Source: Promethearchaeota archaeon | GTDB taxonomy: Archaea; Asgardarchaeota; Lokiarchaeia; Sigyniarchaeales; SOKP01 | Assembly: GCA_019057865.1 (NCBI GenBank) | Contig: JAHLWP010000030.1 | Location: 1-55,277, forward strand | DNA length: 55,277 bases | Reading direction: 5' to 3' | In this document: positions 1 to 55,277 of the stretch, piece by piece | Position numbering within the stretch: position 1 is the first letter of the stretch | Layout: each line of letters opens with the position of its first letter | Program-made: the position numbers and the translations under genes | Notes under the pieces: generated by a model | What the model was told of the DNA's origin: nothing | Seen by the model: only the letters and a program-made list of their open reading frames with translations | The model's database searches: none

Positions 1-103
1 CGGTAAGCCGATCATTGGAAAAACATTAAAAAAAAATAAATACTTAAATACTAAAAAGAAAAAAAGAATTCTATTCTCGAATTTGAAACAATTCGAAAAA
101 GTT

Positions 104-691
104 TTAAATTATTGCAGAAATTATGGAATCGACAATATGATTAATAAATTTACTTTTTTGAATCTTACAAACATGAGCAACCTTTTTAAAATTAAACGAT
201 TCCGCTAAAGTATCAAGATAAGATATATTGTATAAAATTGAGATGTTCTTATCGTTTCTCATGAAAAGATTATCCAATTCCTGTTGAATTACTCTATTAG
301 CAGTTTGAAACTTTTTTCTTACTCTTTTTCTTATCTCTTTAAGAGCATCGTTAAAGTTAATATCCCTTATACTTGAAATAATAGAATTTAGAAATATCGT
401 ATATAAAATTACTATATTTACATGATCTGGGTCTGTATCTTTTAAATGTTCAAATTTTAATTGAAGATCTTGATAGACTTCTTTTAAAAATATTTCATCT
501 ACCCCCTTAATTCTCTTAAAATGGCTTAAAAATTTCAGATACTTACCCTCTAAGAATAAGTCTAAATTCTGATTAAATAAATCTTTAAATTTTCTTACAA
601 TTTGTCCAGAATTACTAATTTTTACAGAGACTTCAGGTGTTCTACCGATAATCAAATCACGCCCTTCTTTATAAAACTGTTGGTTAACCAA
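104..691 (-). CDS. hypothetical protein
   Basis: 195-aa ORF (TTG start) with no motif I recognise. Confidence 0.6.
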   Translation of the reverse strand: MVNQQFYKEGRDLIIGRTPEVSVKISNSGQIVRKFKDLFNQNLDLFLEGKYLKFLSHFKRIKGVDEIFLKEVYQDLQLKFEHLKDTDPDHVNIVILYTIFLNSIISSIRDINFNDALKEIRKRVRKKFQTANRVIQQELDNLFMRNDKNISILYNISYLDTLAESFNFKKVAHVCKIQKSKFINHIVDSIISAII

Positions 692-895
692 ATTATCAGT
701 TGTATTATATAATTTTTTTAAAACAAGTTTTATATTTAAACACCTAAAGTTTGAATTTTGTGTAACTTATTTTTTCTAACCAAATAATAAAAATACTAAG
801 TTTTAATATTTTGCAAATAAGAAGATACATAAATCTAACAAAAAAATTTTAAAAACTAAATTTTAAAAATATGTTAAAATTAAAGGTGATAAATT

Positions 896-2602
896 ATCGG
901 ACTTAAAGTAGCAACTGGATTAGCAATTACTTCATTATTTGCGCTTATTTACGCTGTTGTGTTTGTTATTGGAGTCTGGTTCCTACCCTCCTCCATTTGG
1001 GGGCTCATAATAATGATTGGAATTACGGTTGGCATAGTATTCTTCCAATACTTGATATCGCCTTACATTATAGGCTGGCTCTATAAGATTGATTGGATTC
1101 CTTATGAACAATTTGCGATGAGCTATCCGCATTTAGCAAATTCTCTTGATAAGGTTGTTTCATTACATGGAATTAAAGTACCAAGACTCGGCATTATTCA
1201 TGATGGCAATCCTAATGCATTTACTTTCGGGCATACTAAAAATAATGCTAGAGTAGTAATTACTGATGGAATACTTACATACTTAAATGAAAAAGAACAA
1301 AATGCAGTATTTGCTCATGAATTAGGTCATGTTGTGCACTCAGATTTTATCTTAATGACAATTGTGTTTGCTATCCCTCTTGTCTTATTAACAATTGCTC
1401 GCTGGGCATATTATGCTAGCTTTTTTTCACGTTCTAGTCGAAGGGATAGTGATGAGGTAAATTATCTTAAGCTCGCATTAATAGCTATAGCGGTTTTAAG
1501 TTATGTAAGTTATTATGTAGGATATTTAATATCATTGATAGTTAGTAGGATTCGTGAATATTATGCTGATGAGCATTCTGCTGAAGTGTTAGAAGATCCA
1601 AATGCATTGTCAACCGGACTAGTAAAGATTGCTTATGGATTATTAGTTGATGGTAAAGTTGAAGAAAGAAAGAAGTCAAAAGTTCGAGCGCTTCGTGGTT
1701 TAGGTATTTTTGATCCTAGTTCCGCAAAAGGATTAGGAATCATGAGTGTTGGATCTCAAGGCAAATTTACCCAAGACGCAATTCAAGCAGCAGCAGCATG
1801 GGATTTATTCAATCCTTGGGCTAAATATTATCAGGCTTTTTCAACCCATCCTTTACCAGCAAAAAGAATTATGCGACTAAATGAACAATGTGCAACATAT
1901 GGTTTAACCCCAGAAATTGATTTTTCACTCGCTAAGGAATTAAAAGAAAAACAAGCGGGTAAATCGATGACAGACGAATTTTTAAGTGATGTATTTATTA
2001 AATCTCTTCCTACTTTAATCTTCATTGCACTTCTTGCAATGACAATCGTTTGGATCTTTGCGCTTGCAGAAATTATAGAAATTGGTTTCTTAACCAAACA
2101 GAATATACTTTTACTTTGGGCTATTGGTTTCTACGTTATTGGCTTTGGTTCCATTATTAAAACCAAATTCATGTACAAAAGCGGATTTGAACCGAAAACA
2201 GTTCTAGATCTTGTAACTAATGTTAAAGTTTCGCCTATTCGAAACGTTCCCGCAGTTGTTGAGGGAAAAATCATTGGAAGAGGAATTCCTGGATATTATT
2301 TTAGTGAGGATATGTACTTCCAGGACCACACTGGCTTAATGTACATAGATTATAGATTTGGTATAGGAATTGTAGATTTCTTTTTTGCACTTTCTAAAGT
2401 GAAACGATTAATGGGGCAAAGAGTTAGAATTAAAGGGTGGTATAGACGTGGTCCATCTCCATATATTCAAGTAGATACGATAGAATCTGAATCTGGCGCT
2501 AGACACCGAAACTATGCAAAACATATGCGATATATCTGGGTGTTTTTTGAATTCTTGCTTGGAGTATTATTTCTCTATCTTTGGTTTCAAGCAATTATTT
2601 AA
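896..2602 (+). CDS. htpX: M48 family Zn metalloprotease (HtpX-like) with C-terminal membrane and OB-fold-like extension
   Basis: HELGH zinc motif, PNAFTFG, REYYAD and STHP motifs. The frame is open from 893 and an AGGTGAT SD-like site precedes ATC at 896; the ORF track starts at GTG 959. Confidence 0.85.
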   Translation: MGLKVATGLAITSLFALIYAVVFVIGVWFLPSSIWGLIIMIGITVGIVFFQYLISPYIIGWLYKIDWIPYEQFAMSYPHLANSLDKVVSLHGIKVPRLGIIHDGNPNAFTFGHTKNNARVVITDGILTYLNEKEQNAVFAHELGHVVHSDFILMTIVFAIPLVLLTIARWAYYASFFSRSSRRDSDEVNYLKLALIAIAVLSYVSYYVGYLISLIVSRIREYYADEHSAEVLEDPNALSTGLVKIAYGLLVDGKVEERKKSKVRALRGLGIFDPSSAKGLGIMSVGSQGKFTQDAIQAAAAWDLFNPWAKYYQAFSTHPLPAKRIMRLNEQCATYGLTPEIDFSLAKELKEKQAGKSMTDEFLSDVFIKSLPTLIFIALLAMTIVWIFALAEIIEIGFLTKQNILLLWAIGFYVIGFGSIIKTKFMYKSGFEPKTVLDLVTNVKVSPIRNVPAVVEGKIIGRGIPGYYFSEDMYFQDHTGLMYIDYRFGIGIVDFFFALSKVKRLMGQRVRIKGWYRRGPSPYIQVDTIESESGARHRNYAKHMRYIWVFFEFLLGVLFLYLWFQAII

Positions 2603-2774
2603 TTCTAAATTCTTTTTTATTTATTTTTTATATTTTATTTTAAAACTAATTTTACTGAAATAAGTTATTAACTATCATCAGAAAAAAATAAAGAAAAAAA
2701 ATTTTACTTAAAAATTATTTTAAAGAAAAAAAAGAAAGGATTATATAGAATTGGCCAATTAATGAGACTTATAC

Positions 2775-3209
2775 TTATAAGTCCTCTATGAGATCTTCGT
2801 AAGCTTCGAGTGCCAATTCGATGATCTCTTGGAAGGCCATAGCATCTTGTAAATTACCCTCTACCGTTATATCACCAGCCATATAGGCACTAGTAGCGTC
2901 AACTTCACCCATCATGATACCAGCACCAACCTCAAGATTGGAGGACATAGTAAATGAAGGATTTTCTACATCACCCTTTCCGAAAGCAAGGTCACCTTCC
3001 TTCACAGTTAACCAGAATTTATAATCGGCATCAGTAATTACCATTTGGATAGCAATATCCATATCTTCTAGTTCCTCTTTAAGATCCTCATTATCTGTAG
3101 AGACTTCCTTTATAAATTTGAAGACTCGCATCAAATCTTCTGGCTTTGCTGCAGTTGCCCCAGCATCTTGGGCTGCTTTTAATTCCTTTAATAATGATTC
3201 GTCAACCAT
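2775..3209 (-). CDS. SCP2 sterol/lipid-binding domain protein
   Basis: GEVDATSAYMAGDITVEGNLQDAMAF is an SCP2-type signature. ATG at 3209 follows AGGTTGAT. Confidence 0.8.
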   Translation of the reverse strand: MVDESLLKELKAAQDAGATAAKPEDLMRVFKFIKEVSTDNEDLKEELEDMDIAIQMVITDADYKFWLTVKEGDLAFGKGDVENPSFTMSSNLEVGAGIMMGEVDATSAYMAGDITVEGNLQDAMAFQEIIELALEAYEDLIEDL

Positions 3210-3304
3210 TTTAATTATCAACCTTCTTAATAGTTTTATTACAACTTTTTAGAATTATTTACTTATAATTGAAAAAAATTACAATTTATTATAACCTTTT
3301 AATA

Positions 3305-3323
3305 TATAAAAAGGTTTTATTTC
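3305..3323 (-). promoter_or_regulatory. putative BRE-TATA promoter of SCP2 copy 1
   Basis: Minus strand reads GAAATAAAACCTTTTTATA; a 16-bp core is shared with the upstream region of SCP2 copy 2. Confidence 0.45.
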
Positions 3324-3560
3324 GTTCTGTTCAATTTGATATTAAATTAGTTTTATATTTTAGATTAGTAAATATTCTTTAATTAAACAAACCATTACTT
3401 ACATGGAATATAAATATTAAAACTTGTACTTGAAGATTACTATAATAAGATTGAAAAAATAAGTATTTTAAAATATATACAAAGTACTGATTATAAAAAA
3501 GAGATAAAAAAAATAATAAGATTAGTCTTTTAACAGAAATATCTTCTCTAAAAGATTTTA

Positions 3561-3992
3561 TTAATCTTCAAGAAGATCTTCGAGGGCTTCACCAGCAAGC
3601 TCTACAATCTCTTGGAAGGCCATAGCATCTTGAAGATTACCTTCTACAGTGATATCACCAGCCATATAGGCGCTAGTTGCGTCAACTTCACCCATTAAGA
3701 TGCCAGCACCAGTTTCAAGAGTTGAAGACATTGTAAATGAAGGATTGTCTACATCTCCCTCACCATAATCGAGCTTTCCCTCCTTTACTGTAAGCCAATA
3801 TTTAGCTTCTTTATCTGTAATGATCATTTGAATTGCAATATCCATATCTTCGAGTTCTTCTTTAAGATCCTCATTTTCTTGAGAAACCTGCTTGATAAAT
3901 TCGTAATATTTCAGAGTGTCAGCAGGTGCAGCACCGCTAGCTCCTTTATCCATAATTGCTTTTATTTCCTTTAATAAAGATTCATCAACCAT
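3561..3992 (-). CDS. SCP2 sterol/lipid-binding domain protein (tandem paralogue)
   Basis: C-terminal half nearly identical to 2775..3209; ATG at 3992. Confidence 0.8.
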   Translation of the reverse strand: MVDESLLKEIKAIMDKGASGAAPADTLKYYEFIKQVSQENEDLKEELEDMDIAIQMIITDKEAKYWLTVKEGKLDYGEGDVDNPSFTMSSTLETGAGILMGEVDATSAYMAGDITVEGNLQDAMAFQEIVELAGEALEDLLED

Positions 3993-4076
3993 TTTAATTT
4001 TCAACCTATTTTTTTATTTTTATTCCAATTTTGAAAATTATATACATTAAATAGTGATTATAATAACAATGGAAAA

Positions 4077-4095
4077 TTTAAAAAGGTTTTATTTC
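4077..4095 (-). promoter_or_regulatory. putative BRE-TATA promoter of SCP2 copy 2
   Basis: Minus strand reads GAAATAAAACCTTTTTAAA, matching 3305-3323. Confidence 0.45.
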
Positions 4096-4195
4096 TCTTT
4101 TTTTAGGATTACACTAGTAAAGCAAAAGTTTTTATTGAAGTTTGCTCATCAAATCAAATCAAAGTGAGTCAACGTTGAATAAATCATTATGATAA

Positions 4196-4305
4196 TGGCG
4201 CCCACAGCGGGATTTGAACCCACGTCGTTCTCCTCAATTAATATCTATCTATTAATGATCAGGAGTGACAGTCCCGAATGCTAGACCAGGCTACACTATG
4301 TGGGC
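4196..4305 (-). tRNA. tRNA-Asp(GTC) with 32-nt intron (4228-4259) at about position 43/44; CCA encoded
   Basis: Acceptor GCCCACA/TGTGGGC, anticodon arm CGGGA-CTGTCAC-TCCTG, T arm GTGGG-TTCAAAT-CCCGC. The intron forms a CTCC/GGAG central helix with 3-nt bulges TGA and AAC. Confidence 0.92.
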
Positions 4306-4490
4306 ATTTTATTAGAAAGAAAAAATCTAATGTAAGAAGAGAAAGAATCGAGACTTTAAAAATTTTTTTCTAACCAGCTTGTTAACATATATATATAGAA
4401 AAATTTAAATTGATAGAAGGCGATGTAGATAATAAGAATATCTTTGGTATAAGATATAGTATAATTTAATCTTTAATAGATATAGATTTT

Positions 4491-4922
4491 ATGCTCGACT
4501 CAAAGAAGTTCAATTCTGTAATTCATGAATTGGAAAATAAGGAAGAAGAATTTATCGCCATTTTAGATAAAATTATAAAAATGGGAGTAAATTTCTTACA
4601 GAATACAGAAGAGTTGAGAGAAGAGATAATGGATTATGATTACATTTATCAAATTCTAGTCTCTGATATTAATTTTAAGTTTTGGTTGAAAGTTTCAAGA
4701 GGATCGATTATGTATAAGAGAGGTATAAATCCAAATGCTACTTTTAGAGTAAGCTATACTAAAGATATTATGATTAAAATCCTCAAACGTGAAATGTATG
4801 GATCTGAAGCTTATATGAAAGGAATAATCAAGGTAGACGGAGATCTTACTCAAGGTTTGCGATATATAAAAGTCTTCAGATTGCTCTTGAAATATATCAA
4901 AAACAATTTTAAAAATGAGTAA
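4491..4922 (+). CDS. SCP2 domain protein (divergent)
   Basis: EAYMKGIIKVDGDL SCP2-like motif. Confidence 0.7.
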   Translation: MLDSKKFNSVIHELENKEEEFIAILDKIIKMGVNFLQNTEELREEIMDYDYIYQILVSDINFKFWLKVSRGSIMYKRGINPNATFRVSYTKDIMIKILKREMYGSEAYMKGIIKVDGDLTQGLRYIKVFRLLLKYIKNNFKNE

Positions 4923-5091
4923 TTCTGTGGAGATTTCCTAATTTTCTTCTATTAAGCTTAATTTTTTTTTAGTTTATTCATTATTTTATTTACAATAAGA
5001 TTTTTTAGAAATAATGAATGAGGATATTTGTAACCTATTAATTTTTTTATTGAAAATTCCATAGTTTATAAACAACAAAAATATAAAATAT

Positions 5092-5184
5092 GGGCCTGTA
5101 ATCTAGTCTGGATAACACTATTCGTCCAGAAAGGGTGCCCGGCTTCGGACTGGGATGTCGCAGGTTCGAATCCTGCCAGGCCCG
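5092..5184 (+). tRNA. tRNA-Arg(TCG) with 18-nt D-loop intron (5114-5131); CCA not encoded
   Basis: Acceptor GGGCCTG/CAGGCCC, anticodon arm CCCGG-CTTCGGA-CTGGG, T arm GCAGG-TTCGAAT-CCTGC. BHB helix CTGG/CCAG with bulges ATA and AAA. Confidence 0.9.
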
Positions 5185-5503
5185 ATAAATTAAACAAATT
5201 AATCGGTAAGATCCTTTCTCAATCCAAATTATATTTCGTTTATTAATTCTACTCTTAAATTTTTTTTGTACAAACAGATATTTTGATAAAAAAGATCATT
5301 TTTTGATACAAAATTATATATTTATCTTTTTATTTGTATAAAATAGTTAGTATATAATATTATTATAAGATTTATAAAAATTTGATACTCTGAGACGAAC
5401 ATACTCTTTAATAATGAGTTTTAAATATAATAACGTTATTACATTTTATGTACAAAAAAGAATTTTTGTACAAAATAATATAGTCAAAAAAGGGGTTTAA
5501 AAA

Positions 5504-6322
5504 ATGATAAGTTTGGAAGATAATTTTCAAAATTTGGATAAATCTTCTCTGATCTTTCAGATGGAAAGTTTCAGTGTCTCTGAGATAAATCCAGAAGGAA
5601 AACATGAAGTTATTTTCCATAAAGGCATGGCTATTGAACATATTCAAAAGCTCATTGATTTATATAAAGAGAGAATTATAGAAAAAAAACAAGGTTATAT
5701 CAAGGATTTAATCGATAACTTTACAATATATATCCACTTTTTTGACAAGAAACAGGGAGATATACTAGTAATAATTTATATAGATGATAAAGAAAATCTG
5801 ATGAATTATACAAAACTATATCATTTTTCAAAAAGTTTATTTCAGCGAATTTGCTCAAATATTTCAAGTTTAGAAATAGAAAAGATTTGCGGGACAATAA
5901 TTAAGATTCCAAAAGTTGAAGGAATATTGGCAATATTTATTGTTGATGAAGCAGGATTCTTATATTTTTCAAAAGTTTGCAAAGATGAGAAGTGTATGTC
6001 ACAAAACAAAGTACAAATTGCGGGTTTCATATCTGCGATTTTATGTTTTTCGCAAGATTATATTGGTGGGAAGGAATCTGGATTTAAGCTTGAAGCAATC
6101 AACGTCGGGAAAGCAAACTTTTATATGAATATTAAAAATGATGTAATTTTTGCTTATTTAGTCGAAAAGGAAAAAAAAACAGATAAGATGCAAAAATATG
6201 TTGAATTAATATCAGCAAAATTTGTAGATAAGTATTATGAGACTCATGTAAAAGATTTTAATGGAGATCTTACGCCATTTCATGAATTTGAAAATGTCAT
6301 TGAGCAATATTTTATAATCTAA
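5504..6322 (+). CDS. longin/roadblock-like domain protein
   Basis: C-terminal IFIVDEAGFLYF...IAGFISAI...KFVDKY...FNGDLTPF pattern typical of Asgard longin-like proteins. Confidence 0.6.
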   Translation: MISLEDNFQNLDKSSLIFQMESFSVSEINPEGKHEVIFHKGMAIEHIQKLIDLYKERIIEKKQGYIKDLIDNFTIYIHFFDKKQGDILVIIYIDDKENLMNYTKLYHFSKSLFQRICSNISSLEIEKICGTIIKIPKVEGILAIFIVDEAGFLYFSKVCKDEKCMSQNKVQIAGFISAILCFSQDYIGGKESGFKLEAINVGKANFYMNIKNDVIFAYLVEKEKKTDKMQKYVELISAKFVDKYYETHVKDFNGDLTPFHEFENVIEQYFII

Positions 6323-6472
6323 AAATATCTTTTCCATCCATAAAAAGTTAAAACTACTAAAACAGTTTATCCTAAACTAATCTTATATGAAAGTTAGTTT
6401 TAGCCTATTATTTTAACTCGAATAATTAATATTCAACTAGAATTATAAATAAAAAAATTAATATATATAACA

Positions 6473-6826
6473 ATGACTATTTGTTTAGATGTTGACCTAG
6501 TTTTGGATAATATCCTAAAGGAATTAGGTTCAGGAGTCTATTTTTTATTAATTACATCTGAAAATGGCGCAATAATAAAATCTTACATTAGTGATGAATT
6601 TAATAAATCCTCAATAGGATTAAATATGTCTCAATTATATGAGTTAGCTGAAGAAATTACCTCAGAAATAGGAATTCATGTTCCAGACTTTAATATAATT
6701 CATTCAGACAATTTTTATATCTTATCAATTAAAATCTTAGAAAAAATTGTTATCATATTAATGGAAGATCAGATTGATTTTAGCAATGTCTTTAACGTAA
6801 TTAATGCATGTATAAAAACAGACTAA
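6473..6826 (+). CDS. roadblock/LC7-like domain protein
   Basis: 117 aa with LLITSENGAIIKS roadblock-type pattern. Confidence 0.6.
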   Translation: MTICLDVDLVLDNILKELGSGVYFLLITSENGAIIKSYISDEFNKSSIGLNMSQLYELAEEITSEIGIHVPDFNIIHSDNFYILSIKILEKIVIILMEDQIDFSNVFNVINACIKTD

Positions 6827-6950
6827 ATATATAAACTAAATGCGATTCTTCTCCATTAACTCAAGAAATTCGTGCTAATATTATTTATAATCAAAATATT
6901 TATATTCTATTAACTAATTTGATATAAAATACATATTAAGGTATGATAAA

Positions 6951-7433
6951 ATGAAATATGAAAAAAATCAATATAATGATAGTGTCTCAATATGTACATT
7001 CATAATCGCTGGTGCTTTTTTGTGGTGGGGTATTACTAGCTTTATCCCATGGGATAAGTGGTCATGGTGGGGCTTTATTGCGATTGGTATTGGTGCGGCT
7101 ATTTTATCTAGCCAAATTGTAGCAATAAACAATAGGAGTAAATTACGGAGGGTAGTTTTGCAAGAATTCCAGACAAATCCTGATGCATCAATAGAAGATG
7201 TTAGCAGGAGTACTGGAATTTCAAGAAAGGATGTTCAATCGATTGTTTTAGATCTGAAAGCATCAGGGCAATTAATTGGTAAATTTTCAACAAAAACAGG
7301 GCAAATAAAACATGTATTAATTCAAAAAGAACCTGTTAGCTCAGAAGAAAGGGGTAAATATTGTTATAATTGTGGAACACCTATAAGTAAAGAATCAGCG
7401 CAATTTTGTGCTTATTGTGGTGCTAAAATATAA
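6951..7433 (+). CDS. membrane protein with HTH-like segment and C-terminal double zinc ribbon
   Basis: Two TM helices, SIEDVSRSTGISRKDV HTH-like segment, CYNCG...CAYCG. Confidence 0.75.
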   Translation: MKYEKNQYNDSVSICTFIIAGAFLWWGITSFIPWDKWSWWGFIAIGIGAAILSSQIVAINNRSKLRRVVLQEFQTNPDASIEDVSRSTGISRKDVQSIVLDLKASGQLIGKFSTKTGQIKHVLIQKEPVSSEERGKYCYNCGTPISKESAQFCAYCGAKI

Positions 7434-7472
7434 ATCTTTTTTTTATTTTTCCTAATTTTAAAAGGCTATTTT

Positions 7473-7541
7473 TTAATGGAAGATCAGATTGATTTTAGCA
7501 ATGTCTTTAACATAATTAATGCATATATAAAAACAAACTGA
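7473..7541 (+). pseudogene. duplicated 3' fragment of the roadblock gene
   Basis: Encodes LMEDQIDFSNVFNIINAYIKTN*, versus LMEDQIDFSNVFNVINACIKTD* at the end of 6473..6826. Confidence 0.85.
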
Positions 7542-7556
7542 TGAAAACTTGACTTT

Positions 7557-7628
7557 ATATTTATATTCTATTAACTAATAATATTTATATTCTATTAACT
7601 AATGATATTTATATTTTATTAACTATTA
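7557..7628 (+). repeat. 3 x 24-bp tandem repeat of a TATA-containing segment
   Basis: ATATTTATATTCTATTAACTAAT(A/G) twice plus one diverged unit; a single copy occurs at 6896-6919. Confidence 0.85.
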
Positions 7629-7659
7629 TCATATAAAATCCATATTAAGGTATGATAAA

Positions 7660-8103
7660 ATGAAATATATAAGAAATCAATTTATAATCGCTGGTTCTTT
7701 TTTGTGGTGGGGTATTACTCTCTTGCAGTGGTCATGGTCGGGATTTTTAGTGATTGGCATTGGTGTTATTATTTTATCTAGCCAAATTGTTGCGATAGCT
7801 AATAGGAGTAAATTACGGAGAGTAGTTTTGCAAGAATTCCAAACAAATCCTGATGCATCAATAGAAGATGTCAGTATGAGAACTGGAATTTCTAGAAAGG
7901 ATGTTCAAGCAATTATTCTAGATCTGAAAGCATCAGGGCAATTAATTGGTAAATTTTCAACAAAAACAGGGCAAATAAAACATGTATCAATTCAAAAAGA
8001 ACTTGTTAGCTCAGAAGAAGGGCGTAAATATTGTCATTATTGTGGAACACCTATAAGTAAAGAATCAGCACAATACTGTGCCTATTGTGGTGCTAAAATA
8101 TAA
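7660..8103 (+). CDS. paralogue of 6951..7433 (membrane, HTH-like, zinc ribbon)
   Basis: Near-identical C-terminal two-thirds; short in-frame deletions near the N-terminus. Confidence 0.75.
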   Translation: MKYIRNQFIIAGSFLWWGITLLQWSWSGFLVIGIGVIILSSQIVAIANRSKLRRVVLQEFQTNPDASIEDVSMRTGISRKDVQAIILDLKASGQLIGKFSTKTGQIKHVSIQKELVSSEEGRKYCHYCGTPISKESAQYCAYCGAKI

Positions 8104-8249
8104 ATTTTATTTATATTTTTCTTAATTTTGAAAAGCAATTTATTTAGTCTAGGTTCCTTAAAGCTGTTTAGATGATTTAGGAGTTTTATAAATCAAAACT
8201 GTAAAATTAAAATATCAATGGTATATAAAAATAAATGGTGATTATAATT

Positions 8250-8402
8250 ATGCCTAAGGAAAATGAGGATTTAGATGTTAAATACCATGAAAAAATAGCT
8301 AAAGGTTGTTTTAATCAAACATGGGATTTAATTGCTAAAAAAGATGACAGAGATTATTTTTTTGAAGATTTAAATGGTGGTCAGTGGTTTGGCATGAAAT
8401 AA
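8250..8402 (+). CDS. 50-aa small ORF, possibly an internally deleted gene
   Basis: GGTGAT SD then ATG; MPKENEDLDVKYHEKIAKGCFNQTWDLIAKKDDRDYFFEDLNGGQWFGMK*. Shorter than any ORF in the supplied track. Confidence 0.5.
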   Translation: MPKENEDLDVKYHEKIAKGCFNQTWDLIAKKDDRDYFFEDLNGGQWFGMK

Positions 8403-8433
8403 TTCACAATTTCATGATATTAATTTTTTTTTA

Positions 8434-9411
8434 TTAAGGTGGATATCTTAAATCATATATGCTTTTTCCCCCATTTAAAGGTCCTTTGATATATTTTTCA
8501 ACTTCTTTAGGGTTTCTCTGAGTAATACCCTCCACTGGTGGTAATTTCCCAGGAGGAAATATTTTCAAAATGTCATTGACTAATTTTTCTAGATAATCCA
8601 AAAGTGATTCGATCCCTGGTAGCCCTTTTTCTAGCGTTGCTTTGCTTGGGCACCCTACATTCCCCTCAGGATATGCAGTTACCTCTATTGGGCCAAATCC
8701 TACCTGTCCGTACCATTTTATAGGTCTTTGATAAATATTTCCAGCTTTATCGACATGACCTTCCGGCATCCAACTGATTGGTTCATTATCACATGCCTTA
8801 TCTAATTTAATCATTTCAGGAAATAATGCCAATGAAAATGACGTCTCTACTTCATCAGCATGTATGAAAGGAGTTTCAAATGGTCCTCCATGATCTTTAT
8901 CCATGCAATATTTTGGTATAGCATGATACCAATTCACATTACAGATTAACATTGGCAACTGATAATTCTTCGCAAACTCATGGATAGCAGAGGGAATAAC
9001 ATACTCTTGACCATGTCCATTTAACAAAATCATTTTCCTAAAACCCATATTCCAACAACCTGCCATCACAGCTCGCAACAAACCTTTAAAAATTTCCTCT
9101 GGTACAATAATTGAACCTGGCATTCCTATATGATGATAAGGATGGCTTCCATACCAAACAGGTTCAGCGACAGTACAACCTGTCTTTTGAGCTATTAATT
9201 CGGCCATCCTTGTGACCAAAAAAGTATCTTCTCCAATACAAGCAGCAGGGCCATGATTTTCAGTGGAACCAACTGGGATAATTATAACATCATTCTTTTT
9301 TAAACGTTCATTGATTTCTAAGATTGACATTGTCTGGAGATATATCCCATCAGGTAAATCAATATGTCCTCTGCACTTCCTATATTCAGGCGGTAAAATC
9401 CATTTGCTCAT
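8434..9411 (-). CDS. iolN: creatininase-family 3-dehydro-scyllo-inosose hydrolase (Thermotoga IolN-like)
   Basis: PVGSTENHG, GEDTFLVTRMAE, NGHG and HADEVETS motifs; adjacent to iolO and iolM. Confidence 0.8.
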   Translation of the reverse strand: MSKWILPPEYRKCRGHIDLPDGIYLQTMSILEINERLKKNDVIIIPVGSTENHGPAACIGEDTFLVTRMAELIAQKTGCTVAEPVWYGSHPYHHIGMPGSIIVPEEIFKGLLRAVMAGCWNMGFRKMILLNGHGQEYVIPSAIHEFAKNYQLPMLICNVNWYHAIPKYCMDKDHGGPFETPFIHADEVETSFSLALFPEMIKLDKACDNEPISWMPEGHVDKAGNIYQRPIKWYGQVGFGPIEVTAYPEGNVGCPSKATLEKGLPGIESLLDYLEKLVNDILKIFPPGKLPPVEGITQRNPKEVEKYIKGPLNGGKSIYDLRYPP

Positions 9412-9507
9412 TTTTAAAAATCATCTCAATTAAAATGAATTGTAATAATTATCAAAGGGGTACATATATGTTAAACTTTTTAATCATCATATATAATTAT
9501 ATATTAT

Positions 9508-10320
9508 ATGCGATTGAGTATTGTATCTACTCTTAACGAATCCAAACACAATCAAGAAGAAATAATTAAAAAATTCTCTGCTGTATGTAATTTTTTAAAG
9601 CCATTAGATTATGATGGAGTTGAATTAAGTTTATTAGAACCAGAAAAAATTGATGTTAAAAAGATAGATGAAATTAAAGATTCTTATGAAATGGAAATAC
9701 CAGCACTGGGAACAGGGAATACTTTTATTCGGTTTGGTTATTCGCTAGGTCATATTGATGAATCAATGAGGAGAAAAGCAATTGAAAGAGTTGAGAAATA
9801 TGTTGAATTTGCCCGTGAAGTACAATCAAAAGTTATTATTGGATTAATTAGGGGACGTTATAGTTTTGAAAGTAGTCAAAAAAAAGAGAAAATAAATATT
9901 AAATCATCGTTAAAAGAATGTTGTAGGTTAGCAGAAAATAACAATGTAGAATTATTATTCGAACCTATAAATCGATTTGAGAGTGATTCTTATAATACAA
10001 TCTCAGAATCAATAGAATTAATAAAAGAGATAGGTTCTAATAACTTAAGATTATTAGTTGATTCTTATCACATTTATTTGGAAGAGGATCCTGGTTTTAT
10101 TTGGGATTATTTAAAAGAGATTGCTCATTATGTTTCTCATATTCATTTAGCTGATTGTACACGTAGAGCTCCTGGTACAGGACATTTTGATTTTAGAATT
10201 TTTTTAAATATTTTTAAAAATGCAGGTTATAATGGGTTTGCATCAATTGAAACTATTATGAAACCCTCATTTGAGGAAGTCGCTAGAGAATCCTCTGAAT
10301 ATCTAAGTTTAATTCTATAG
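9508..10320 (+). CDS. iolO: sugar epimerase, 5-keto-L-gluconate epimerase-like (IolO)
   Basis: TIM-barrel epimerase motifs EPINRFE, DSYH and HLADCTRRAPGTGHFDF; cluster context. Confidence 0.75.
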   Translation: MRLSIVSTLNESKHNQEEIIKKFSAVCNFLKPLDYDGVELSLLEPEKIDVKKIDEIKDSYEMEIPALGTGNTFIRFGYSLGHIDESMRRKAIERVEKYVEFAREVQSKVIIGLIRGRYSFESSQKKEKINIKSSLKECCRLAENNNVELLFEPINRFESDSYNTISESIELIKEIGSNNLRLLVDSYHIYLEEDPGFIWDYLKEIAHYVSHIHLADCTRRAPGTGHFDFRIFLNIFKNAGYNGFASIETIMKPSFEEVARESSEYLSLIL

Positions 10321-10325
10321 AATAT

Positions 10326-11533
10326 TTAACTTATTTTAATAGAAATCTTACAATTTTCTTTATCAGTTTGCAAGAGTTTGAGATGTTCAGGTACTTCATT
10401 AAGGGAGATTTCTTTTGTGATTATTGGAGTTAAATCCATTCCAGTTGCCATACAATTTATCACATTTGGAAAATTACCATGCCCCGAATGACCTTGAGAT
10501 CCTACGATGCGAGCTCTCCTTACTTGGAAGTATTCACCACAAACAGGCATTTTTTGTTCTGTTCTAGCAACAATAACCACCGTACTATTAACTGATTTAC
10601 ATTCCCATATTGCATTTTGTATATCATCTGTAACAATATCAGGTAATCCCGTAGCTTCAAGATATAGGGCAGCTCCCTCATTATCAGTATATAGTTTTGT
10701 TGCTTCAACAAAATCTTCTTTTAAAGGGTTGATCACATAATCAGCACCCAATTTTTTCGCTAACGATGCTCGATTTTCTTCTGGTTCTGAGACAATACAT
10801 ATAGCAGCTCCAGCGGTTTTTAAAATTTTAACTGCTGCTAAACCAATAGGACCAGCTCCCAAAATAACCACATTTTCACCTGGTCGAATTCCGCCCCCTC
10901 TTTCTATAACGGCATTGTAAGCAACTGAAGTTGGTTCTACTAAACTACCAATTTTAAAAATATCATCATATTTTTGTTCTAATTTTTTCAAACTCCAGCA
11001 TAATTTTGCTGGTACAGCAATGTATTCAGCATATGCACCATCAATAGAAAAACCAATTTCCTGTAATCGCTCACAATGGTTTGGATAGCCATCACAACAA
11101 GGTTTACATTCGCCACACCAAACCATTTCTTCTACAGTAACCGGTTCTCCTACTTCATAAAGTTTACCAGTTCTTTTATTAATTGCTTGACTACCAACTT
11201 CAACAATTTCACCTGCAAATTCATGTCCAAGGGTGACAGGGAAAGCTGTTAAACCAGGATAATAAATGTATCCATCATCATATGCTTGAGCCATATGTAC
11301 ATCAGAACCGCATATTATGGTCTTGAAAGTTTTCTTTCAAGAATTCCACATCTTTTGACCTTAATTAAAACCTCTTTAGGATTGGGTTTAGGCTTTTCCT
11401 TATCAATAACTTTAACAAAGGGAAATTTCCATACTTGTGACCCTAGATATGTTAATTTTTCATCAATATCCTTTGGTCCAGGTTTAAAGGATGGTTTTGG
11501 TTCCCATTTTGCGGATATTTCTATGGCTTTCAT
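10326..11533 (-). CDS. iolM: scyllo-inosose 3-dehydrogenase (Zn-dependent MDR), two exons: 11533-11344 and 11314-10326; 392 aa after splicing
   Basis: Exons of 190 and 989 nt join to read KRCG-I-CGSDVHMAQ. GHE, CGECKPC...C and GAGPIG motifs are present; strong resemblance to Thermotoga IolM. Confidence 0.85.
11315..11343 (-). other. predicted 29-nt BHB mRNA intron in iolM
   Basis: Transcript reads AU-GUGG-AA|U-UCUUGAAAG-AAAA-CUUUCAAGA-CCAU-AA|U-AU: 4-bp central helix, two 3-nt bulges and a 9-bp hairpin. Confidence 0.85.
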
Positions 11534-11681
11534 TTCTTTTTTATATCAACTCCATAATCAATTATGGTAATTAATAATATACTTCTTTTAAGTTAAACCT
11601 TTATAGCATAGTAATCCAACAAATACTTAAAAAAAATAGGAATTAGAATATAAAATTACCAAAAATAGAGATAATAGTATT

Positions 11682-14531
11682 TTAAATATTCCTATAATAA
11701 TCTCTAAACTTATTTATCAAAGAAACAGCATTTTTTCCATTGTCATTTAAGTAGTATTTAGTAGGGTTAGCCTTAGATCTTGTTCCACGAATAATTCCTA
11801 CATATTGTCTCATTACATCATATCTCCTACTAAAGAAACTTATTATAGATGACTTATCCTTATATTCTAAATATTCCTTTAAACTGATATTGGTAGCATC
11901 ACGTCCTGACTTTGATATCTCATAAATTGCAATTAAAAACTTCATAAAACCATCAGTATCTAAAGTGGGTTTAATTAAAGGGTTTCTAATTGCAGAATCT
12001 ACACAATCAATAGGCGCAAATTCTCTGGTAACACGATTATAATCGTTAAAGACTTGTCTTACATTATTTTTATGATCATAAATTTCATTCAATAAAGGAA
12101 TAAATTTATTATGATGAAGAATTCTATGACAATTTGAACAAATATATCCTCCCTCTTCTTTTTCTATGATTCGGATAATTTCAGAGCATGGAAGATAGTA
12201 TACCTTACTAATGTTAACTGTTTTCGTTTCTTCATTTTTATGATGATAAGTGAATGCGGGTAAATGTTTGCTTATTCTGAATTCTCCACAAGTATGACAA
12301 AATTCTCCATAAAAATATTCTATAATATATCTTTTTTTTAGATATCTAGCAATTGCATCTCTTATCCCTGCTTTGGTGTTTGGGGTTAATCTTGTAGTCT
12401 CACGAAAATTGTCTACTGAAATCCTAATAAGTGCATGAATTAGCTCAGGGGGATAAGAAAAGATATCTTTCCAATTTATAATATATTTAAAATATCCGTA
12501 ATATTTATCTTCTAAAATACGATGATGATTTCTACATATAAGAACCACGTGTTCCGATTCCATTAACTTAATTATCAATTCTAAGAAATGTGGATTAGAC
12601 AAATTTTTAGTAAATAGCTCGTATAGCTTTGAAGCAGTAAAATTATTATCCTTCTCACCAGAAGTGTGGTGAAATTCTAATGCTGTTAGTCTTGAAATAT
12701 CAGTATTTATAATTAATCCTTCTTTTTGGCATTGGGGACACTTACTTTTCCCGTTTTTAAAATATTTACCATTATAAATATTTTTTATGGCAAATAATTT
12801 TAATTTACTTCCAATAATTCTTCGTAAATCTTTTTCTTTTTTCATTCTTTGTTTGTCTGTAAGACTTTCTTCTTTTGCTCGATATGCTCTAGGTGGAAAA
12901 AGATCAAAGTATTTTTCTCTTAAAAAATCGTAAATTTCTCTTATAGAAAAAACAAAACGATATTTTTGAAGTAAATTAATACCATTTTCTTTTAAAAAGT
13001 CAACTAAAGGTTTTATATATACACGTGCCCCAATCTTTTTATGGACCTTACTTGTATTGGCCAATAATTTAATTATTTCAGCTAAATCGGAAAAGAATTT
13101 GATAAATACATCTCGATATTGAGTTACCATATTACGTAGTGAATTAATATCTTTTTTAAAATTGTCTCCAAAATATTCTTTAAAAAATTCTGAAAAAATA
13201 TTCTCCTCTAGTTTTAAAATTAGTTCGGATGTTTCAATCTCTGTATTCTTTATCAATTTGAAAAAATATAAAGAAATAATCAGTCTAATCCTTTTAAACC
13301 CATATATTGCTAATTCCATTCTTGGATATAACTGTTCAAAATATGTTTTGTAGTACCTATTGACACTACTAGGTATTATGTTAGCCAATTTAGCTATCTG
13401 TCTTGTACTAATTTTGGGTACATTTTTGTCTATAAGAGCTACGGTGTAAATGATCGTGCTGGCAATTACTTTAAGATTTACGTTTTTAGGAATATAGAAT
13501 TCATTATTTTCTGCCCTTGAAATGAAATCATCTAATATTTCTATGGATTTTGACCAAATAAACTCTTTTTGGTCTGTTGTACCATCGATTAAATCATATA
13601 ACTTTTTTAAATTATTAATTAATTTCTGTTTAAAATGAGGTATCGAGATAGAAAGTACCATCGTGGTTTCTTTATCTTTTATTGCAACTTGTATATCTTC
13701 TCTTTTTAATTCTCTGCATAAACCAGCTTCTAAAAATTCATGATAAGCTGAAAAAAGCTCAAATGCAGATATCCCTTGCGTTAATATTTCGGGGGCTTTT
13801 CCCAATAGTAAAGTAAAAGTTCCGACGTGGAGGATCTTATCGTATTCTTCTTTAAGTATTGAAAGAGATCTATTTTGTATTAGAGATGCGCTTCCTTTTT
13901 TATCTCTTGAAACTTGAATTTCATTTAAATACTCTTTTAACCAAATCTGGATAAAATTTCGTACTTCATCGGAAAATGGACGCAATTCTTCGGGATTATG
14001 AAATATTTCGGATTTTTTGCGGAGATTTTGCAGGAAATTGGTATATTCCCCTGCAATTTTTTTTAACCCCGAACGCAACTTCTCATGAGGCTTTTTTGAG
14101 GATTTCTCATTTTGAAGGGATTTTCTCTGCTTTCTACTCAGTAATTTCATGTAGCTCCTTGATAATCCGTCCATATAATTTGAAACAATTTGGGCCCCTC
14201 TTCCTAGAGGAGCACAATACATCCAACCACTAATGAAAACCTTAAGACTATTAGGGGCTTTTATTTTGATTAAGTTTATCACACTTTCTGGAGGGAGGGC
14301 TGAGACATCAAATAAGCAAGCATTTATTGCTTGGATAAAACTTCCGATAAACTCATCAACGAAAATCAAGGAAATTTTGTGTTTCGAACATTTTGGATAT
14401 TTTTGAAATCCAAGGAAACCGAATTTCAAAGGTTTGACCTTTTCAAGATGCTTGCATCCAAAATGTGGACAAATTGCGATCCGATCTTCTTCAACCGTTT
14501 TTCTGCTTACTTGGTCGTGTCTCTCGATCAT
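11682..14531 (-). CDS. 949-aa multidomain protein: N-terminal Zn finger, TFIIB-like cyclin/HTH segment, two HNH-like nuclease domains, C-terminal wHTH-like region
   Basis: CPHFGC...CSKH; IASTIIY...ISTRQIAKLANI...VNRYYK; CPQC...LEFHH...ICRNHH; CHTC...FTYHH...ICSNCH. Confidence 0.65.
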   Translation of the reverse strand: MIERHDQVSRKTVEEDRIAICPHFGCKHLEKVKPLKFGFLGFQKYPKCSKHKISLIFVDEFIGSFIQAINACLFDVSALPPESVINLIKIKAPNSLKVFISGWMYCAPLGRGAQIVSNYMDGLSRSYMKLLSRKQRKSLQNEKSSKKPHEKLRSGLKKIAGEYTNFLQNLRKKSEIFHNPEELRPFSDEVRNFIQIWLKEYLNEIQVSRDKKGSASLIQNRSLSILKEEYDKILHVGTFTLLLGKAPEILTQGISAFELFSAYHEFLEAGLCRELKREDIQVAIKDKETTMVLSISIPHFKQKLINNLKKLYDLIDGTTDQKEFIWSKSIEILDDFISRAENNEFYIPKNVNLKVIASTIIYTVALIDKNVPKISTRQIAKLANIIPSSVNRYYKTYFEQLYPRMELAIYGFKRIRLIISLYFFKLIKNTEIETSELILKLEENIFSEFFKEYFGDNFKKDINSLRNMVTQYRDVFIKFFSDLAEIIKLLANTSKVHKKIGARVYIKPLVDFLKENGINLLQKYRFVFSIREIYDFLREKYFDLFPPRAYRAKEESLTDKQRMKKEKDLRRIIGSKLKLFAIKNIYNGKYFKNGKSKCPQCQKEGLIINTDISRLTALEFHHTSGEKDNNFTASKLYELFTKNLSNPHFLELIIKLMESEHVVLICRNHHRILEDKYYGYFKYIINWKDIFSYPPELIHALIRISVDNFRETTRLTPNTKAGIRDAIARYLKKRYIIEYFYGEFCHTCGEFRISKHLPAFTYHHKNEETKTVNISKVYYLPCSEIIRIIEKEEGGYICSNCHRILHHNKFIPLLNEIYDHKNNVRQVFNDYNRVTREFAPIDCVDSAIRNPLIKPTLDTDGFMKFLIAIYEISKSGRDATNISLKEYLEYKDKSSIISFFSRRYDVMRQYVGIIRGTRSKANPTKYYLNDNGKNAVSLINKFRDYYRNI

Positions 14532-15196
14532 CCGGTGATTCTCACCCTTTCCTTCTTTTTCTTTGCTTCGAATTGATCCTCATCATTTAATTCGAGTAAA
14601 CTTGATAATTCTAGTTTTAGTTTGGAGTAACTCTCTTTCAGTTCTCTATAGAAATCTGAAAATAATGAAAAAAATGTACCTTGACTGCTACATAAAATAT
14701 CTGCAATTTTAATCACAACATTTAATAATCGGAAATGATGATGAATTTCAAATTCTGAAAGAACATGAAGTACTTTCCAAATTTCACCACTGAGATATTT
14801 AATCTCTTTCAAGAGGTCTATTTCAAAACGATTTGGTTGAGTTTTAACCTTTCTAAATAGAATTTTTATCTTTTTATCTACTGTCTCCTGTTCTACACCA
14901 ATCATTTCCAGTAAAGATATATATCGAGAAAATAATGAGGAGAGTTTGGATTCCCATTTCAAAATTGGGTCTTTTTTAAGGATGTTGTGGGTCTCTTGAG
15001 ATTTTGAAAATCTAAATCGAATTATAGCTTTTTTATAGTTAAGAAAGGAGCGTAATTGCCTTGAAAGTTCACTTATATGTTCAGAACCTTCAATTGAATA
15101 CCACTCAAGAAATTCCAAATCATCTTCATAATCTAAAGGGGAACTATTGCTAAAAGAATAATTAAGACCATTGAAATTATTACAACTCTTTGTCAT
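14528..15196 (-). CDS. hypothetical helical protein, coupled to the HNH gene
   Basis: 222-aa ORF with a 4-bp ATGA overlap with the 949-aa ORF. Confidence 0.65.
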   Translation of the reverse strand: MTKSCNNFNGLNYSFSNSSPLDYEDDLEFLEWYSIEGSEHISELSRQLRSFLNYKKAIIRFRFSKSQETHNILKKDPILKWESKLSSLFSRYISLLEMIGVEQETVDKKIKILFRKVKTQPNRFEIDLLKEIKYLSGEIWKVLHVLSEFEIHHHFRLLNVVIKIADILCSSQGTFFSLFSDFYRELKESYSKLKLELSSLLELNDEDQFEAKKKKERVRITG

Positions 15197-15569
15197 AATA
15201 ACATATTTTCTTCGTTATATTTAAATAAAAAAAGAGTTAGATTTTTCTAGTTATTCACACAAAAACTTGTTTGACGGCAATTTGCACTCAATTCTAAAAA
15301 ATCATTCATTTCCTTACAGATCGAATATAGATTTTTTTAGTGTTTTGTCATCAGGGATCATTTACCCTCCACAATTTAATTTTTTATATATTATTTAAAG
15401 AGATTTTATTCATAAAAACTGGATAAGTTGGAGGATTTATCTCAAAACGAGTAAAATTCTTTATAATCTTCTTTGTTTAATTTAGTTATCAAATCATCGA
15501 AAGTATGATGAAGGATGATTTCTCAATTGAACTATATTTTATTTACTAAACCATACATAGCAAATTGAA

Positions 15570-15759
15570 TCCCACATCTTTTTACTTTGATTAACACTTC
15601 ATTGGACTTAATTTGGGGTCTATCTTTATCAACAATTTTAACTGTTGGATTTCTCCAAACTTGAGAACCTAAATATGTTAATTTTCCATTAATATCTTTA
15701 GAACTGGGTTTATATTCAGGTTTGGGATCCCATACAGCCGATAATTCAACAGCTTTCAT
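15570..15759 (-). other. iolM: second (orphan or alternative) iolM exon 1
   Basis: 190 nt, the same length as exon 1A; 42/64 aa identical by manual count. Similarity ends at KRCG-I, the splice site. Confidence 0.85.
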
Positions 15760-15836
15760 TTTTGATGATTTTATTATATTAGATTTTTCTAACTACTATA
15801 TATGTAATAAAAGATAAAAAAAATAAAATAATTTAT

Positions 15837-17042
15837 TTATTCCTTACTTTTCTCTTTCAAGAAGAATACTATTATTAAAGCTATAACAAGCAAAATTGCT
15901 TGTATTAATAGAGCAGGCCAATAATCATTATTTATTTTGACATCTTCAAGGCTAAGAATAAATAGAATTCCTCCTATTTGCCCGACCATCATCAACATTC
16001 CAGTAGAGCTTGCTTCTGGCACAGGTTTTGTTATGTCGACAGCATATTCTAAACCCACTGGACCCGCTGAAAGTAAGCCGAATCCTAGTAGAAATCCAAA
16101 CGCAAGTAACATTGTCTCATCATGTGTGCAAGTAATTATAAATAGAGAAACTGTTGCTATAAAAAGAGATATTATTAGTAAGATTTTACGCTTTTTGTAT
16201 TTGTCTGATAATGTAGACATTATAACACATCCTACGATTCCTCCTAATAGCATTAGAGCACCTAACATTCCTGCAAAATCAGTGTCATACCCTCTCGGTT
16301 CTACTATACCTTCAATATATGTGGTAATGGTGTTAAAAATCCCTAGACCCAAGAAAAAAAGAATAAATAGCATAATGAAGTGTTTATTTGTAAACAATTT
16401 CCTTAGACCTTCAGACATTAATACTTTTTCTTCTATTACCTCTCTTGAAGGAGGAGTTGGCGGCTTATCTTTCACAAATACCACAAAAAGTATCACTGTT
16501 ATCAGGGATATAATACCATAAATAAGTAGCATTGGTAATAAATCATCTCCAGAAACAAGTATTGGAGTAATAAACATACCGAGTGCAATCCCCAGAAATT
16601 GAGAGATTAATGCAATTCCCGTAGCTGTTGTTCTTTCATTTTCAGGAAACCAATTAGCTGATAATTTTGTGACTGCGTTTAAAATAAAAGGTTGTCCTAA
16701 GCCAATTCCTATTTGAAATAACAACACAAGTAAATAATCCTCAAATGCAAAAAATCTAAGTAGACCGAAGATACCTGCAATTATAGCTCCTATTCCCGCC
16801 CCTATCCTAAACCCAAATCTATCAATCATCCAAGCTGCTAAGAAAGTTACTGGAATATATACTACCATGAAACTCATTGCCAACAAGTCTATAAAAAGTT
16901 CATCAACCTCATAAAAAGTTGCAGCAACACTTCTAACAGGAGCAAAACTTATCCATAAAATTTGCAATGATATGTTTACTAGCATAAAAAGCAATAGAAC
17001 TACCCAGCGAAATCCATAAACTTCTACATTTTCTTTACTCAT
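15837..17042 (-). CDS. MFS transporter (FLVCR/SLC49-like)
   Basis: About 12 TM helices; YGFRWVVL and ANWFPENERTTATG motifs. Confidence 0.85.
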   Translation of the reverse strand: MSKENVEVYGFRWVVLLLFMLVNISLQILWISFAPVRSVAATFYEVDELFIDLLAMSFMVVYIPVTFLAAWMIDRFGFRIGAGIGAIIAGIFGLLRFFAFEDYLLVLLFQIGIGLGQPFILNAVTKLSANWFPENERTTATGIALISQFLGIALGMFITPILVSGDDLLPMLLIYGIISLITVILFVVFVKDKPPTPPSREVIEEKVLMSEGLRKLFTNKHFIMLFILFFLGLGIFNTITTYIEGIVEPRGYDTDFAGMLGALMLLGGIVGCVIMSTLSDKYKKRKILLIISLFIATVSLFIITCTHDETMLLAFGFLLGFGLLSAGPVGLEYAVDITKPVPEASSTGMLMMVGQIGGILFILSLEDVKINNDYWPALLIQAILLVIALIIVFFLKEKSKE

Positions 17043-17203
17043 ATAATCAACAATTTTATTGATTAATTGATTTTTTTTTATTAATATTTCAAGATCAATT
17101 TATACTAATTTAAATCTTTAATTTAAAATCTATAATATTACAAATAAATTATAATTGTGAGAGATAATTTCTATATATAAAAGATTCTTTTAAGGCGATT
17201 TAT

Positions 17204-18256
17204 ATGGATAAAATGCTTGCGGCAGTTTTTCATAAAACTAAAAAGAATGGTGGCGGTGAAGTAGAGCTTGAACAGTTGGAAATACCTCAAATCACTAAAA
17301 ATAATGAAATATTAATTGAAGTAAAAGCATGTGGTATATGCGGGACAGATTTAAAAATAATAGATGGTGGACACCCGGCAAATGATAATACTATTTTAGG
17401 TCATGAGTTTGTCGGTGTTGTTAAAGAATTAGGTAGTGATATACGAGATTTAAAACAAGGGGATAAAGTAGTTGTTGATCCAAATGAAAAATGCGGCTAT
17501 TGCATCAATTGTCGTAGAGGATTATCAAATCTCTGTGATTTTATGGCGACCGGTACAACTTTTGGCATATTTCAAAATGGAGGGTTCGCAAAATATTGTG
17601 TTTTGCCAAGAAGTGCAATCTTTAAACTTCCAAATGATATTGATATTACCTCAGCAGCTTTAATAGAACCCCTCTCTTGCGCAGTTCATTGTCATAATAT
17701 TGCTGATGTCAAAGAATCTGATAATGTGGTCATTATGGGAGCGGGACCAATGGGCCTAATAATTGAGTCTGTTATTAGAAAACATCCAATAAAGAGATTA
17801 ATTTCAGTAGAAATAGATGAATGGAGAATTCAAAAAGCTTTTGAATTAGGAGCTGATCAAGTTATTAATCCAAAAAATCAAGATCTTAAGAAAGAAGTAA
17901 TGAAGCTAACTGACGAACAAGGTGCTGATGTTATTATTGATGCCGTGGGTATTTCAGAAACATTTGAGAATGCTTTAAAGATTTGGGCGCCCGGTGCAAG
18001 ACTAATCTTGTTTGGGCAAGATTTCCGCGCTGAAGCTATGATAAAGCCTAATGATATTGTTCGATACCAAAGAAAAATCATGGGCTCCTATATAGGCTAT
18101 GCTGAAGATTTTTTAGATGCTATTGAATTAATCGCAAATAAAATTATTGATATAGATAAAATCATTACTCATAAAATTCCATTAGAAGAATTAATCTCAA
18201 CAGGCTTTAAGTTAATGAAAGAACGCAAATGCATTAAGATAATTACAAAACCATAA
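17204..18256 (+). CDS. Zn-dependent alcohol/polyol dehydrogenase (MDR)
   Basis: CGICGTD, GHE, CGYCINC...C and GAGPMG motifs; uninterrupted. Confidence 0.9.
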   Translation: MDKMLAAVFHKTKKNGGGEVELEQLEIPQITKNNEILIEVKACGICGTDLKIIDGGHPANDNTILGHEFVGVVKELGSDIRDLKQGDKVVVDPNEKCGYCINCRRGLSNLCDFMATGTTFGIFQNGGFAKYCVLPRSAIFKLPNDIDITSAALIEPLSCAVHCHNIADVKESDNVVIMGAGPMGLIIESVIRKHPIKRLISVEIDEWRIQKAFELGADQVINPKNQDLKKEVMKLTDEQGADVIIDAVGISETFENALKIWAPGARLILFGQDFRAEAMIKPNDIVRYQRKIMGSYIGYAEDFLDAIELIANKIIDIDKIITHKIPLEELISTGFKLMKERKCIKIITKP

Positions 18257-18276
18257 ATTTGATATTGGTGATAATT

Positions 18277-18819
18277 ATGCCATATGATTTATCTGTTTTT
18301 AAGGTTTTAATAAAGAAAATTTTTCCTCCAAAAAAATGTGTCTATACTTTAGATACAACCGGGAATGGGAAAGCGGATTCTGTCCAAATTAAGGCTCTTA
18401 ATGTAATTATTCCCTTTGTTATTCCTGAGAATATTAAAATTGGTGATTTTAATATTCAAACCTTTGATATGAATAACATTGATATCTCTAAATATGCAAA
18501 AATTTATTTAGATAATGAACTGTTAAATATATCTAAAGAAAATGTTAATTTAGACACAATTCAAGAACGAATAATGATATATCATGGAGGAGAATTGTTT
18601 ACATTAAACAATATTTTAGAGGGTAAATTAATTGGAAGAACTATAGCTCTTGGTGATAATATAAGTATTATTTTAAAATTAGATGAGAGTTCTTTAGAAA
18701 AATTAACGGAAGGTAAACATATTTTTAAAATCGAAAGCGATATTATTACTGGAATAGAAATACACTTCGAATTAGATAAGAATAATATGAATCTTAGATT
18801 CGATTCAAATAACACTTAA
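18277..18819 (+). CDS. hypothetical protein
   Basis: ATG at 18277 after GGTGAT SD; no recognised motif. Confidence 0.6.
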   Translation: MPYDLSVFKVLIKKIFPPKKCVYTLDTTGNGKADSVQIKALNVIIPFVIPENIKIGDFNIQTFDMNNIDISKYAKIYLDNELLNISKENVNLDTIQERIMIYHGGELFTLNNILEGKLIGRTIALGDNISIILKLDESSLEKLTEGKHIFKIESDIITGIEIHFELDKNNMNLRFDSNNT

Positions 18820-18896
18820 GTTTAACATAAATTGAAATCTTAAGAAAGAATATTGGACTTTTTATTTATGATTTGAAATAGTTTTAAGAGAGTGAT

Positions 18897-19415
18897 ATGG
18901 CTATTACAAAAGTTAGCAGTAAGGTTAACATAGGCAATTTACATGAATATATGAAGATCCAATTTACTTGCCCCATCTGTAAATCTAAGAAAGTGTTAAA
19001 AGTTCCTAAATCAGTTATCAATCAAGCAAAACAGCTAACTACAATGTCAATAGCAAAAGGATTGGTTTGTGAACACCAATTTCAAGCATTTGTTGATAAA
19101 AATTTTAACGTACGAGGGTACCAAAAAGTAGATTTTGAATTTGAAAATAACAAAGTTGAAAATCAAAATAGTGAAATTAAAGATTTTAATGATTCAGACG
19201 ATGATCTTTTTGTAAACTTAATTATGGAAGGAAATTACCTCGAATATAAACCAAGAAAATCGAAAATTCAAAATAACAATAATCAAAAAAAGAAAGAAAT
19301 GACTTTAAAAGATATGTATGAAGAATTTTGGGAATTTATTGATGATGATAACGAGGAATTCAGTGAATTCATTAAAAATGATGTCCTGAGAAGGAAATAT
19401 AACTCTTTTTGTTAA
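18897..19415 (+). CDS. hypothetical Zn-finger protein
   Basis: CPIC...VCEHQFQAFVDKNFNVRGYQKVD. Confidence 0.6.
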   Translation: MAITKVSSKVNIGNLHEYMKIQFTCPICKSKKVLKVPKSVINQAKQLTTMSIAKGLVCEHQFQAFVDKNFNVRGYQKVDFEFENNKVENQNSEIKDFNDSDDDLFVNLIMEGNYLEYKPRKSKIQNNNNQKKKEMTLKDMYEEFWEFIDDDNEEFSEFIKNDVLRRKYNSFC

Positions 19416-19422
19416 AAATTAA

Positions 19423-19560
19423 TGGTGCCAAGAGAGGGATTTGAACCCCCGATACCCAGATCTTCAGTTTCACCTTTATCGGTAAATCCGATGGATCTGG
19501 TGCGTTCCTACCCGATAATGGGAAACCCTAACAATTATCACCGGGCTACGCCACCTTGGC
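19423..19560 (-). tRNA. tRNA-Phe(GAA) with two introns: 33 nt in the D-loop (19508-19540) and 28 nt at about 30/31 (19469-19496); CCA encoded
   Basis: Acceptor GCCAAGG/TCTTGGC, D arm GCGT/ACGC, spliced anticodon arm CCAGA-CTGAAGA-TCTGG. BHB helices GCCC/GGGT and CACC/GGTG. Confidence 0.9.
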
Positions 19561-19784
19561 TTCTGAAGAAAATTTGAAAGTTTTAATTAAAAATAAATTT
19601 TTAAAATCTCAAAATTTGTAATTTAAAAAGTATAAAATATCATATAAAGTTTATTTCATTAAAAGTGCTAATCTTTTTTCTTTTGGGAATTTTTCACTAG
19701 CATATCTAAGGATTAAGCGAGTTAACTTATCCTTATTTTCTATTAAATAATTATAAATCAATTCCGGATTATATTTAGAACAAG
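19550..19784. repeat. direct repeat copy 1 (tRNA-Phe 5' 11 nt, upstream spacer, alkD 3' end)
   Basis: Matches 22815-23040. Confidence 0.9.
19651..19783 (-). pseudogene. C-terminal fragment of the AlkD-like gene
   Basis: Encodes CSKYNPELIYNYLIENKDKLTRLILRYASEKFPKEKRLALLMK*, versus ...LMENKDKLTRLILRYASEKLPKEKRSAILVK* in 22907..23656. Confidence 0.85.
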
Positions 19785-19865
19785 CTAAATCTATAAATTT
19801 ATAAATGGTCTAAAAGTTAAGTATATAATATCTAATCATATCATAGCTTTTGCCTTTCTTTAGAG

Positions 19866-20801
19866 GTGAGTAAAATTATTAATAAAATAATGTCTATGAA
19901 AGAGGCAATAGGAAAAAATGTCCAAAATAGAGATTTAGTTTTTTTAGGTGGGTTTGGTAACGGTATGACATTTTCCGCTGCTCATGAAATGATAAGACAA
20001 AAGAAAAGAGATCTAAAAGTGAGTAAATGCAGTGGGGGAATCCTCTTTGATCAATTGATAGGTGCGGGTGTAACAAACCATATTATTACCTCCCATTGTT
20101 GGAATGGTACAGGTCCACAGCCAGCATGGAATCTTAAACGAGCTATGGAGGAAGGAATACCTCAAAAAATAATTTACAATGAACAATCGCTATTTATGAT
20201 TAACATGTCTTTTTTTGCTGGCTACATGGGTATACCTTTTGTACCAATTCGTTCGATTGTTGGAACTGGTATTTTTGATCATCCAAAAGAAGTTGGATTA
20301 AAAGCTGCAACAGTGAAATGTCCATTTACTGGGGAAGAGATTTGTGTTGTACCTGCGATAAATCCTGACGTAGGAGTGATTCAGGTTCAACGAGCAGATA
20401 GCGAAGGAAATGCCCAACTTTGGGGACTAATAGGAGATACTAAATATGGAATTAATACCTGCAAAAAAATTATCGTAGCAGCAGAGGAAATTGTGGATAA
20501 AAGAATTATTATGGAGTCTCCTGAGCGTACAATTGTAGGTGCCCATAAAGTTGATGCTGTAGTGCATGAACCATGGGGTGCCCATCCTAGCAGTATGCAA
20601 GGTTTTTACTATACAGACTTAGAATATAGATTTAATTATGCTAAGGAGACAAAGACAATTGAGGATTGGGAAAATTGGCTTGGAAAATGGATTACTGGGG
20701 TCAATGATCGACAGGAATATTTGAAAGTGCTGGGAGAGGAAAAAATAAAATTTCTGAAAGCTAAAAGTCTAATACAAGGAGCTGTTGATTATGGGTTCTA
20801 A
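19866..20801 (+). CDS. family I CoA-transferase subunit A (glutaconate CoA-transferase-like)
   Basis: DQLIGAG, VPAINPDVGVIQVQRADSEGNAQ and EPWGAHPS motifs. Confidence 0.85.
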   Translation: MSKIINKIMSMKEAIGKNVQNRDLVFLGGFGNGMTFSAAHEMIRQKKRDLKVSKCSGGILFDQLIGAGVTNHIITSHCWNGTGPQPAWNLKRAMEEGIPQKIIYNEQSLFMINMSFFAGYMGIPFVPIRSIVGTGIFDHPKEVGLKAATVKCPFTGEEICVVPAINPDVGVIQVQRADSEGNAQLWGLIGDTKYGINTCKKIIVAAEEIVDKRIIMESPERTIVGAHKVDAVVHEPWGAHPSSMQGFYYTDLEYRFNYAKETKTIEDWENWLGKWITGVNDRQEYLKVLGEEKIKFLKAKSLIQGAVDYGF

Positions 20802-21630
20802 TGATAGAGAGTTTTGTACAGAATATACCGGTTTTGAAATGATGTTGGTATCGGCGTGCAGACAAATTAAAAATGATGATATTGTATTTAATGCTTTTCA
20901 TTGGCCTTTTCTCGCCGTCCATATGGCAAAATTACTTCATTGCCCCGATCTTTTCTCAGTTTTAGAAGTTGGATTATTTCAGGATGAACTTGCTAAGCCA
21001 AATAAAATGCCATACTCGATTAGTGATCCCGTTCTAGTCCCAAATTCATTATTCGTAGGAGATTCTATTGATGCACTGTCGATTCTTCAACGTGGAGAAA
21101 TAACAGTGGCTCTTTTAAGTACTTCTATGGTTGATAAATATGGTAATTGTAATACTACAGTAGTTGGTCCTTATGAAAAACCCATTTATAGATTACCAGG
21201 AGGGGGTGGAGCTACCGAAATCGCGGGTTTATCAAAAAGATTGATTTGGCTTATAGATGACCACTCAAAACGCAGATTTCCCAAAAAAATAGACTATATT
21301 ACTGATCCTGGATATTTAGATGGATATGATAGTAGGTTAAAAGCGGGATATCCTCCTGATACAGGTCCAGAGTCTATAATCACGCCATTCTGTATAATGC
21401 GATTCAACCCGATAACCAAAGAAGCCTTTCTGGAGGCTCTACATCCAAATATTACAATAGAGCAAGTAAAAGAGAACACTGGCTGGGATTTAAAAGTTGC
21501 TAAAGAAGTGAAACAAATTGATCCACCAACTCTTAGAGAAATCGAAATTTGCCGAAAAACTATGAGAGATGCAATCGATCAATATTTTTTATTAAAACCA
21601 GAATGGACTACTTATTTAGATAAAGATTAA
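20791..21630 (+). CDS. family I CoA-transferase subunit B
   Basis: VDKYGNCNTTVVG, RLPGGGGA and YITDPG motifs. Confidence 0.85.
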   Translation: MGSNDREFCTEYTGFEMMLVSACRQIKNDDIVFNAFHWPFLAVHMAKLLHCPDLFSVLEVGLFQDELAKPNKMPYSISDPVLVPNSLFVGDSIDALSILQRGEITVALLSTSMVDKYGNCNTTVVGPYEKPIYRLPGGGGATEIAGLSKRLIWLIDDHSKRRFPKKIDYITDPGYLDGYDSRLKAGYPPDTGPESIITPFCIMRFNPITKEAFLEALHPNITIEQVKENTGWDLKVAKEVKQIDPPTLREIEICRKTMRDAIDQYFLLKPEWTTYLDKD

Positions 21631-21767
21631 TTATTAAATTCATAATATTTTAATTAATAATTTTAAAATTGTTATTTATTATCAAGTAAACAACTCTGTC
21701 AATAAGTATTAAATATTCTAAAACTAAACATAAACTAGATTTGTTATAATAAGAAAGTTTAGCAGAA

Positions 21768-22223
21768 ATGTCAAAAAATAAAGATACTTTAAAGTTTTTT
21801 CAAGCTTACGTTAAAGAAATGATTGATATTGGGGGAATTAATTTACCCAAAGCAATTTCAGTAAAATCTGGTTCAAAGTTAGGTAAGTTTTATAAAGAAA
21901 GAGGGTCAGTATTCGATATGGAAGTCGTCTTAAAGCAGTTTTATACTGGCTTGAGAGGAAAACCAACGATAATAAAATTAAATGACAATAATTTTGATGT
22001 GAGTGTAAAATTTTCTAAAAAATTTTGTCCAATCGGTGGGATTCATAATCCCTCTCGAGGTTCTGTTTTTCAAGAAAATATATGTATTCCCTATATGAGA
22101 GGATTTTTAAGTGAATTATTTCCTCAATTGACGACTGAAGCTGATTTTTTAAATTGTATCCCGCTTAATAACCAAAGAACTTGTCATTATATTTTAAAAG
22201 TTAGAGATAAAAAAATAAATTAG
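21768..22223 (+). CDS. V4R-like / small-ligand-binding domain protein
   Basis: FCPIGG...ICIPYMRGFL...CI...TCHY cysteine pattern. Confidence 0.5.
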   Translation: MSKNKDTLKFFQAYVKEMIDIGGINLPKAISVKSGSKLGKFYKERGSVFDMEVVLKQFYTGLRGKPTIIKLNDNNFDVSVKFSKKFCPIGGIHNPSRGSVFQENICIPYMRGFLSELFPQLTTEADFLNCIPLNNQRTCHYILKVRDKKIN

Positions 22224-22286
22224 TTTATCAAGTATTAAATTTTTTTTTTTTCTTGATTCTTGATACCTTTACAATTTTATTTATTT

Positions 22287-22757
22287 TTAAAGAGAATAAA
22301 ATCTTGAAAGTTTTAAAGCCACACAGCACGGCTTTGATTCCCCTTCTACATAGATTTTGAAATCAAACTCTACATCATATGCTCACTCTCCAATTTCCCT
22401 AACATTGACAACTTTCGCAATTAATCTAATACGTTTGCCTACTGGGGTTGGAGCAGGAAACCGAATTTTGTTCCAGCCATAATTTATCGTCATTCGCGTA
22501 TTTATTGAAGTATAGAGTTGAGAGAATAATTTAGAATAAGCTATAGAAAGCAGCCAATTACCGTGTGCAACTGTGACTCCATAAGGAGACTCTCTTTTGG
22601 CACGCTCAGGATCTACATGAATCCACTGCATATCATCTACTATTTTTCCATATTCATTTATCTCCTCCTGAGTTACTTTAAACCAATCAGAAGTTCCGAT
22701 CTCTTTACCAGCATAATTCTTCCAATCAGCTGGACTTATTTTTAATCTTGTCGTTAT
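22287..22757 (-). pseudogene. MaoC/NodN-like dehydratase with ATA start and in-frame TGA at 22383-22385
   Basis: One frame reads GTSDWFKVTQEEI...DDMQWIHVDPERAK...AHG...NYGWNKIRFPAP...EIGE*AYDVEF...KPCCVA. Confidence 0.8.
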
Positions 22758-22814
22758 TATTTACCCCACATTCGAATCATTTCTCTTGAAATAAGAAATC
22801 TCATAATTTCTGCT

Positions 22815-23040
22815 GCCACCTTGGCATCTAAAAAAGGGTGAAAGTTTTAAATAATTTTAAAATCTCAAAATTTGTAATTTAAAAAGTATAAAATATCATA
22901 TAAAGTTTATTTCACTAAAATTGCTGATCTTTTTTCTTTTGGGAGTTTTTCGCTAGCATATCTAAGGATTAAGCGTGTTAACTTATCCTTATTTTCCATT
23001 AAATAATTATAAATCAATTCCGGATTATACTTAGAACAAG
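22815..23040. repeat. direct repeat copy 2
   Basis: Begins GCCACCTTGGC (tRNA-Phe 5' end on the minus strand) and runs into the alkD 3' end. Confidence 0.9.
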
Positions 23041-23656
23041 TTTTAAGAAGCCAGCCAATTCCTTTTTCTATATAGTTATGCTCAGAAAATTTTAACATTT
23101 TATCAACAAGATTCAATACGTATGAATTGTCGAAGTCTCTTTTCATCATAACAATTTTAAGCAAAATTACCATAGAGGCTCGTTGAATCCACATCACATT
23201 GGAAGTAGACCATTTATCTATCACTTTTATTGCTAATTCTTCATTTCCTTTTTTCCCTAAAAAGGGGCCGATAACTCTTATACATGTGCTATCACACACA
23301 CTCCAAGTGTTACAATATTTAGAATATTCCCTTTGGAAGAGCTTGATTGTATCTTCATTAAAAAATTTTTTAAATCTATTTAGAAAAAAGAAGGCAGCAA
23401 ACTTCTCATCCTCATTATTTGAGTGTAATAAAACTTTGAAAATTTCAACAGCATCCTCATAATTACATTCATATGAGTTAAAAACTGTCTTTACAATATT
23501 CTCAATTTCAGAAGTTTTGATACCATAAATTTCATAATTTGAAATATCTGGATTTATAATTTTAAACATTCTGGACTTTTGGTCTTTAGTAAGGGTAGGC
23601 ACTCTGTCCTTCAAAAGATTTCTTATATCTTCAACAATTTTTTCAATATTACTCAT
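22907..23656 (-). CDS. DNA alkylation repair protein (AlkD-like, HEAT repeats)
   Basis: NTWSVCD, WIQRAS and YIEKGIGWLLK motifs. Confidence 0.85.
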   Translation of the reverse strand: MSNIEKIVEDIRNLLKDRVPTLTKDQKSRMFKIINPDISNYEIYGIKTSEIENIVKTVFNSYECNYEDAVEIFKVLLHSNNEDEKFAAFFFLNRFKKFFNEDTIKLFQREYSKYCNTWSVCDSTCIRVIGPFLGKKGNEELAIKVIDKWSTSNVMWIQRASMVILLKIVMMKRDFDNSYVLNLVDKMLKFSEHNYIEKGIGWLLKTCSKYNPELIYNYLMENKDKLTRLILRYASEKLPKEKRSAILVK

Positions 23657-24792
23657 AAAAATTTATCCAGTCCCTTTTTTAGTTTTAATTCTTTGCTTTT
23701 TTCTAAATAGGATTCAATAAATTCTATAATGTTTTTTGTAAAATTCCTTAATGTATTTAATTCTCCTCTCTTATAAACGTCTATAATAGATTCCTTTAAA
23801 TTATTAAGATTAAGCCCTGCCCACATCATTGTTTTATTTGATTTTCCTGTTTTAACAGCTTTTATATATTCTGTATTTAATAGAAGCTCAGAAATTTTAT
23901 AATTCCATTTTCGATAATCCTTTGGAATCCATCTTTTTATTCGGATAGGAATATTATATTTCTCAGCAAGGTTATACAATTTTGAATGTAATTTTCTTGC
24001 ATATTCTGCTGGAGGATGCATTTGTCCTTTGTATAAATCTAAAAGTGATTTAACAATATGCCCATATTTACTATCTTTCAACTTTTTAATAAAAAATTCA
24101 GCTTGCGAATCGCGCATAGTTAAACCAGGAGAAAATAAAACAAAGTCAGCACCAGCTTCCTTAGATTGCTTGAAAACATCCTCTAAATTCTCATCATCAT
24201 CTTCTATAAATGGAATAATTGGGATAAAATATGTTCCAACTTGAATATTTGGCGCTTGCTTTTTGATAGTTGTTAAAGCCTCTAATCTTTCAGAAGGAGG
24301 TGATGAGTGTGGTTCTAGAAATTTTGCAAGAACTTCATTTGTAGTACTGATTGAAAATCCTACTGTACACCAAGTATTATCTGCTATTTTTTTTAAAATA
24401 TCAATATCTCTTGTAACTAGTTTTGATTTTGTAGCGATATTAAGTGGAAATTGGTGTTTGGCAATAACTTGTAAGACTTTTTTTGTGTTTTTAACCTTTT
24501 TTTCAATAGGTTGATAAGCATCGTTAACACCTCCCGGAGCAATAACATCAGGAAGTAATTTTCGAGCTCTTTTCAATCTATTATCTAATTTTTTAGCAAA
24601 ATCAGTTTTGATTATAACTTCATTTTCAAAATCTTGATCTAAATAATATCGTTGACTTCTTGCATCACAGTAAATACACGCATGAGCACACCCAGAATAT
24701 GTATTCAAAGTATACCGAGACCAAAACCATGAATCTGGATATTTTAAAATATTTAATGTGCTTTTAAACTCTCTATAGATGTATTTAACCAT
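23653..24792 (-). CDS. radical SAM protein (SplB-like DNA repair family)
   Basis: NTYSGCAHACIYCDA, DAYQPIE and TKS motifs; 4-bp overlap with alkD. Confidence 0.85.
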   Translation of the reverse strand: MVKYIYREFKSTLNILKYPDSWFWSRYTLNTYSGCAHACIYCDARSQRYYLDQDFENEVIIKTDFAKKLDNRLKRARKLLPDVIAPGGVNDAYQPIEKKVKNTKKVLQVIAKHQFPLNIATKSKLVTRDIDILKKIADNTWCTVGFSISTTNEVLAKFLEPHSSPPSERLEALTTIKKQAPNIQVGTYFIPIIPFIEDDDENLEDVFKQSKEAGADFVLFSPGLTMRDSQAEFFIKKLKDSKYGHIVKSLLDLYKGQMHPPAEYARKLHSKLYNLAEKYNIPIRIKRWIPKDYRKWNYKISELLLNTEYIKAVKTGKSNKTMMWAGLNLNNLKESIIDVYKRGELNTLRNFTKNIIEFIESYLEKSKELKLKKGLDKFL

Positions 24793-24878
24793 GTTAAGGA
24801 TTATTATTTTGTATTTCTCAATAATACTCTAAAGAATTTAATAATTATGAAAGTAAAGGTGAAATTCTTTTTAAGAAA

Positions 24879-24951
24879 TGAAAAAACGCCTGTTAAATAA
24901 TATCAAAAGTGAATTCAATATGGAAATTATTTAGCTATTGGCGTTTTTTCA
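24879..24951. repeat. long hairpin A (12-bp terminal inverted repeat)
   Basis: TGAAAAAACGCC...GGCGTTTTTTCA plus inner GTTAAATAAT/ATTATTTAGC. Confidence 0.75.
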
Positions 24952-25072
24952 CTACATTAATACAAATTTGTAAATATAAAATTATGGTTTTTAAAATATA
25001 GAAATTTGGTGATTACTGCTTACAATTTTAAATTTTTTAATGAATTAATAAGGGAAAAAGACGTATATAAGG

Positions 25073-25155
25073 TGAAAAAAACGCCCATTTAAAGAGAGCT
25101 GAAAAATATTTTAATAGTTAATAACAATAAAATATTCCTTTAGGCGTTTTTTTCA
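25073..25155. repeat. long hairpin B (13-bp terminal inverted repeat)
   Basis: TGAAAAAAACGCC...GGCGTTTTTTTCA plus inner AATATTTTA/TAAAATATT. Confidence 0.75.
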
Positions 25156-25322
25156 AATTTATCACAAAAATTTAAAAATTTAATTATTTCTATTGTAAAA
25201 AATATGTGTTAGGTTTTGAGTTACTTGTCCTAATAATCTGAAGATCGTGAAACCCCTCTTTTACGATAATTTATTAATACTTAGGTGATACATTCCATTT
25301 TGTCTTAATATAGAATTATTAT

Positions 25323-25655
25323 TTATTGTTCACGCCAAGTATATTTACATTTTACACATCTAAAAAAATGAGTCATTGGTTCATCAGCACCTCTGATCTG
25401 TATTTGCCAAGTTTCTGCCTCTTTATGGTCACATTTAGGGCAAAATTTACTAGTTTTTGGATATACTGATATATCTTCAGATACTATTACTAAATTTTTT
25501 TCTAAAGCTTTACTCTTTCTCTGTATATTTTGTTCTATTTTTTCAATATCCTTTTCAAGTGGTTTTTGATAACCACATTTACAAGCTAGGTATGATCTCC
25601 CATTCACTTTCTTTTTCCTCAGCAAACCTGAGCATTCAGGACAAAATTCAACCAT
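25323..25655 (-). CDS. tfs: transcription factor S (TFS/RpoM)
   Basis: FCPEC...CKCG and CPKC...QIRGADEPMTHFFRCVKC. Confidence 0.93.
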   Translation of the reverse strand: MVEFCPECSGLLRKKKVNGRSYLACKCGYQKPLEKDIEKIEQNIQRKSKALEKNLVIVSEDISVYPKTSKFCPKCDHKEAETWQIQIRGADEPMTHFFRCVKCKYTWREQ

Positions 25656-25739
25656 AATTATGATTTTTTAATGTGTTAAATACCTTTAAAAAATAATAAT
25701 TTTTAAAAAATTTTATTCTATTTCGAAAAATAAGATAAT

Positions 25740-26063
25740 TTAAATTAAGTCTAGCTGTTTTTTGATTTCATATAATTTTTGGTAATATTCAAAATTCAAA
25801 TTTTTTTTGTCTTGAATGATATCTGCTATAAGTGATTTTTCTCCTGCCATACTAATTTCAATTTCTCCGAAAATATTAATTAAATCATTTCTATCAAACC
25901 TAAAATCAACGTTTTTAACATCTACTTCTATTTCTCCTGTTTTATCGTCCAATATTATATTTTCATTATCAACTATTTCTTTTACATAACCAGTAATTTG
26001 TATTCGTAAATCATCATCTTTTATATCTTTGATAATTCTTGGTTTTGCATGCTGTTTTGACAT
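25740..26063 (-). CDS. small OB-fold protein, RPA3/RPA14-like
   Basis: ILDDKTGEIEV OB motif; lies in the replication gene cluster. Confidence 0.65.
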   Translation of the reverse strand: MSKQHAKPRIIKDIKDDDLRIQITGYVKEIVDNENIILDDKTGEIEVDVKNVDFRFDRNDLINIFGEIEISMAGEKSLIADIIQDKKNLNFEYYQKLYEIKKQLDLI

Positions 26064-26243
26064 TTTTTTATTAAATATAAATCATTTAATTATTCAATAT
26101 AACATTCAAAATTTAAGATAACTATAAATAATTAATTTAAAACCTAAAATTGATCTTATTAAAACACTAATATTAAATATTATTAATAATGTCAATAAAA
26201 CAATATTATCTTAATTAGTATGGAATTAATGTGCTGAAAGAAT

Positions 26244-27047
26244 ATGAGTTTTACATTAAAATTGGAAAATAGTCGGGTTTTAAAAGGAATTGTTGAAACT
26301 CTAGCTAGTATAATTGACGAAACTGAATTTCGAGTCACTACTAAAGATTTTACCATCTCTGCGATGGATCCAAGTCGAATCTGTTTGTTAAAACTAGCTA
26401 TAAAAAAAGATGATTTTGATGAGTTTAAGTGTAGTCAAGAAACTAAAGTAGGATTAAATTTGGATGACCTTGATAAAATTTTAAAAAGAAGTGCAGCAAA
26501 TGATTCTGTCGAGATAGAATTTAATGAGACTGACCAAAAAATTAAAATTGAAATGCAAAGAGAAGGCACTTCACGCAAAAGAACATTTAGTTTAGCACGA
26601 TTAGATATTGATATTGAAGAAATCCCTATGGATAAACTATTAGAAATTGACTATCCCTCAACATGGGTAATTGAACCTGACTTTTTAGTTGAAGCAATTA
26701 AAGATGCTGAAATCTATTCAGATATTCTCAATATGAAATCAATTGAAAAAAAAGGATTAGTATTTAGTTCTTCCGGACAAATTGGTGAAATGGTATATGA
26801 TCTTAATGAAGATGATTTAATTGACTCAAATATAAAAGGAACTAGTAGCGGATCATATTCACTAACTTTTTTGAAAGCAATATTAAAAATAGCATCAATT
26901 ACCGAAAAATTAGAGATCTCGCTAAAATCTGATCATCCATTGAAAATGATATTTAACATACTTGAAGGTGGAGAACTAAGTTATTTCCTTGCCCCCAGAG
27001 TCGAAGAGGTAGAATTTGAAGGAGATGAAGATTTGGATGAATTTTAA
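26244..27047 (+). CDS. pcn: PCNA sliding clamp
   Basis: AMDPSRICLL and YFLAPRVEE motifs. Confidence 0.97.
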   Translation: MSFTLKLENSRVLKGIVETLASIIDETEFRVTTKDFTISAMDPSRICLLKLAIKKDDFDEFKCSQETKVGLNLDDLDKILKRSAANDSVEIEFNETDQKIKIEMQREGTSRKRTFSLARLDIDIEEIPMDKLLEIDYPSTWVIEPDFLVEAIKDAEIYSDILNMKSIEKKGLVFSSSGQIGEMVYDLNEDDLIDSNIKGTSSGSYSLTFLKAILKIASITEKLEISLKSDHPLKMIFNILEGGELSYFLAPRVEEVEFEGDEDLDEF

Positions 27048-27168
27048 CCCAAAGCTTTAATTCTAATAAAGTTATATTAAATCCCTTTACTCTTAAATTA
27101 TTAAAGTCTAATCAAATCATTTTTTTTAAATAAGAGGAAGATATTTTTAATCGGAGATTATATAAAAT

Positions 27169-28350
27169 ATGAGTAATGATTTTGATTTAATTAGACAATA
27201 TCCTTGGCTTCCTTCTTTAAAAATATATCGTTCAGATCTTGCTTCTATAAATCCTATAGAATTCATTAAAGATATTATTACAGATCCTTCTAAAGAGGTT
27301 CTATGGGATAGAATCTATGAATTCTTCAAATCTGCTTTTGATAATTTAGAATATTTCTCTTATTACAAAATAGATGATTTAAACATCTACTTCTATTTAT
27401 CTTTAAGGATGTTGTTAATTATACTCAATAACAAATCTATTTCTTATAGAGTAGCAAACTTATATTCTAAAATAACGTATAATGAACTAGCAACTGAAAA
27501 TGATTCTAATTTATATTCAATCTGTAAAGATTTAAAACTTGACATTAAATATGAGCAAGAGCCAATCATATTTAGGAAAATTGCTATAAAAGATCAACTA
27601 GAAACCTTACAAACCAAATTTAAAATACATTTTTCAGATTATTTAAAATTATCCTCTCGATTAAAGGATGATTTTCGAAAATTGATAAATAATGCTCTTA
27701 AAGATGGATATGTATATCTCCGTCCTAAGAGCCTTAGTAGATTAATACAAGAGTATGTACGTATGAAAATCTTAAAATTTGAGGGAGATATTGAGAATAT
27801 AAATAAACTCAAAGAAGATCTACTAAAAGTTCAGGAATTTAAAGATTTGTATGATAGTATAATAGCAGATTGGGAGTTGAAAAAAGAAAGGTTTGAGTAT
27901 TCTTTTGAAACAGCATTTAAAAAGGGAGAAGACATATCAAAAAATTTTCCTACATGTATGAATGAGATTCTAGTGAAAGCAGAAATAGGTCAAAACCTTC
28001 AACACACTGAAAGACTAATCATTGTTTTCTTTTTATTAGCTCTTAATTGCCCAAAAGAATTTATAATTAATATTTTTTCAAAACAACCAGACTATGACGA
28101 AAACAAAACCACATACCAAGTAGAATTCGCAAAAAAAAAAGGTTATGTTCCTCATGCATGTTCGACAATTAAGTCATTAAATTTATGTATGGCTCAAAAG
28201 CACAATGATAAATTATGCTTAGATGGCTATTTTTCAAAAAAGAATAATAAACAGAAAAAAATCTCTCATCCATTATTTTACGTTCAATTTAAACAATATC
28301 ATTCCGCTAAGCTCAAAAATAAGGATAAAATTCAAGAAAAAAATGACTGA
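27169..28350 (+). CDS. priL: DNA primase large subunit
   Basis: YPWL, FPTCM, NLQHTER and TYQVE...Y..HACSTIK...C Fe-S motifs. Confidence 0.9.
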   Translation: MSNDFDLIRQYPWLPSLKIYRSDLASINPIEFIKDIITDPSKEVLWDRIYEFFKSAFDNLEYFSYYKIDDLNIYFYLSLRMLLIILNNKSISYRVANLYSKITYNELATENDSNLYSICKDLKLDIKYEQEPIIFRKIAIKDQLETLQTKFKIHFSDYLKLSSRLKDDFRKLINNALKDGYVYLRPKSLSRLIQEYVRMKILKFEGDIENINKLKEDLLKVQEFKDLYDSIIADWELKKERFEYSFETAFKKGEDISKNFPTCMNEILVKAEIGQNLQHTERLIIVFFLLALNCPKEFIINIFSKQPDYDENKTTYQVEFAKKKGYVPHACSTIKSLNLCMAQKHNDKLCLDGYFSKKNNKQKKISHPLFYVQFKQYHSAKLKNKDKIQEKND

Positions 28351-29620
28351 AAAGTTTTATTTAAAACGGATTTTTCAACGGTACTATGAAGAGAATTACT
28401 CTAAAATTCCAATGGTTAGTTTTTTCAATAAACGAGAATATGGTTTCATCCCTTGGGAAGAACAAGTAATGGAAAGACATCTTAGCTTTGAAAATTCCAA
28501 AAATTTAATAGATTTTTTTAAAATAAAAGCTCCAAGACATGCTTATTCAAGTGGTTCACTTTATTCTCAACCAGAAATTCCAGATATGGAAGGAAAAGGT
28601 TATCAAGGTTGTGATTTGCTCATAGATATTGATATAGATCATTTTTATACTCCATGTAAAGAGGAGCATGATATCTGGCATTGTAAAGAATGCGATAAAA
28701 GAGGAAAAGGAATGCCAGAGAAATGTCCTAAATGTGGAAATTTAAAATTAGAAAGATTGAGTTGGATTTGTGAAGATTGTTTAAATGTAGCTAAAAATGA
28801 AATGATCAAATTAATTTATGATTTTTTAATTCCCGATTTTGAGATTAATCCAGAAGATATAAAAATTGCATTTTCAGGTCATAGAGGATACCATTTAAAA
28901 ATTGAAAACGAAAAAGTAAGATCTTTGTCAAGTGAAGAAAGAAGGGAAATAACTGATTATGTAACAGGCCAAAACATATCATTTGAAATTTTAGGATTAA
29001 GAGAACATAGTAATATTGTTTATGGTTTTTTCAAAGATAATATTGGCTGGGCAGAAAAAATAATGAACTTTATAGTGGAATTATTAAAAAAACCTAATTC
29101 TGAAATTAATAAACTATTAATTGATAATCGAAAATTTGGATTTAAATCACCAACTATAAAATCATTATTAAATTATAAAGATGATTTTCTGGAAATGTTA
29201 TCTAATAACGAAAGAAATATGTGGTCAATAGAAGGTTTTTCGCCAAACACATGGAAAAAATTTTTAAGAAGTATTGTGAAAGAAATTGGAGTGGAAATTG
29301 ATATACCTGTTACAATTGATATTCATAGACTTATTAGATATCCCGGTTCTTTACATGGGAAAACAGGGTTTAAAGTCCAAGAAATTTTTCTAGATGAATT
29401 TGATGATTTTAACCCTTTAAATGAAAGTAAGGAGAAACTTGATCCAATTGTATTTCTAGGTAAAAAAGAAACCCATAAAATTCAAATCATTGAACATGAT
29501 GTGCCAGAAACGAGAATTAAAGGAAAAAAATATGGTCCTTACAAAAAAGGAGATATAATTGAAGTACCCCACCATATAGCCATTTTTTTATTATGTAGAG
29601 AAGTAGCAAAATTAAGTTAG
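28343..29620 (+). CDS. priS: DNA primase small subunit
   Basis: REYGF, DIDID, FSGHRGYH and DIHRLIRYPGSLHGKTG motifs; likely start ATG 28343. Confidence 0.95.
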   Translation: MTEKFYLKRIFQRYYEENYSKIPMVSFFNKREYGFIPWEEQVMERHLSFENSKNLIDFFKIKAPRHAYSSGSLYSQPEIPDMEGKGYQGCDLLIDIDIDHFYTPCKEEHDIWHCKECDKRGKGMPEKCPKCGNLKLERLSWICEDCLNVAKNEMIKLIYDFLIPDFEINPEDIKIAFSGHRGYHLKIENEKVRSLSSEERREITDYVTGQNISFEILGLREHSNIVYGFFKDNIGWAEKIMNFIVELLKKPNSEINKLLIDNRKFGFKSPTIKSLLNYKDDFLEMLSNNERNMWSIEGFSPNTWKKFLRSIVKEIGVEIDIPVTIDIHRLIRYPGSLHGKTGFKVQEIFLDEFDDFNPLNESKEKLDPIVFLGKKETHKIQIIEHDVPETRIKGKKYGPYKKGDIIEVPHHIAIFLLCREVAKLS

Positions 29621-29684
29621 TAAATAATAAAATTTTATGTGAATTTAATTTATTATTTACTATTAAGTATCAATTTCAATTTTT

Positions 29685-30353
29685 ATGGACTTAAGAAAGG
29701 ATTACGAGAAGTTATACCAACATTGGCTTAATGAATTTCAACAAACAGAATTAACAGCTCTATCTCAAGATATTTTCGATGACTATAAAAGAATTATCAA
29801 CTATATAAACGATTATGAAGAAGAGAAAAAAGACAATATAAAGAGTCAATTATTAGAATCTTATAAGAATAATTTCAACTATTTATTTAAGGATCTTTTA
29901 AAGATTCGAAAAATAAAAATAATCAATTTCGCTTTTGCATTGGAAGAGATTGATTTAGATAACGTTATTGAAGCTGAAAAATTGTTCTATCAAAGTTTAG
30001 TAAGTTCTATTAAAGGATATAAGAAAGTAAAGAGATATTCTATTTATGGAGAAATTGAGGATATAATTCCTGAAAAAATAGGTATAATAGAAGCAGGTAA
30101 AGAAATCCGGAGTGTAAAACCTAAAATGTTGAGTGAGGATAAAATTACTAAGATTTCTGAATCAGCAATTAAAGAAAGAAAGGAAAATTTTAATTATACT
30201 CTAATAAGAATTTTGAAAAAAACCCCTCCATTAGTCGGAATTGATCTTATAAATTATGGTCCATTTGAAAAAGAAGATATTGCAAATTTGCCTTTTGAGA
30301 ACGCTAAAATCCTTATTTATGAAAAATTTGCAGAAAAAATAGAACTCTCTTAA
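29685..30353 (+). CDS. GINS subunit (Gins15-type)
   Basis: C-terminal B domain LVGIDLINYGPFEKEDIANLP; follows priS. Confidence 0.85.
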   Translation: MDLRKDYEKLYQHWLNEFQQTELTALSQDIFDDYKRIINYINDYEEEKKDNIKSQLLESYKNNFNYLFKDLLKIRKIKIINFAFALEEIDLDNVIEAEKLFYQSLVSSIKGYKKVKRYSIYGEIEDIIPEKIGIIEAGKEIRSVKPKMLSEDKITKISESAIKERKENFNYTLIRILKKTPPLVGIDLINYGPFEKEDIANLPFENAKILIYEKFAEKIELS

Positions 30354-30354
30354 G

Positions 30355-30540
30355 TTATTTAAATTTCTTATCAAAATCTTCTTTGAAATATTTTAATCGA
30401 TATTTTCCATACTTATCCATTAAAGAGAATTTAGGTGGTTTAGGATTTATTAATTGACCACCACAATAACGGCATTTTGATTCTGGATTCTGTATTCCGT
30501 ATCTATTACATTCTTTACATTTTTGAAGATATTTTGTCAT
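30355..30540 (-). CDS. nop10: H/ACA RNP protein Nop10
   Basis: CKEC...CRYCGG...PPKFSLMDKYGKYR. Confidence 0.92.
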   Translation of the reverse strand: MTKYLQKCKECNRYGIQNPESKCRYCGGQLINPKPPKFSLMDKYGKYRLKYFKEDFDKKFK

Positions 30541-30545
30541 ATTTA

Positions 30546-31367
30546 TTAGTCTCGAATAAATTCAAAACTACCATTATATTGTTCTGTTTTTTGCTCGATA
30601 ATTTCAAGAGCATCTGATAAAATATTTTCTGCGTCTAAATAATCTTTTGTTATAATTTCTAATTGATAAAGCGGTGCCGCAATATAACTTATATTTATAC
30701 TTCGCGTCTCTTTTGACTCAATTATTCCCTTAGCTTCAATCAAAGATTCTTTGATTTGGTCAATTCCATTTTCAGAGTTAAACGATAGTCTTATTTTTCC
30801 TGATATGTTTACCGTTGAAATCTTTACATTTTCTTCGATGATTTTTAATAATATTTTCTTAACTTCTTCTGACACACCTTCTAAATCATCTAAAATTTCA
30901 ATACCACTTTCTTTAAGGACTTCAAGAGCTTCTTGATAAGAGTCAAACTGGTTTAGAACTGACCAACCAATCAAATCATAAGCTTGATCTAGAGTAAGAT
31001 TAATACCTTCTGTTTCAATAAGAAATTGTAATAAATTTTCGAATTTAACAGCATATTTCCATTCTTTTAACCTATTTTCTTTCTGAGCAGAATTAACTCT
31101 TCTTAATGATAAATCAACATGTCCTTTTTGTGGATCAACTCTTAATACTCGAAGAACAACTCTTTGACCGATTCTAACATAATTACGGATGTTCTTTATC
31201 CACCTTGATGATATTTCAGATATATGAATGAATCCTTTTGCGAATTCTTCAGATTCTAATCCTGTATAATCAACTAAATCTACATAGACATATTGGTTTT
31301 CAACCTGCTTTATTTTGCCAATTAAAAATTCTCCTTCTCTTGGGAAATTAGTTCTACTTTTAACCAT
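30546..31367 (-). CDS. eif2a: translation initiation factor 2 alpha
   Basis: S1 domain IHISEISSRWIKNIR and VLRVDPQKGHVDLSLRRV; likely start ATG 31367. Confidence 0.95.
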   Translation of the reverse strand: MVKSRTNFPREGEFLIGKIKQVENQYVYVDLVDYTGLESEEFAKGFIHISEISSRWIKNIRNYVRIGQRVVLRVLRVDPQKGHVDLSLRRVNSAQKENRLKEWKYAVKFENLLQFLIETEGINLTLDQAYDLIGWSVLNQFDSYQEALEVLKESGIEILDDLEGVSEEVKKILLKIIEENVKISTVNISGKIRLSFNSENGIDQIKESLIEAKGIIESKETRSINISYIAAPLYQLEIITKDYLDAENILSDALEIIEQKTEQYNGSFEFIRD

Positions 31368-31509
31368 AATCTCGATTATATTTATGTTTAATATCAATTA
31401 TTATAAATTCTTAATTTTATTTAATGTTCTATTATTATTTTATTTTATTATCTTATAAAATACCTATTAATATGAAAAAAAAAAGAGTTATTATAAAATT
31501 ACATAAGGA

Positions 31510-31989
31510 TTATAATACTGGCAAAAAGTATATAATTCTAACAGCGTATAAGAAACCTCTTATTATGAAAAAAAGTGCAGCCAACCCTAGATACCGTTCA
31601 CCTAATTCAACGCTATAAGCTAGTAAAAAACTTCCAGCAGCAATATTTAATGCTACTCCAATATAGAAAAAAATCCAACCCATTGTTTTAATGGCTTCAT
31701 CGGGAGCAGACACATCTAAATAGATATAAGAATTAATAATTGCGATAAAAATTAAGTCCAATACTCCGGCGATAACCCAGAAAAGTCCTATAAATTTAAT
31801 AGCTCTCTCATATCTACTCGTATCTTTTAGTCCGAAGAGAGTGAAAATAACTCCATAACTAATGATACTTATAATTCCAGAGATTAAAATCTCTAAAGTC
31901 CAAAAAATTGAGTTATAATCTGCTACTCCAATTAAATTAAGTAAAAATTGAAAAAGTGGTGGCAATATCAGAAGCCAAAAGAGGTTGAT
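31510..31989 (-). pseudogene. membrane protein, probably 5'-truncated
   Basis: Hydrophobic frame open to 31989 with no ATG at its 5' end; abuts the clostripain remnant head-to-head. Confidence 0.45.
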
Positions 31990-33032
31990 TTACTTTCAGG
32001 AGGAGCGCGTATGTATATTTATCTTTCAAGCATCAATCCTTCTTGGAACGTTGAACTTAATATGGGTAACCCAGATACTCTATATTATGTTCTTAAATAT
32101 TGCATAGATAATTATCCCTCAGACCATTATTGGGTTATCCTAGATAATCATGGTGGGGCTTATAACGGAGTTTGTTGGGATGATTCATGGGGGGATCATC
32201 TTTCTATCGGGGATCTCAAAACTACTTTTTCTAGCATTGCTTCTTACTTGGGTCGTAAGTTTGATGGAATTTATTTTCATGCCTGTTTAATGTCTAACTT
32301 GGAGGGCGCTGTACAATTATCACCTTATGTTGGTTACATAGTTGGTTTTGAACCTTCAGTTACGATGGGAGAGTTTAATTTGGATAATGATGTAGTAGTA
32401 AACACACTTGTGACCAACCCTTCTATATCACCTCGGGATTTTGCTATTGAACTAATAAACCAAGCATTTATTTCTGAAATGGGTGATACACTCATAGCTG
32501 CTGTAAAATTAAGTATAACTCAAGATCTTATAGATGATATCGATAATTTAGCTACTCAACTAATGAAAATTTTAATATTTATGGAAAAGAAATAAGAGAT
32601 GCAAGAGATGCTTCTGAAAGTTGGTATGGACCCCCTACGCGATTGGTAGATTTCATTGATTTCTTACAGGAGCTATACGAGAGAGTTCCTAACCAAATGA
32701 TTCGTTATTATACCTTAGAAATAATGAGGGGTTTAGGCCCAAGTGATCAAGACTATGCCATTATAAAGCACCGTAAGGGAAGTTTAAGGTATTATATGCA
32801 CGGATTATCCGTATATTTCCCACTTGATTTATCAACTTATAGTTCCCATTATGAAATAGAAAGTGATTTCTGTGCATTAACTAATTGGGAAGAATTCCTT
32901 CATGTGTTCTATGCGAATGATGTTACTGGAGCATTAACTCCTTTTGGAAATTCTTATGTATTCCTCATAATTCTTGGCGCAGTACCTCTAATTATTATTG
33001 GAGGAAGGAATGTAATATTTAAGAAGAGATAA
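31984..33032 (+). pseudogene. clostripain (C11) peptidase, N-terminally truncated, frameshifted near 32562
   Basis: ELNMGNPDTL, YPSDHYWVILDNHGG, FHACLM and GLSVYFP motifs with a C-terminal TM anchor, split over two frames. Confidence 0.8.
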
Positions 33033-33256
33033 TTAACTTTTTTATTTTTTTCAATTTAAACCTAAATTTCTATTAAGAGAAAATAAACATGAACTATATG
33101 AAGATCTTAAATAAGCAACTTTATTTTACCAAAACTTAACACCCTAATTATAGTAAAAAATATATATAGAATATCATTAAAGTAGTTATCATTTAATTTA
33201 AAATTAGAAATTATTCAAAATTAATTAGTAAAAAATAATATGAGTATTGATTAAAC

Positions 33257-34555
33257 ATGCCAGAAAAACAACACTTAAATTTAGTAATTATAGGTCATAT
33301 TGACCACGGGAAAAGCACAATGATGGGTGCTTTACTCATAGAAACAGGCGCAGTTACCGATAGAGAAGCGAGAGAACTAGAAAAATTAGCAAAGGAATAT
33401 GACAGAGATTCTTGGTCCTATGCTTTCGTCTTTGATAAATTAAAAGAAGAGCGACAACGTGGTATTACTATTGATCTAGCTTTTCGAAAATTTGAAACTC
33501 CAAATCGTTATTTCACAATTATAGATGCTCCTGGTCATGCCGATTTCGTTAAAAACATGATTACAGGGGCGTCCCAAGCTGATGCAGCCATTCTTGTTGT
33601 ATCTGGTAAGAAAGGTGAAATGGAAGTTGGAATAGCGGCTAATGGGCAAACTCGTGAGCACGCTTATTTAGCACAGACTTTAGGCGTAAAACAAGTTGTT
33701 GTTGCCATAAATAAAGCTGATATTTATGATTATTCTGAGGCAAGATTTAATGAGTGCAAGGAAGCAATCGGTGATCTTCTAAAAAATATTGGCTTCAAGC
33801 TTAAAGAAGTACCTTTTGTACCAACAAGTGGAATGGCAATGGAGAATTTATCAAATAAAAGTGATAAAATGCCTTGGTATGATGGTCCAACTTTGATCGA
33901 TGCAATTGATCAATTTTCAATTCCAGAAAAACCTCTAGATAAACCATTAAGACTTCCAATTCAAGATGCATATAGTATCAAAGGAACTGGAGTTGTTCCT
34001 GTTGGAAGAGTAGAAACTGGAGTATTGAAGAAAGGTGATAAAATCATTATAATGCCAACTGGCTTCGAAGGTGAAATCAGAAGCATTGAGATGCATCATG
34101 AAGAGATTCCTCAGGCGGAACCTGGAGATAATATAGGTTTCAGCATCCGAGGTATTGAAATGGAAGATGTTGGTAGAGGTGATTGCCTAGGACATCCTAG
34201 TGATCCTCCAACCGTAATAACACCAAAAGGAAAATGGACTGGTCAGATAATAGTTATATGGCATCCAACAGCAATAGCTCAAGGATACACACCTGTAATT
34301 CACGCACACACTGCTCAGATAGCAGCTAAATTTACTGGTTTAATTAAAAAACTTGATCAGAAAACTGGAGCAGTTATTGAAGATTCACCGAAATTTTTAA
34401 AGAAAAATGAAGCTGCAATTGTTGAATTATCTCCAATCAAGAAAATGTGTCTTGAGAAATATGAAGATATTCCAGAAATGGGTCGATTTGCTGTAAGGGA
34501 TATGGGGAGAACTGTAGCGGTTGGGATTGTAAAAGACCTAACCACAGGAGCATAA
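33257..34555 (+). CDS. tuf: elongation factor 1-alpha
   Basis: GHIDHGKST, RGITID, DAPGH, NKAD and GRFAVRDM motifs. Confidence 0.98.
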   Translation: MPEKQHLNLVIIGHIDHGKSTMMGALLIETGAVTDREARELEKLAKEYDRDSWSYAFVFDKLKEERQRGITIDLAFRKFETPNRYFTIIDAPGHADFVKNMITGASQADAAILVVSGKKGEMEVGIAANGQTREHAYLAQTLGVKQVVVAINKADIYDYSEARFNECKEAIGDLLKNIGFKLKEVPFVPTSGMAMENLSNKSDKMPWYDGPTLIDAIDQFSIPEKPLDKPLRLPIQDAYSIKGTGVVPVGRVETGVLKKGDKIIIMPTGFEGEIRSIEMHHEEIPQAEPGDNIGFSIRGIEMEDVGRGDCLGHPSDPPTVITPKGKWTGQIIVIWHPTAIAQGYTPVIHAHTAQIAAKFTGLIKKLDQKTGAVIEDSPKFLKKNEAAIVELSPIKKMCLEKYEDIPEMGRFAVRDMGRTVAVGIVKDLTTGA

Positions 34556-34732
34556 CACGTCTTTTTTTTTGAATTTTTTTATTATATATTACTTATTTAT
34601 TTGTTTTTTTGAAATTTTTAGGATTTTTATCATTATTCGTATATAAAATTAGATCTATAACATCGCTGGATTCTTTTTAGAATACTCTCATGATATGTGA
34701 ATATTATTTTAATTTTTGAAGTCTTAGTAATT

Positions 34733-34763
34733 TTTTCTAATTAAGGTATTCTTAATTAGAAAA
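34733..34763. promoter_or_regulatory. 13-bp perfect inverted repeat abutting the GTPase SD site
   Basis: TTTTCTAATTAAG-GTATT-CTTAATTAGAAAA. Confidence 0.5.
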
Positions 34764-34775
34764 GGTTGATTTAAA

Positions 34776-35249
34776 GTTCTTAGAACAAAGACTAAAATAT
34801 GCTTTTTAGGAAATAGTGGTGTAGGAAAAACTTCTTTACTTTGCTTGCTGCAAGGCAGAAATATTCCAAATGAAAGAAATCCAACTGTTGGTTTAGAAAT
34901 AGAGAATTCTTTACTTAATGGTAATAAGGTAAATATATGGGATTTGGGAGGCCAAGAAAGATATCAATTCATGTGGGAAGACTTTGTAAAAGGGGCTGGA
35001 TTAGCCATTTTGGTATGTGATTCTACGGAAGAGGATGTTAAAAAAACTAAAGAGATTTTTGAAAAATTTTCTAAATATCTAGATACGAAAATAATTGCTA
35101 TCGCGAACAAGCAAGATCTTCCTGGTGCTTTAAGTGCTAAAAAAGTTCAAAAAAAGCTAGGTATAAAAACATATGGAATGTCAGCAATAAGGCTGGAATT
35201 GCATGAAAGAATGAGGAATATTTTAGAATACGAGATTAGTACAAATTAA
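34776..35249 (+). CDS. Arf/Rab-like small GTPase
   Basis: GNSGVGKT (upstream of the ORF-track start), PTVG, WDLGGQ, NKQD and SA motifs. The frame is open from 34770 and the start codon is uncertain. Confidence 0.88.
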   Translation, partial: VLRTKTKICFLGNSGVGKTSLLCLLQGRNIPNERNPTVGLEIENSLLNGNKVNIWDLGGQERYQFMWEDFVKGAGLAILVCDSTEEDVKKTKEIFEKFSKYLDTKIIAIANKQDLPGALSAKKVQKKLGIKTYGMSAIRLELHERMRNILEYEISTN

Positions 35250-35304
35250 ATGTCAAAATTATTGTCGTTTTAAAAACAATATTCTTTTTAGTTTAGGATC
35301 ATTC

Positions 35305-35862
35305 TTAAAAGATTCTTCCAATTAAATGTGCTAATCTAACGCATTCAGGTAGTTTTGAATCGATATTGATTTTATTTAGTAATGCTTCAACTTCTGCAAT
35401 TTTAAGTCCCTTAGAATGAAAAAAGACTCTTGAAAATCCACCAGCAGTATTTATATCTGTTTCATATAATTCTCCAGCATTAAAAATATTTTTAATTTTA
35501 TTATTGTAATTGGATGGGAATTTTTTTATCAAAGCTTTTATGACAGAATCAAGATCTACTTTCTTTTCAGTAACAGCAATTATTGGCTTACCTGTTTCAT
35601 GATAGATTTCTTCTAAATCAACAATATTGAAACCCCCAAACGTGATTGTGTGAGTTAAAATATATTGGATATTTTCATTTTGTTTTACAAGTTTTATCAA
35701 ATTCTCAGTTGCATCATTTCCATCAATAACTATTTCACATTTAACGACTTTAACCATTCTTATTCCCTGACACAAAACTCCTATTAGTTGAGTTGTTTCT
35801 GAACCAGTTTTAAGCTCGAATGTAGCATCATCAAATCCGATGGTTATGGGATTATCTTTCAT
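35305..35862 (-). CDS. DUF99 family (endonuclease V-like) protein
   Basis: IGFDD, VIDGNDAT, ITFGGFNIVD and LPECVRLAHLI motifs. Confidence 0.85.
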   Translation of the reverse strand: MKDNPITIGFDDATFELKTGSETTQLIGVLCQGIRMVKVVKCEIVIDGNDATENLIKLVKQNENIQYILTHTITFGGFNIVDLEEIYHETGKPIIAVTEKKVDLDSVIKALIKKFPSNYNNKIKNIFNAGELYETDINTAGGFSRVFFHSKGLKIAEVEALLNKINIDSKLPECVRLAHLIGRIF

Positions 35863-35866
35863 TTTA

Positions 35867-36319
35867 TCATTTCTCAGGTAAGAATTTTCTAATATTAATA
35901 AATAAATTAGTAAAAGCTATAGTGGCACTTTTAATTTCTTCAGATCTATTTGTTAAATCGCCTGATAATTTATTAGTAAGAAAACCTATGATTTCATTTA
36001 AAGTCAAATTTTTACTTAACCATACATAAGCAACTAGAGCTTCTCCAGTGTCAGCGAGATCATGAGCATCAGCTCTGTTTTTCGCAAAATCTTTCATATC
36101 AGCATTTTTTAATGCATTTGCCAGAATCTGTTTGCTAACTTTAGAACCAGTTCTGTATATTTTATGTTGTAAATTATTTTTAGTCAAAAAAATGGACTTG
36201 GCAACCGAGTATGCAAGATTAACTATTCCGTCTCCTATTTTTGCTAAGCCTTTGTCAGTTCCTATGCTCTTTTGAGATTTAAATCTATTTAAGTCCTCAA
36301 TTAAAAACTCATAATCCAT
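35867..36319 (-). CDS. archaeal RNase III-like domain protein
   Basis: LAKIGDGIVNL and ADTGEALVAY resemble RNase III signature helices. Confidence 0.7.
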   Translation of the reverse strand: MDYEFLIEDLNRFKSQKSIGTDKGLAKIGDGIVNLAYSVAKSIFLTKNNLQHKIYRTGSKVSKQILANALKNADMKDFAKNRADAHDLADTGEALVAYVWLSKNLTLNEIIGFLTNKLSGDLTNRSEEIKSATIAFTNLFINIRKFLPEK

Positions 36320-36378
36320 TAAGATAAGTTGAATTATTGCTTCTTATAAATTTTTCATAAAAAAAGATGAATATTAAT

Positions 36379-36903
36379 TTAAGTAATCTTTTTAAATAGC
36401 TTATGAACTTCTGTTACTTCATCTCTTAAAGATTCAATCCCTTTATGAAGAATCTCTTTAATTTTATATTTTTTTAAATTTTCAAGTCTGATGAAAATGG
36501 TTGAAGGTTCAAGTTTAATATCTTTATAAGCAGCAATATTTACTCCTTCGATCTCTAAAAGATGTTTAACAAGAATATTACAAAATCCATGAGATTGCCC
36601 TTCAACAATTAACTCATAATCATTCTTACCAATATCCTTCTTTATTTTTAGATTCAGATATCTATAACTAGGAAATTTAACTTCTTCTTCTTCCATCTCA
36701 TATTCTAATTCTTCTTCTGGATATTCGCTAACTTCATTATCTACAGTTGAGGGTATTCCTGATTTATCATCATCTTCCTTTGTTTCCTTTTCTAATTTAG
36801 GATAAACGCTCTCAAAATCCTCATCTTCCAACAATTCATCTTCTAATTCATCGAATTCATCGTCTTTCTCTTCTTTTGGTTTAGCTGACTTTTTCTTTGC
36901 CAT
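36379..36903 (-). CDS. rpoL: RNA polymerase subunit L (Rpo11) with acidic N-terminal extension
   Basis: VEGQSHGFCNILVKHLLEIEGVNIAAY; csl4-rpoL context. Confidence 0.8.
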   Translation of the reverse strand: MAKKKSAKPKEEKDDEFDELEDELLEDEDFESVYPKLEKETKEDDDKSGIPSTVDNEVSEYPEEELEYEMEEEEVKFPSYRYLNLKIKKDIGKNDYELIVEGQSHGFCNILVKHLLEIEGVNIAAYKDIKLEPSTIFIRLENLKKYKIKEILHKGIESLRDEVTEVHKLFKKIT

Positions 36904-36991
36904 TATTTTAACTCCAAATTATTCGGATTTGTTAATAATAATAGGTTATAAAATAAATTTTTTATGGTTTACTGAATAACAAAACAAAATT

Positions 36992-37270
36992 TTATAAGTA
37001 TCGATGTGCCAAATCTTTTAATCTTTCACATGCTAAATATTGAAGATCTCTAGTTCCAAATAATGTTATTTTTATATCTTTTCCTTCAACAGTAATATTT
37101 AAATTAAGATAATCTATTTTTTTGTGAACGTCTTCAAGAAATTTAACTACATTATCTAAAGAACCGCTATTATTGTAAAAATGAACAACTTTTCTTCCTG
37201 CTTTTCTCAAAAATTTACCCTTATTTAATTCAATTGGAGTGTGATATATATCTAATAAATAAATTCTCAC
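36992..37270 (-). CDS. hypothetical protein
   Basis: 92-aa ORF in the operon between csl4 and rpoL. Confidence 0.55.
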   Translation of the reverse strand: MRIYLLDIYHTPIELNKGKFLRKAGRKVVHFYNNSGSLDNVVKFLEDVHKKIDYLNLNITVEGKDIKITLFGTRDLQYLACERLKDLAHRYL

Positions 37271-37282
37271 TTAAGTTATAAA

Positions 37283-37882
37283 TTAAAATCTTAAACTTTC
37301 ATTTACATTTCCATAATCATTAGCAATTTTTCTCGTTTCGACATTACCGCATCTCTGGCATCGTAGCTTATTATAACCGATCTTTTTAAGAGGAGTTCCA
37401 CAGATCATGCAATCAGCATAAATAACTCCTAAACTTTTACCAACAGTACTTAACTTGTACTCATTGTAATTTTGCTCAATAACACGTGCTCTTAAAATAT
37501 CGGTTATTTGGAAAGCATCATAAATTTTATCAATATATCTATCTGAAATCTGAGAAACATGAATATTTCCAAAATAATAACTATTAAAATGAATTTTACT
37601 ATTTACTGTATAAAAACTTACACCAACAGAGTATTGTCTTAGAAAAAGTATTGTGCCTATCACAATATCTCCTTTTTTTACTACTTTCCTATCTTTTTCT
37701 TGATGAGTTTTTATCTCTATTTTTCTCTTTTTTTCATCTATATTAATTAAACCTGATTTGGTAGCATAAATTTGCCCTTCCTTAATAAAAGTAGTCTGTT
37801 TATCAGGTAAAAATTCTTCTACTACTCCAAGGTATTGTCCAGTTAGAACAATATCTTTATTTTTTAAAAGCTTTTTACTCAT
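37283..37882 (-). CDS. csl4: exosome subunit Csl4
   Basis: VEEFLP, S1 domain IHVSQIS, LGVIYADCMICG...CQRCGNVETRKIA. Confidence 0.93.
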   Translation of the reverse strand: MSKKLLKNKDIVLTGQYLGVVEEFLPDKQTTFIKEGQIYATKSGLINIDEKKRKIEIKTHQEKDRKVVKKGDIVIGTILFLRQYSVGVSFYTVNSKIHFNSYYFGNIHVSQISDRYIDKIYDAFQITDILRARVIEQNYNEYKLSTVGKSLGVIYADCMICGTPLKKIGYNKLRCQRCGNVETRKIANDYGNVNESLRF

Positions 37883-37999
37883 AATTATCAGTATAATTTT
37901 TTAATTTCTCAATCTCTTTCAATTTTAAGTAAATATTATTAAATAAAATAAATAAATTTTATTATAAATTTAATCATAAAAGAGTAAACAATTTATCGG

Positions 38000-38644
38000 A
38001 TGAAAATCAACAAAAAGGAATTAGTTTCTATAATACAAAATACTGAAACATTCATTAAACCTAAGATAGAATTAGAACAATATTGTATCGACGCAAAAAG
38101 TGCGGTTGATATCATTTTTTTTGCGGGTTTTGAATTTAATGATATTAAGCATAATTTAATATTTGACCTTGGCACTGGAACAGGTAGATTATCTATAGCT
38201 TGTGCCTTTATGAAAGCCCATATCGTAATAAGTATTGACATTGATTGGGATGCGTTGATAGGTTTAAAGAGAAATATTCAATCTCTCGATCTTGAACAAA
38301 TAATTTTTCCTATATGTTCTGATATGAATAATTTTGAAATTAAAAGACTTCATTTGCCTTATAATATGAAAATAACAACTATAATGAACCCACCATTTGG
38401 AGTACAAAGAAAAACTGCTGATAGAATCTTTTTGGAAAGAGCATTTACCTTTTCTGATGTTGTATACTCAATACATTTAGCTAGTGATAAAATACATAGA
38501 TTTATTTCAAAATTCATTAAAAAATTTAATTGGATTATAGATTATGTGTTTCCATTAAAAATGGTTCTTGAAAAAACGTTTCAATTTCACACTCAAAAAA
38601 AGAAAAAAATTGATGTGAATATTTATAGATTTATCAAAATGTAA
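38000..38644 (+). CDS. METTL5-family N6-adenine RNA methyltransferase
   Basis: PKIELEQY, DLGTGTG, MNPPFG and VYSIH motifs. Confidence 0.9.
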   Translation: MKINKKELVSIIQNTETFIKPKIELEQYCIDAKSAVDIIFFAGFEFNDIKHNLIFDLGTGTGRLSIACAFMKAHIVISIDIDWDALIGLKRNIQSLDLEQIIFPICSDMNNFEIKRLHLPYNMKITTIMNPPFGVQRKTADRIFLERAFTFSDVVYSIHLASDKIHRFISKFIKKFNWIIDYVFPLKMVLEKTFQFHTQKKKKIDVNIYRFIKM

Positions 38645-38669
38645 AAGAAATTTAACAAAAATTATATTA

Positions 38670-39977
38670 TTATTTTTGAAAATCTTTCCAGGAGTCTAAA
38701 CTTTTAGGATATTTTGCATTACTTTCCAATAGTTCCTCAATTCTGAGAAGCTGATTATATTTACAATTTCGATCAGATCTTGCTGGAGCCCCTGTTTTTA
38801 TTTGACCACTACAAAATCCAACTGCTAAATCTGCAATAAATGGATCTTCAGTTTCACCAGATCTATGTGAAACCATTACATTAAATCCATTTCTAAATGA
38901 CATTTTACATGCATTAATTGCTTCTGTTAAGGATCCAATTTGATTAACTTTAAGTAATAATGCATTTCCGGCTTTTTCTTTAATTGCTTTCTCAAGTAAT
39001 TTGATATTTGTAACAGTAAGATCATCATCTACAATCTGAATTGACTTATCAACTTTGATTGTTAAATTTGTAAAACTTCTAAATGCTTTTTCATCAAATG
39101 GGTCTTCAATAGATTTCAAAGGATAATCATGAATTAAATCAAGGTAATATTGTAATAATTCTTCTTCTGTTAGTTTCCTTCCATCAATATTATATAATTC
39201 ATCTTTAAAAAATTCACTTGCAGCCGCATCCATTCCTATTACAAAATCAGTTCCCATCATAAATCCTGCCTCCTCAATAGCCTCTATAATGATATTTATT
39301 GCATCTCGAGTTTCTGACAAATTTGGTGCAAATCCTCCTTCATCACCAACATTAACAGCAATGGGTCCATATTTTTTTCCTAATAATTTTTTCAAAGTAT
39401 GATATACTTCTGCTGCATTTTGAATTGCTTTAGAGAAGGTTGGTGCACCTATTGGTAATATCATAAATTCTTGTATTGCTAAATTATTTCCAGCATGTTC
39501 CCCCCCATTAATAATATTACAACATGGCAAAGGTAATAAGTATTGTTCTCGAGTCTCATTGTAAGTTAACTCATTTAAATGTACAAATAATGGTTTATTC
39601 AGCAATTTAGCTGCTAATTTTGCTACTGCTAATGAAATAGATAATATTGCATTAGCGCCTAATTTGCTCTTGTTTTCTGTTCCGTCGATTCTAATCATTT
39701 CTTCATCTAATTTTGTTTGTTCTCTTACATCAAAACCTGTTAATTTTTTTGCGAGTATTTCATTGATATTTGTCACTGCTTTAGTAACATGTTTTCCCAT
39801 AAAAGCTTTCCCACCATCTCGTAGTTCAAGTGCCTCTAAAGCACCAGTTGAGGCGCCTGAAGGTACTGCTGCTCTAGAAAAAACATTTCCTACATAAATA
39901 TCTGATTCTACGGTAGGATTCCCTCTAGAATCTAAAATCCATCTAGCTTTAATTTTTGTTATTTTAAAATCATTCAT
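38670..39977 (-). CDS. eno: enolase
   Basis: DSRGNPTVE, VPSGASTG, GDEGGFAP and SHRSGETED motifs. Confidence 0.97.
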   Translation of the reverse strand: MNDFKITKIKARWILDSRGNPTVESDIYVGNVFSRAAVPSGASTGALEALELRDGGKAFMGKHVTKAVTNINEILAKKLTGFDVREQTKLDEEMIRIDGTENKSKLGANAILSISLAVAKLAAKLLNKPLFVHLNELTYNETREQYLLPLPCCNIINGGEHAGNNLAIQEFMILPIGAPTFSKAIQNAAEVYHTLKKLLGKKYGPIAVNVGDEGGFAPNLSETRDAINIIIEAIEEAGFMMGTDFVIGMDAAASEFFKDELYNIDGRKLTEEELLQYYLDLIHDYPLKSIEDPFDEKAFRSFTNLTIKVDKSIQIVDDDLTVTNIKLLEKAIKEKAGNALLLKVNQIGSLTEAINACKMSFRNGFNVMVSHRSGETEDPFIADLAVGFCSGQIKTGAPARSDRNCKYNQLLRIEELLESNAKYPKSLDSWKDFQK

Positions 39978-40095
39978 AAAAAAATCTCATTAATTTTTTT
40001 TAATTTAAATCATTAAAAAGAAGTAAGAAGAATTAATTCTTAATAATTTCTTCTTTTATATTAATAATAAATTTTCATTTTAAATTCAATAAATA

Positions 40096-41067
40096 ATGTC
40101 TTTTGAAAATAGACCATGGGTCGAGAAGTATCGACCAAGGATATTGGATGATGTAGTAAACCAAAAAGGTATTGTTAAGCGTTTAAAACAATTTGTCAAA
40201 GATAAATCAATGCCACATTTGATTTTTGCTGGTCCTGCTGGAACAGGTAAAACCACTTCAGCATTAGCAATAGTTCGAGAACTATATGGTAGAAGAATGT
40301 TAGTTAATAGAACATATTTAGAGTTAAATGCGAGTGATGCTCGAGGTATTGATGTTATAAGAACTTATATTAAAGATTTCGCAAAAGCTAGACCCCCTAT
40401 TGATATATCTTTTAAAATCTTAATTTTAGATGAAGCAGATAATATGACTTCTCCGGCTCAACAAGCATTAAGAAGAACAATGGAAAAATATACAAATAAC
40501 TGCCGGATGATTTTAATATGCAATTATTCTAATAAAATAATACCCCCCATTCAATCTAGATGTGTTGTATTTAGATTTTCTTCTTTGAATAATGACGATA
40601 TTAAAAAAAGGGTAAAATATATTGCTCAGCAAGAGAATATCACACTCACGCCTGATGGTTTAAACGCTTTAACTGACGTTTCTAGAGGAGATTGTAGAAG
40701 AGCTATAAATTATTTGCAATCCTGTGGAACTATTTCTAAAAAAATCGATCAAGAAATTGTTTTTCGAGTAGCAGGTGAAATACCTCCAGAAAAAATAAAA
40801 GAAATTTTACAAACTGCCTTAGAAGGTCAATTACAACTTTCAATAAAACTATTATATGATTTAATCAATGATTATGGGCTTTCAGGTCAAAATATTATAA
40901 AAAATATTCATAGAGAAGTTTACAATTTGAATATAATAGAAGATTTAAAAATTGAATTATCTAAAATTTTGGCTGAATTTGAATTTCGATTGAGTCAAGG
41001 TAGTACAGAAGAAATTCAATTGCAAGCATTATTAGCTAGAATTGTTTCGTTGCAAGATTCGGAATAA
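40096..41067 (+). CDS. rfcS: replication factor C small subunit
   Basis: PWVEKYRP, GPAGTGKT, ELNASDARG, LDEAD and SRC motifs; no intein. Confidence 0.97.
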   Translation: MSFENRPWVEKYRPRILDDVVNQKGIVKRLKQFVKDKSMPHLIFAGPAGTGKTTSALAIVRELYGRRMLVNRTYLELNASDARGIDVIRTYIKDFAKARPPIDISFKILILDEADNMTSPAQQALRRTMEKYTNNCRMILICNYSNKIIPPIQSRCVVFRFSSLNNDDIKKRVKYIAQQENITLTPDGLNALTDVSRGDCRRAINYLQSCGTISKKIDQEIVFRVAGEIPPEKIKEILQTALEGQLQLSIKLLYDLINDYGLSGQNIIKNIHREVYNLNIIEDLKIELSKILAEFEFRLSQGSTEEIQLQALLARIVSLQDSE

Positions 41068-41877
41068 TTGATGTTTAAAATGATATTTTAACTCTTTATT
41101 TATGAAATAATTTTCCATTCTTTCTTTTGATTTTTTATCTTCTAAAAATTTAATCTTTTCGTCATAAATTATATCCCACAGTATCAATCCTCTTGGATCT
41201 GCCGCTTGGTAAGAAATATCTCTTGAGCTGTCAAATAATGATAAAAAATCATAATAGTCAATCTCTCCCATACCAAGTCCTAATATCTTTTGTACCATTC
41301 TACGAATTTGTTGTCTAAGAAAGGACTTACCTAGAAAATCAAATATTATGAAATCCTTATCAATAGTCATCTTTACAACTTCTAGTTCTCTAACAGTTTT
41401 TTTTTCTAGTTTTTCTCTTTTAGAGAAATTAATGAAATCATGGGTTCCTTCTAATTCTCTACAAGCTTTTTCCATTATCTCTAAATTTAAAGAATGTTGT
41501 TTTTGAAGAGATATAAGTGATTCAGGAACAATATATTTATAATGACGTAAAATAGCATCATATCTAGATGAAAAATTCATTGACACTTCTGAGTGACCCC
41601 AAACTCCTATATCTTTAGGTAATGCTGAATTAATTTCCATTAAAATTGGTTGTTTTACTGAAATGAAAGAGAAACAGGAAGAACGAGCAGATACAAACCT
41701 ATCGGTTCTACTTGCAAATTCTAATCCAGCCTTTTTAATATCTCTAAAATATCCCTTCATAATTAAAGCATTTAAAAGACAATCTTCTATAGTTAAAATA
41801 TTCTTTTGTCTCTGAGAACCATAAAATTTTATAGAGCCTATATAATACATTTTAAAGAGAAATCTACATCTTGGCAT
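41032..41877 (-). CDS. truA: tRNA pseudouridine synthase A
   Basis: GSQRQ, ASRTDRFVSA, HDFINFS and FLRQQIRRMV motifs. Confidence 0.9.
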   Translation of the reverse strand: MPRCRFLFKMYYIGSIKFYGSQRQKNILTIEDCLLNALIMKGYFRDIKKAGLEFASRTDRFVSARSSCFSFISVKQPILMEINSALPKDIGVWGHSEVSMNFSSRYDAILRHYKYIVPESLISLQKQHSLNLEIMEKACRELEGTHDFINFSKREKLEKKTVRELEVVKMTIDKDFIIFDFLGKSFLRQQIRRMVQKILGLGMGEIDYYDFLSLFDSSRDISYQAADPRGLILWDIIYDEKIKFLEDKKSKERMENYFINKELKYHFKHQLFRILQRNNSS

Positions 41878-42080
41878 AACTTTTGTTAGTATTATTTCAA
41901 GAAATCAATTTTATTACTATTATAAAAATTATTAAAAATCTAAAACTCATAAATTCTTTTTAAAATTTTAGAATATTCTAATATGTCTCTATTAAACGAT
42001 AAATTTTAAAGATAGGGATTTTTTTTATATTCAAAATTTCATTATTCTTTTTAATATCATAAAAAATTTATTTAATAAAA

Positions 42081-45000
42081 ATGCCTAAAATTATTGCTTC
42101 AATTAGAAATTTCCGTGATCGCGCTCGAGCTTCTGTGTCAGTCAAAACTCGAAATATTTTATTGTTCATAGCACTATTCCTGCTTGTCACCCTAGCAATT
42201 ATTGTAAGGCTTACTCCACTCCTAAGAGGACCACTTCTTATTAAAGCTTTTGATCCATGGATACAATATTATAACGCAGAATATTTGTCAACCCATTCAT
42301 TTTACGAATATTTTAATTGGCGAGATTTTAAGAGTTGGTACCCTGAAGGTTATTTTCGAGGTAATTTACGTCCCGGATTGACGTTTACAGTTGTCGCAAT
42401 TTATAAAACCTTTAATTTTCTCGGAATACCTGTCTCATTATATCATATTTGTTATTTCTTCCCCGCATTTATGGGCGGTATTACGGTCCTTGTTATGTAT
42501 TTTTTGGGAAAGGAAGTGCATAGTAAAGGTACGGGTCTTATGGCGGCTTTCTTTTTAGCTTTTAATATTGGCTATCTTCAACGCACCATTGCTGGCTTTT
42601 TTGATAATGAAACAATAGGTGTTTTTTGTGTTTTAATGATCTTTTTATTTTTTCTAAAAGCGGTAAGAACAGGAAAAATATCTCATTCAATATTAAGTGG
42701 AGTGTTTTTAGGTTATTTATCATTGAGTTGGGGTGGATATCAATTTGCATACTTAATTATCCCGCTAATTTGCATTATTTTAATTTTGATAAAGAAATAT
42801 AATGAACATATTTTAATAGCATATGCCGGAGCTCAAGGTACTGGTTTATTAATTTTCTCATTATATATTAATTTTAACCCTGAAACTTTATTCTCAAGCT
42901 TAGAAACAGGAGGGATTTTTCTCTTTACAATTATTTTAATAATTTTTCATTTAATTTATACAAAGAAAAATGATTATCCTGGATTTTATAATGGATTAAT
43001 AAATCTTATAAAATGGGGGCTTATTCCGGTGATATTGATTGTTGCGATACTTATCTGGATTGATCCTGCACTTATTCCTTTTGGTTTTGGTGGCAGATTT
43101 TATGCTCTACTAAATCCATTAGTACGAGAAGGTATGAGTCTGGTTGCCTCAGTTGCAGAGCAAAATCCAAGCGCCTGGGGTGTATTTTACTATAATATTC
43201 TGATTCCATTAATTTTAGTACCACTTGGAATGTATTTTTGTTTAAAGAGATTAAACGCTCCTGATATTTTTATGATAGTATTCTTATTATTATTGTTCTA
43301 TTTCACTGGAGCTATGATCCGTATCATACTATTATTTGCTCCTGCCGCATCTCTAATAGGCGCCTATGGATTGGTTAACATTTTAAAGATTTATGGTGGT
43401 TTTATAGGAGAACAAAAACGGGGAGTAAGTAGAAAACGGAGGAGACAGGTCAAAGGTACTGTGGGTAATACCGAAGTGCTAGCAGTGTATCTTATTGTGG
43501 GATTCTTATGTGTTGCTCAGGTAGTTCACACAGTAGATGTTTCAATTGAGCGATTATCATACAGTCAAATTACACCAGCAGGAGTGCTTCATGATTGGGA
43601 AGAATCATTACTTTGGATGAAAAATAATTTACCAGGTACTTCTGTTGTAGTTTCATGGTGGGATTATGGGTATTGGCTCACACCTATAGGAAACGTAACA
43701 ACGGTTAACGATAATGCCACTTTTAAAGGCGAGAGAATAGGAATGACAGGAATGGCATTCATGCAAACAAACGAAATTTATAGTGCAGAGATATTTCGTG
43801 AATTGAAAGCTGATTATGTTTTAGTATATTTTGGATTTTTATATTCGGGATTAGGTGGGGATGAAGGCAAATGGCCTTGGATGGTTCGCATATGTAATGA
43901 TCACTATGAATATTATAAGGATTTGGGTCTTGAAAAGGATAACTGGGCTGAAAATGCTGTATTTGATGAAAATGAATATCAAAATTCAACAACTGGGGCA
44001 ATGGGAGAAAAATGGTTTGAGAGTCAATTAGTAAGACTCATGTTTTACGAAGTACCTACGGATCCTGAATCTGTCCCTCAAGGTACTTTAGCACATCATT
44101 ACGCCACTCAAATTAATGGACGACAAACTGATGATGGCAATGTTTGGGCAACTTATATACCACCAAATGGACAATATGATTTTAAAGTCTTTGTTAAAGA
44201 ACATTTTTCACCGAATCAAATGGTAAAATTATATAAAATAGATTATACAGCTCTAGATTCTAAATTTATGATAATTAATCCAGAAGTATTTGATAGTGGA
44301 TATGGTAACTTTAAATTAGATAATATTGGAAAGAAGGACTTACATATAACAAGTGTAGAAGTTAATGGGAAGGAATATAATTATACCTTAGGTAAAGGAA
44401 TAAATACTCAAATAGTAGATGCAGGAGAAGATGATCTTGTTTGGGTTGATATTAAATCAGGAGGTACAACTTTTAATAAAGATGATGTTGTAAGTATAAG
44501 TGTTACAGCCGAATCAGAGGCACTAGAGGCAAAAATATTTACATTTTCAAATTCTACAAGTAACTTTTTTGTTAAAGAAGCAGGAGAAGGAGCAATACAA
44601 ATCGATAGACCAAACAGTAAAGTTATTCAGATTGATGAGAATCATGCTAATGCTCTCCTTGAGGTAGAGAATGTAGGAGAGTCTATTATTGTTCTCGATA
44701 GGTTCTATGTAAACGACGATATAGTCAGTAATAGATTTCTCAACGAAAATATTGAATATCTTAGTGGTTCTTCGATACTATATCCAGGAGAAAAAGCAAC
44801 AATTTACTTACAAGACTCACCAGTAACTTTCTATCCTATTAAAAAGTATAATAAGATCGGTGTAGCCACTCCAAATGATATTAGAGATGAAATATTATTT
44901 ACATCAAGTCAGGAAAACTATTCGATCACAATTTATAATGATGATAGAATTCTGTCACCTGAAATAGCAGCATCATCAATCGAAAGTAATTATCGAAAAC

Positions 45001-45998
45001 ATATACCAATAGATTTTAACAAAACCCATGCTTATTTTTATGACAACAACGGCAGTACCATTATAAAAATTTATGTTAAAAATACTGGTGAAGTTATTTA
45101 TGCTTTAGATTCGATATATCTTACAGAATCTTTGAAATCAGTTAATCCTGAACATTTCACTACGGTTGGTGGAAAAGTGAATTTAGATGTAAATCAAGAA
45201 GAAATTATTGTTGTTGATGCAACTGACTATGTTGATGGTGAAGTAAATGAAGAAATACTCCTCTGTGTTACAACAAGCTTCGGAGAAACAGTAGCTTCAG
45301 ATATTGGTTATATTCACACTATAAGGGATAAACCAGATATTCAAATAATAGAAAATGTTGAGGGTACAGCAATTTCCTACATTTATGCGAATGAAACAGG
45401 AAGTTTATTAATTAAAAATACTGGAGATGTTCCGGTAACTTTAGATAGTGTATATATTAATGAGACAGTAAAATTAAATTTCTCAAATAGCAATGAAATT
45501 GAATTTATTTATGGGAATACTACTCTAGATGTACAAGAATGTGCAGTCGTTTCCTTTGATATTCCTGGATTAATGATAAATAAATCAAATGAAATTAATG
45601 TAAATGTCACTACTTACTCCACTGCCTATGATAATGAAACATTATACGCAAAAGTTAATTCAGAATTATACAATATTGAGATAGATGCAACAGGTACCAT
45701 TGCAGATATTAGTGAAGGCAAGCTCACAATTCGAATCAATAATTATGGTAATTGGAATGTTACCATTGATTCTATTTATGTTAATGAAACGTATATTCAT
45801 CTGAGTGAATTTATATTTGAAGAAGGAAGTTCATACGAAATTGCTAATCTTACAGGCTATATTATAATATCAATAACCCTTACTAGAATTGAACAACTAC
45901 TTGGGGTTTCTCCTCTCGATGACCAGGATACCTTATTAATTCTTGCCCGAACAATAGAGGGGGCTGAAGACTCACACGAAGAAGCTGTAAGAAACTAA
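42081..45998 (+). CDS. aglB: oligosaccharyltransferase AglB/STT3 with long Ig-like C-terminal extension
   Basis: FDPW, GFFDNE, SVAEQ, WWDYG, DNAT and DEGKWPWM motifs. Confidence 0.92.
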   Translation: MPKIIASIRNFRDRARASVSVKTRNILLFIALFLLVTLAIIVRLTPLLRGPLLIKAFDPWIQYYNAEYLSTHSFYEYFNWRDFKSWYPEGYFRGNLRPGLTFTVVAIYKTFNFLGIPVSLYHICYFFPAFMGGITVLVMYFLGKEVHSKGTGLMAAFFLAFNIGYLQRTIAGFFDNETIGVFCVLMIFLFFLKAVRTGKISHSILSGVFLGYLSLSWGGYQFAYLIIPLICIILILIKKYNEHILIAYAGAQGTGLLIFSLYINFNPETLFSSLETGGIFLFTIILIIFHLIYTKKNDYPGFYNGLINLIKWGLIPVILIVAILIWIDPALIPFGFGGRFYALLNPLVREGMSLVASVAEQNPSAWGVFYYNILIPLILVPLGMYFCLKRLNAPDIFMIVFLLLLFYFTGAMIRIILLFAPAASLIGAYGLVNILKIYGGFIGEQKRGVSRKRRRQVKGTVGNTEVLAVYLIVGFLCVAQVVHTVDVSIERLSYSQITPAGVLHDWEESLLWMKNNLPGTSVVVSWWDYGYWLTPIGNVTTVNDNATFKGERIGMTGMAFMQTNEIYSAEIFRELKADYVLVYFGFLYSGLGGDEGKWPWMVRICNDHYEYYKDLGLEKDNWAENAVFDENEYQNSTTGAMGEKWFESQLVRLMFYEVPTDPESVPQGTLAHHYATQINGRQTDDGNVWATYIPPNGQYDFKVFVKEHFSPNQMVKLYKIDYTALDSKFMIINPEVFDSGYGNFKLDNIGKKDLHITSVEVNGKEYNYTLGKGINTQIVDAGEDDLVWVDIKSGGTTFNKDDVVSISVTAESEALEAKIFTFSNSTSNFFVKEAGEGAIQIDRPNSKVIQIDENHANALLEVENVGESIIVLDRFYVNDDIVSNRFLNENIEYLSGSSILYPGEKATIYLQDSPVTFYPIKKYNKIGVATPNDIRDEILFTSSQENYSITIYNDDRILSPEIAASSIESNYRKHIPIDFNKTHAYFYDNNGSTIIKIYVKNTGEVIYALDSIYLTESLKSVNPEHFTTVGGKVNLDVNQEEIIVVDATDYVDGEVNEEILLCVTTSFGETVASDIGYIHTIRDKPDIQIIENVEGTAISYIYANETGSLLIKNTGDVPVTLDSVYINETVKLNFSNSNEIEFIYGNTTLDVQECAVVSFDIPGLMINKSNEINVNVTTYSTAYDNETLYAKVNSELYNIEIDATGTIADISEGKLTIRINNYGNWNVTIDSIYVNETYIHLSEFIFEEGSSYEIANLTGYIIISITLTRIEQLLGVSPLDDQDTLLILARTIEGAEDSHEEAVRN

Positions 45999-46129
45999 AA
46001 TCTACATTTTTTATTTATATAATAATAAAAATCATAAGTTATTATACATTAGAATATCTTAAGTCTTATCTTTTATATATTGATTTTATTTTTAATTTAA
46101 ATTAGTTGAAAAATTGATTTATTACCCTA

Positions 46130-48136
46130 ATGATTGCTAAATTCAAACTTGAATCTGAGTTTAAACCTGCAGGAGATCAACCAGAAGCAATAAGAGCTCT
46201 CGCAGATAATATATTTAAAAGAAAGCAATTCCAAACATTATTAGGAGCGACTGGTACAGGTAAAACCTTCACAATCGCAAACATTATTCAACAAATTCAA
46301 AAGCCAACCCTAATTATGGCTCCAAATAAAACCCTTGCCGCACAGCTATATAACGAGTTGAAGGAGCTTTTTCCGAAGAACGCGGTCCACTATTTTGTCT
46401 CTTATTACGACTATTATCAACCAGAGGCATATATGCCTATTTCAGGCTTGTATATAGAAAAAGATTTTAGTGTTAATGAAGAAATTGAACGATTAAGACT
46501 TGCTGCAGCTCATGCTATCAGGACTAGAAATGATGTAATTATAGTAGCAACGGTGTCTTGCATTTTTGGGCTGGGAAACCCTGATCTTTGGGAGAAAATT
46601 GCGCTTTATTTAGAAGTTGGTATGGAAAAAAAACGTTCGGAAATTCTCAAACGACTGGTAAAAATGAACTATGAGCGAAACAATATTGAATTCAAACCGG
46701 GAAATGTACGGGTAAAGGGAGATATTATTGATATTTATCCTGCTTATTTAAATAACGCCGTTAGATTATCCCTTTTCGGCGATGAGATTGAATCCATAAC
46801 CGAAATTCATCCTATTTCAAACACTCCTCTACAGAACGTACCTAATTATAGAATCTTTCCAGCAACTCATTTTATTATTCCTGAAGAAAATAAAGTAAAA
46901 GCATTAGAATTAATTAAACAAGAATTAGTTCATCAAATTGAATTCTTTAAAAATCAAAAAAAATATGCTGAAGCTCAGAGGATTGAAAGGAGAACTAAAT
47001 TTGATTTAGAAATGATGAGAGAAATGGGGTGGTGTAAAGGAATAGAGAACTATTCAAGACCACTAGATGGAAGACCACCAGGAACACCACCAATGACTTT
47101 AGTTGATTATTTTCCAGAAGACTTTTTAATTGTTGTAGATGAATCTCATGTAACCATACCCCAGATTCACGGAATGATAGGCGGGGATCGTTCTCGTAAA
47201 AAAAATCTTGTTGAATATGGTTGGCGTTTGCCTAGTGCTTTTGATAATCGACCTCTTACATTTGAAGAGTGGGAAAGTAAAATTGAATACATTATGTTTA
47301 TGTCAGCAACACCGGGATCATATGAGATAAAAAAATCTGGAGGTATTTCCGCTGAACAGATAATTAGACCTACTGGATTAGTCGATCCAAATGTGGAGGT
47401 TCGACCCGCGCAAAATCAAATTGATGATTTGTTAAATGAAATTAGAAAAGTAATAGAAAATAAAGGTAGGGTCTTAATCACAACCCTTACAAAACGTATG
47501 TCAGAAGATATTTGTGATTATTATGCTGATTTAAAACTTAAAATTGCTTATCTTCATTCCGAAGTGGATACTGTCGAACGTTTTGAGATATTAAGACAGT
47601 TAAGAGATGGAACATACGATGTGGTAGTAGGGATAAATCTTCTAAGGGAGGGTTTAGACTTACCTGAAGTTCAATTAGTAGCTATTTTAGATGCTGATAA
47701 ACTTGGTTTTCTAAGAGATACAAGATCACTTATTCAGACTATTGGAAGAGCTTCTAGAAATGTTTATGGAAGAGCAATTTTATATGCAGATAAAGTAACA
47801 CCAGCTATGAAAGCAGCTATTGGTGAGACAAATAGAAGAAGAAAAAAACAGATGATTTATAATACACAAAATAATATTACTCCAAAGACTATTCAGAAAA
47901 ACATATTAAATTCTCTTTCTGAAGAGCAGGAATTTAAGGAAAGGGAAGTCAAAAGACTAAAGCAAAATGTCCATGATAAAATCAATGAATTAGAGAAAGA
48001 AGGAGATACTGATATAATTATTCAATATCTTGAGAATAAAATGTTTATGGCTGCTAAAGAACTTAGATTTGAAGATGCTGCTTATTTACGAGATAAAATT
48101 AAAGAAATTAAAGCAGATTATAAAATAAAAGCATGA
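46130..48136 (+). CDS. uvrB: excinuclease ABC subunit B
   Basis: PAGDQP, GATGTGKT, YYDYYQPEAY, DESH and QTIGRASR motifs. Confidence 0.97.
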   Translation: MIAKFKLESEFKPAGDQPEAIRALADNIFKRKQFQTLLGATGTGKTFTIANIIQQIQKPTLIMAPNKTLAAQLYNELKELFPKNAVHYFVSYYDYYQPEAYMPISGLYIEKDFSVNEEIERLRLAAAHAIRTRNDVIIVATVSCIFGLGNPDLWEKIALYLEVGMEKKRSEILKRLVKMNYERNNIEFKPGNVRVKGDIIDIYPAYLNNAVRLSLFGDEIESITEIHPISNTPLQNVPNYRIFPATHFIIPEENKVKALELIKQELVHQIEFFKNQKKYAEAQRIERRTKFDLEMMREMGWCKGIENYSRPLDGRPPGTPPMTLVDYFPEDFLIVVDESHVTIPQIHGMIGGDRSRKKNLVEYGWRLPSAFDNRPLTFEEWESKIEYIMFMSATPGSYEIKKSGGISAEQIIRPTGLVDPNVEVRPAQNQIDDLLNEIRKVIENKGRVLITTLTKRMSEDICDYYADLKLKIAYLHSEVDTVERFEILRQLRDGTYDVVVGINLLREGLDLPEVQLVAILDADKLGFLRDTRSLIQTIGRASRNVYGRAILYADKVTPAMKAAIGETNRRRKKQMIYNTQNNITPKTIQKNILNSLSEEQEFKEREVKRLKQNVHDKINELEKEGDTDIIIQYLENKMFMAAKELRFEDAAYLRDKIKEIKADYKIKA

Positions 48137-48172
48137 GATTTTTCTTTCAATATTAATAAGAAATAGTAGAAA

Positions 48173-51046
48173 ATGAATGAATTTATTGTCATTAAAGGTG
48201 CCAGAGAGAACAATTTAAAAGATATTGACGTAAAAATACCACGTAATAAGCTTGTGGTTGTAACTGGCATTAGTGGGAGCGGAAAAAGTTCCCTTGTTAT
48301 TAATACTTTGTATGCAGAAGGACAAAGACGGTTTCTTGAATCTTTATCTAGTTATGCAAGACAATTTCTTGGAGAGATGGATAAACCAGATGTAGATTCT
48401 ATAGAGGGCTTATCTCCTGCAATCGCTATTGAACAAAAACCGTTATCAAAAAATCCTAGAAGTACAGTAGGTACGGTAACAGAGATATATGATCATTACA
48501 GACTATTATATGCAAATGTAGGAATACCTCATTGTCCAAATTGCGGTAAAGAAATTAAACCTCAAACTCCGCAACAAATAATCCAACAAATTTTAGATTC
48601 AATCAAAGAAAATCAAAAATTTATAATTAAAGCCCCGGTAATAAGAGATAGGAAGGGAGAATATAAAGAACTCTTGCAAGATCTTAAAAAACAAGGATAT
48701 GTAAGAGTTGAGATTGATGGTATTCAGTACACTCTTGATGAAGAAATTTCAATTGAAAAAAATGTTAAACACACAATTAATGTTATTGTGGACAGGTTAG
48801 TAATGAAAAAAGATATTAGGGCAAGACTCGCAGATTCAATTGAAACGGCTTTAGATCTAACAGATGGTTTAGTTATTGTTGAGATTGTCGAAAAAGGGGA
48901 ACAAGTTTATTCTGAACATCTCGCTTGTATTGATTGTGGAATATCCTTTCCTCCCCTAGATCACAAAATGTTTTCATTTAATATACCTCATGGAAGTTGT
49001 AAATATTGTAGTGGTTTAGGCAATGTTATGGAGTTTGATTATGATTTTTTTCTTGGAAATGATTTAGATGTTCCACTACAAGAAACACCTATTAGAGATA
49101 TTCCTGGATTTGGATCTTTAAATGGATATTCTTGGCAAACCATAGTGCAAGTTGCTAAACATTATGGATTCGACACTGATAATACTCCCATTAAAGATAT
49201 TGACCCCACAAAACTTCATAAAATACTTTTTGGATCGGATAATGAATCAATTGACTTTCATTTTGAAAGTGATAATAATGACTATAAAAATCATAATAGT
49301 GAATTTAAATCTTCTTGGCAAGTTGTAAGACCTTTTGAGGGATTAATTCCAATACTTCACAGAAGGTATATGGAAACTCGTTCAGAATGGGCCCGTGATG
49401 TTTATGAAAGTTTTATGAATCGAATAGCTTGCCCTCAGTGTAATGGTAAAAGGTTAAAACCAGAAAGTTTAGCCGTAACTATAAATGATCTTAATATTGC
49501 TGATTTATCTAACTTAGCTGTTAAGGATTCCTTAAAGTTTTTCAAAAACGAAATAAAACTAAATGAAACTGAAAAGACTATAGTTAAAGACGTGTTAAAA
49601 GAAATATTAGATAGATTATCTTTTCTTGAAAATGTTGGGCTAGATTATATTTCATTAAACCGTCGTTCAGATACTTTATCTGTAGGAGAAGCGGAAAGAA
49701 TTAGAATAGCTACTCAATTAGGATCTAGCTTAGTAGGTGTATTATACGTATTAGATGAACCTAGTATAGGATTACATCAAAGAGATATCTCTCGCCTTGT
49801 TAGTATGCTGAAGAAGTTAAGAGATTTAGGTAATACAGTTATTGTAGTTGAACATGATGAGGCAATAATGCGTAATGCAGATCATATCATTGATTTAGGT
49901 CCATTAGCAGGCGAGAGAGGAGGTGAAATAGTAGCTGAAGGTCCAATAGAAACTATAATTACGTCAAATACCTTAACCGGAGAATATTTATCAGGGAAAA
50001 AAAGAATTGAAATTCCAAAAAATAGACGGAAAATCAGTAAAGATATTATTGAAATAAAAGGAGCAGAAGAAAATAATTTAAAAAGTATTAATGTAAAAAT
50101 CCCTTTGGGTGTATTTGTATGTATAACAGGAGTTTCTGGAGCTGGAAAAACTAGCTTAATTATTGATTGCTTATATAAAGGACTTCATAATTTAATAAAC
50201 ACTCGGAGTTCTAAGGTGAATCAAGGAAAATTTGATAAAATAATTGGTTTTGAGAAAATAGATAAAATCATAAATATTGACCAATCACCAATAGGAAGAA
50301 CTCCAAGGTCAGTCCCCGCTACTTATACAAAAGCACTAGATTATATCAGGGAAATATTTGCCGGACTACCAGAATCTAGAGAAAGGGGTTATAAGAAAGG
50401 AAGATTTAGTTTTAATACAAAAGCCGGGCATTGTAAAAAATGCAAAGGAAAAGGCTTCATCCTTAAGGAAATGTATTTCTTACCCGATGTGTATATAAAA
50501 TGTGATTTATGTAAAGGTAAAAGATATAATGCTGAAACATTAGATATTAAATATCACGGAAAATCAATTTATAATATTCTGAAAATGACTTTCCACCAAG
50601 CCTTAGAGTTCTTTGATAGTTTTCCAAAATTAAAAAGAACTATTAAAACAGTAGTAGATGTTGGTTTAGGTTATTTAGAATTAGGCCAATCTTCAACAAC
50701 TCTGAGCGGAGGAGAATCACAACGTTTAAAAATTGCTAGAGAATTGAGAAAAGCAAGTACGGGAAATACACTCTATATTTTAGATGAACCAACAACGGGG
50801 CTTAGCTCTTTCGATATTAATTATCTGCTAAAAGTTCTTCAAAAATTAGTAGATAAAGGTAATACAGTGATCATTATTGAACACAATATGGATGTCATAA
50901 AATCAGTAGATCATATCATCGATCTTGGACCTGAAGGGGGAGAAAAAGGTGGAAAAGTAGTCGTAATAGGGTCTCCGGAAGAAATAATTAATTCAAAAGG
51001 TTCTTATACAGCTAAATATCTTAAAAAACATTTAAATGATAATTAA
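48173..51046 (+). CDS. uvrA: excinuclease ABC subunit A
   Basis: GARENNLK, two ABC cassettes and Zn fingers. Confidence 0.97.
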   Translation: MNEFIVIKGARENNLKDIDVKIPRNKLVVVTGISGSGKSSLVINTLYAEGQRRFLESLSSYARQFLGEMDKPDVDSIEGLSPAIAIEQKPLSKNPRSTVGTVTEIYDHYRLLYANVGIPHCPNCGKEIKPQTPQQIIQQILDSIKENQKFIIKAPVIRDRKGEYKELLQDLKKQGYVRVEIDGIQYTLDEEISIEKNVKHTINVIVDRLVMKKDIRARLADSIETALDLTDGLVIVEIVEKGEQVYSEHLACIDCGISFPPLDHKMFSFNIPHGSCKYCSGLGNVMEFDYDFFLGNDLDVPLQETPIRDIPGFGSLNGYSWQTIVQVAKHYGFDTDNTPIKDIDPTKLHKILFGSDNESIDFHFESDNNDYKNHNSEFKSSWQVVRPFEGLIPILHRRYMETRSEWARDVYESFMNRIACPQCNGKRLKPESLAVTINDLNIADLSNLAVKDSLKFFKNEIKLNETEKTIVKDVLKEILDRLSFLENVGLDYISLNRRSDTLSVGEAERIRIATQLGSSLVGVLYVLDEPSIGLHQRDISRLVSMLKKLRDLGNTVIVVEHDEAIMRNADHIIDLGPLAGERGGEIVAEGPIETIITSNTLTGEYLSGKKRIEIPKNRRKISKDIIEIKGAEENNLKSINVKIPLGVFVCITGVSGAGKTSLIIDCLYKGLHNLINTRSSKVNQGKFDKIIGFEKIDKIINIDQSPIGRTPRSVPATYTKALDYIREIFAGLPESRERGYKKGRFSFNTKAGHCKKCKGKGFILKEMYFLPDVYIKCDLCKGKRYNAETLDIKYHGKSIYNILKMTFHQALEFFDSFPKLKRTIKTVVDVGLGYLELGQSSTTLSGGESQRLKIARELRKASTGNTLYILDEPTTGLSSFDINYLLKVLQKLVDKGNTVIIIEHNMDVIKSVDHIIDLGPEGGEKGGKVVVIGSPEEIINSKGSYTAKYLKKHLNDN

Positions 51047-51145
51047 GTCTTAAAAAAGAAAAATTTCTTTACTTTTCCTTACTTTTTTTAAAATATAATT
51101 CATAATAAGAAGATAATTACGTTAATTCCAAATTTGTGGTGAAAA

Positions 51146-52954
51146 ATGGCTACTCAAGAAGAATCGAAAATAATTAGAGCCCCTATTGCATGTATTTTAG
51201 GTCATATTGATCATGGGAAAACATCACTCTTAGATTATATTCGGGGTACAGTTGTACAAAAAAGAGAAGCCGCTGGGATAACTCAGCACATAGGAGCTTC
51301 ATACTTTCCAATACAAGATATTAAAGAGTTCCTAAAAAAATCAAAACAAGAATTTGCAGAAAAGGATATTAAACTTCCAGGCATATTAGTAATTGATACT
51401 CCAGGTCACGCTGCTTTTTTGAATCTTAGAAGAAGAGGAGGTGCTGTTGCAGATATAGCAATTTTAGTAATTGATGTAACTGCTGGGACAATGCCAATAA
51501 CATGGGAATCTGTAAGAATACTGAGAGAAAGAAAAACGCCTTTTGTCATAGCTGCTAATAAAATTGATAGAATATCTGGTTGGAAATCTAAAAATGATGC
51601 TGACTTTTTAGACGTTTATAATACCCAAAAACCTCATGTAAAGGATTTTTTAGATGAAAAACTTCTTCAAATAGGTACCAACTTTTTAGTAGAGGGCTTT
51701 AAAGGGATAGATAGATATGATAAAATAAAGGATTTCACTAAAAAGATTGCTATTATTCCTACAAGTGCAAAAACAGGGGAAGGAATCTCAACATTATTAT
51801 TGATATTAATGGGCTTAGTTCAACAATATCTAACACCAAATTTAAAATTCTCTGAAGGCCCTGCTAAAGGGGTTGTTTTAGAAGTAAAGAAGGAAAAGGG
51901 TCAAGGAAAAACAATGGATGTATTAATTTATGACGGTATTATTAGAAGAGGAGATGATTTTATTGTTGGAGGATTAGAAAAACCAATTAAATCAAAAGTG
52001 AGAGCATTATTAATTCCTAAACCATTAGATGAAATTAGAGATCCTCGCCAAAAATTCGATTCTGAAGAATTTATAAGCGCAGCTGCGGGCGTAAAAATCT
52101 TGGCTCCCAATATTGATGATGTAGTAGCAGGATCACCTTTTAGAGTGATTGGAGATCCCTCAGAAGAAGAGATTGTCTATAAAGAAATAGAAGAAGAAGT
52201 TCAAGCTATTAGGATTAAAACAGAAAAGGCAGGAGTGGTATTAAAGGCAGATACTTTAGGATCTCTTGAAGCATTAGTAAGTTTTTTTACAAAAAATGGA
52301 GTTAAAATTAGTGTGGCTGATGTTGGACCAATTAAGAAGGAAGATGTAATGAATGCAAATATAGTTAAAGATTTCGATCCCTATTCTGCAACTGTTTTAG
52401 GGTTTAATATTACGATATTACCAGAAGCTCAAGAACAAGCTAATATTGATAATATCAGAATCTTTACAAATAAAGTTATTTATCGATTATTAGAAGATTA
52501 TATTGAATATGCTGAAACTAGGAAAGCAGAAGATACCGCTAAAGCGTTAAGTGAATTAGTATTACCAGCAAAGATTAAGATGCTCCCAGATTTTATATTT
52601 AGAAATTCAGATCCCGCAGTATTTGGTGTACATATTGAAGCTGGAACCTTATATCCAAAAGTATCCTTAATAACTAACACTGGAAAAAGAGTCAGAAGAA
52701 TTCATCAAATTCAAGATAAAGGTCAAACAATAGAAAAAGCAAATAAGGATTCTGAGGTAGCTATTTCTATCCGTGGTATTGAAATAGGTCGAGATATAGA
52801 AAAAGATGAAACTCTATTCGTAAATGTCCCCGAATCTCACGTTAGGCAACTAATGGGAAAGTTCATTGATGAGTTAACCACAGATCAAAAACAAGCTCTA
52901 AGAGAGTTTATTAAATTAAAGAGAACCCACGAGCATCCTTGGTGGGGTATGTAA
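51146..52954 (+). CDS. infB: translation initiation factor aIF5B
   Basis: GHIDHGKT, AGITQHIGA, DTPGH, NKID and KADTLGSLEAL motifs. Confidence 0.97.
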   Translation: MATQEESKIIRAPIACILGHIDHGKTSLLDYIRGTVVQKREAAGITQHIGASYFPIQDIKEFLKKSKQEFAEKDIKLPGILVIDTPGHAAFLNLRRRGGAVADIAILVIDVTAGTMPITWESVRILRERKTPFVIAANKIDRISGWKSKNDADFLDVYNTQKPHVKDFLDEKLLQIGTNFLVEGFKGIDRYDKIKDFTKKIAIIPTSAKTGEGISTLLLILMGLVQQYLTPNLKFSEGPAKGVVLEVKKEKGQGKTMDVLIYDGIIRRGDDFIVGGLEKPIKSKVRALLIPKPLDEIRDPRQKFDSEEFISAAAGVKILAPNIDDVVAGSPFRVIGDPSEEEIVYKEIEEEVQAIRIKTEKAGVVLKADTLGSLEALVSFFTKNGVKISVADVGPIKKEDVMNANIVKDFDPYSATVLGFNITILPEAQEQANIDNIRIFTNKVIYRLLEDYIEYAETRKAEDTAKALSELVLPAKIKMLPDFIFRNSDPAVFGVHIEAGTLYPKVSLITNTGKRVRRIHQIQDKGQTIEKANKDSEVAISIRGIEIGRDIEKDETLFVNVPESHVRQLMGKFIDELTTDQKQALREFIKLKRTHEHPWWGM

Positions 52955-53039
52955 TAATGAGAAATCCTTTTTTAATCTAAAGTAATATTTAATTGTATGT
53001 ATACTATTTACATTATTAATTGATATTTTTACAAGTAAT

Positions 53040-54521
53040 ATGACATCGATTAATGAGATCTTAACAAACACCCTAAATCAAATCATTCCAACTAATCAAG
53101 AGTTAAAGGTAATTAATGAAATAGTTGAGAAATTAAAGCATTTACTAAAAAGCAAAGCAGAAGAATTAAACATTAATTACACTTTAATTGAATCGCAGGG
53201 ATCAACTGGTATCAAACAAACTCAATTAAAAGGGGATTTTGACATCGACTTATTTATTGGATTAGATTATAATTTATATAAACCAACATATGAAGGCCTA
53301 AGCAAAAATAAATTAAAAAAAGAATCCAAAAAAGATTTTTTAAGACTTTGTAATAATTGGATTATTAAATCTTTAACTTTAAAAGAATTTCAAAATCCAC
53401 GGCTTCTATATGCTGAACATCCATATGTAACAGTGGATTATATAGTAAATAACATTAAAATAAAAATCGATATTGTTCTATATTTTGATTTAGATAAAAA
53501 ATTCATAGAACAAAAGGGACCAATCACCGCAGTTGACAGATCTCCTTGGCATGGTCGATTTATAAGGAAAAATTTAACTGTTGAACAGAAAAATGATGTT
53601 AGGTTATTAAAGCAATTCTTTAAATCTAGTCATTGTTATGGAGATACTAGTGCTGTTGGTAAGGTTGGATTTATTGGATACAGTGCTGAATTATTGATCT
53701 ATTATTTTGGGAATATTCAAAAACTTTTTAGAAATTTTCACACTCTAAAACAAAAACCGTTGGATTATTATAAAAGAAATATCAATGAATTAAATAGAAT
53801 ACAACATTTTCAGAACGATTATCTTATAATTATAGATCCAATAGATAAGAATAGGAATGTTGCTTCAGCAATATCAGGAAAAGCATATACTTTTTGTAAC
53901 AAAAAAGTAAAAAAGTTTTTGAAAAAACCGTCTAAAGAATTTTTCATACAAAAAGCAATACCAGAAGCAGATCTTTCTAATTTAAAAGATCCACTTCTAT
54001 CAAAAATCTTCATTATCGAATTAAGAAATAATAATAAAGACATTCATTATACAATAAATAGAGATAAATTATATTCACTAGCAGAAAGCATTAAAACCAA
54101 TGGAGAAAGGGAGTTTACTCGTACAGAACGATTTGGAAGTATATTTTTTGAAATTTTTTTTGAAGATGAGATTGATGAATATAACATAGCTATTTATTGT
54201 GAAAAACCACAAATCCCAACAACATATATTCGAAGAGGGCCTCCAGTTAAAGAAAAATTTCATGCTACTAAATTTAAAGAAAAAAATCCAGAATATTTTG
54301 AAAAAAAAGGGTATTTATGGGTTGAAACTAAAAGAGAATATTATCAATTCTCTGAATTTTTAAAAGATTTTATTAAGAATAAAATTCCAGATAACCTTAG
54401 TGTTAATAATGTATCAATTTCTTTAAAGTGCAAATCTAGTTCTGGAAAAAGAACTATTTTCATTTTAAAAGAAATGGTTTTACCCTCTAACTGGTCCCGA
54501 ATGGGAAAAAATAAAAAATAA
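53040..54521 (+). CDS. cca: class I (archaeal) CCA-adding enzyme
   Basis: GS...T...DIDLF, YAEHPYV, AVDRSPWH and DPIDKNRNVASA motifs. Confidence 0.92.
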   Translation: MTSINEILTNTLNQIIPTNQELKVINEIVEKLKHLLKSKAEELNINYTLIESQGSTGIKQTQLKGDFDIDLFIGLDYNLYKPTYEGLSKNKLKKESKKDFLRLCNNWIIKSLTLKEFQNPRLLYAEHPYVTVDYIVNNIKIKIDIVLYFDLDKKFIEQKGPITAVDRSPWHGRFIRKNLTVEQKNDVRLLKQFFKSSHCYGDTSAVGKVGFIGYSAELLIYYFGNIQKLFRNFHTLKQKPLDYYKRNINELNRIQHFQNDYLIIIDPIDKNRNVASAISGKAYTFCNKKVKKFLKKPSKEFFIQKAIPEADLSNLKDPLLSKIFIIELRNNNKDIHYTINRDKLYSLAESIKTNGEREFTRTERFGSIFFEIFFEDEIDEYNIAIYCEKPQIPTTYIRRGPPVKEKFHATKFKEKNPEYFEKKGYLWVETKREYYQFSEFLKDFIKNKIPDNLSVNNVSISLKCKSSSGKRTIFILKEMVLPSNWSRMGKNKK

Positions 54522-54757
54522 ATTAGCAGAAATTCACAAACAGAAAGAAATTGAAATGTTAAAGAAATTAGGTTATAAATACGTTGAATAAACCAGAGGA
54601 AATTAAGAAAAATAACTAGTATTTTACAATTCTCTTTTCTTATTTTAAAATTAGACAAACAAAATTTTTTGTCGCAATCAGCGCAAGTTTAAATATTCGA
54701 GGTATATATTATGTTTAGTCTGATTAAATTAGTTAACATCATTCAGAAGGAAATATA

Positions 54758-55186
54758 GTGATAAGAGATTTACAAGACTTGTGGATTATGAAAGAAGGAG
54801 GAGTAGTTGTATTTAGTAAAAAGAATAACAAGAGTATCAATGACCAGTTTATAGGAGGTTTTATTAGTGCATTATCTTCTTTTACAAAAGTTATCTTAAA
54901 TGATATATTATCTCATTTTGTTACTCATAATTTACAGGTAAAAATTTTATCTAAAGAGGGATTCATGTTTGTGGGCAGATTTCCTAAAAAGGTAAAAGAT
55001 AAACAAGTAAAAAAAGAACTGGATTATATAGTAAGTAAATTCTTTGAATATTTTCCTCAAGATCAAATAAACAAATTTGGAACTGATATGAAATATTATC
55101 AAAAATTTGAAGATATTCTTACTCACAATTATGAAACGTTAACAGACTATATTTCTTATATTTGGAATAACAAAACAAATGAGTAG
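54758..55186 (+). CDS. longin-like domain protein
   Basis: LWIMKEGGVVVF...FIGGFISALSSF...KFFEYF pattern. Confidence 0.6.
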   Translation: MIRDLQDLWIMKEGGVVVFSKKNNKSINDQFIGGFISALSSFTKVILNDILSHFVTHNLQVKILSKEGFMFVGRFPKKVKDKQVKKELDYIVSKFFEYFPQDQINKFGTDMKYYQKFEDILTHNYETLTDYISYIWNNKTNE

Positions 55187-55277
55187 GATTATTTTAATTA
55201 TTATTTGGCTTTATTAAAATATAAAGTATTTCGAAAGTTCTATAATGCTTTTAATAAAGTATTAAGATCTAATTAGA

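What the first reader, a model, noticed from the sequence alone, without database searches (positions are those of the whole stretch)
11309..11351. Canonical bulge-helix-bulge intron inside a protein-coding gene (iolM) of an Asgard-like archaeon
Seen: a 29-nt insert (11315-11343, minus strand) splits the Ile codon of the catalytic-zinc motif CG-I-CGSD, shifts the frame and ends in an in-frame TAA. The pre-mRNA folds as an AU/AU outer helix, a GUGG/CCAU 4-bp central helix, two AAU bulges and a 9-bp UCUUGAAAG/CUUUCAAGA hairpin. Cutting after the second nucleotide of each bulge gives TGT GGA A|TA TGC GGT, restoring a 392-aa IolM. Established: this is the archaeal EndA cleavage rule, and BHB mRNA introns are best known from crenarchaeal cbf5. 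Inference: the tRNA splicing machinery splices a metabolic mRNA here. Standard annotation would call this a pseudogene. I do not recall a described iolM intron but could not search.
Basis: partly seen in the sequence, partly recalled or inferred. Interest (0 to 1): 0.95.

Follow-up and report, generated by a model that had tools for sequence, protein, structure and literature searches.

The report
tRNA-type mini-intron inside Asgard iolM
A 29-base insert shaped like a tRNA intron splits the only iolM (inositol-pathway dehydrogenase) gene of an Asgard archaeon; comparative evidence says the messenger RNA is cut and rejoined by the tRNA-splicing enzymes, which in the papers searched is confirmed for only one archaeal coding sequence (cbf5).

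Summary
A 29-nt insert (11343..11315, minus strand) sits inside the Ile codon of CG-I-CGSD. The IolM profile reads 1-64 in exon 1 and 66-386 in exon 2. The RNA can form a 4-bp helix GUGG/CCAU, two AAU bulges and a 9-bp hairpin. Cutting after the second bulge base gives exactly the junction (GGA ATA TGY) found in 20 intronless orthologues.

It is not an assembly artefact. An independent assembly of the probable source run spans it at depth about 270 with no difference.

It is not a pseudogene. Homologous 29-30-nt inserts occupy the same site in 11 other diverged iolM genes. Their hairpin is kept by compensatory changes while the loop drifts, and both exons are under strong purifying selection (dN/dS 0.05 and 0.14, as in intronless copies).

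The same genome carries equally exact 30-32-nt inserts in single-copy S12, aEF-2, acs and a thiolase. It encodes intact EndA alpha and beta subunits and RtcB.

The intron lies at the edge of an imported recombination tract.

No RNA data exist, so splicing is inferred, not seen. This scan has noted the same phenomenon before on other Asgard DNA. The papers I could search confirm only cbf5 and one Haloferax 5' UTR.

The parts
11344..11533 (-). iolM exon 1 (ATG at 11533; 63 codons plus the first base of the split Ile codon)
   Evidence: NCBIfam NF041097 profile positions 1-64. It aligns to residues 1-63 of 20 intronless orthologues.
11315..11343 (-). 29-nt BHB-type intron. It shifts the frame and carries the TAA (11317-11315) that ends the exon-1 ORF.
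   Evidence: Absent, to the base, from 20 orthologues. Homologous 29-30-nt inserts lie at the same site in 11 other iolM genes.
10326..11314 (-). iolM exon 2 (last two bases of the Ile codon, 328 codons, and the stop at 10328-10326)
   Evidence: NCBIfam NF041097 profile positions 66-386, 414 bits. dN/dS is 0.05 among intron-bearing copies.
11346..11349 (-). central helix H, exon strand (GUGG, inside the Cys-Gly codons)
   Evidence: Pairs with 11320-11317. Invariant in 12 variants.
11343..11345 (-). bulge 1 (AAU); predicted 5' cut between 11344 and 11343
   Evidence: The BHB rule, cut after the second bulge base, is as stated in PMC2738675. This bulge is AAU or AAA in all 12 variants.
11321..11342 (-). 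intron hairpin h' (9-bp stem 11342-11334 with 11329-11321, loop AAAA 11333-11330)
   Evidence: Present in the fold. 107 of 108 cells are paired across 12 variants, with compensatory double changes at 3 stem positions and a freely varying loop.
11317..11320 (-). central helix H, intron strand (CCAU)
   Evidence: 42 of 48 cells are paired across 12 variants. CUAC also keeps 4 pairs; ACAU, ACAC and CCAA keep 3; ACAA keeps 2.
11314..11316 (-). bulge 2 (AAU); predicted 3' cut between 11315 and 11314
   Evidence: AAU in all 12 variants. The two cuts together give GGA A|TA TGC, the orthologues' junction.
11312..11313 (-). outer helix h, 3' strand (AU), pairing with 11351-11350. It is weak, only 2 bp.
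   Evidence: Read from the sequence. Paired in 9 of 12 variants; the next position is always G.G.

Best explanation
The 29-nt insert is a genuine archaeal bulge-helix-bulge (BHB) intron in the coding sequence of the only iolM gene of this Asgard (Lokiarchaeia-type) archaeon.

Proposed mechanism:
1. The gene is transcribed with the insert.
2. The four exon bases GUGG pair with CCAU at the 3' end of the intron, and the 9-bp intron hairpin stacks beside them. This presents two AAU bulges on opposite strands.
3. The heterotetrameric (alpha-beta)2 splicing endonuclease EndA cuts after the second base of each bulge.
4. RtcB joins the exons to give ...GGA AUA UGC... and probably circularises the intron.
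5. The joined mRNA encodes the 392-aa IolM with its CGICGSD zinc motif.

Shown here:
- the anatomy of the motif
- the exact agreement of the predicted junction with intronless orthologues
- long-term retention of the intron, with structure-preserving changes
- purifying selection on both exons
- the same kind of insert in essential genes of the same genome
- intact genes for the enzymes

Inferred, not shown: the cleavage and ligation themselves.

The allele reached the G000/L049 lineage by recombination. A foreign block of about 115 nt of exon 1 ends at the intron.
For: 1. Exact junction. All 20 orthologues checked read GGA-ATA/ATT-TGY with nothing between. The BHB cuts reproduce this.

2. Beyond chance. 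A shuffled insert gives a BHB at a usable register in 0.17% of trials with h' of 4 bp or more, and in none with 9 bp. Only 1 of 29 rotations works.

3. Conservation. More than 25 truncated exon-1 ORFs in public assemblies stop right after VKRCG. DNA of 11 further variants shows a homologous 29-30-nt insert at the same site. The hairpin is paired in 107 of 108 cells, with G:C to U:A, G:C to A:U and U:A to G:U double changes, while the loops vary freely. Both bulges are conserved.

4. Selection. Among intron-bearing pairs dN/dS is 0.053 for exon 2 and 0.141 for exon 1. Among intronless pairs it is 0.066 and 0.130. Every complete intron-bearing copy keeps 63 + 328 open codons.

5. Single copy. 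G000 has one iolM match.

6. The same genome must splice such inserts. S12, aEF-2, acs and a thiolase each carry a 30-32-nt insert of the same architecture. NCBIfam profile coordinates are contiguous across three of them (S12 1-82|84-139; aEF-2 16-60|62-720; acs 3-288|290-398) and within one position for the thiolase (4-54|57-386). S12 is single copy, and its insert carries an in-frame TAA.

7. Enzymes. EndA alpha-like and beta-like ORFs and RtcB are all intact.

8. Real DNA. A contig of the probable source run spans the site at depth about 270 with 0 differences, and no indel was listed there in any of 4 runs, although one (X3) has no depth over the site.

9. Precedent. The cbf5 introns follow the same cut rule and depend on a hetero-oligomeric EndA (PMC2738675).
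Against: No RNA evidence exists. No listed public run that holds this DNA is RNA, so neither a spliced junction nor a circular intron has been seen.

The outer exon helix is only 2 bp. In some homologous variants the central helix has 3 pairs, and in one (L043) only 2, so recognition must tolerate relaxed motifs.

G000 and L049 are identical over 266 nt around the intron. Selection since the intron arrived in this particular lineage therefore cannot be measured. The dN/dS argument rests on the other intron-bearing lineages.

A motif-only scan of the genome showed no clear excess of BHB-joined ORFs over a mirror-image control. The motif alone is not diagnostic in this 29% G+C genome.
Confidence: 0.85

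Rival explanations
1. Pseudogene. A small palindromic insertion inactivated iolM and is not removed. The cell makes at most a 72-aa stub and perhaps an N-terminally truncated 322-aa protein from the internal ATG.
For: The insert shifts the frame and brings in a TAA. Gene callers split the gene into 72-aa and 322-aa ORFs in every assembly. Within this lineage, the time since the intron arrived is too short to measure selection. iolM is a dispensable catabolic gene.
Against: The same insert type persists at this site across lineages with dS above 1. Their exons stay intact, with dN/dS 0.05-0.14, and the stem is kept by compensatory changes. Identical architecture interrupts single-copy S12 and aEF-2 in the same genome, where inactivation would be lethal. 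The sequence has no other copy in the genome, so it is not a repeated mobile element.
Confidence: 0.06
2. The insert is removed or skipped by another route: ribosomal bypassing (as in T4 gene 60 or the yeast mitochondrial 'byp' elements), or cleavage by an RNase other than EndA.
For: The size (29 nt), the hairpin and a stop codon soon after the take-off point recall bypass elements (my own knowledge, not tested against a library). No RNA data exclude it.
Against: Bypassing needs matching take-off and landing codons. Here GGA or AUU would have to land on AUA. In S12, GGA would have to land on AGA. In aEF-2, GAU would have to land on AAA (sequences). None of these match. The conserved features are the exon-intron 4-bp helix and two 3-nt bulges at fixed distance, which is the EndA substrate and not a bypass signal. 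A tRNA gene in the same window carries an insert of about 32 nt that can be drawn with the same layout.
Confidence: 0.05
3. Assembly or sequencing artefact: the 29 nt are not in the organism's DNA.
For: The genome is a metagenome-assembled genome in 87 contigs. Of the relatives searched (GTDB species representatives), the 20 orthologues checked (18 in the same genus) lack the insert.
Against: Logan's independent assembly of the probable source run gives an 8808-nt contig across the site at depth about 270 with 0 differences, and no indel is reported there in 4 runs. An identical insert is in GCA_019057915.1 (L049), and homologous ones are in at least 10 other assemblies from NCBI, ENA, JGI and Logan.
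Confidence: 0.01

Closest known systems
cbf5 pre-mRNA intron of Crenarchaeota (Aeropyrum, Sulfolobales, Desulfurococcales; Watanabe 2002, Yoshinari 2006, Yokobori 2009 = PMC2738675)
   Same: It is a BHB-type intron inside a protein-coding sequence, splitting a catalytic-site codon. Cuts fall between the second and third bulge residues. The motifs are often relaxed. It depends on a hetero-oligomeric EndA. It shows gain and loss among related lineages.
   Different: The host is an Asgard archaeon and the gene is metabolic. The intron is at the small end (29 nt). It is one of several in the same genome, at least five verified here, including single-copy S12. In other lineages iolM itself carries a second intron. 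For cbf5 spliced cDNA was obtained; here no RNA evidence exists.
Archaeal tRNA and rRNA BHB introns (Marck and Grosjean 2003; EndA plus RtcB pathway)
   Same: The hBHBh' geometry and cut rule are the same. The genome encodes the enzymes. A tRNA gene 7 kb away in the window has an insert of about 32 nt that can be drawn with the same layout. Asgard tRNA genes are known to be heavily interrupted (bioRxiv 10.64898/2026.10.13.758758).
   Different: The exon part of the motif is mRNA coding sequence (the Cys-Gly codons), not a tRNA stem. There is no mature-domain structure to help recognition, and the outer helix is only 2 bp.
BHB intron in the 5' UTR of Haloferax volcanii HVO_1309 (PMC7714728)
   Same: An mRNA is a substrate of the archaeal splicing endonuclease. 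It was confirmed by circRNA-seq and in vitro cleavage.
   Different: That intron lies in an untranslated leader (46 nt) and does not interrupt a reading frame. The iolM intron must be removed for the protein to be made.
Eukaryotic unconventional splicing of HAC1/XBP1 mRNA (Ire1 cleavage, RtcB or Trl1 ligation)
   Same: It is spliceosome-independent: a protein endonuclease cuts at small stem-loops, a tRNA-ligase-type enzyme joins the ends, and a short frame-shifting intron is removed (my own knowledge; XBP1 is named as a distinct intron class in bioRxiv 10.1101/2025.06.17.660180).
   Different: The nuclease is different (Ire1, not EndA/TSEN) and there is no BHB motif. It is stress-regulated. 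No regulation is shown for iolM.

Membership tests
Archaeal BHB (EndA-dependent) intron | [quoted passage not shown] | tested here: met
   GUGG/CCAU lies between AAU and AAU. Random shuffles reach this at a usable register in 0.17% of trials or fewer.
Archaeal BHB (EndA-dependent) intron | Cutting after the second bulge residue on both sides gives the functional junction | tested here: met
   The predicted junction GGA A|TA TGC equals the uninterrupted sequence of 20 orthologues, and the IolM profile is contiguous across it. The rule is as stated in PMC2738675.
Archaeal BHB (EndA-dependent) intron | Flanking helices h (exon-exon) and h' (intron) | tested here: inconclusive
   h' is a 9-bp stem, conserved with covariation. 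h is only 2 bp (AU/AU), present in 9 of 12 variants. The motif is therefore of the relaxed (HBh'-like) kind on the exon side.
Archaeal BHB (EndA-dependent) intron | Host encodes a splicing endonuclease of a type that accepts relaxed motifs, and an RNA ligase | tested here: met
   Two intact EndA paralogues are present. One matches the catalytic repeat and one the structural repeat of the two-repeat model. RtcB is intact. The L1 specificity loop reported for Asgard EndA (PMC5829648) was not examined here.
Archaeal BHB (EndA-dependent) intron | Spliced RNA, excised or circular intron, or in vitro cleavage observed | not testable with these tools
   No RNA run holds the stretch.
IolM, scyllo-inosose 3-dehydrogenase (NCBIfam NF041097, equivalog) | Full-length match above the curated cut-off (450 bits) | tested here: inconclusive
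   The exons score 58.9 and 414.2 bits separately. The joined protein could not be submitted. The intronless orthologue L004, 95% identical in exon 2, scores 503 bits over profile positions 1-386.
IolM, scyllo-inosose 3-dehydrogenase (NCBIfam NF041097, equivalog) | Zinc-dependent medium-chain dehydrogenase domains and motifs intact | tested here: met
   ADH_N and ADH_zinc_N are found in exon 2. GHE and the Cys-rich CGECKPCC...C segment are present in the translation. CGICGSD is restored only after removing the insert.
Programmed translational bypassing element | Matching take-off and landing codons flanking the gap | tested here: not met
   There are no matching codon pairs in iolM, S12 or aEF-2 (sequences).
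Repeated mobile element (MITE or IS remnant) | Multiple similar copies in the genome | tested here: not met
   blastn-short of the insert and flanks finds only itself. Introns of the five verified genes share architecture but no sequence.
Self-splicing group I or II intron | Ribozyme core | tested here: not met
   29 nt is far too short for a ribozyme core. Rfam finds only a tRNA in the window.

The most novel reading that the evidence does not exclude
This Asgard lineage runs routine, genome-wide mRNA splicing with the tRNA-splicing machinery. Dozens of micro-introns of about 30 nt interrupt coding sequences, essential and multi-intron genes included. They are being gained now: the S12 intron is unique to this genome among 41 searched. 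They also move between alleles by recombination with co-converted exon flanks: the iolM intron sits at the end of a foreign block of about 115 nt. That would be a prokaryotic population of spliced, turning-over protein-gene introns in the closest relatives of eukaryotes.
Probability: 0.75. Interest if true: 0.92.

Novelty: new variant of a known kind. Interest (0 to 1): 0.8.

Why it matters
In the papers I could search, archaeal splicing of a coding sequence is confirmed for one gene only (cbf5, Crenarchaeota), plus one 5' UTR in Haloferax.

Here a metabolic gene of an Asgard archaeon is interrupted by a tRNA-type micro-intron that evolution treats as a functional, removable element. The same genome carries such introns in S12, aEF-2, acs and a thiolase.

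If confirmed by RNA data, three things follow.
- Interrupted protein genes and enzyme-mediated mRNA splicing are routine in the archaeal relatives of eukaryotes.
- Introns can be gained recently and exchanged by recombination.
- Standard annotation mis-calls these genes as fragments or pseudogenes across public databases. Examples are the 65-75-aa and 322-aa iolM pieces, and the 702-aa versus 750-aa EF-2 calls, which may have the same cause. This distorts metabolic reconstructions of Asgard genomes.

Tried and rejected
- RNA evidence. The look-up of sequencing runs listed no RNA holder, so expression and splicing could not be examined.
- The X5 contig. It has a 'same length, diverged' stretch over 11321-11428. 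This hints at another intron-bearing allele, but its letters could not be read.
- Motif-only genome scans. I ran a strict and two relaxed BHB definitions, requiring that removal joins open frames. None gave a clear excess over a mirror-image (wrong-handed) control. Only hairpins of 8 bp or more with introns of 30-37 nt hinted at one (6 versus 1). I could not count the genome's mRNA introns this way. Five were confirmed individually by profile continuity instead.
- MAFFT alignment of the intron variants put the length gap in the stem. I therefore counted pairs with a script anchored on both splice sites and did not use the count of structure pairs.
- Pattern scans of genome contigs and metagenome contigs were narrow. 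They added only L036, L052 and L060 besides bacterial false hits.
- L048 carries an L004-like exon 1 followed, right after the Ile codon, by more than 400 nt of unrelated sequence up to the contig end. It could be a large insert, a rearrangement or a chimera; this was not resolved.
- Idea rejected: the low exon-1 identity to close relatives means decay. Exon 1 is under purifying selection, and the pattern is a recombination mosaic.
- Pfam gave nothing for the 949-aa upstream ORF.

Full report
**1. What is in the sequence**

On the minus strand the window reads ...AAA AGA TGT GGA A|TTCTTGAAAGAAAACTTTCAAGACCATAA|TA TGC GGT TCT GAT GTA CAT ATG....
- The exon-1 ORF (11533..11315, 72 aa) runs into TAA inside the insert. 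A second frame stays open from 11312 to the stop at 10328-10326.
- NCBIfam's IolM model (NF041097, scyllo-inosose 3-dehydrogenase) matches the upstream 63 residues at profile positions 1-64. It matches the downstream 328 residues at positions 66-386 with 414 bits. Exactly one residue, the split Ile codon, is missing.
- Pfam sees ADH_N and ADH_zinc_N in exon 2.
- An intronless orthologue passes the IolM cut-off with 503 bits against 450.
- The genome has one iolM match.

**2. Structure**

- The four exon bases GUGG (11349-11346) can pair with CCAU (11320-11317).
- On either side lie AAU bulges (11345-11343 and 11316-11314).
- Between them a 9-bp hairpin forms (11342-11334 with 11329-11321, loop AAAA).
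- The outer exon-exon helix is only AU/AU.
- The minimum-free-energy fold contains the hairpin and the central helix.
- Cutting after the second base of each bulge is the rule stated for cbf5 in PMC2738675. It removes 11343..11315 and gives GGA AUA UGC.
- Shuffling the insert gives such a motif at any of the four registers that would restore Ile in 337 of 200000 trials with h' of 4 bp or more, and in none with 9 bp. Of 29 rotations that keep the hairpin, only the real one works.

**3. Is the DNA real?**

No RNA run holds the stretch. DNA runs from ten studies do. Logan's independent assembly of the probable source run gives an 8808-nt contig across the site at depth about 270 with no difference. 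No indel is reported at 11315-11343 in four runs.

**4. Comparative evidence**

*Intronless orthologues.* Among 61 related genomes, all 20 orthologues checked (18 in the same genus, 77-95% amino-acid identity in exon 2) read GGA-ATA/ATT-TGY with nothing in between.

*Intron-bearing copies.* A protein search with the truncated exon-1 ORF found more than 25 ORFs of 65-75 aa in other public assemblies that stop right after VKRCG. The DNA of 11 further distinct variants shows a homologous 29- or 30-nt insert at the same position.

Across the 12 variants:
- the hairpin is paired in 107 of 108 cells
- there are double compensatory changes at three stem positions (G:C to U:A in four sequences, G:C to A:U in three, U:A to G:U in one), plus several wobble changes
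- the loop varies freely (ten different loops)
- bulge 2 is always AAU and bulge 1 is AAU or AAA
- the central helix is paired in 42 of 48 cells
- CUAC keeps four pairs; ACAU, ACAC and CCAA keep three; ACAA keeps two
Recognition must therefore tolerate relaxed motifs.

*Exon integrity.* Every complete intron-bearing copy keeps 63 + 328 open codons.

*A second intron.* Two lineages (L039, L045) carry a second 30-nt insert further downstream. It follows the same rule (GCAC AA|G ... GUGU AU|G) and restores GAQ|GHSGHG.

**5. Selection**

| Gene pairs | exon 2 median dN/dS | exon 1 median dN/dS |
|---|---|---|
| intron-bearing | 0.053 (maximum 0.10) | 0.141 |
| intronless | 0.066 | 0.130 |

The two groups do not differ. 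The interrupted genes therefore encode a protein that matters, so the insert has to be removed or skipped.

**6. The same genome must deal with such inserts in essential genes**

| Gene | Place | Insert | NCBIfam profile across the insert |
|---|---|---|---|
| ribosomal protein S12 (single copy) | C27:25030-25059 | 30 nt, in-frame TAA | 1-82 / 84-139 |
| aEF-2 | C82:40874-40903 | 30 nt | 16-60 / 62-720 |
| acetyl-CoA synthetase | C82:548-579 | 32 nt | 3-288 / 290-398 |
| thiolase | C7:117703-117732 | 30 nt | 4-54 / 57-386 |

- For S12 the BHB rule (CUGG AG|U, 9-bp hairpin, CUAG AG|A) restores the conserved PGDGA.
- They are contiguous across three inserts and within one position for the thiolase.
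- The S12 insert is unique to this genome among 41 searched. It is a recent gain in an indispensable gene, in an organism abundant enough to be sequenced at about 270x.
- The five introns share architecture, and in all ten bulges the first base is A. They share no sequence, and the iolM insert has no other copy in the genome.

**7. Enzymes**

- Two EndA paralogues are intact. One aligns to the catalytic C-terminal repeat of the two-repeat model and carries a Tyr...His...Lys pattern.
- The other aligns to the structural N-terminal repeat and lacks the His. This fits the (alpha-beta)2 enzyme reported for Asgard archaea, which has a loop that broadens specificity (PMC5829648).
- RtcB is intact.
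- A tRNA gene (anticodon GUC by my reading, tRNA-Asp) 7 kb away in the window (4199-4305, minus strand) carries an insert of about 32 nt after the anticodon arm, which I could draw with the same layout.

**8. History of this allele**

- On the exon-2 tree, G000 and L049 (GCA_019057915.1, identical intron) are nested, with 100/100 support, beside the intronless L004/L005 inside an otherwise intronless genus clade.
- The other intron-bearing genes lie outside that clade.
- G000 and L049 are identical over 266 nt (gene positions 75-340). That run covers the 3' 115 nt of exon 1, the intron and 119 nt of exon 2. They differ by 31% upstream of it and 3.8% downstream.
- L049 equals the intronless L004 over the first 50 nt, with 4 differences in nt 51-100. 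It is then about 24% different up to the intron, and returns to baseline immediately after it.
- The block next to the intron (KFPFVKVIDKEKPKPNPKE) resembles no other sampled sequence.
- The simplest reading: the intron entered this lineage with a foreign recombination tract that ends at the intron.
- G000 additionally has a different 5' end and a different upstream neighbour.
- Consequence: selection since the gain cannot be measured in this lineage itself.

**9. Rivals**

- Pseudogene: contradicted by sections 4-6.
- Ribosomal bypassing: there are no matching take-off and landing codons in iolM, S12 or aEF-2, and the conserved features are those of an EndA substrate.
- Artefact: contradicted by section 3 and by the independent assemblies.

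**10. Known or new**

- The papers I could search give cbf5 as the only archaeal coding sequence with confirmed BHB splicing. Introns in other protein genes were only 'predicted' (PMC2738675).
- A 2020 study adds a 5' UTR intron in Haloferax and repeats that cbf5 is the only other mRNA case (PMC7714728).
- A 2025 EndA paper cites only the cbf5 work for protein-coding genes.
- A 2026 preprint on Asgard tRNA introns never uses the word mRNA.
- Searches for Asgard or Lokiarchaeia mRNA introns found nothing.
- Within this scan the same phenomenon has been noted many times on other Asgard DNA: 164 notes in at least 59 genomes, several with follow-ups reaching the same reading. This instance is therefore not the first seen by the scan. 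I used those notes as leads and tested S12, acs and the thiolase myself.

**11. Verdict**

The insert is very probably (0.85) a BHB intron removed from the iolM mRNA by EndA and RtcB. It is a new variant of a known kind. What is missing is any RNA-level observation.

Noticed in passing
G000:C27:25030-25059 (minus strand; locus L027): The single-copy ribosomal protein S12 gene carries a 30-nt BHB-type insert with an in-frame TAA. The BHB rule restores PGDGA. The insert is absent from the S12 genes of 40 related genomes, so it is a recent gain in an essential gene.
   Followed up: yes
G000:C82:40874-40903, C82:548-579, C7:117703-117732 (loci L063, L064, L065): aEF-2, acetyl-CoA synthetase and a thiolase each carry a 30-32-nt insert of the same architecture, with family-profile coordinates contiguous or within one position across it. 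The acs exon after the insert is about 31 residues longer than the profile stretch it covers, which suggests further in-frame inserts.
   Followed up: partly
L039:3480-3560 and L045:3480-3560 (iolM of other lineages): A second 30-nt BHB insert (GCAC AA|G ... GUGU AU|G, with a TAA) splits GAQ|GHSGHG near codon 274 of exon 2. iolM is therefore a two-intron gene in some relatives.
   Followed up: partly
window 4199-4305 (minus strand): This tRNA gene (anticodon GUC by my reading, tRNA-Asp) has an insert of about 32 nt after the anticodon arm, a non-canonical position. Rfam finds the gene but ARAGORN misses it. ARAGORN finds few tRNAs in the contigs shown (C1-C69), which fits heavily interrupted tRNA genes.
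   Followed up: partly
window 11682-14531 (minus strand): This 949-aa ORF has no Pfam family and contains repeated CxxC...HH motifs (HNH-like by eye). It lies directly upstream of iolM, exactly where similarity to the relatives fetched stops. It may mark the rearrangement that gave G000 its divergent exon-1 start.
   Followed up: partly
window 10323/10324 compared with L004, L005, L049: The close relatives have about 800 bp between iolM and the downstream xylose-isomerase-like TIM-barrel gene; in L049 an HSP20 gene lies there. This stretch is absent from G000.
   Followed up: no
L048:490-1130: An L004-like iolM exon 1 is followed, right after the Ile codon, by more than 400 nt of unrelated AT-rich sequence up to the contig end. 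It could be a much larger insert at the same site, a rearrangement or a chimeric contig.
   Followed up: no
public gene calls for EF-2 homologues: Lengths fall into two main groups, 750 aa and 702 aa, at 78-99% identity. The 702-aa calls may be copies truncated at the same intron, which would mean systematic mis-annotation in databases. Their DNA was not examined.
   Followed up: no

Follow-up and report, generated by a model that had tools for sequence, protein, structure and literature searches.

We analysed a window of 55,277 nt, the whole stretch of DNA considered here, and found that its iolM region is likely to be a composite homing element of a Lokiarchaeon, one that joins a free-standing nuclease to a replacement segment of the target gene, with a BHB mini-intron as a shield. 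The element (15569-11315) would consist of a two-gene cassette, a promoter spacer, exon 1A and a 29-nt BHB mini-intron. Homologues of iolM carry the NCBI name scyllo-inosose 3-dehydrogenase, and the reading frame of the gene is broken at the DNA level by the 29-nt insert. As judged from the sequence, the mini-intron and the replacement segment probably keep the gene functional and the carrier protected from its own nuclease. All the parts listed in the original prediction were recovered where it had placed them and in the same minus-strand order (Table 1).

Table 1. Features of the iolM region, in minus-strand order, with the basis of each assignment.
Feature	Coordinates	Strand	Basis
Native MFS transporter gene, outside the element	15837..17042	-	Pfam MFS_1, E 2e-41
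Orphan native iolM 5' segment 1B ("exon 1B"), 190 nt	15570..15759	-	Comparison with G012
Whole insertion, 4,255 nt	11315..15569	-	Relative to empty sites
Non-coding left arm of the element, 5' of the 222-aa ORF	15197..15569	-	Comparison with L060 and L061
222-aa partner ORF	14528..15196	-	No Pfam, PHROG or NCBIfam match
949-aa putative homing endonuclease	11682..14531	-	PHROG HNH profiles, motifs, winged helix
Element-borne spacer before segment 1A (putative)	11534..11681	-	Inference
Foreign replacement iolM 5' segment 1A ("exon 1A"), 190 nt	11344..11533	-	Identity comparison
BHB-type mini-intron, 29 nt	11315..11343	-	Fold and absence in 12 relatives
Native iolM remainder ("exon 2")	10326..11314	-	Pfam ADH_N and ADH_zinc_N

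The iolM gene was found to be uninterrupted and intron-free in 12 of 12 sampled relatives, where it spans about 392 aa. The nearest of these relatives, G012, is collinear on both flanks of the insert, with 93.5% identity upstream as far as base 15569 and 92.9% nucleotide identity in exon 2. Its empty site reads AAAAGATGTGGAAT|ATGTGGTTCC, and the putative intron-less target site of the G012 type is AAAAGATGTGGAATATGTGGTTCC. The DNA shows a precise insertion at the codons of the zinc-ligand motif CGI|CGSD; because AT is common to both insert ends, its boundaries are ambiguous by 2 nt. An independent ENA metagenome assembly (L060) contains the same insert at the same site, with 99.3% identity and an identical left junction, GGGAT|TCAATTTGC. 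The DNA to the left of the insert in L060 is about 70% identical to this locus or unrelated to it: a different MFS gene lies upstream, and the orphan represents another allele, with 70% identity in its first 156 nt and 32/33 in its last 33 nt. An empty site matching L060 was found in L076, whose upstream 300 nt are 98.7% identical to those of L060. Presence and absence of the insert are therefore polymorphic at one exact site in collinear DNA, as seen between the present genome (G000) and G012 and between L060 and L076. In a third sample (L061), a diverged element with the same mini-intron and a nuclease of 68% aa identity lies upstream of another iolM gene, homology to it starting only at 15309. 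At the DNA level, these comparisons show a recent element that has entered at least two host backgrounds.

The original prediction had proposed, as its first model, a mobile element that was driven by the nuclease, entered at an intron, brought its own promoter, first exon and the 5' half of the intron, and rebuilt the gene. In its main points this model is supported. The mobile element is borne out by the same insert in the second host background, the imported first exon by a native 1B and a foreign 1A, and the empty MFS-iolM sites that it suggested looking for in relatives do exist (G012 and L076). Two of its details had to be given up: the sampled relatives are intron-free, so there was no intron for the element to enter, and the entire 29-nt mini-intron, not its 5' half, came along.

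Segments 1A and 1B form the sole long repeat detected in the region by a repeat search, a direct repeat of 195 nt. A transposon with terminal inverted repeats was considered as a candidate and rejected, as no inverted repeat was found between the ends. The two segments are 72% identical in DNA and 65% in protein (tblastn E 8e-25), in agreement with the two 190-nt first exons of about 66% protein identity described originally, and their likeness ends at GGRATTC, just beyond the proposed splice point. Segment 1B is contiguous with native upstream DNA, matches the beginning of the uninterrupted gene of G012 at 98.4% of nucleotides and 100% of amino acids, and its ORF extends to 15532. Segment 1A, by comparison, is 72.5% identical to G012 in nucleotides and at most 77.8% identical to any sampled native gene, while it shares 96.3% identity with the 1A copy in L060. 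The junction Gly codon of 1B is GGG in both known orphans and GGA or GGC in 11 of the 11 natives listed. On the strength of these identities, 1B is the native segment, displaced and orphaned by the insertion, and 1A is foreign. The AT-rich spacer in front of 1A presumably holds its promoter and ribosome-binding site; L060 and L061 share the motif GGAGTTGA with it, roughly 20 nt ahead of the ATG.

In the predicted fold of the 29-nt insert, GUGG and a 3-nt bulge lead into a 9-bp stem capped by an AAAA loop, and CCAU follows; its energy of -13.7 kcal/mol (z = -3.6) was equalled by 0 of 200 shuffles. Of the parts that define a BHB, namely a 4-bp central helix, a 3-nt bulge on either strand and helices on both sides, the prediction gives a GUGG/CCAU central helix, AAU as 5' and 3' bulge and an inner helix of 9 bp; as the outer helix beyond the 3' bulge is at most 2-3 bp long, the mini-intron would be a relaxed HBh' form. 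Cuts at AA|U in both bulges would remove the 29 nt and yield ...KRCGICGSD... in frame, which restores exactly the register of the uninterrupted genes of the 12 relatives; the predicted 1A-exon 2 junction is AGATGTGGAATATGCGGT. The mini-intron was found at the same iolM site in five lineages. It accompanies the nuclease cassette in G000, L060 and L061, and it occurs free of the cassette in three further lineages (L071/72, L073/74 and L075). Across the five lineages the 9-bp stem is 100% paired, with three pairs altered on both sides; this covariation was matched by 2 of 500 shuffles, and slid controls were 40-52% paired. The central helix is 80% paired, and the outer helix and 3' bulge are weak. 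In L061, one stem change leads to U.G and the loop is wholly different. Like mini-introns lie at conserved motifs in the single-copy uS12, EF-2 and acetyl-CoA synthetase genes of this genome, and a genome-wide BHB scan gave a count not above decoy controls. The genome has two paralogues of the tRNA-splicing endonuclease EndA and one RtcB, and Asgard EndA is of the broad-specificity (alpha-beta)2 type (PMC5829648). The presence of mini-introns in single-copy uS12 and EF-2 makes it very likely that the mini-intron is spliced from the mRNA by EndA/RtcB.

The broken frame would also be expected if the insertion had killed iolM, leaving an unspliced 29-nt hairpin and a decaying pseudogene in the carriers. 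When G000 is compared with L060, synonymous and non-synonymous changes number 1 and 5 in exon 1A and 8 and 15 in the nuclease gene, counts that fit relaxed constraint; those in exon 1A favour such a decay. We nonetheless consider the loss of the gene improbable: in the same comparison the synonymous changes in exon 2 outnumber the non-synonymous ones by 31 to 10, both iolM parts are open in six independent carriers, dN/dS between intron-bearing lineages is 0.05-0.10 with synonymous sites saturated, and the stem is preserved through compensatory changes. Moreover, an insert of this kind is found in uS12, an indispensable gene of which the genome has a single copy.

The 949-aa protein encoded in the cassette begins with a conserved N-domain (aa 1-290). 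A middle region separates this from two HNH-like modules, at approximately aa 597-685 and aa 745-805, and the C terminus is a winged helix (aa 857-949). Phage HNH-endonuclease profiles of PHROGs matched the protein, phrog_2255 over two stretches (E 5e-12) and phrog_3106 with E 2e-6, and the Cys/His/Asn residues of CxxC..HH..C.NHH and CxxC..H..CxNCH are invariant in 19-24 homologues, so that profiles and motifs point to the HNH catalytic module of a free-standing homing endonuclease. The "double HNH" proposed originally holds as far as the PHROG match and the invariance of both motif sets go; it is less firm for the first module, which alone gave a weak match (E 0.05) while the second matched strongly, and searches of Pfam and NCBIfam returned no HNH or other match. 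Fold searches recovered the winged helix alone (VIA Z 8.9 on the AF2 model, pLDDT 91). In the family to which the protein belongs, the N-domain is constant and is combined with interchangeable HNH, LAGLIDADG_3 or HNH_3 modules. Its distribution in Lokiarchaeia is patchy (5 of the 54 genomes of the genus) and it is multicopy, with six further matches elsewhere in this genome. A small ORF of about 200-235 aa is located 5' of the nuclease gene at every locus with the N-domain; at iolM, its stop and the start of the nuclease ORF overlap by 4 nt.

Duplicated target-gene ends were also observed at other loci of the family. At C87, a fucose-isomerase-like gene has its last 194 codons, at the 3' end, in two copies of 75% aa identity; in G012 the allele of this gene is chimeric, matching the element-side copy at 100% before it turns orphan-like. 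At C23 the duplication covers a 9-codon 5' end, and the replacement piece lies on the opposite side of the cassette; the element geometry is therefore not uniform. A 130-nt helicase 3' end is duplicated at L063 and L064, and several family loci are without obvious flanking duplication.

A target rebuilt with a carried copy is typical of integrase-driven integration, and the duplicated segment could be an att-like site used by a circular intermediate, through site-specific recombination or transposition. A near-identical 16-nt sequence, AAAAGATGTGGRATTC, is present at both ends, and the N-domain and the 222-aa protein are without known function. We judge this route quite improbable, as no integrase, transposase or recombinase domain was detected in either ORF, tyrosine and serine recombinase families included (Pfam, PHROGs, NCBIfam), and no terminal inverted repeats linking the insert ends were found by the repeat search. 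In addition, the 29 extra nt at the right junction are unlike a crossover in a shared core, the variable modules of the family are classic homing-nuclease folds, and the G012 fucose-isomerase allele displays a gene-conversion-like tract. Integrase-driven elements bring along the end of a tRNA or protein gene and so make the gene whole again. The iolM element resembles them in that the target is rebuilt from an element-borne copy and a displaced native piece lies at the far end, but it yielded no integrase, its copy of the gene end is only 72% identical and the mini-intron junction is not an identical att core. The likeness to tRNA-integrating elements drawn in the first model is only an analogy: no integrase domain was detected and the right junction is no simple att core.

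We favour homing of the composite element. The nuclease would cut intron-less iolM alleles at the CGI|CGSD site, and repair of the break would copy the element from the carrier allele, the orphan 5' segment and exon 2 serving as homology arms. Because both insert junctions coincide with the mini-intron insertion site, we infer that the mini-intron interrupts the recognition site of the nuclease; by parting the two halves of the target, it would render the carrier immune. EndA and the ligase RtcB would then excise the mini-intron from the mRNA and restore the reading frame, with the chimera of 1A and exon 2 expressed from the element's own promoter.

The insert boundaries are the BHB cut positions, which would equally be expected under the second model of the original prediction, in which the whole 4,255 nt is, by analogy with archaeal rRNA introns, a nuclease-encoding BHB intron and the 1B-exon 2 and 1A-exon 2 mRNAs give two IolM isoforms. 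The 1B donor retains GUGG and a 3-nt bulge (GA|U), and the ORF of 1B has stayed intact behind its native upstream region. If 1B (GGGA|U) were spliced to the acceptor used by 1A, this would drop 4,255 nt (15569-11315) in frame and give exactly the native protein, with AGATGTGGGATATGCGGT as the junction. The in-frame removal stands, but a BHB between 1B and the acceptor is less well supported: the 1B donor co-folded at -9.2 kcal/mol with no BHB, whereas 1A formed one at -15.2 kcal/mol. A central helix and a bulge are available to the 1B donor, but the long form has an inner helix of just 2 bp, and the neighbouring 1A hairpin ties up the acceptor half. The mini-intron, with a first segment of its own, is present in L061 beside the cassette but without the orphan and in L071-L075 without the cassette, and the orphan is therefore not a required part; 1B is simply the native allele. 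We regard the two-isoform model as unsupported and very unlikely. A chimeric assembly of two strains with different iolM 5' ends has a negligible probability, since, although the assembly is metagenome-style (87 contigs, 5% contamination), the same architecture and junctions were assembled independently from another sample (L060), a diverged version comes from a third (L061) and both flanks are collinear with G012.

Several known systems share features with the proposed composite element. Collaborative homing of F-CphI and psbA in cyanophage S-PM2 was reportedly described by Zeng et al. and by Bonocora and Shub, both in 2009. In this system the free-standing F-CphI lies beside the intron-containing psbA gene (PMC6083498). 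In both cases a free-standing nuclease gene adjoins a gene whose conserved target holds an ORF-less intron, and the intron also occurs in other genomes without the nuclease. The psbA intron is a self-splicing group I intron of a phage, whereas the iolM mini-intron is a 29-nt BHB intron that would need host EndA/RtcB in an Asgard archaeon, and only the iolM element carries a replacement segment and leaves an orphan duplicate; cleavage at the intron insertion site is, for iolM, a prediction. Certain archaeal rRNA BHB introns encode LAGLIDADG homing endonucleases, for example I-DmoI and I-PorI. Like these introns and those of archaeal 16S rRNA (PMC4496867), the iolM element ties a BHB-type intron to a homing nuclease at a highly conserved insertion sequence; there, however, the nuclease lies within the intron of an rRNA gene, whereas here it lies outside the functional mini-intron and the host is protein-coding. 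Free-standing HNH/GIY-YIG endonucleases of T4-type phages, mobE and the seg genes, perform intron-less homing (PMC2790892, PMC2988022). They too are patchy and lie between or within host genes, with break repair and co-conversion of the flanks, but they have neither a diverged duplicate of the target-gene end nor an intron shield. Finally, the cbf5 pre-mRNA of Crenarchaeota has a BHB intron (PMC2738675), likewise an EndA-type intron in a protein-coding archaeal gene with gain and loss among relatives. The cbf5 intron is a single isolated case without a nuclease, whereas the iolM mini-intron is shorter, is one of a set in its genome and is linked to a mobile cassette.

The DNA is from a Lokiarchaeon: its GC is 29%, and the names of homologues include 'Promethearchaeota' or 'Lokiarchaeota'. 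The iolM locus, assigned through homologues that NCBI names scyllo-inosose 3-dehydrogenase, contains two versions of the start of the gene, segments 1B and 1A, on either side of a two-ORF cassette. These segments share 65% protein identity (E 8e-25) and 72% DNA identity, form the only long repeat found in the region and lose their similarity at GGRATTC. The frame-breaking 29 nt that follow 1A fold with its end into a BHB-type hairpin, here called the mini-intron: GUGG, a 3-nt bulge, a perfect 9-bp stem with a 4-nt loop, and CCAU. The energy of the 29-nt fold is -13.7 kcal/mol, and none of 200 shuffled sequences was equally stable. Cuts after the second base of each AAU would remove the 29 nt and give KRCGICGSD.

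Features of the iolM locus in the window, and candidate mini-introns elsewhere in the same genome, G000 (C, contig number)
Feature	Position	Strand	Remarks
MFS transporter gene	15837-17042	minus
Segment 1B	15759-15570	minus	190-nt start of Zn-dependent dehydrogenase gene
Non-coding DNA		minus	373 nt, between 1B and 222-aa ORF
222-aa ORF	15196-14528	minus
949-aa ORF	14531-11682	minus	4-nt overlap with 222-aa ORF
Spacer		minus	148 nt, between 949-aa ORF and 1A
Segment 1A	11533-11344	minus	second 190-nt gene start
Frame-breaking 29 nt	11343-11315	minus
Exon 2	11314-10326	minus	remaining 328 codons of iolM
Predicted 1A-exon 2 splice junction			AGATGTGGAATATGCGGT
Predicted 1B-exon 2 splice junction			AGATGTGGGATATGCGGT
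uS12 (ribosomal protein S12) insert	C27:25030-25059 (L066)		single gene of G000; 30-nt hairpin with stop codons
EF-2 insert	C82:40874-40903
Acetyl-CoA synthetase insert	C82:548-579		at ...WYCTAD/IGWITGHSY
Thiolase-like gene insert	C7:117703-117732
Alpha/beta hydrolase insert	C75:14727-14758		170 nt from 640-aa LAGLIDADG_3 ORF (C75:14928-16850)

Of the 12 relatives in which we found iolM, 11 are genomes of the same genus, and the other belongs to a different genus of the order. The gene is one uninterrupted frame in every one of them, reading ...VKRCGICGSDVHM..., which contradicts the original prediction that an element had entered at a pre-existing intron. Both flanks in the window are collinear with G012, the nearest relative: the match over 18820-15569 (93.5%) ends exactly at the end of 1B and resumes in the gene body, and its empty site reads AAAAGATGTGGAAT followed directly by ATGTGGTTCC. 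While 1B is 98.4% identical in DNA to the G012 gene start, and identical in protein, 1A reaches only 72.5%, in keeping with the suggestion that 1A is foreign and was brought by the element. Given this collinearity, the nativeness of 1B and the divergence of 1A, positions 15569-11315 (4,255 nt) constitute an insertion and 1B the displaced native piece. Judged from these alignments, 1A and the 29 nt came in with the insert, at a site that was previously intron-free. No donor lineage for 1A was found, the best match being 77.8% at the nucleotide level.

The layout recurs in L060, an independent metagenome contig, whose insert differs from that of the window at about 0.7% of positions. Immediately left of the insert, the two contigs differ: their orphan starts are distinct alleles, with 70% identity over the first 156 nt, and their MFS genes are of different types. 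The final 33 nt of the two orphans agree at 32 of 33 positions and share a GGG glycine codon used by none of the 11 natives compared, which looks like a short co-conversion tract. The matching empty site for L060 is found in contig L076, where the gene is uninterrupted and the upstream 300 nt are 98.7% identical. In a further contig, L061, an iolM with the same mini-intron directly follows a diverged cassette, whose nuclease is 68% identical. The mobility of the element, as originally predicted, is upheld by the near-identical insert beside a different left flank and by the empty MFS-iolM sites that related genomes turned out to hold, in G012 (collinear) and L076. With its filled and empty sites, the locus would represent a dated, polarised case of intron arrival. 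Between the window (11682-14531) and L060 (3322-6171), the nuclease shows 8 synonymous and 15 non-synonymous codon changes, and exon 1A shows 1 and 5, respectively. This points to relaxed or diversifying selection on both in the two recent copies; from the non-synonymous excess, the active phase of the element in these hosts may be over. The first 190 nt of iolM are themselves hypervariable, L076 (2726-2917) and L060 (2094-2285) being only 77% identical there, and such variability between near-identical strains suggests repeated segment replacement.

Alternatively, the 4,255 nt could be a nuclease-encoding mRNA intron across which 1B is spliced to the exon 2 acceptor, yielding two IolM isoforms. 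Joining 1B to this acceptor is in frame; however, the long form has just 2 bp of inner helix, its co-fold gives no BHB (-9.2 versus -15.2 kcal/mol), the acceptor is held by the adjacent 1A hairpin and L061 has no orphan, so that we consider this reading very improbable. A chimeric assembly of two strains is ruled out in practice, because L060 repeats the layout, L076 has the empty site and L061 a diverged version.

The mini-intron carried by the inserted element also occurs without the cassette. Database homologues of iolM are mostly 392 aa long and a few are called at 322-332 aa; the contigs of these short-called homologues (L071/72, L073/74 and L075) contain an MFS gene and, with no cassette, an iolM whose first piece (65-67 aa) is separated from the remainder by a 29-30-nt insert at the same codon. 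The 9-bp stem is paired in all five lineages, with three pairs altered on both sides (e.g. G-C to U-A) and loops varying in sequence and length. Only 2 of 500 shuffles matched the observed covariation, and slid controls had 40-52% pairing. Conservation is lower in the central helix, which is 80% paired across the five lineages. Derived intron features are common to L071 and L073. In the intron-bearing iolM genes, dN/dS is 0.05-0.10 with synonymous sites saturated, consistent with strong purifying selection. In L061, exon 2 of iolM contains a second 30-nt hairpin insert with an in-frame stop (about 10130-10165, at RARIVG.Q/GHSGH), made of a 7-bp outer helix, a 3-nt bulge and an 8-bp stem; a strict 2/1 cut rule would take out 29 nt, not 30.

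A genome-wide scan was performed for strict BHB hairpins whose removal joins open frames. It returned 10 matches against 5-10 in shifted decoys, so the count itself is no evidence. Six matches, iolM included, are backed by junction translations continuous through conserved motifs, and contiguous Pfam profile coordinates add support for three: uS12, whose insert is flanked by S12 profile positions 2-54 and 56-108, EF-2 and acetyl-CoA synthetase. The inserts in the EF-2, acetyl-CoA synthetase, thiolase-like and hydrolase genes are 30-32 nt long, and these inserts and the one in uS12 share the iolM architecture: a 4-bp helix, a 3-nt bulge and a 7-9-bp stem in 29-32 nt. The genome encodes two EndA paralogues (alpha/beta; C71:81890 and C69:38574) and one RtcB (C75:110910), and Asgard EndA is of the broad-specificity (alpha-beta)2 type (PMC5829648; 10.64898/2026.10.13.758758). 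Taken together, the conserved stem, the purifying selection, the uS12 and EF-2 cases, the presence of EndA and RtcB and the specificity of this EndA type make splicing of the 29-nt mini-intron from the mRNA very likely. Ribosomes that skip the 29 nt by translational bypass, from an AUU take-off to an AUA landing codon, would also produce CGIC; we set this reading aside, since unrelated genes have the same kind of conserved, covarying hairpin but no matched codons.

We then turn to the cassette. The 949-aa and 222-aa ORFs, whole and in pieces, gave nothing significant in Pfam and nothing in NCBIfam, and a PDB sequence search gave no match. The 949-aa protein matches phage HNH-endonuclease profiles (phrog_2255, E 5e-12, in two stretches; phrog_3106, E 2e-6), and the Cys, His and Asn residues of its two HNH-like modules are invariant among homologues. 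Its last 390 residues (AlphaFold model, pLDDT 91) end in a winged helix (Z 8.9), and 9 of 24 relatives match a DtxR-type DNA-binding Pfam family. Fold searches with two AF2 models (pLDDT 91 and 84) recovered only this C-terminal winged helix and generic helical matches, leaving the small HNH modules unrecovered; look-alikes of the N-domain in the ESM Atlas were uninformative. The family comprises 343 representative clusters and is modular: the first 290 residues are constant and the remainder may be the HNH pair seen here, HNH_3, LAGLIDADG_3, an intein-type or an exonuclease module. A small ORF (about 200-235 aa) always precedes the nuclease gene in family loci. These data define a putative, uncharacterised family of modular site-specific nucleases with a constant N-domain, swappable HNH/LAGLIDADG modules and a conserved 200-aa partner. 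The N-domain occurs in 5 of 54 genomes of the genus, with four copies in G000. No integrase or transposase domains were found in the cassette, nor terminal inverted repeats of the insert.

The natural targets of such nucleases could be read from flanking duplications. On C87 of G000, a cassette comes after an intact fucose-isomerase-like gene, and behind the cassette lies a 5'-less second copy of the last 194 codons of that gene (75% amino acid identity). G012 has no cassette at the equivalent locus (G012:C35, L033, about 2350-2925) and a chimeric allele, about 400 nt of which are 100% identical to the nuclease-side copy of C87 before it becomes orphan-like into the downstream DNA. Such an allele is what gene conversion leaves behind, or recombination between the two copies with loss of the cassette. 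On C23, nine 5' codons are duplicated (MFQPASLKG and MFSPASLKG), TTAAAAGG is common to both junctions, and the replacement piece sits at the opposite end of the cassette, which led us to reject a uniform geometry with that piece always beside the nuclease 3' end. On L063 and L064, the duplicated stretch is 130 nt from the 3' end of a helicase gene, with 71% identity. At G012:C63/G000:C58, G012:C33, G012:C53 and the loci in genomes G065, G019 and G067, flanking duplications are absent or limited to 20-30-nt matches.

At the level of DNA comparison, the above findings establish an exact insertion, its native/foreign polarity, recent spread in two backgrounds and a conserved structured mini-intron that also exists alone. 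We propose that the nuclease would cut the intron-less CGI/CGSD site and that the break would be repaired off the carrier allele, the homology arms being provided by the orphan start and exon 2; the recipient's own start would thereby become the new orphan each time. 1A ends in the same sequence as the native left half-site, so that the target would be rebuilt if the 29 nt were missing; the mini-intron would therefore act as a shield, at a cost borne by host splicing enzymes. The logic proposed is that of collaborative homing at cyanophage psbA, except that here the intron would be of the archaeal BHB type and the element would bring along a replacement gene segment.

Introns have been considered almost absent from archaeal protein genes, cbf5 in Crenarchaeota being the textbook exception; here a BHB mini-intron reaches an Asgard metabolic gene accompanied by a nuclease cassette and a spare piece of the gene. 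Tentatively, and with slightly more doubt than confidence, we suggest that in Lokiarchaeia tiny EndA-type introns, including those in essential genes (uS12, EF-2), are gained and spread by DNA-level homing, driven by free-standing nuclease cassettes, with the intron shielding the target site and replacement gene segments as an optional part. If true, homing would be a means by which mRNAs of the archaeal lineage closest to eukaryotes actively acquire introns, and the cassettes would belong to a new class of homing element, one that rebuilds its target gene. The locus opens to direct test EndA/RtcB mRNA splicing in Asgard archaea, the route by which such introns are gained and nuclease targeting of the intron insertion site.

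Other features were seen in the window. At 10323/10324, about 0.8 kb is absent between the iolM stop and a convergent AP_endonuc_2-type gene, as in L076; this DNA is present in G012 (L025 6447-7251) and in L060 (7531-8304), where it contains an HSP20 gene. Positions 6758-7483 and 7473-8153 are tandem copies of about 0.7 kb, with 77-85% identity in translation; the duplication covers a 160-aa ORF (6951-7433). The window also has two tRNA genes, at 4199-4305 (minus) and 5091-5185 (plus), the former, with 107 nt for a 71-position model, probably containing an intron.

Follow-up and report, generated by a model that had tools for sequence, protein, structure and literature searches.

A hairpin behind an orphan iolM exon as the probable left end of an intron-carrying homing cassette in an Asgard archaeon

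In the 55,277-nt stretch analysed here (hereafter the window; contig JAHLWP010000030.1 of a Promethearchaeota archaeon of Lokiarchaeia type, assembly GCA_019057865.1), an orphan copy of the first exon of iolM runs directly into a 46-nt hairpin, hairpin B. This hairpin likely forms the left end of a 4.25-kb homing cassette at the CG/ICGSD codons of iolM, with predicted cleavage and splicing, and it is probably not the second intron allele that a sequence-only reading of the same DNA had seen in it. The cassette—hairpin B, leader, p222, p949, exon 1A, and intron A—moves as a unit, and comparison of natural alleles shows its boundaries, an empty site in the closest relatives, the same cassette behind different exon-1 alleles, short co-conversion tracts, and a collapsed allele.

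Table 1. Features of the split iolM locus, in minus-strand order; positions are those of the window.
Feature	Position	Strand	Basis
MFS transporter gene, native upstream neighbour of iolM	15837..17042	-	Pfam MFS_1; 96.6% nt identity to the G012 copy directly before intact iolM
Exon 1B, orphan: displaced 5' end of the native iolM; probably the left arm of homology	15572..15759	-	63/63 aa and 98% nt identity to the intact G012 gene
Left breakpoint zone: GAU triplet, also the intron-insertion triplet	15569..15571	-	Empty alleles, cassette copies, L146
Hairpin B, 46 nt, fixed left end of cassette	15523..15568	-	Fold, positional background, identical in L133-L135 and L151-L153
Imperfect complement of exon-1 end (15588-15569), extends the stem	15500..15516	-	Folding; pairing kept in L151 and L153
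Cassette leader	15197..15499	-	15310-15197 common to other p222 cassettes
p222, uncharacterised partner gene, coupled to p949 by ATGA	14528..15196	-	43 homologues
p949, probable homing endonuclease	11682..14531	-	Zn/HNH units at about aa 598-670 and aa 745-806; winged helix at the C-terminus
Exon 1A, foreign replacement 5' end carried by cassette	11344..11533	-	72% nt identity to G012; branch separate from 1B; 96% in L151 copy
Intron A, canonical BHB intron of 29 nt that closes the cassette on the right; putative resistance mark	11315..11343	-	Frame restoration, covariation, 69.3 bits
Exon 2 of iolM-like zinc dehydrogenase	10326..11314	-	Pfam ADH_N/ADH_zinc_N; PDB 3IP1, E 2.7e-143

The product of the split gene is a zinc dehydrogenase whose nearest PDB entry is 3IP1, and inositol-pathway-type genes surround it; the name iolM rests on that match, 3IP1 being Thermotoga IolM. 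Outside 15310-15197, the leader has no homologue beyond this cassette lineage. An origin of positions 15522-15310 in a GTPase gene was rejected, the match being no better than shuffles, and other short matches, together with a 23-nt match at window position 36033, look like AT-rich chance. A scan for sigma-70 promoters and terminators, not built for archaea, found nothing above shuffles. About 20 nt upstream of exon 1A lies a short perfect inverted repeat (11568-11553, 7-bp arms), possibly an operator, which is absent from loci L037 and L138.

Among 70 family genomes with the gene, only that of the window has two exon-1 copies. The closest relatives of exon 1B, genomes G012 (98% nt identity) and G088 (95%), both have the MFS gene followed directly by an intact iolM with no insert, and their iolM fronts are only 71-72% identical to exon 1A; in the tree, exon 1B groups with them at 100/99 support, and exon 1A falls on a separate branch. 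Exon 1B is native and everything from there to exon 2 foreign, and hairpin B, which had been assigned to exon 1B as its own intron allele, travels with the cassette. Because the intact G012 and G088 alleles carry a front of exon-1B type, the insertion must extend from the GAU triplet to the end of intron A. Both alleles match the window up to 15572 and have A at 15571, where all cassette copies share G. An independent orphan exon 1, in locus L146, breaks off at this triplet too; a convergent p949 relative lies 25 nt away, and no anchored hairpin is present. The empty alleles and this second orphan place the breakpoint within the triplet, not at the GA/CCAU boundary proposed earlier. The Gly wobble base is G in both independent orphans, compared with two of 31 intact alleles, which the homing model leaves unexplained. 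Further downstream, beyond about nt 160 of exon 2 (11154-10326), about 7% of sites differ from G012 and G088, whereas in exon 1B and in the first part of exon 2 the figure is about 2%; we read this stretch as a further recombination tract.

The hairpin itself is as first described: on the minus strand, GUGG (15575-15572) and GAU (15571-15569) lead into the 46 nt (15568-15523), which open with UC, close with GA, and are followed by GAAA. The junction with exon 1B is letter-for-letter identical in three other assemblies (L133-L135), and is therefore not a misassembly. RNAfold reproduced the fold as drawn, at -8.0 kcal/mol (z -2.29, with 8 of 200 shuffles equally good). Folding 15575-15515, the check proposed with the original claim, gave a z of -1.94, so that the hairpin alone is just modestly stable; intron A, by comparison, reaches a z of -4.39. 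The opposite strand folds to only -2.2 kcal/mol. Starting from a given anchor base, six Watson-Crick closing pairs occur at 3.6% of intergenic positions, and six such pairs plus -8 kcal/mol at 0.2%, thresholds that were picked after hairpin B had been seen. With a background of 0.2-3.6%, the exact position of the hairpin after GUGG-GAU is unlikely by chance.

Relatives with hairpin inserts at this codon do exist, as the sequence-only reading would expect: 11 carry inserts of 29-30 nt at the same iolM site as intron A. All 12 introns seen at this site (site 1) are 29-30 nt long, with a 9-bp covarying stem and a bulge that begins with AA (AAU or AAA). Compensatory changes affect five of the nine stem pairs, 97% of stem cells are paired across the 12 alleles, and none of 500 shuffles showed covariation as high, every slid control also being lower, in a test that related sequences inflate. 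The closing pairs are U-A in 12 of 12 alleles and C-G in 10 of 12, and seven of the 12 have a G-A mismatch in the central helix. In intron A, two 3-nt bulges surround a 4-bp helix, the canonical BHB arrangement, and excision at the BHB cut points yields a 392-aa frame with the zinc-binding motif CGICGSD; the intron scores 69.3 bits on a family covariance model that was built with intron A included. The genome of the window encodes two EndA genes and one RtcB, and we regard intron A as a canonical BHB intron, presumably spliced by EndA/RtcB. An intron family at this codon is thus real on the evidence of the 11 relatives and the compensated stem pairs, and hairpin B, once offered as its independent support, provides no such proof.

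The site-1 intron model, a narrow one, found no second intron in the genome of the window. Elsewhere in iolM, 30-nt hairpin inserts occupy two further sites, after codon 68 (GSD/VH) and codon 337 (Q/GHSGH), in loci L044-L047 (genomes G066, G061, G070, and G071), with both present in G061. In L047, where iolM has the insert after codon 337, a displaced copy of its last 44 codons (3273-3404) follows about 900 nt behind the gene and probably marks a cassette of the 3'-replacing kind. ARAGORN made just 30 tRNA calls in genome G000, many with introns and several apparently with more than one or at non-canonical positions. An apparently split iolM in G042 was discarded, being an overlap between two contigs and not an insertion.

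Hairpin B does have an inner stem directly after a 3-nt bulge, with six Watson-Crick pairs from 15568. In length, stem, bulge, and model score, it departs from the site-1 family (29-30 nt, 9-bp stem, AA-start bulge): the hairpin is 46 nt long as opposed to 22-23 nt, and the bulge before it is GAU as opposed to AAU or AAA in 12 of 12. Run against the family covariance model, as the original claim had suggested, it scored 11.7 bits (E 1.2) on exon flank only, compared with 69.3 bits for intron A. Nor does a 4-bp central helix form, since the GAAA that follows cannot pair with GUGG, and pairing with UCAU, the nearest candidate beyond it, would take an additional bulge of 4 nt. No exon 2 follows hairpin B in any of seven copies, and its removal joins no exons into frame. 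The proposed search for exon 1 and hairpin B joined to CCAU and exon 2 returned no allele; none of 29 short exon-1 products, none of 161 genomes from the class, and none of the JGI metagenomes searched (with a gap of 22-52 nt) yielded an intact hairpin-B intron, and searches wide enough for a 53-nt intron returned just the short 29-30-nt type. Every short exon-1 product with a hairpin-B tail that could be traced to DNA leads into the cassette.

Hairpin B could nonetheless be what is left of an older BHB intron, unrelated to the others, that lost its 3' half when p222, p949, exon 1A, and intron A first joined it and that now serves as the left end of the cassette. Its exact start behind half a helix of 4 nt and a bulge of 3 nt, at the 0.2-3.6% background given above, would fit such an origin, as would its UC...GA closing pairs, the commonest in the site-1 family, the G-U pairs that favour the sense strand (-8.0 as opposed to -2.2 kcal/mol), and cbf5 introns of up to 44 nt (PMC2738675). 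Yet the stump implies an intron of 53 nt where 12 of 12 measure 29-30 nt, and a GAU bulge where 12 of 12 have AA[U/A], with a background score on the covariance model; no intact allele turned up in any of the three collections searched; and an intron-bearing allele should have resisted the nuclease. This origin also leaves unaccounted for both an extra pairing with the exon end, described below, and the hairpin-free junction of L146. We consider it unlikely, and compatible with the homing model for the cassette.

The extra pairing carries the stem past its earlier drawing: positions 15516-15500 pair with the last 20 nt or so of exon 1B, giving a 91-nt structure of -19.6 kcal/mol (z -3.28). The exon-end duplex (-14.8 kcal/mol) is matched by 0.2% of intergenic 30-mers and 0.5% of shuffles in a post hoc test, and the extended pairing persists in L151, where an A-U pair has become G-U, and in L153. 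Copies of the hairpin, always followed by the same leader, are all identical and offer no variation for covariation. On balance, we favour an origin as a template-switch scar or as structured donor DNA at the founding junction, possibly kept for burial of a half-site. For a scar, the cut exon end would have annealed to donor DNA complementary to it (15516-15500) and changed template after copying a short stretch in inverted orientation, the hairpin arms having drifted since; hairpin B may now be kept because it buries the GUGG-GAU half-site of the orphan. The arms are only about two-thirds complementary, as opposed to perfect in a fresh template-switch scar, which counts against that origin. 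It is improbable that hairpin B arose simply by chance, from AT-rich donor DNA that happened to fold and became attached where the gene was cut: z values of just -1.9 to -2.3, the post hoc thresholds, and the evidence from L146 that no hairpin is needed would all suit chance, which would have to produce two adjoining features, each with a background of 0.2-3.6%.

Other copies of the cassette bear on its mobility. In L151 and L152, the hairpin and leader (99.5%), p222 (99.5%), p949 (99.2%), and intron A (100%) are nearly identical or identical to the window, whereas exon 1 is just 75% identical to exon 1B and a different transporter gene lies upstream; the last 33 nt of this orphan exon have a single mismatch to exon 1B. 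Because the right flank of L151 is also near the window (94-97%), the pair shows a sharp left boundary and not the direction of transfer. In L153, the orphan exon is a mosaic, 100% identical to 1B over nt 1-99 and 91% L151-like over nt 100-189, followed by the same hairpin. On the other side of the site, L039, which has p949 and another intron allele, differs from the window at nine positions in the first 38 nt of exon 2 and at one in the next 120. These mosaics are short co-conversion tracts, as expected from break repair at the intron site. Locus L154 (GCA_019057915.1) consists of the MFS gene, the front of 1B, a crossover in a 13-nt shared block, the rear of 1A, and intron A; its spliced frame is open (392 aa), hairpin B and both cassette genes are gone, and it is the collapse product, which keeps just intron A.

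Across relatives, p949 lies directly upstream of iolM in four of 11 intron-bearing cases and in none of 31 without a site-1 intron (Fisher p 0.003, kin not being independent), and L138, found via p222, is a further case of a p949-type cassette upstream of an intron-bearing iolM. Locus L037 (1164-1298) resembles a deletion derivative of the L138 allele that keeps the last 45 nuclease codons and the intron. An HSP20 gene lies between iolM and a TIM-barrel gene in L151 (7644-8237) and L154 (1480-2079) and is absent there in the window. A loose scan for BHB motifs around further copies of the cassette returned too much background to be of use.

What drives the cassette is probably p949. Its partner p222 has no Pfam or PHROG match; a long open reading frame follows its homologues in six of six looked up, and is p949-like where tested. 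The p949 protein has no Pfam match and matches PHROG 2255, phage HNH endonucleases, at E 1.5e-9 for unit 2 and 0.02 for unit 1. Its Cys, His, and Asn metal ligands are invariant across 19 relatives and include the His/Asn/His and zinc Cys pairs of a beta-beta-alpha-metal nuclease, and its Atlas neighbours are viral, with one set 18% PF01844. An AF2 model (pLDDT 89) gave a C-terminal wHTH match (Z 9.6, rmsd 2.3, 84 aligned); the lists from fold searches were filled by winged-helix matches, and a single-domain model of the nuclease reached a pLDDT of 37. From these features, we predict a homing endonuclease with two Zn/HNH units and a winged helix, its activity and target being inferred.

Relatives of p222 and p949 are also found at places other than iolM and next to genes that lack introns, so that neither the target nor the link to an intron holds for the whole family. 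One such case (L142:4265-4690 and L143:140-1756) comprises a full amidohydrolase gene, p222, a split p949 relative, and an 81%-identical orphan 3' fragment, with no intron; because a p949 relative here flanks a displaced intronless gene end, the family would appear to work without introns as well. Two p949 relatives share one inositol cluster in L146 (145-3647 and 6723-8003), one behind iolG and the other convergent with the orphan iolM exon 1. Further relatives of p222 and p949 are found on contigs C23, C58, C65, C83, and C87 of G000; the C58 copy retains the N-terminal 285 aa only, fused to another C-terminus, and the C87 copy, judged by eye, abuts a truncated sugar-isomerase-like gene piece.

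If p949 were instead a regulator or defence protein, the block might be passive cargo of ordinary recombination and not the work of a site-specific homing nuclease. The lack of a Pfam match, the several p949 paralogues elsewhere in the genome, and a structure search that recovered just the winged helix would agree with this, but the orphan exons of two independent loci break off at one and the same triplet, tracts of co-conversion begin at the intron site on both sides, a displaced 3' fragment lies in mirror image beside another p949 relative (L142/L143), and p949 has its PHROG HNH match; we hold passive transport to be quite unlikely. Least probable is that the whole 4.25-kb cassette is a giant BHB intron, with GUGG-GAU of exon 1B pairing with CCAU-AAU at the end of intron A and 1B acting as an alternative first exon to exon 2, for while its ends lie in exact intron register, the 1B-exon 2 product is an open 392-aa frame, and homing nucleases do lie inside archaeal rRNA BHB introns (PMC2738675), the inner helix has at most 2 bp, the long-range duplex reaches only -6.1 kcal/mol without BHB formation as opposed to -14.6 for local intron A pairing, the extended stem buries the 5' half-site, and L050, L040, and L138 carry cassette and intron without any orphan exon.

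Under the homing model that we prefer, p949 would cut an intron-less iolM at the intron site, and the break would be repaired from a cassette-bearing copy, with exon 2 as the right arm and the orphan exon 1 as the left arm, so that the recipient's own exon 1 becomes the orphan. Splicing of exon 1A, intron A, and exon 2 by EndA/RtcB would keep the gene functional, and intron A would hide the cut site in DNA, acting as a resistance mark. Later recombination between the two exon-1 copies could then delete the nuclease and leave an intron-bearing gene. A wider version is tentative: in an Asgard family of p222/double-HNH cassettes, micro-introns might serve as cut-site immunity, and the cassettes, which would invade, displace a gene end, collapse, and leave an intron, might be a main route by which BHB introns enter and spread through protein genes, with hairpin B and its extended stem as a selected RNA element that prevents mis-splicing of the orphan half-site.

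These observations address how short protein-spliced introns, too small for a nuclease, enter archaeal coding genes. Among the natural alleles of the locus and its relatives, every stage of one route is represented, from the empty site through invasion and co-conversion to collapse with just the intron left, which suggests one way in which tRNA-type introns spread into archaeal protein genes, names a candidate enzyme, and narrows its target to a few bases. Hairpin B marks the end of the element, and the weight lies in the cassette and the allele series more than in the hairpin. Asgard archaea are the archaeal lineage closest to eukaryotes, and gain of mRNA introns there is of special interest. 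In the literature searched, no description of a cassette of this kind from Asgard archaea turned up, and cbf5 alone was established as an archaeal coding sequence that is spliced.

Among known systems, intron A resembles the cbf5 pre-mRNA BHB intron of Crenarchaeota in being short, of EndA type, within coding sequence, and too small for a nuclease, and differs in its linked nuclease cassette, none being reported for cbf5 in excerpts of PMC2738675; hairpin B, without a 3' helix and bulge, is not a working member of that class. The closest likeness to the arrangement of the cassette as a gene-end replacement is found in the yeast WHO elements at FBA1 (Coughlan et al. 2020, PMC7282813), where the displaced orphan fragment is a homology arm in the model of that paper. 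Both combine a free-standing nuclease, a replacement gene end, and displacement of the recipient's own end as an orphan; in both, the fragments share one position (their start in WHO, their end in the iolM orphans of the window and L146), close kin have empty alleles (here G012 and G088), and flanks are co-converted (here L153, L151, and L039). The iolM cassette replaces the 5' end and WHO the 3' end; p949 combines two HNH units with a winged helix and has a partner gene coupled to its own, as opposed to a LAGLIDADG intein-zinc finger nuclease in WHO; putative resistance comes from a BHB micro-intron and not from base changes; and host and target are an archaeon and iolM, not yeast and FBA1, with cleavage by p949 a prediction. 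Fungal mitochondrial gene hybrids (Allomyces atp6; Glomus atp6, atp9, cox2, and nad3; PMC3630166) likewise have a mobile nuclease reading frame that brings a foreign gene end and a displaced native end nearly identical to that of the closest relative, but there the C-terminal end is the one exchanged, the nucleases are of LAGLIDADG or GIY-YIG type, and a BHB intron is absent. In collaborative homing of phages (PMC2988022, PMC10448857), a nuclease encoded outside the intron cuts at the intron insertion site, so that its gene and an ORF-less group I intron are acquired together, as we suppose for the cassette; here, however, the intron is a 29-nt protein-spliced BHB intron and not a ribozyme, exon 1 is present twice once the element has entered, and collapse can leave an allele with nothing but the intron. 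The iolM cassette is not a member of the WHO family proper, of the gene hybrids, or of collaborative homing, from which it differs in nuclease, host, polarity, and intron type. By analogy, it would work like a WHO element or fungal gene hybrid turned to the 5' end and combined with phage-style collaborative homing.
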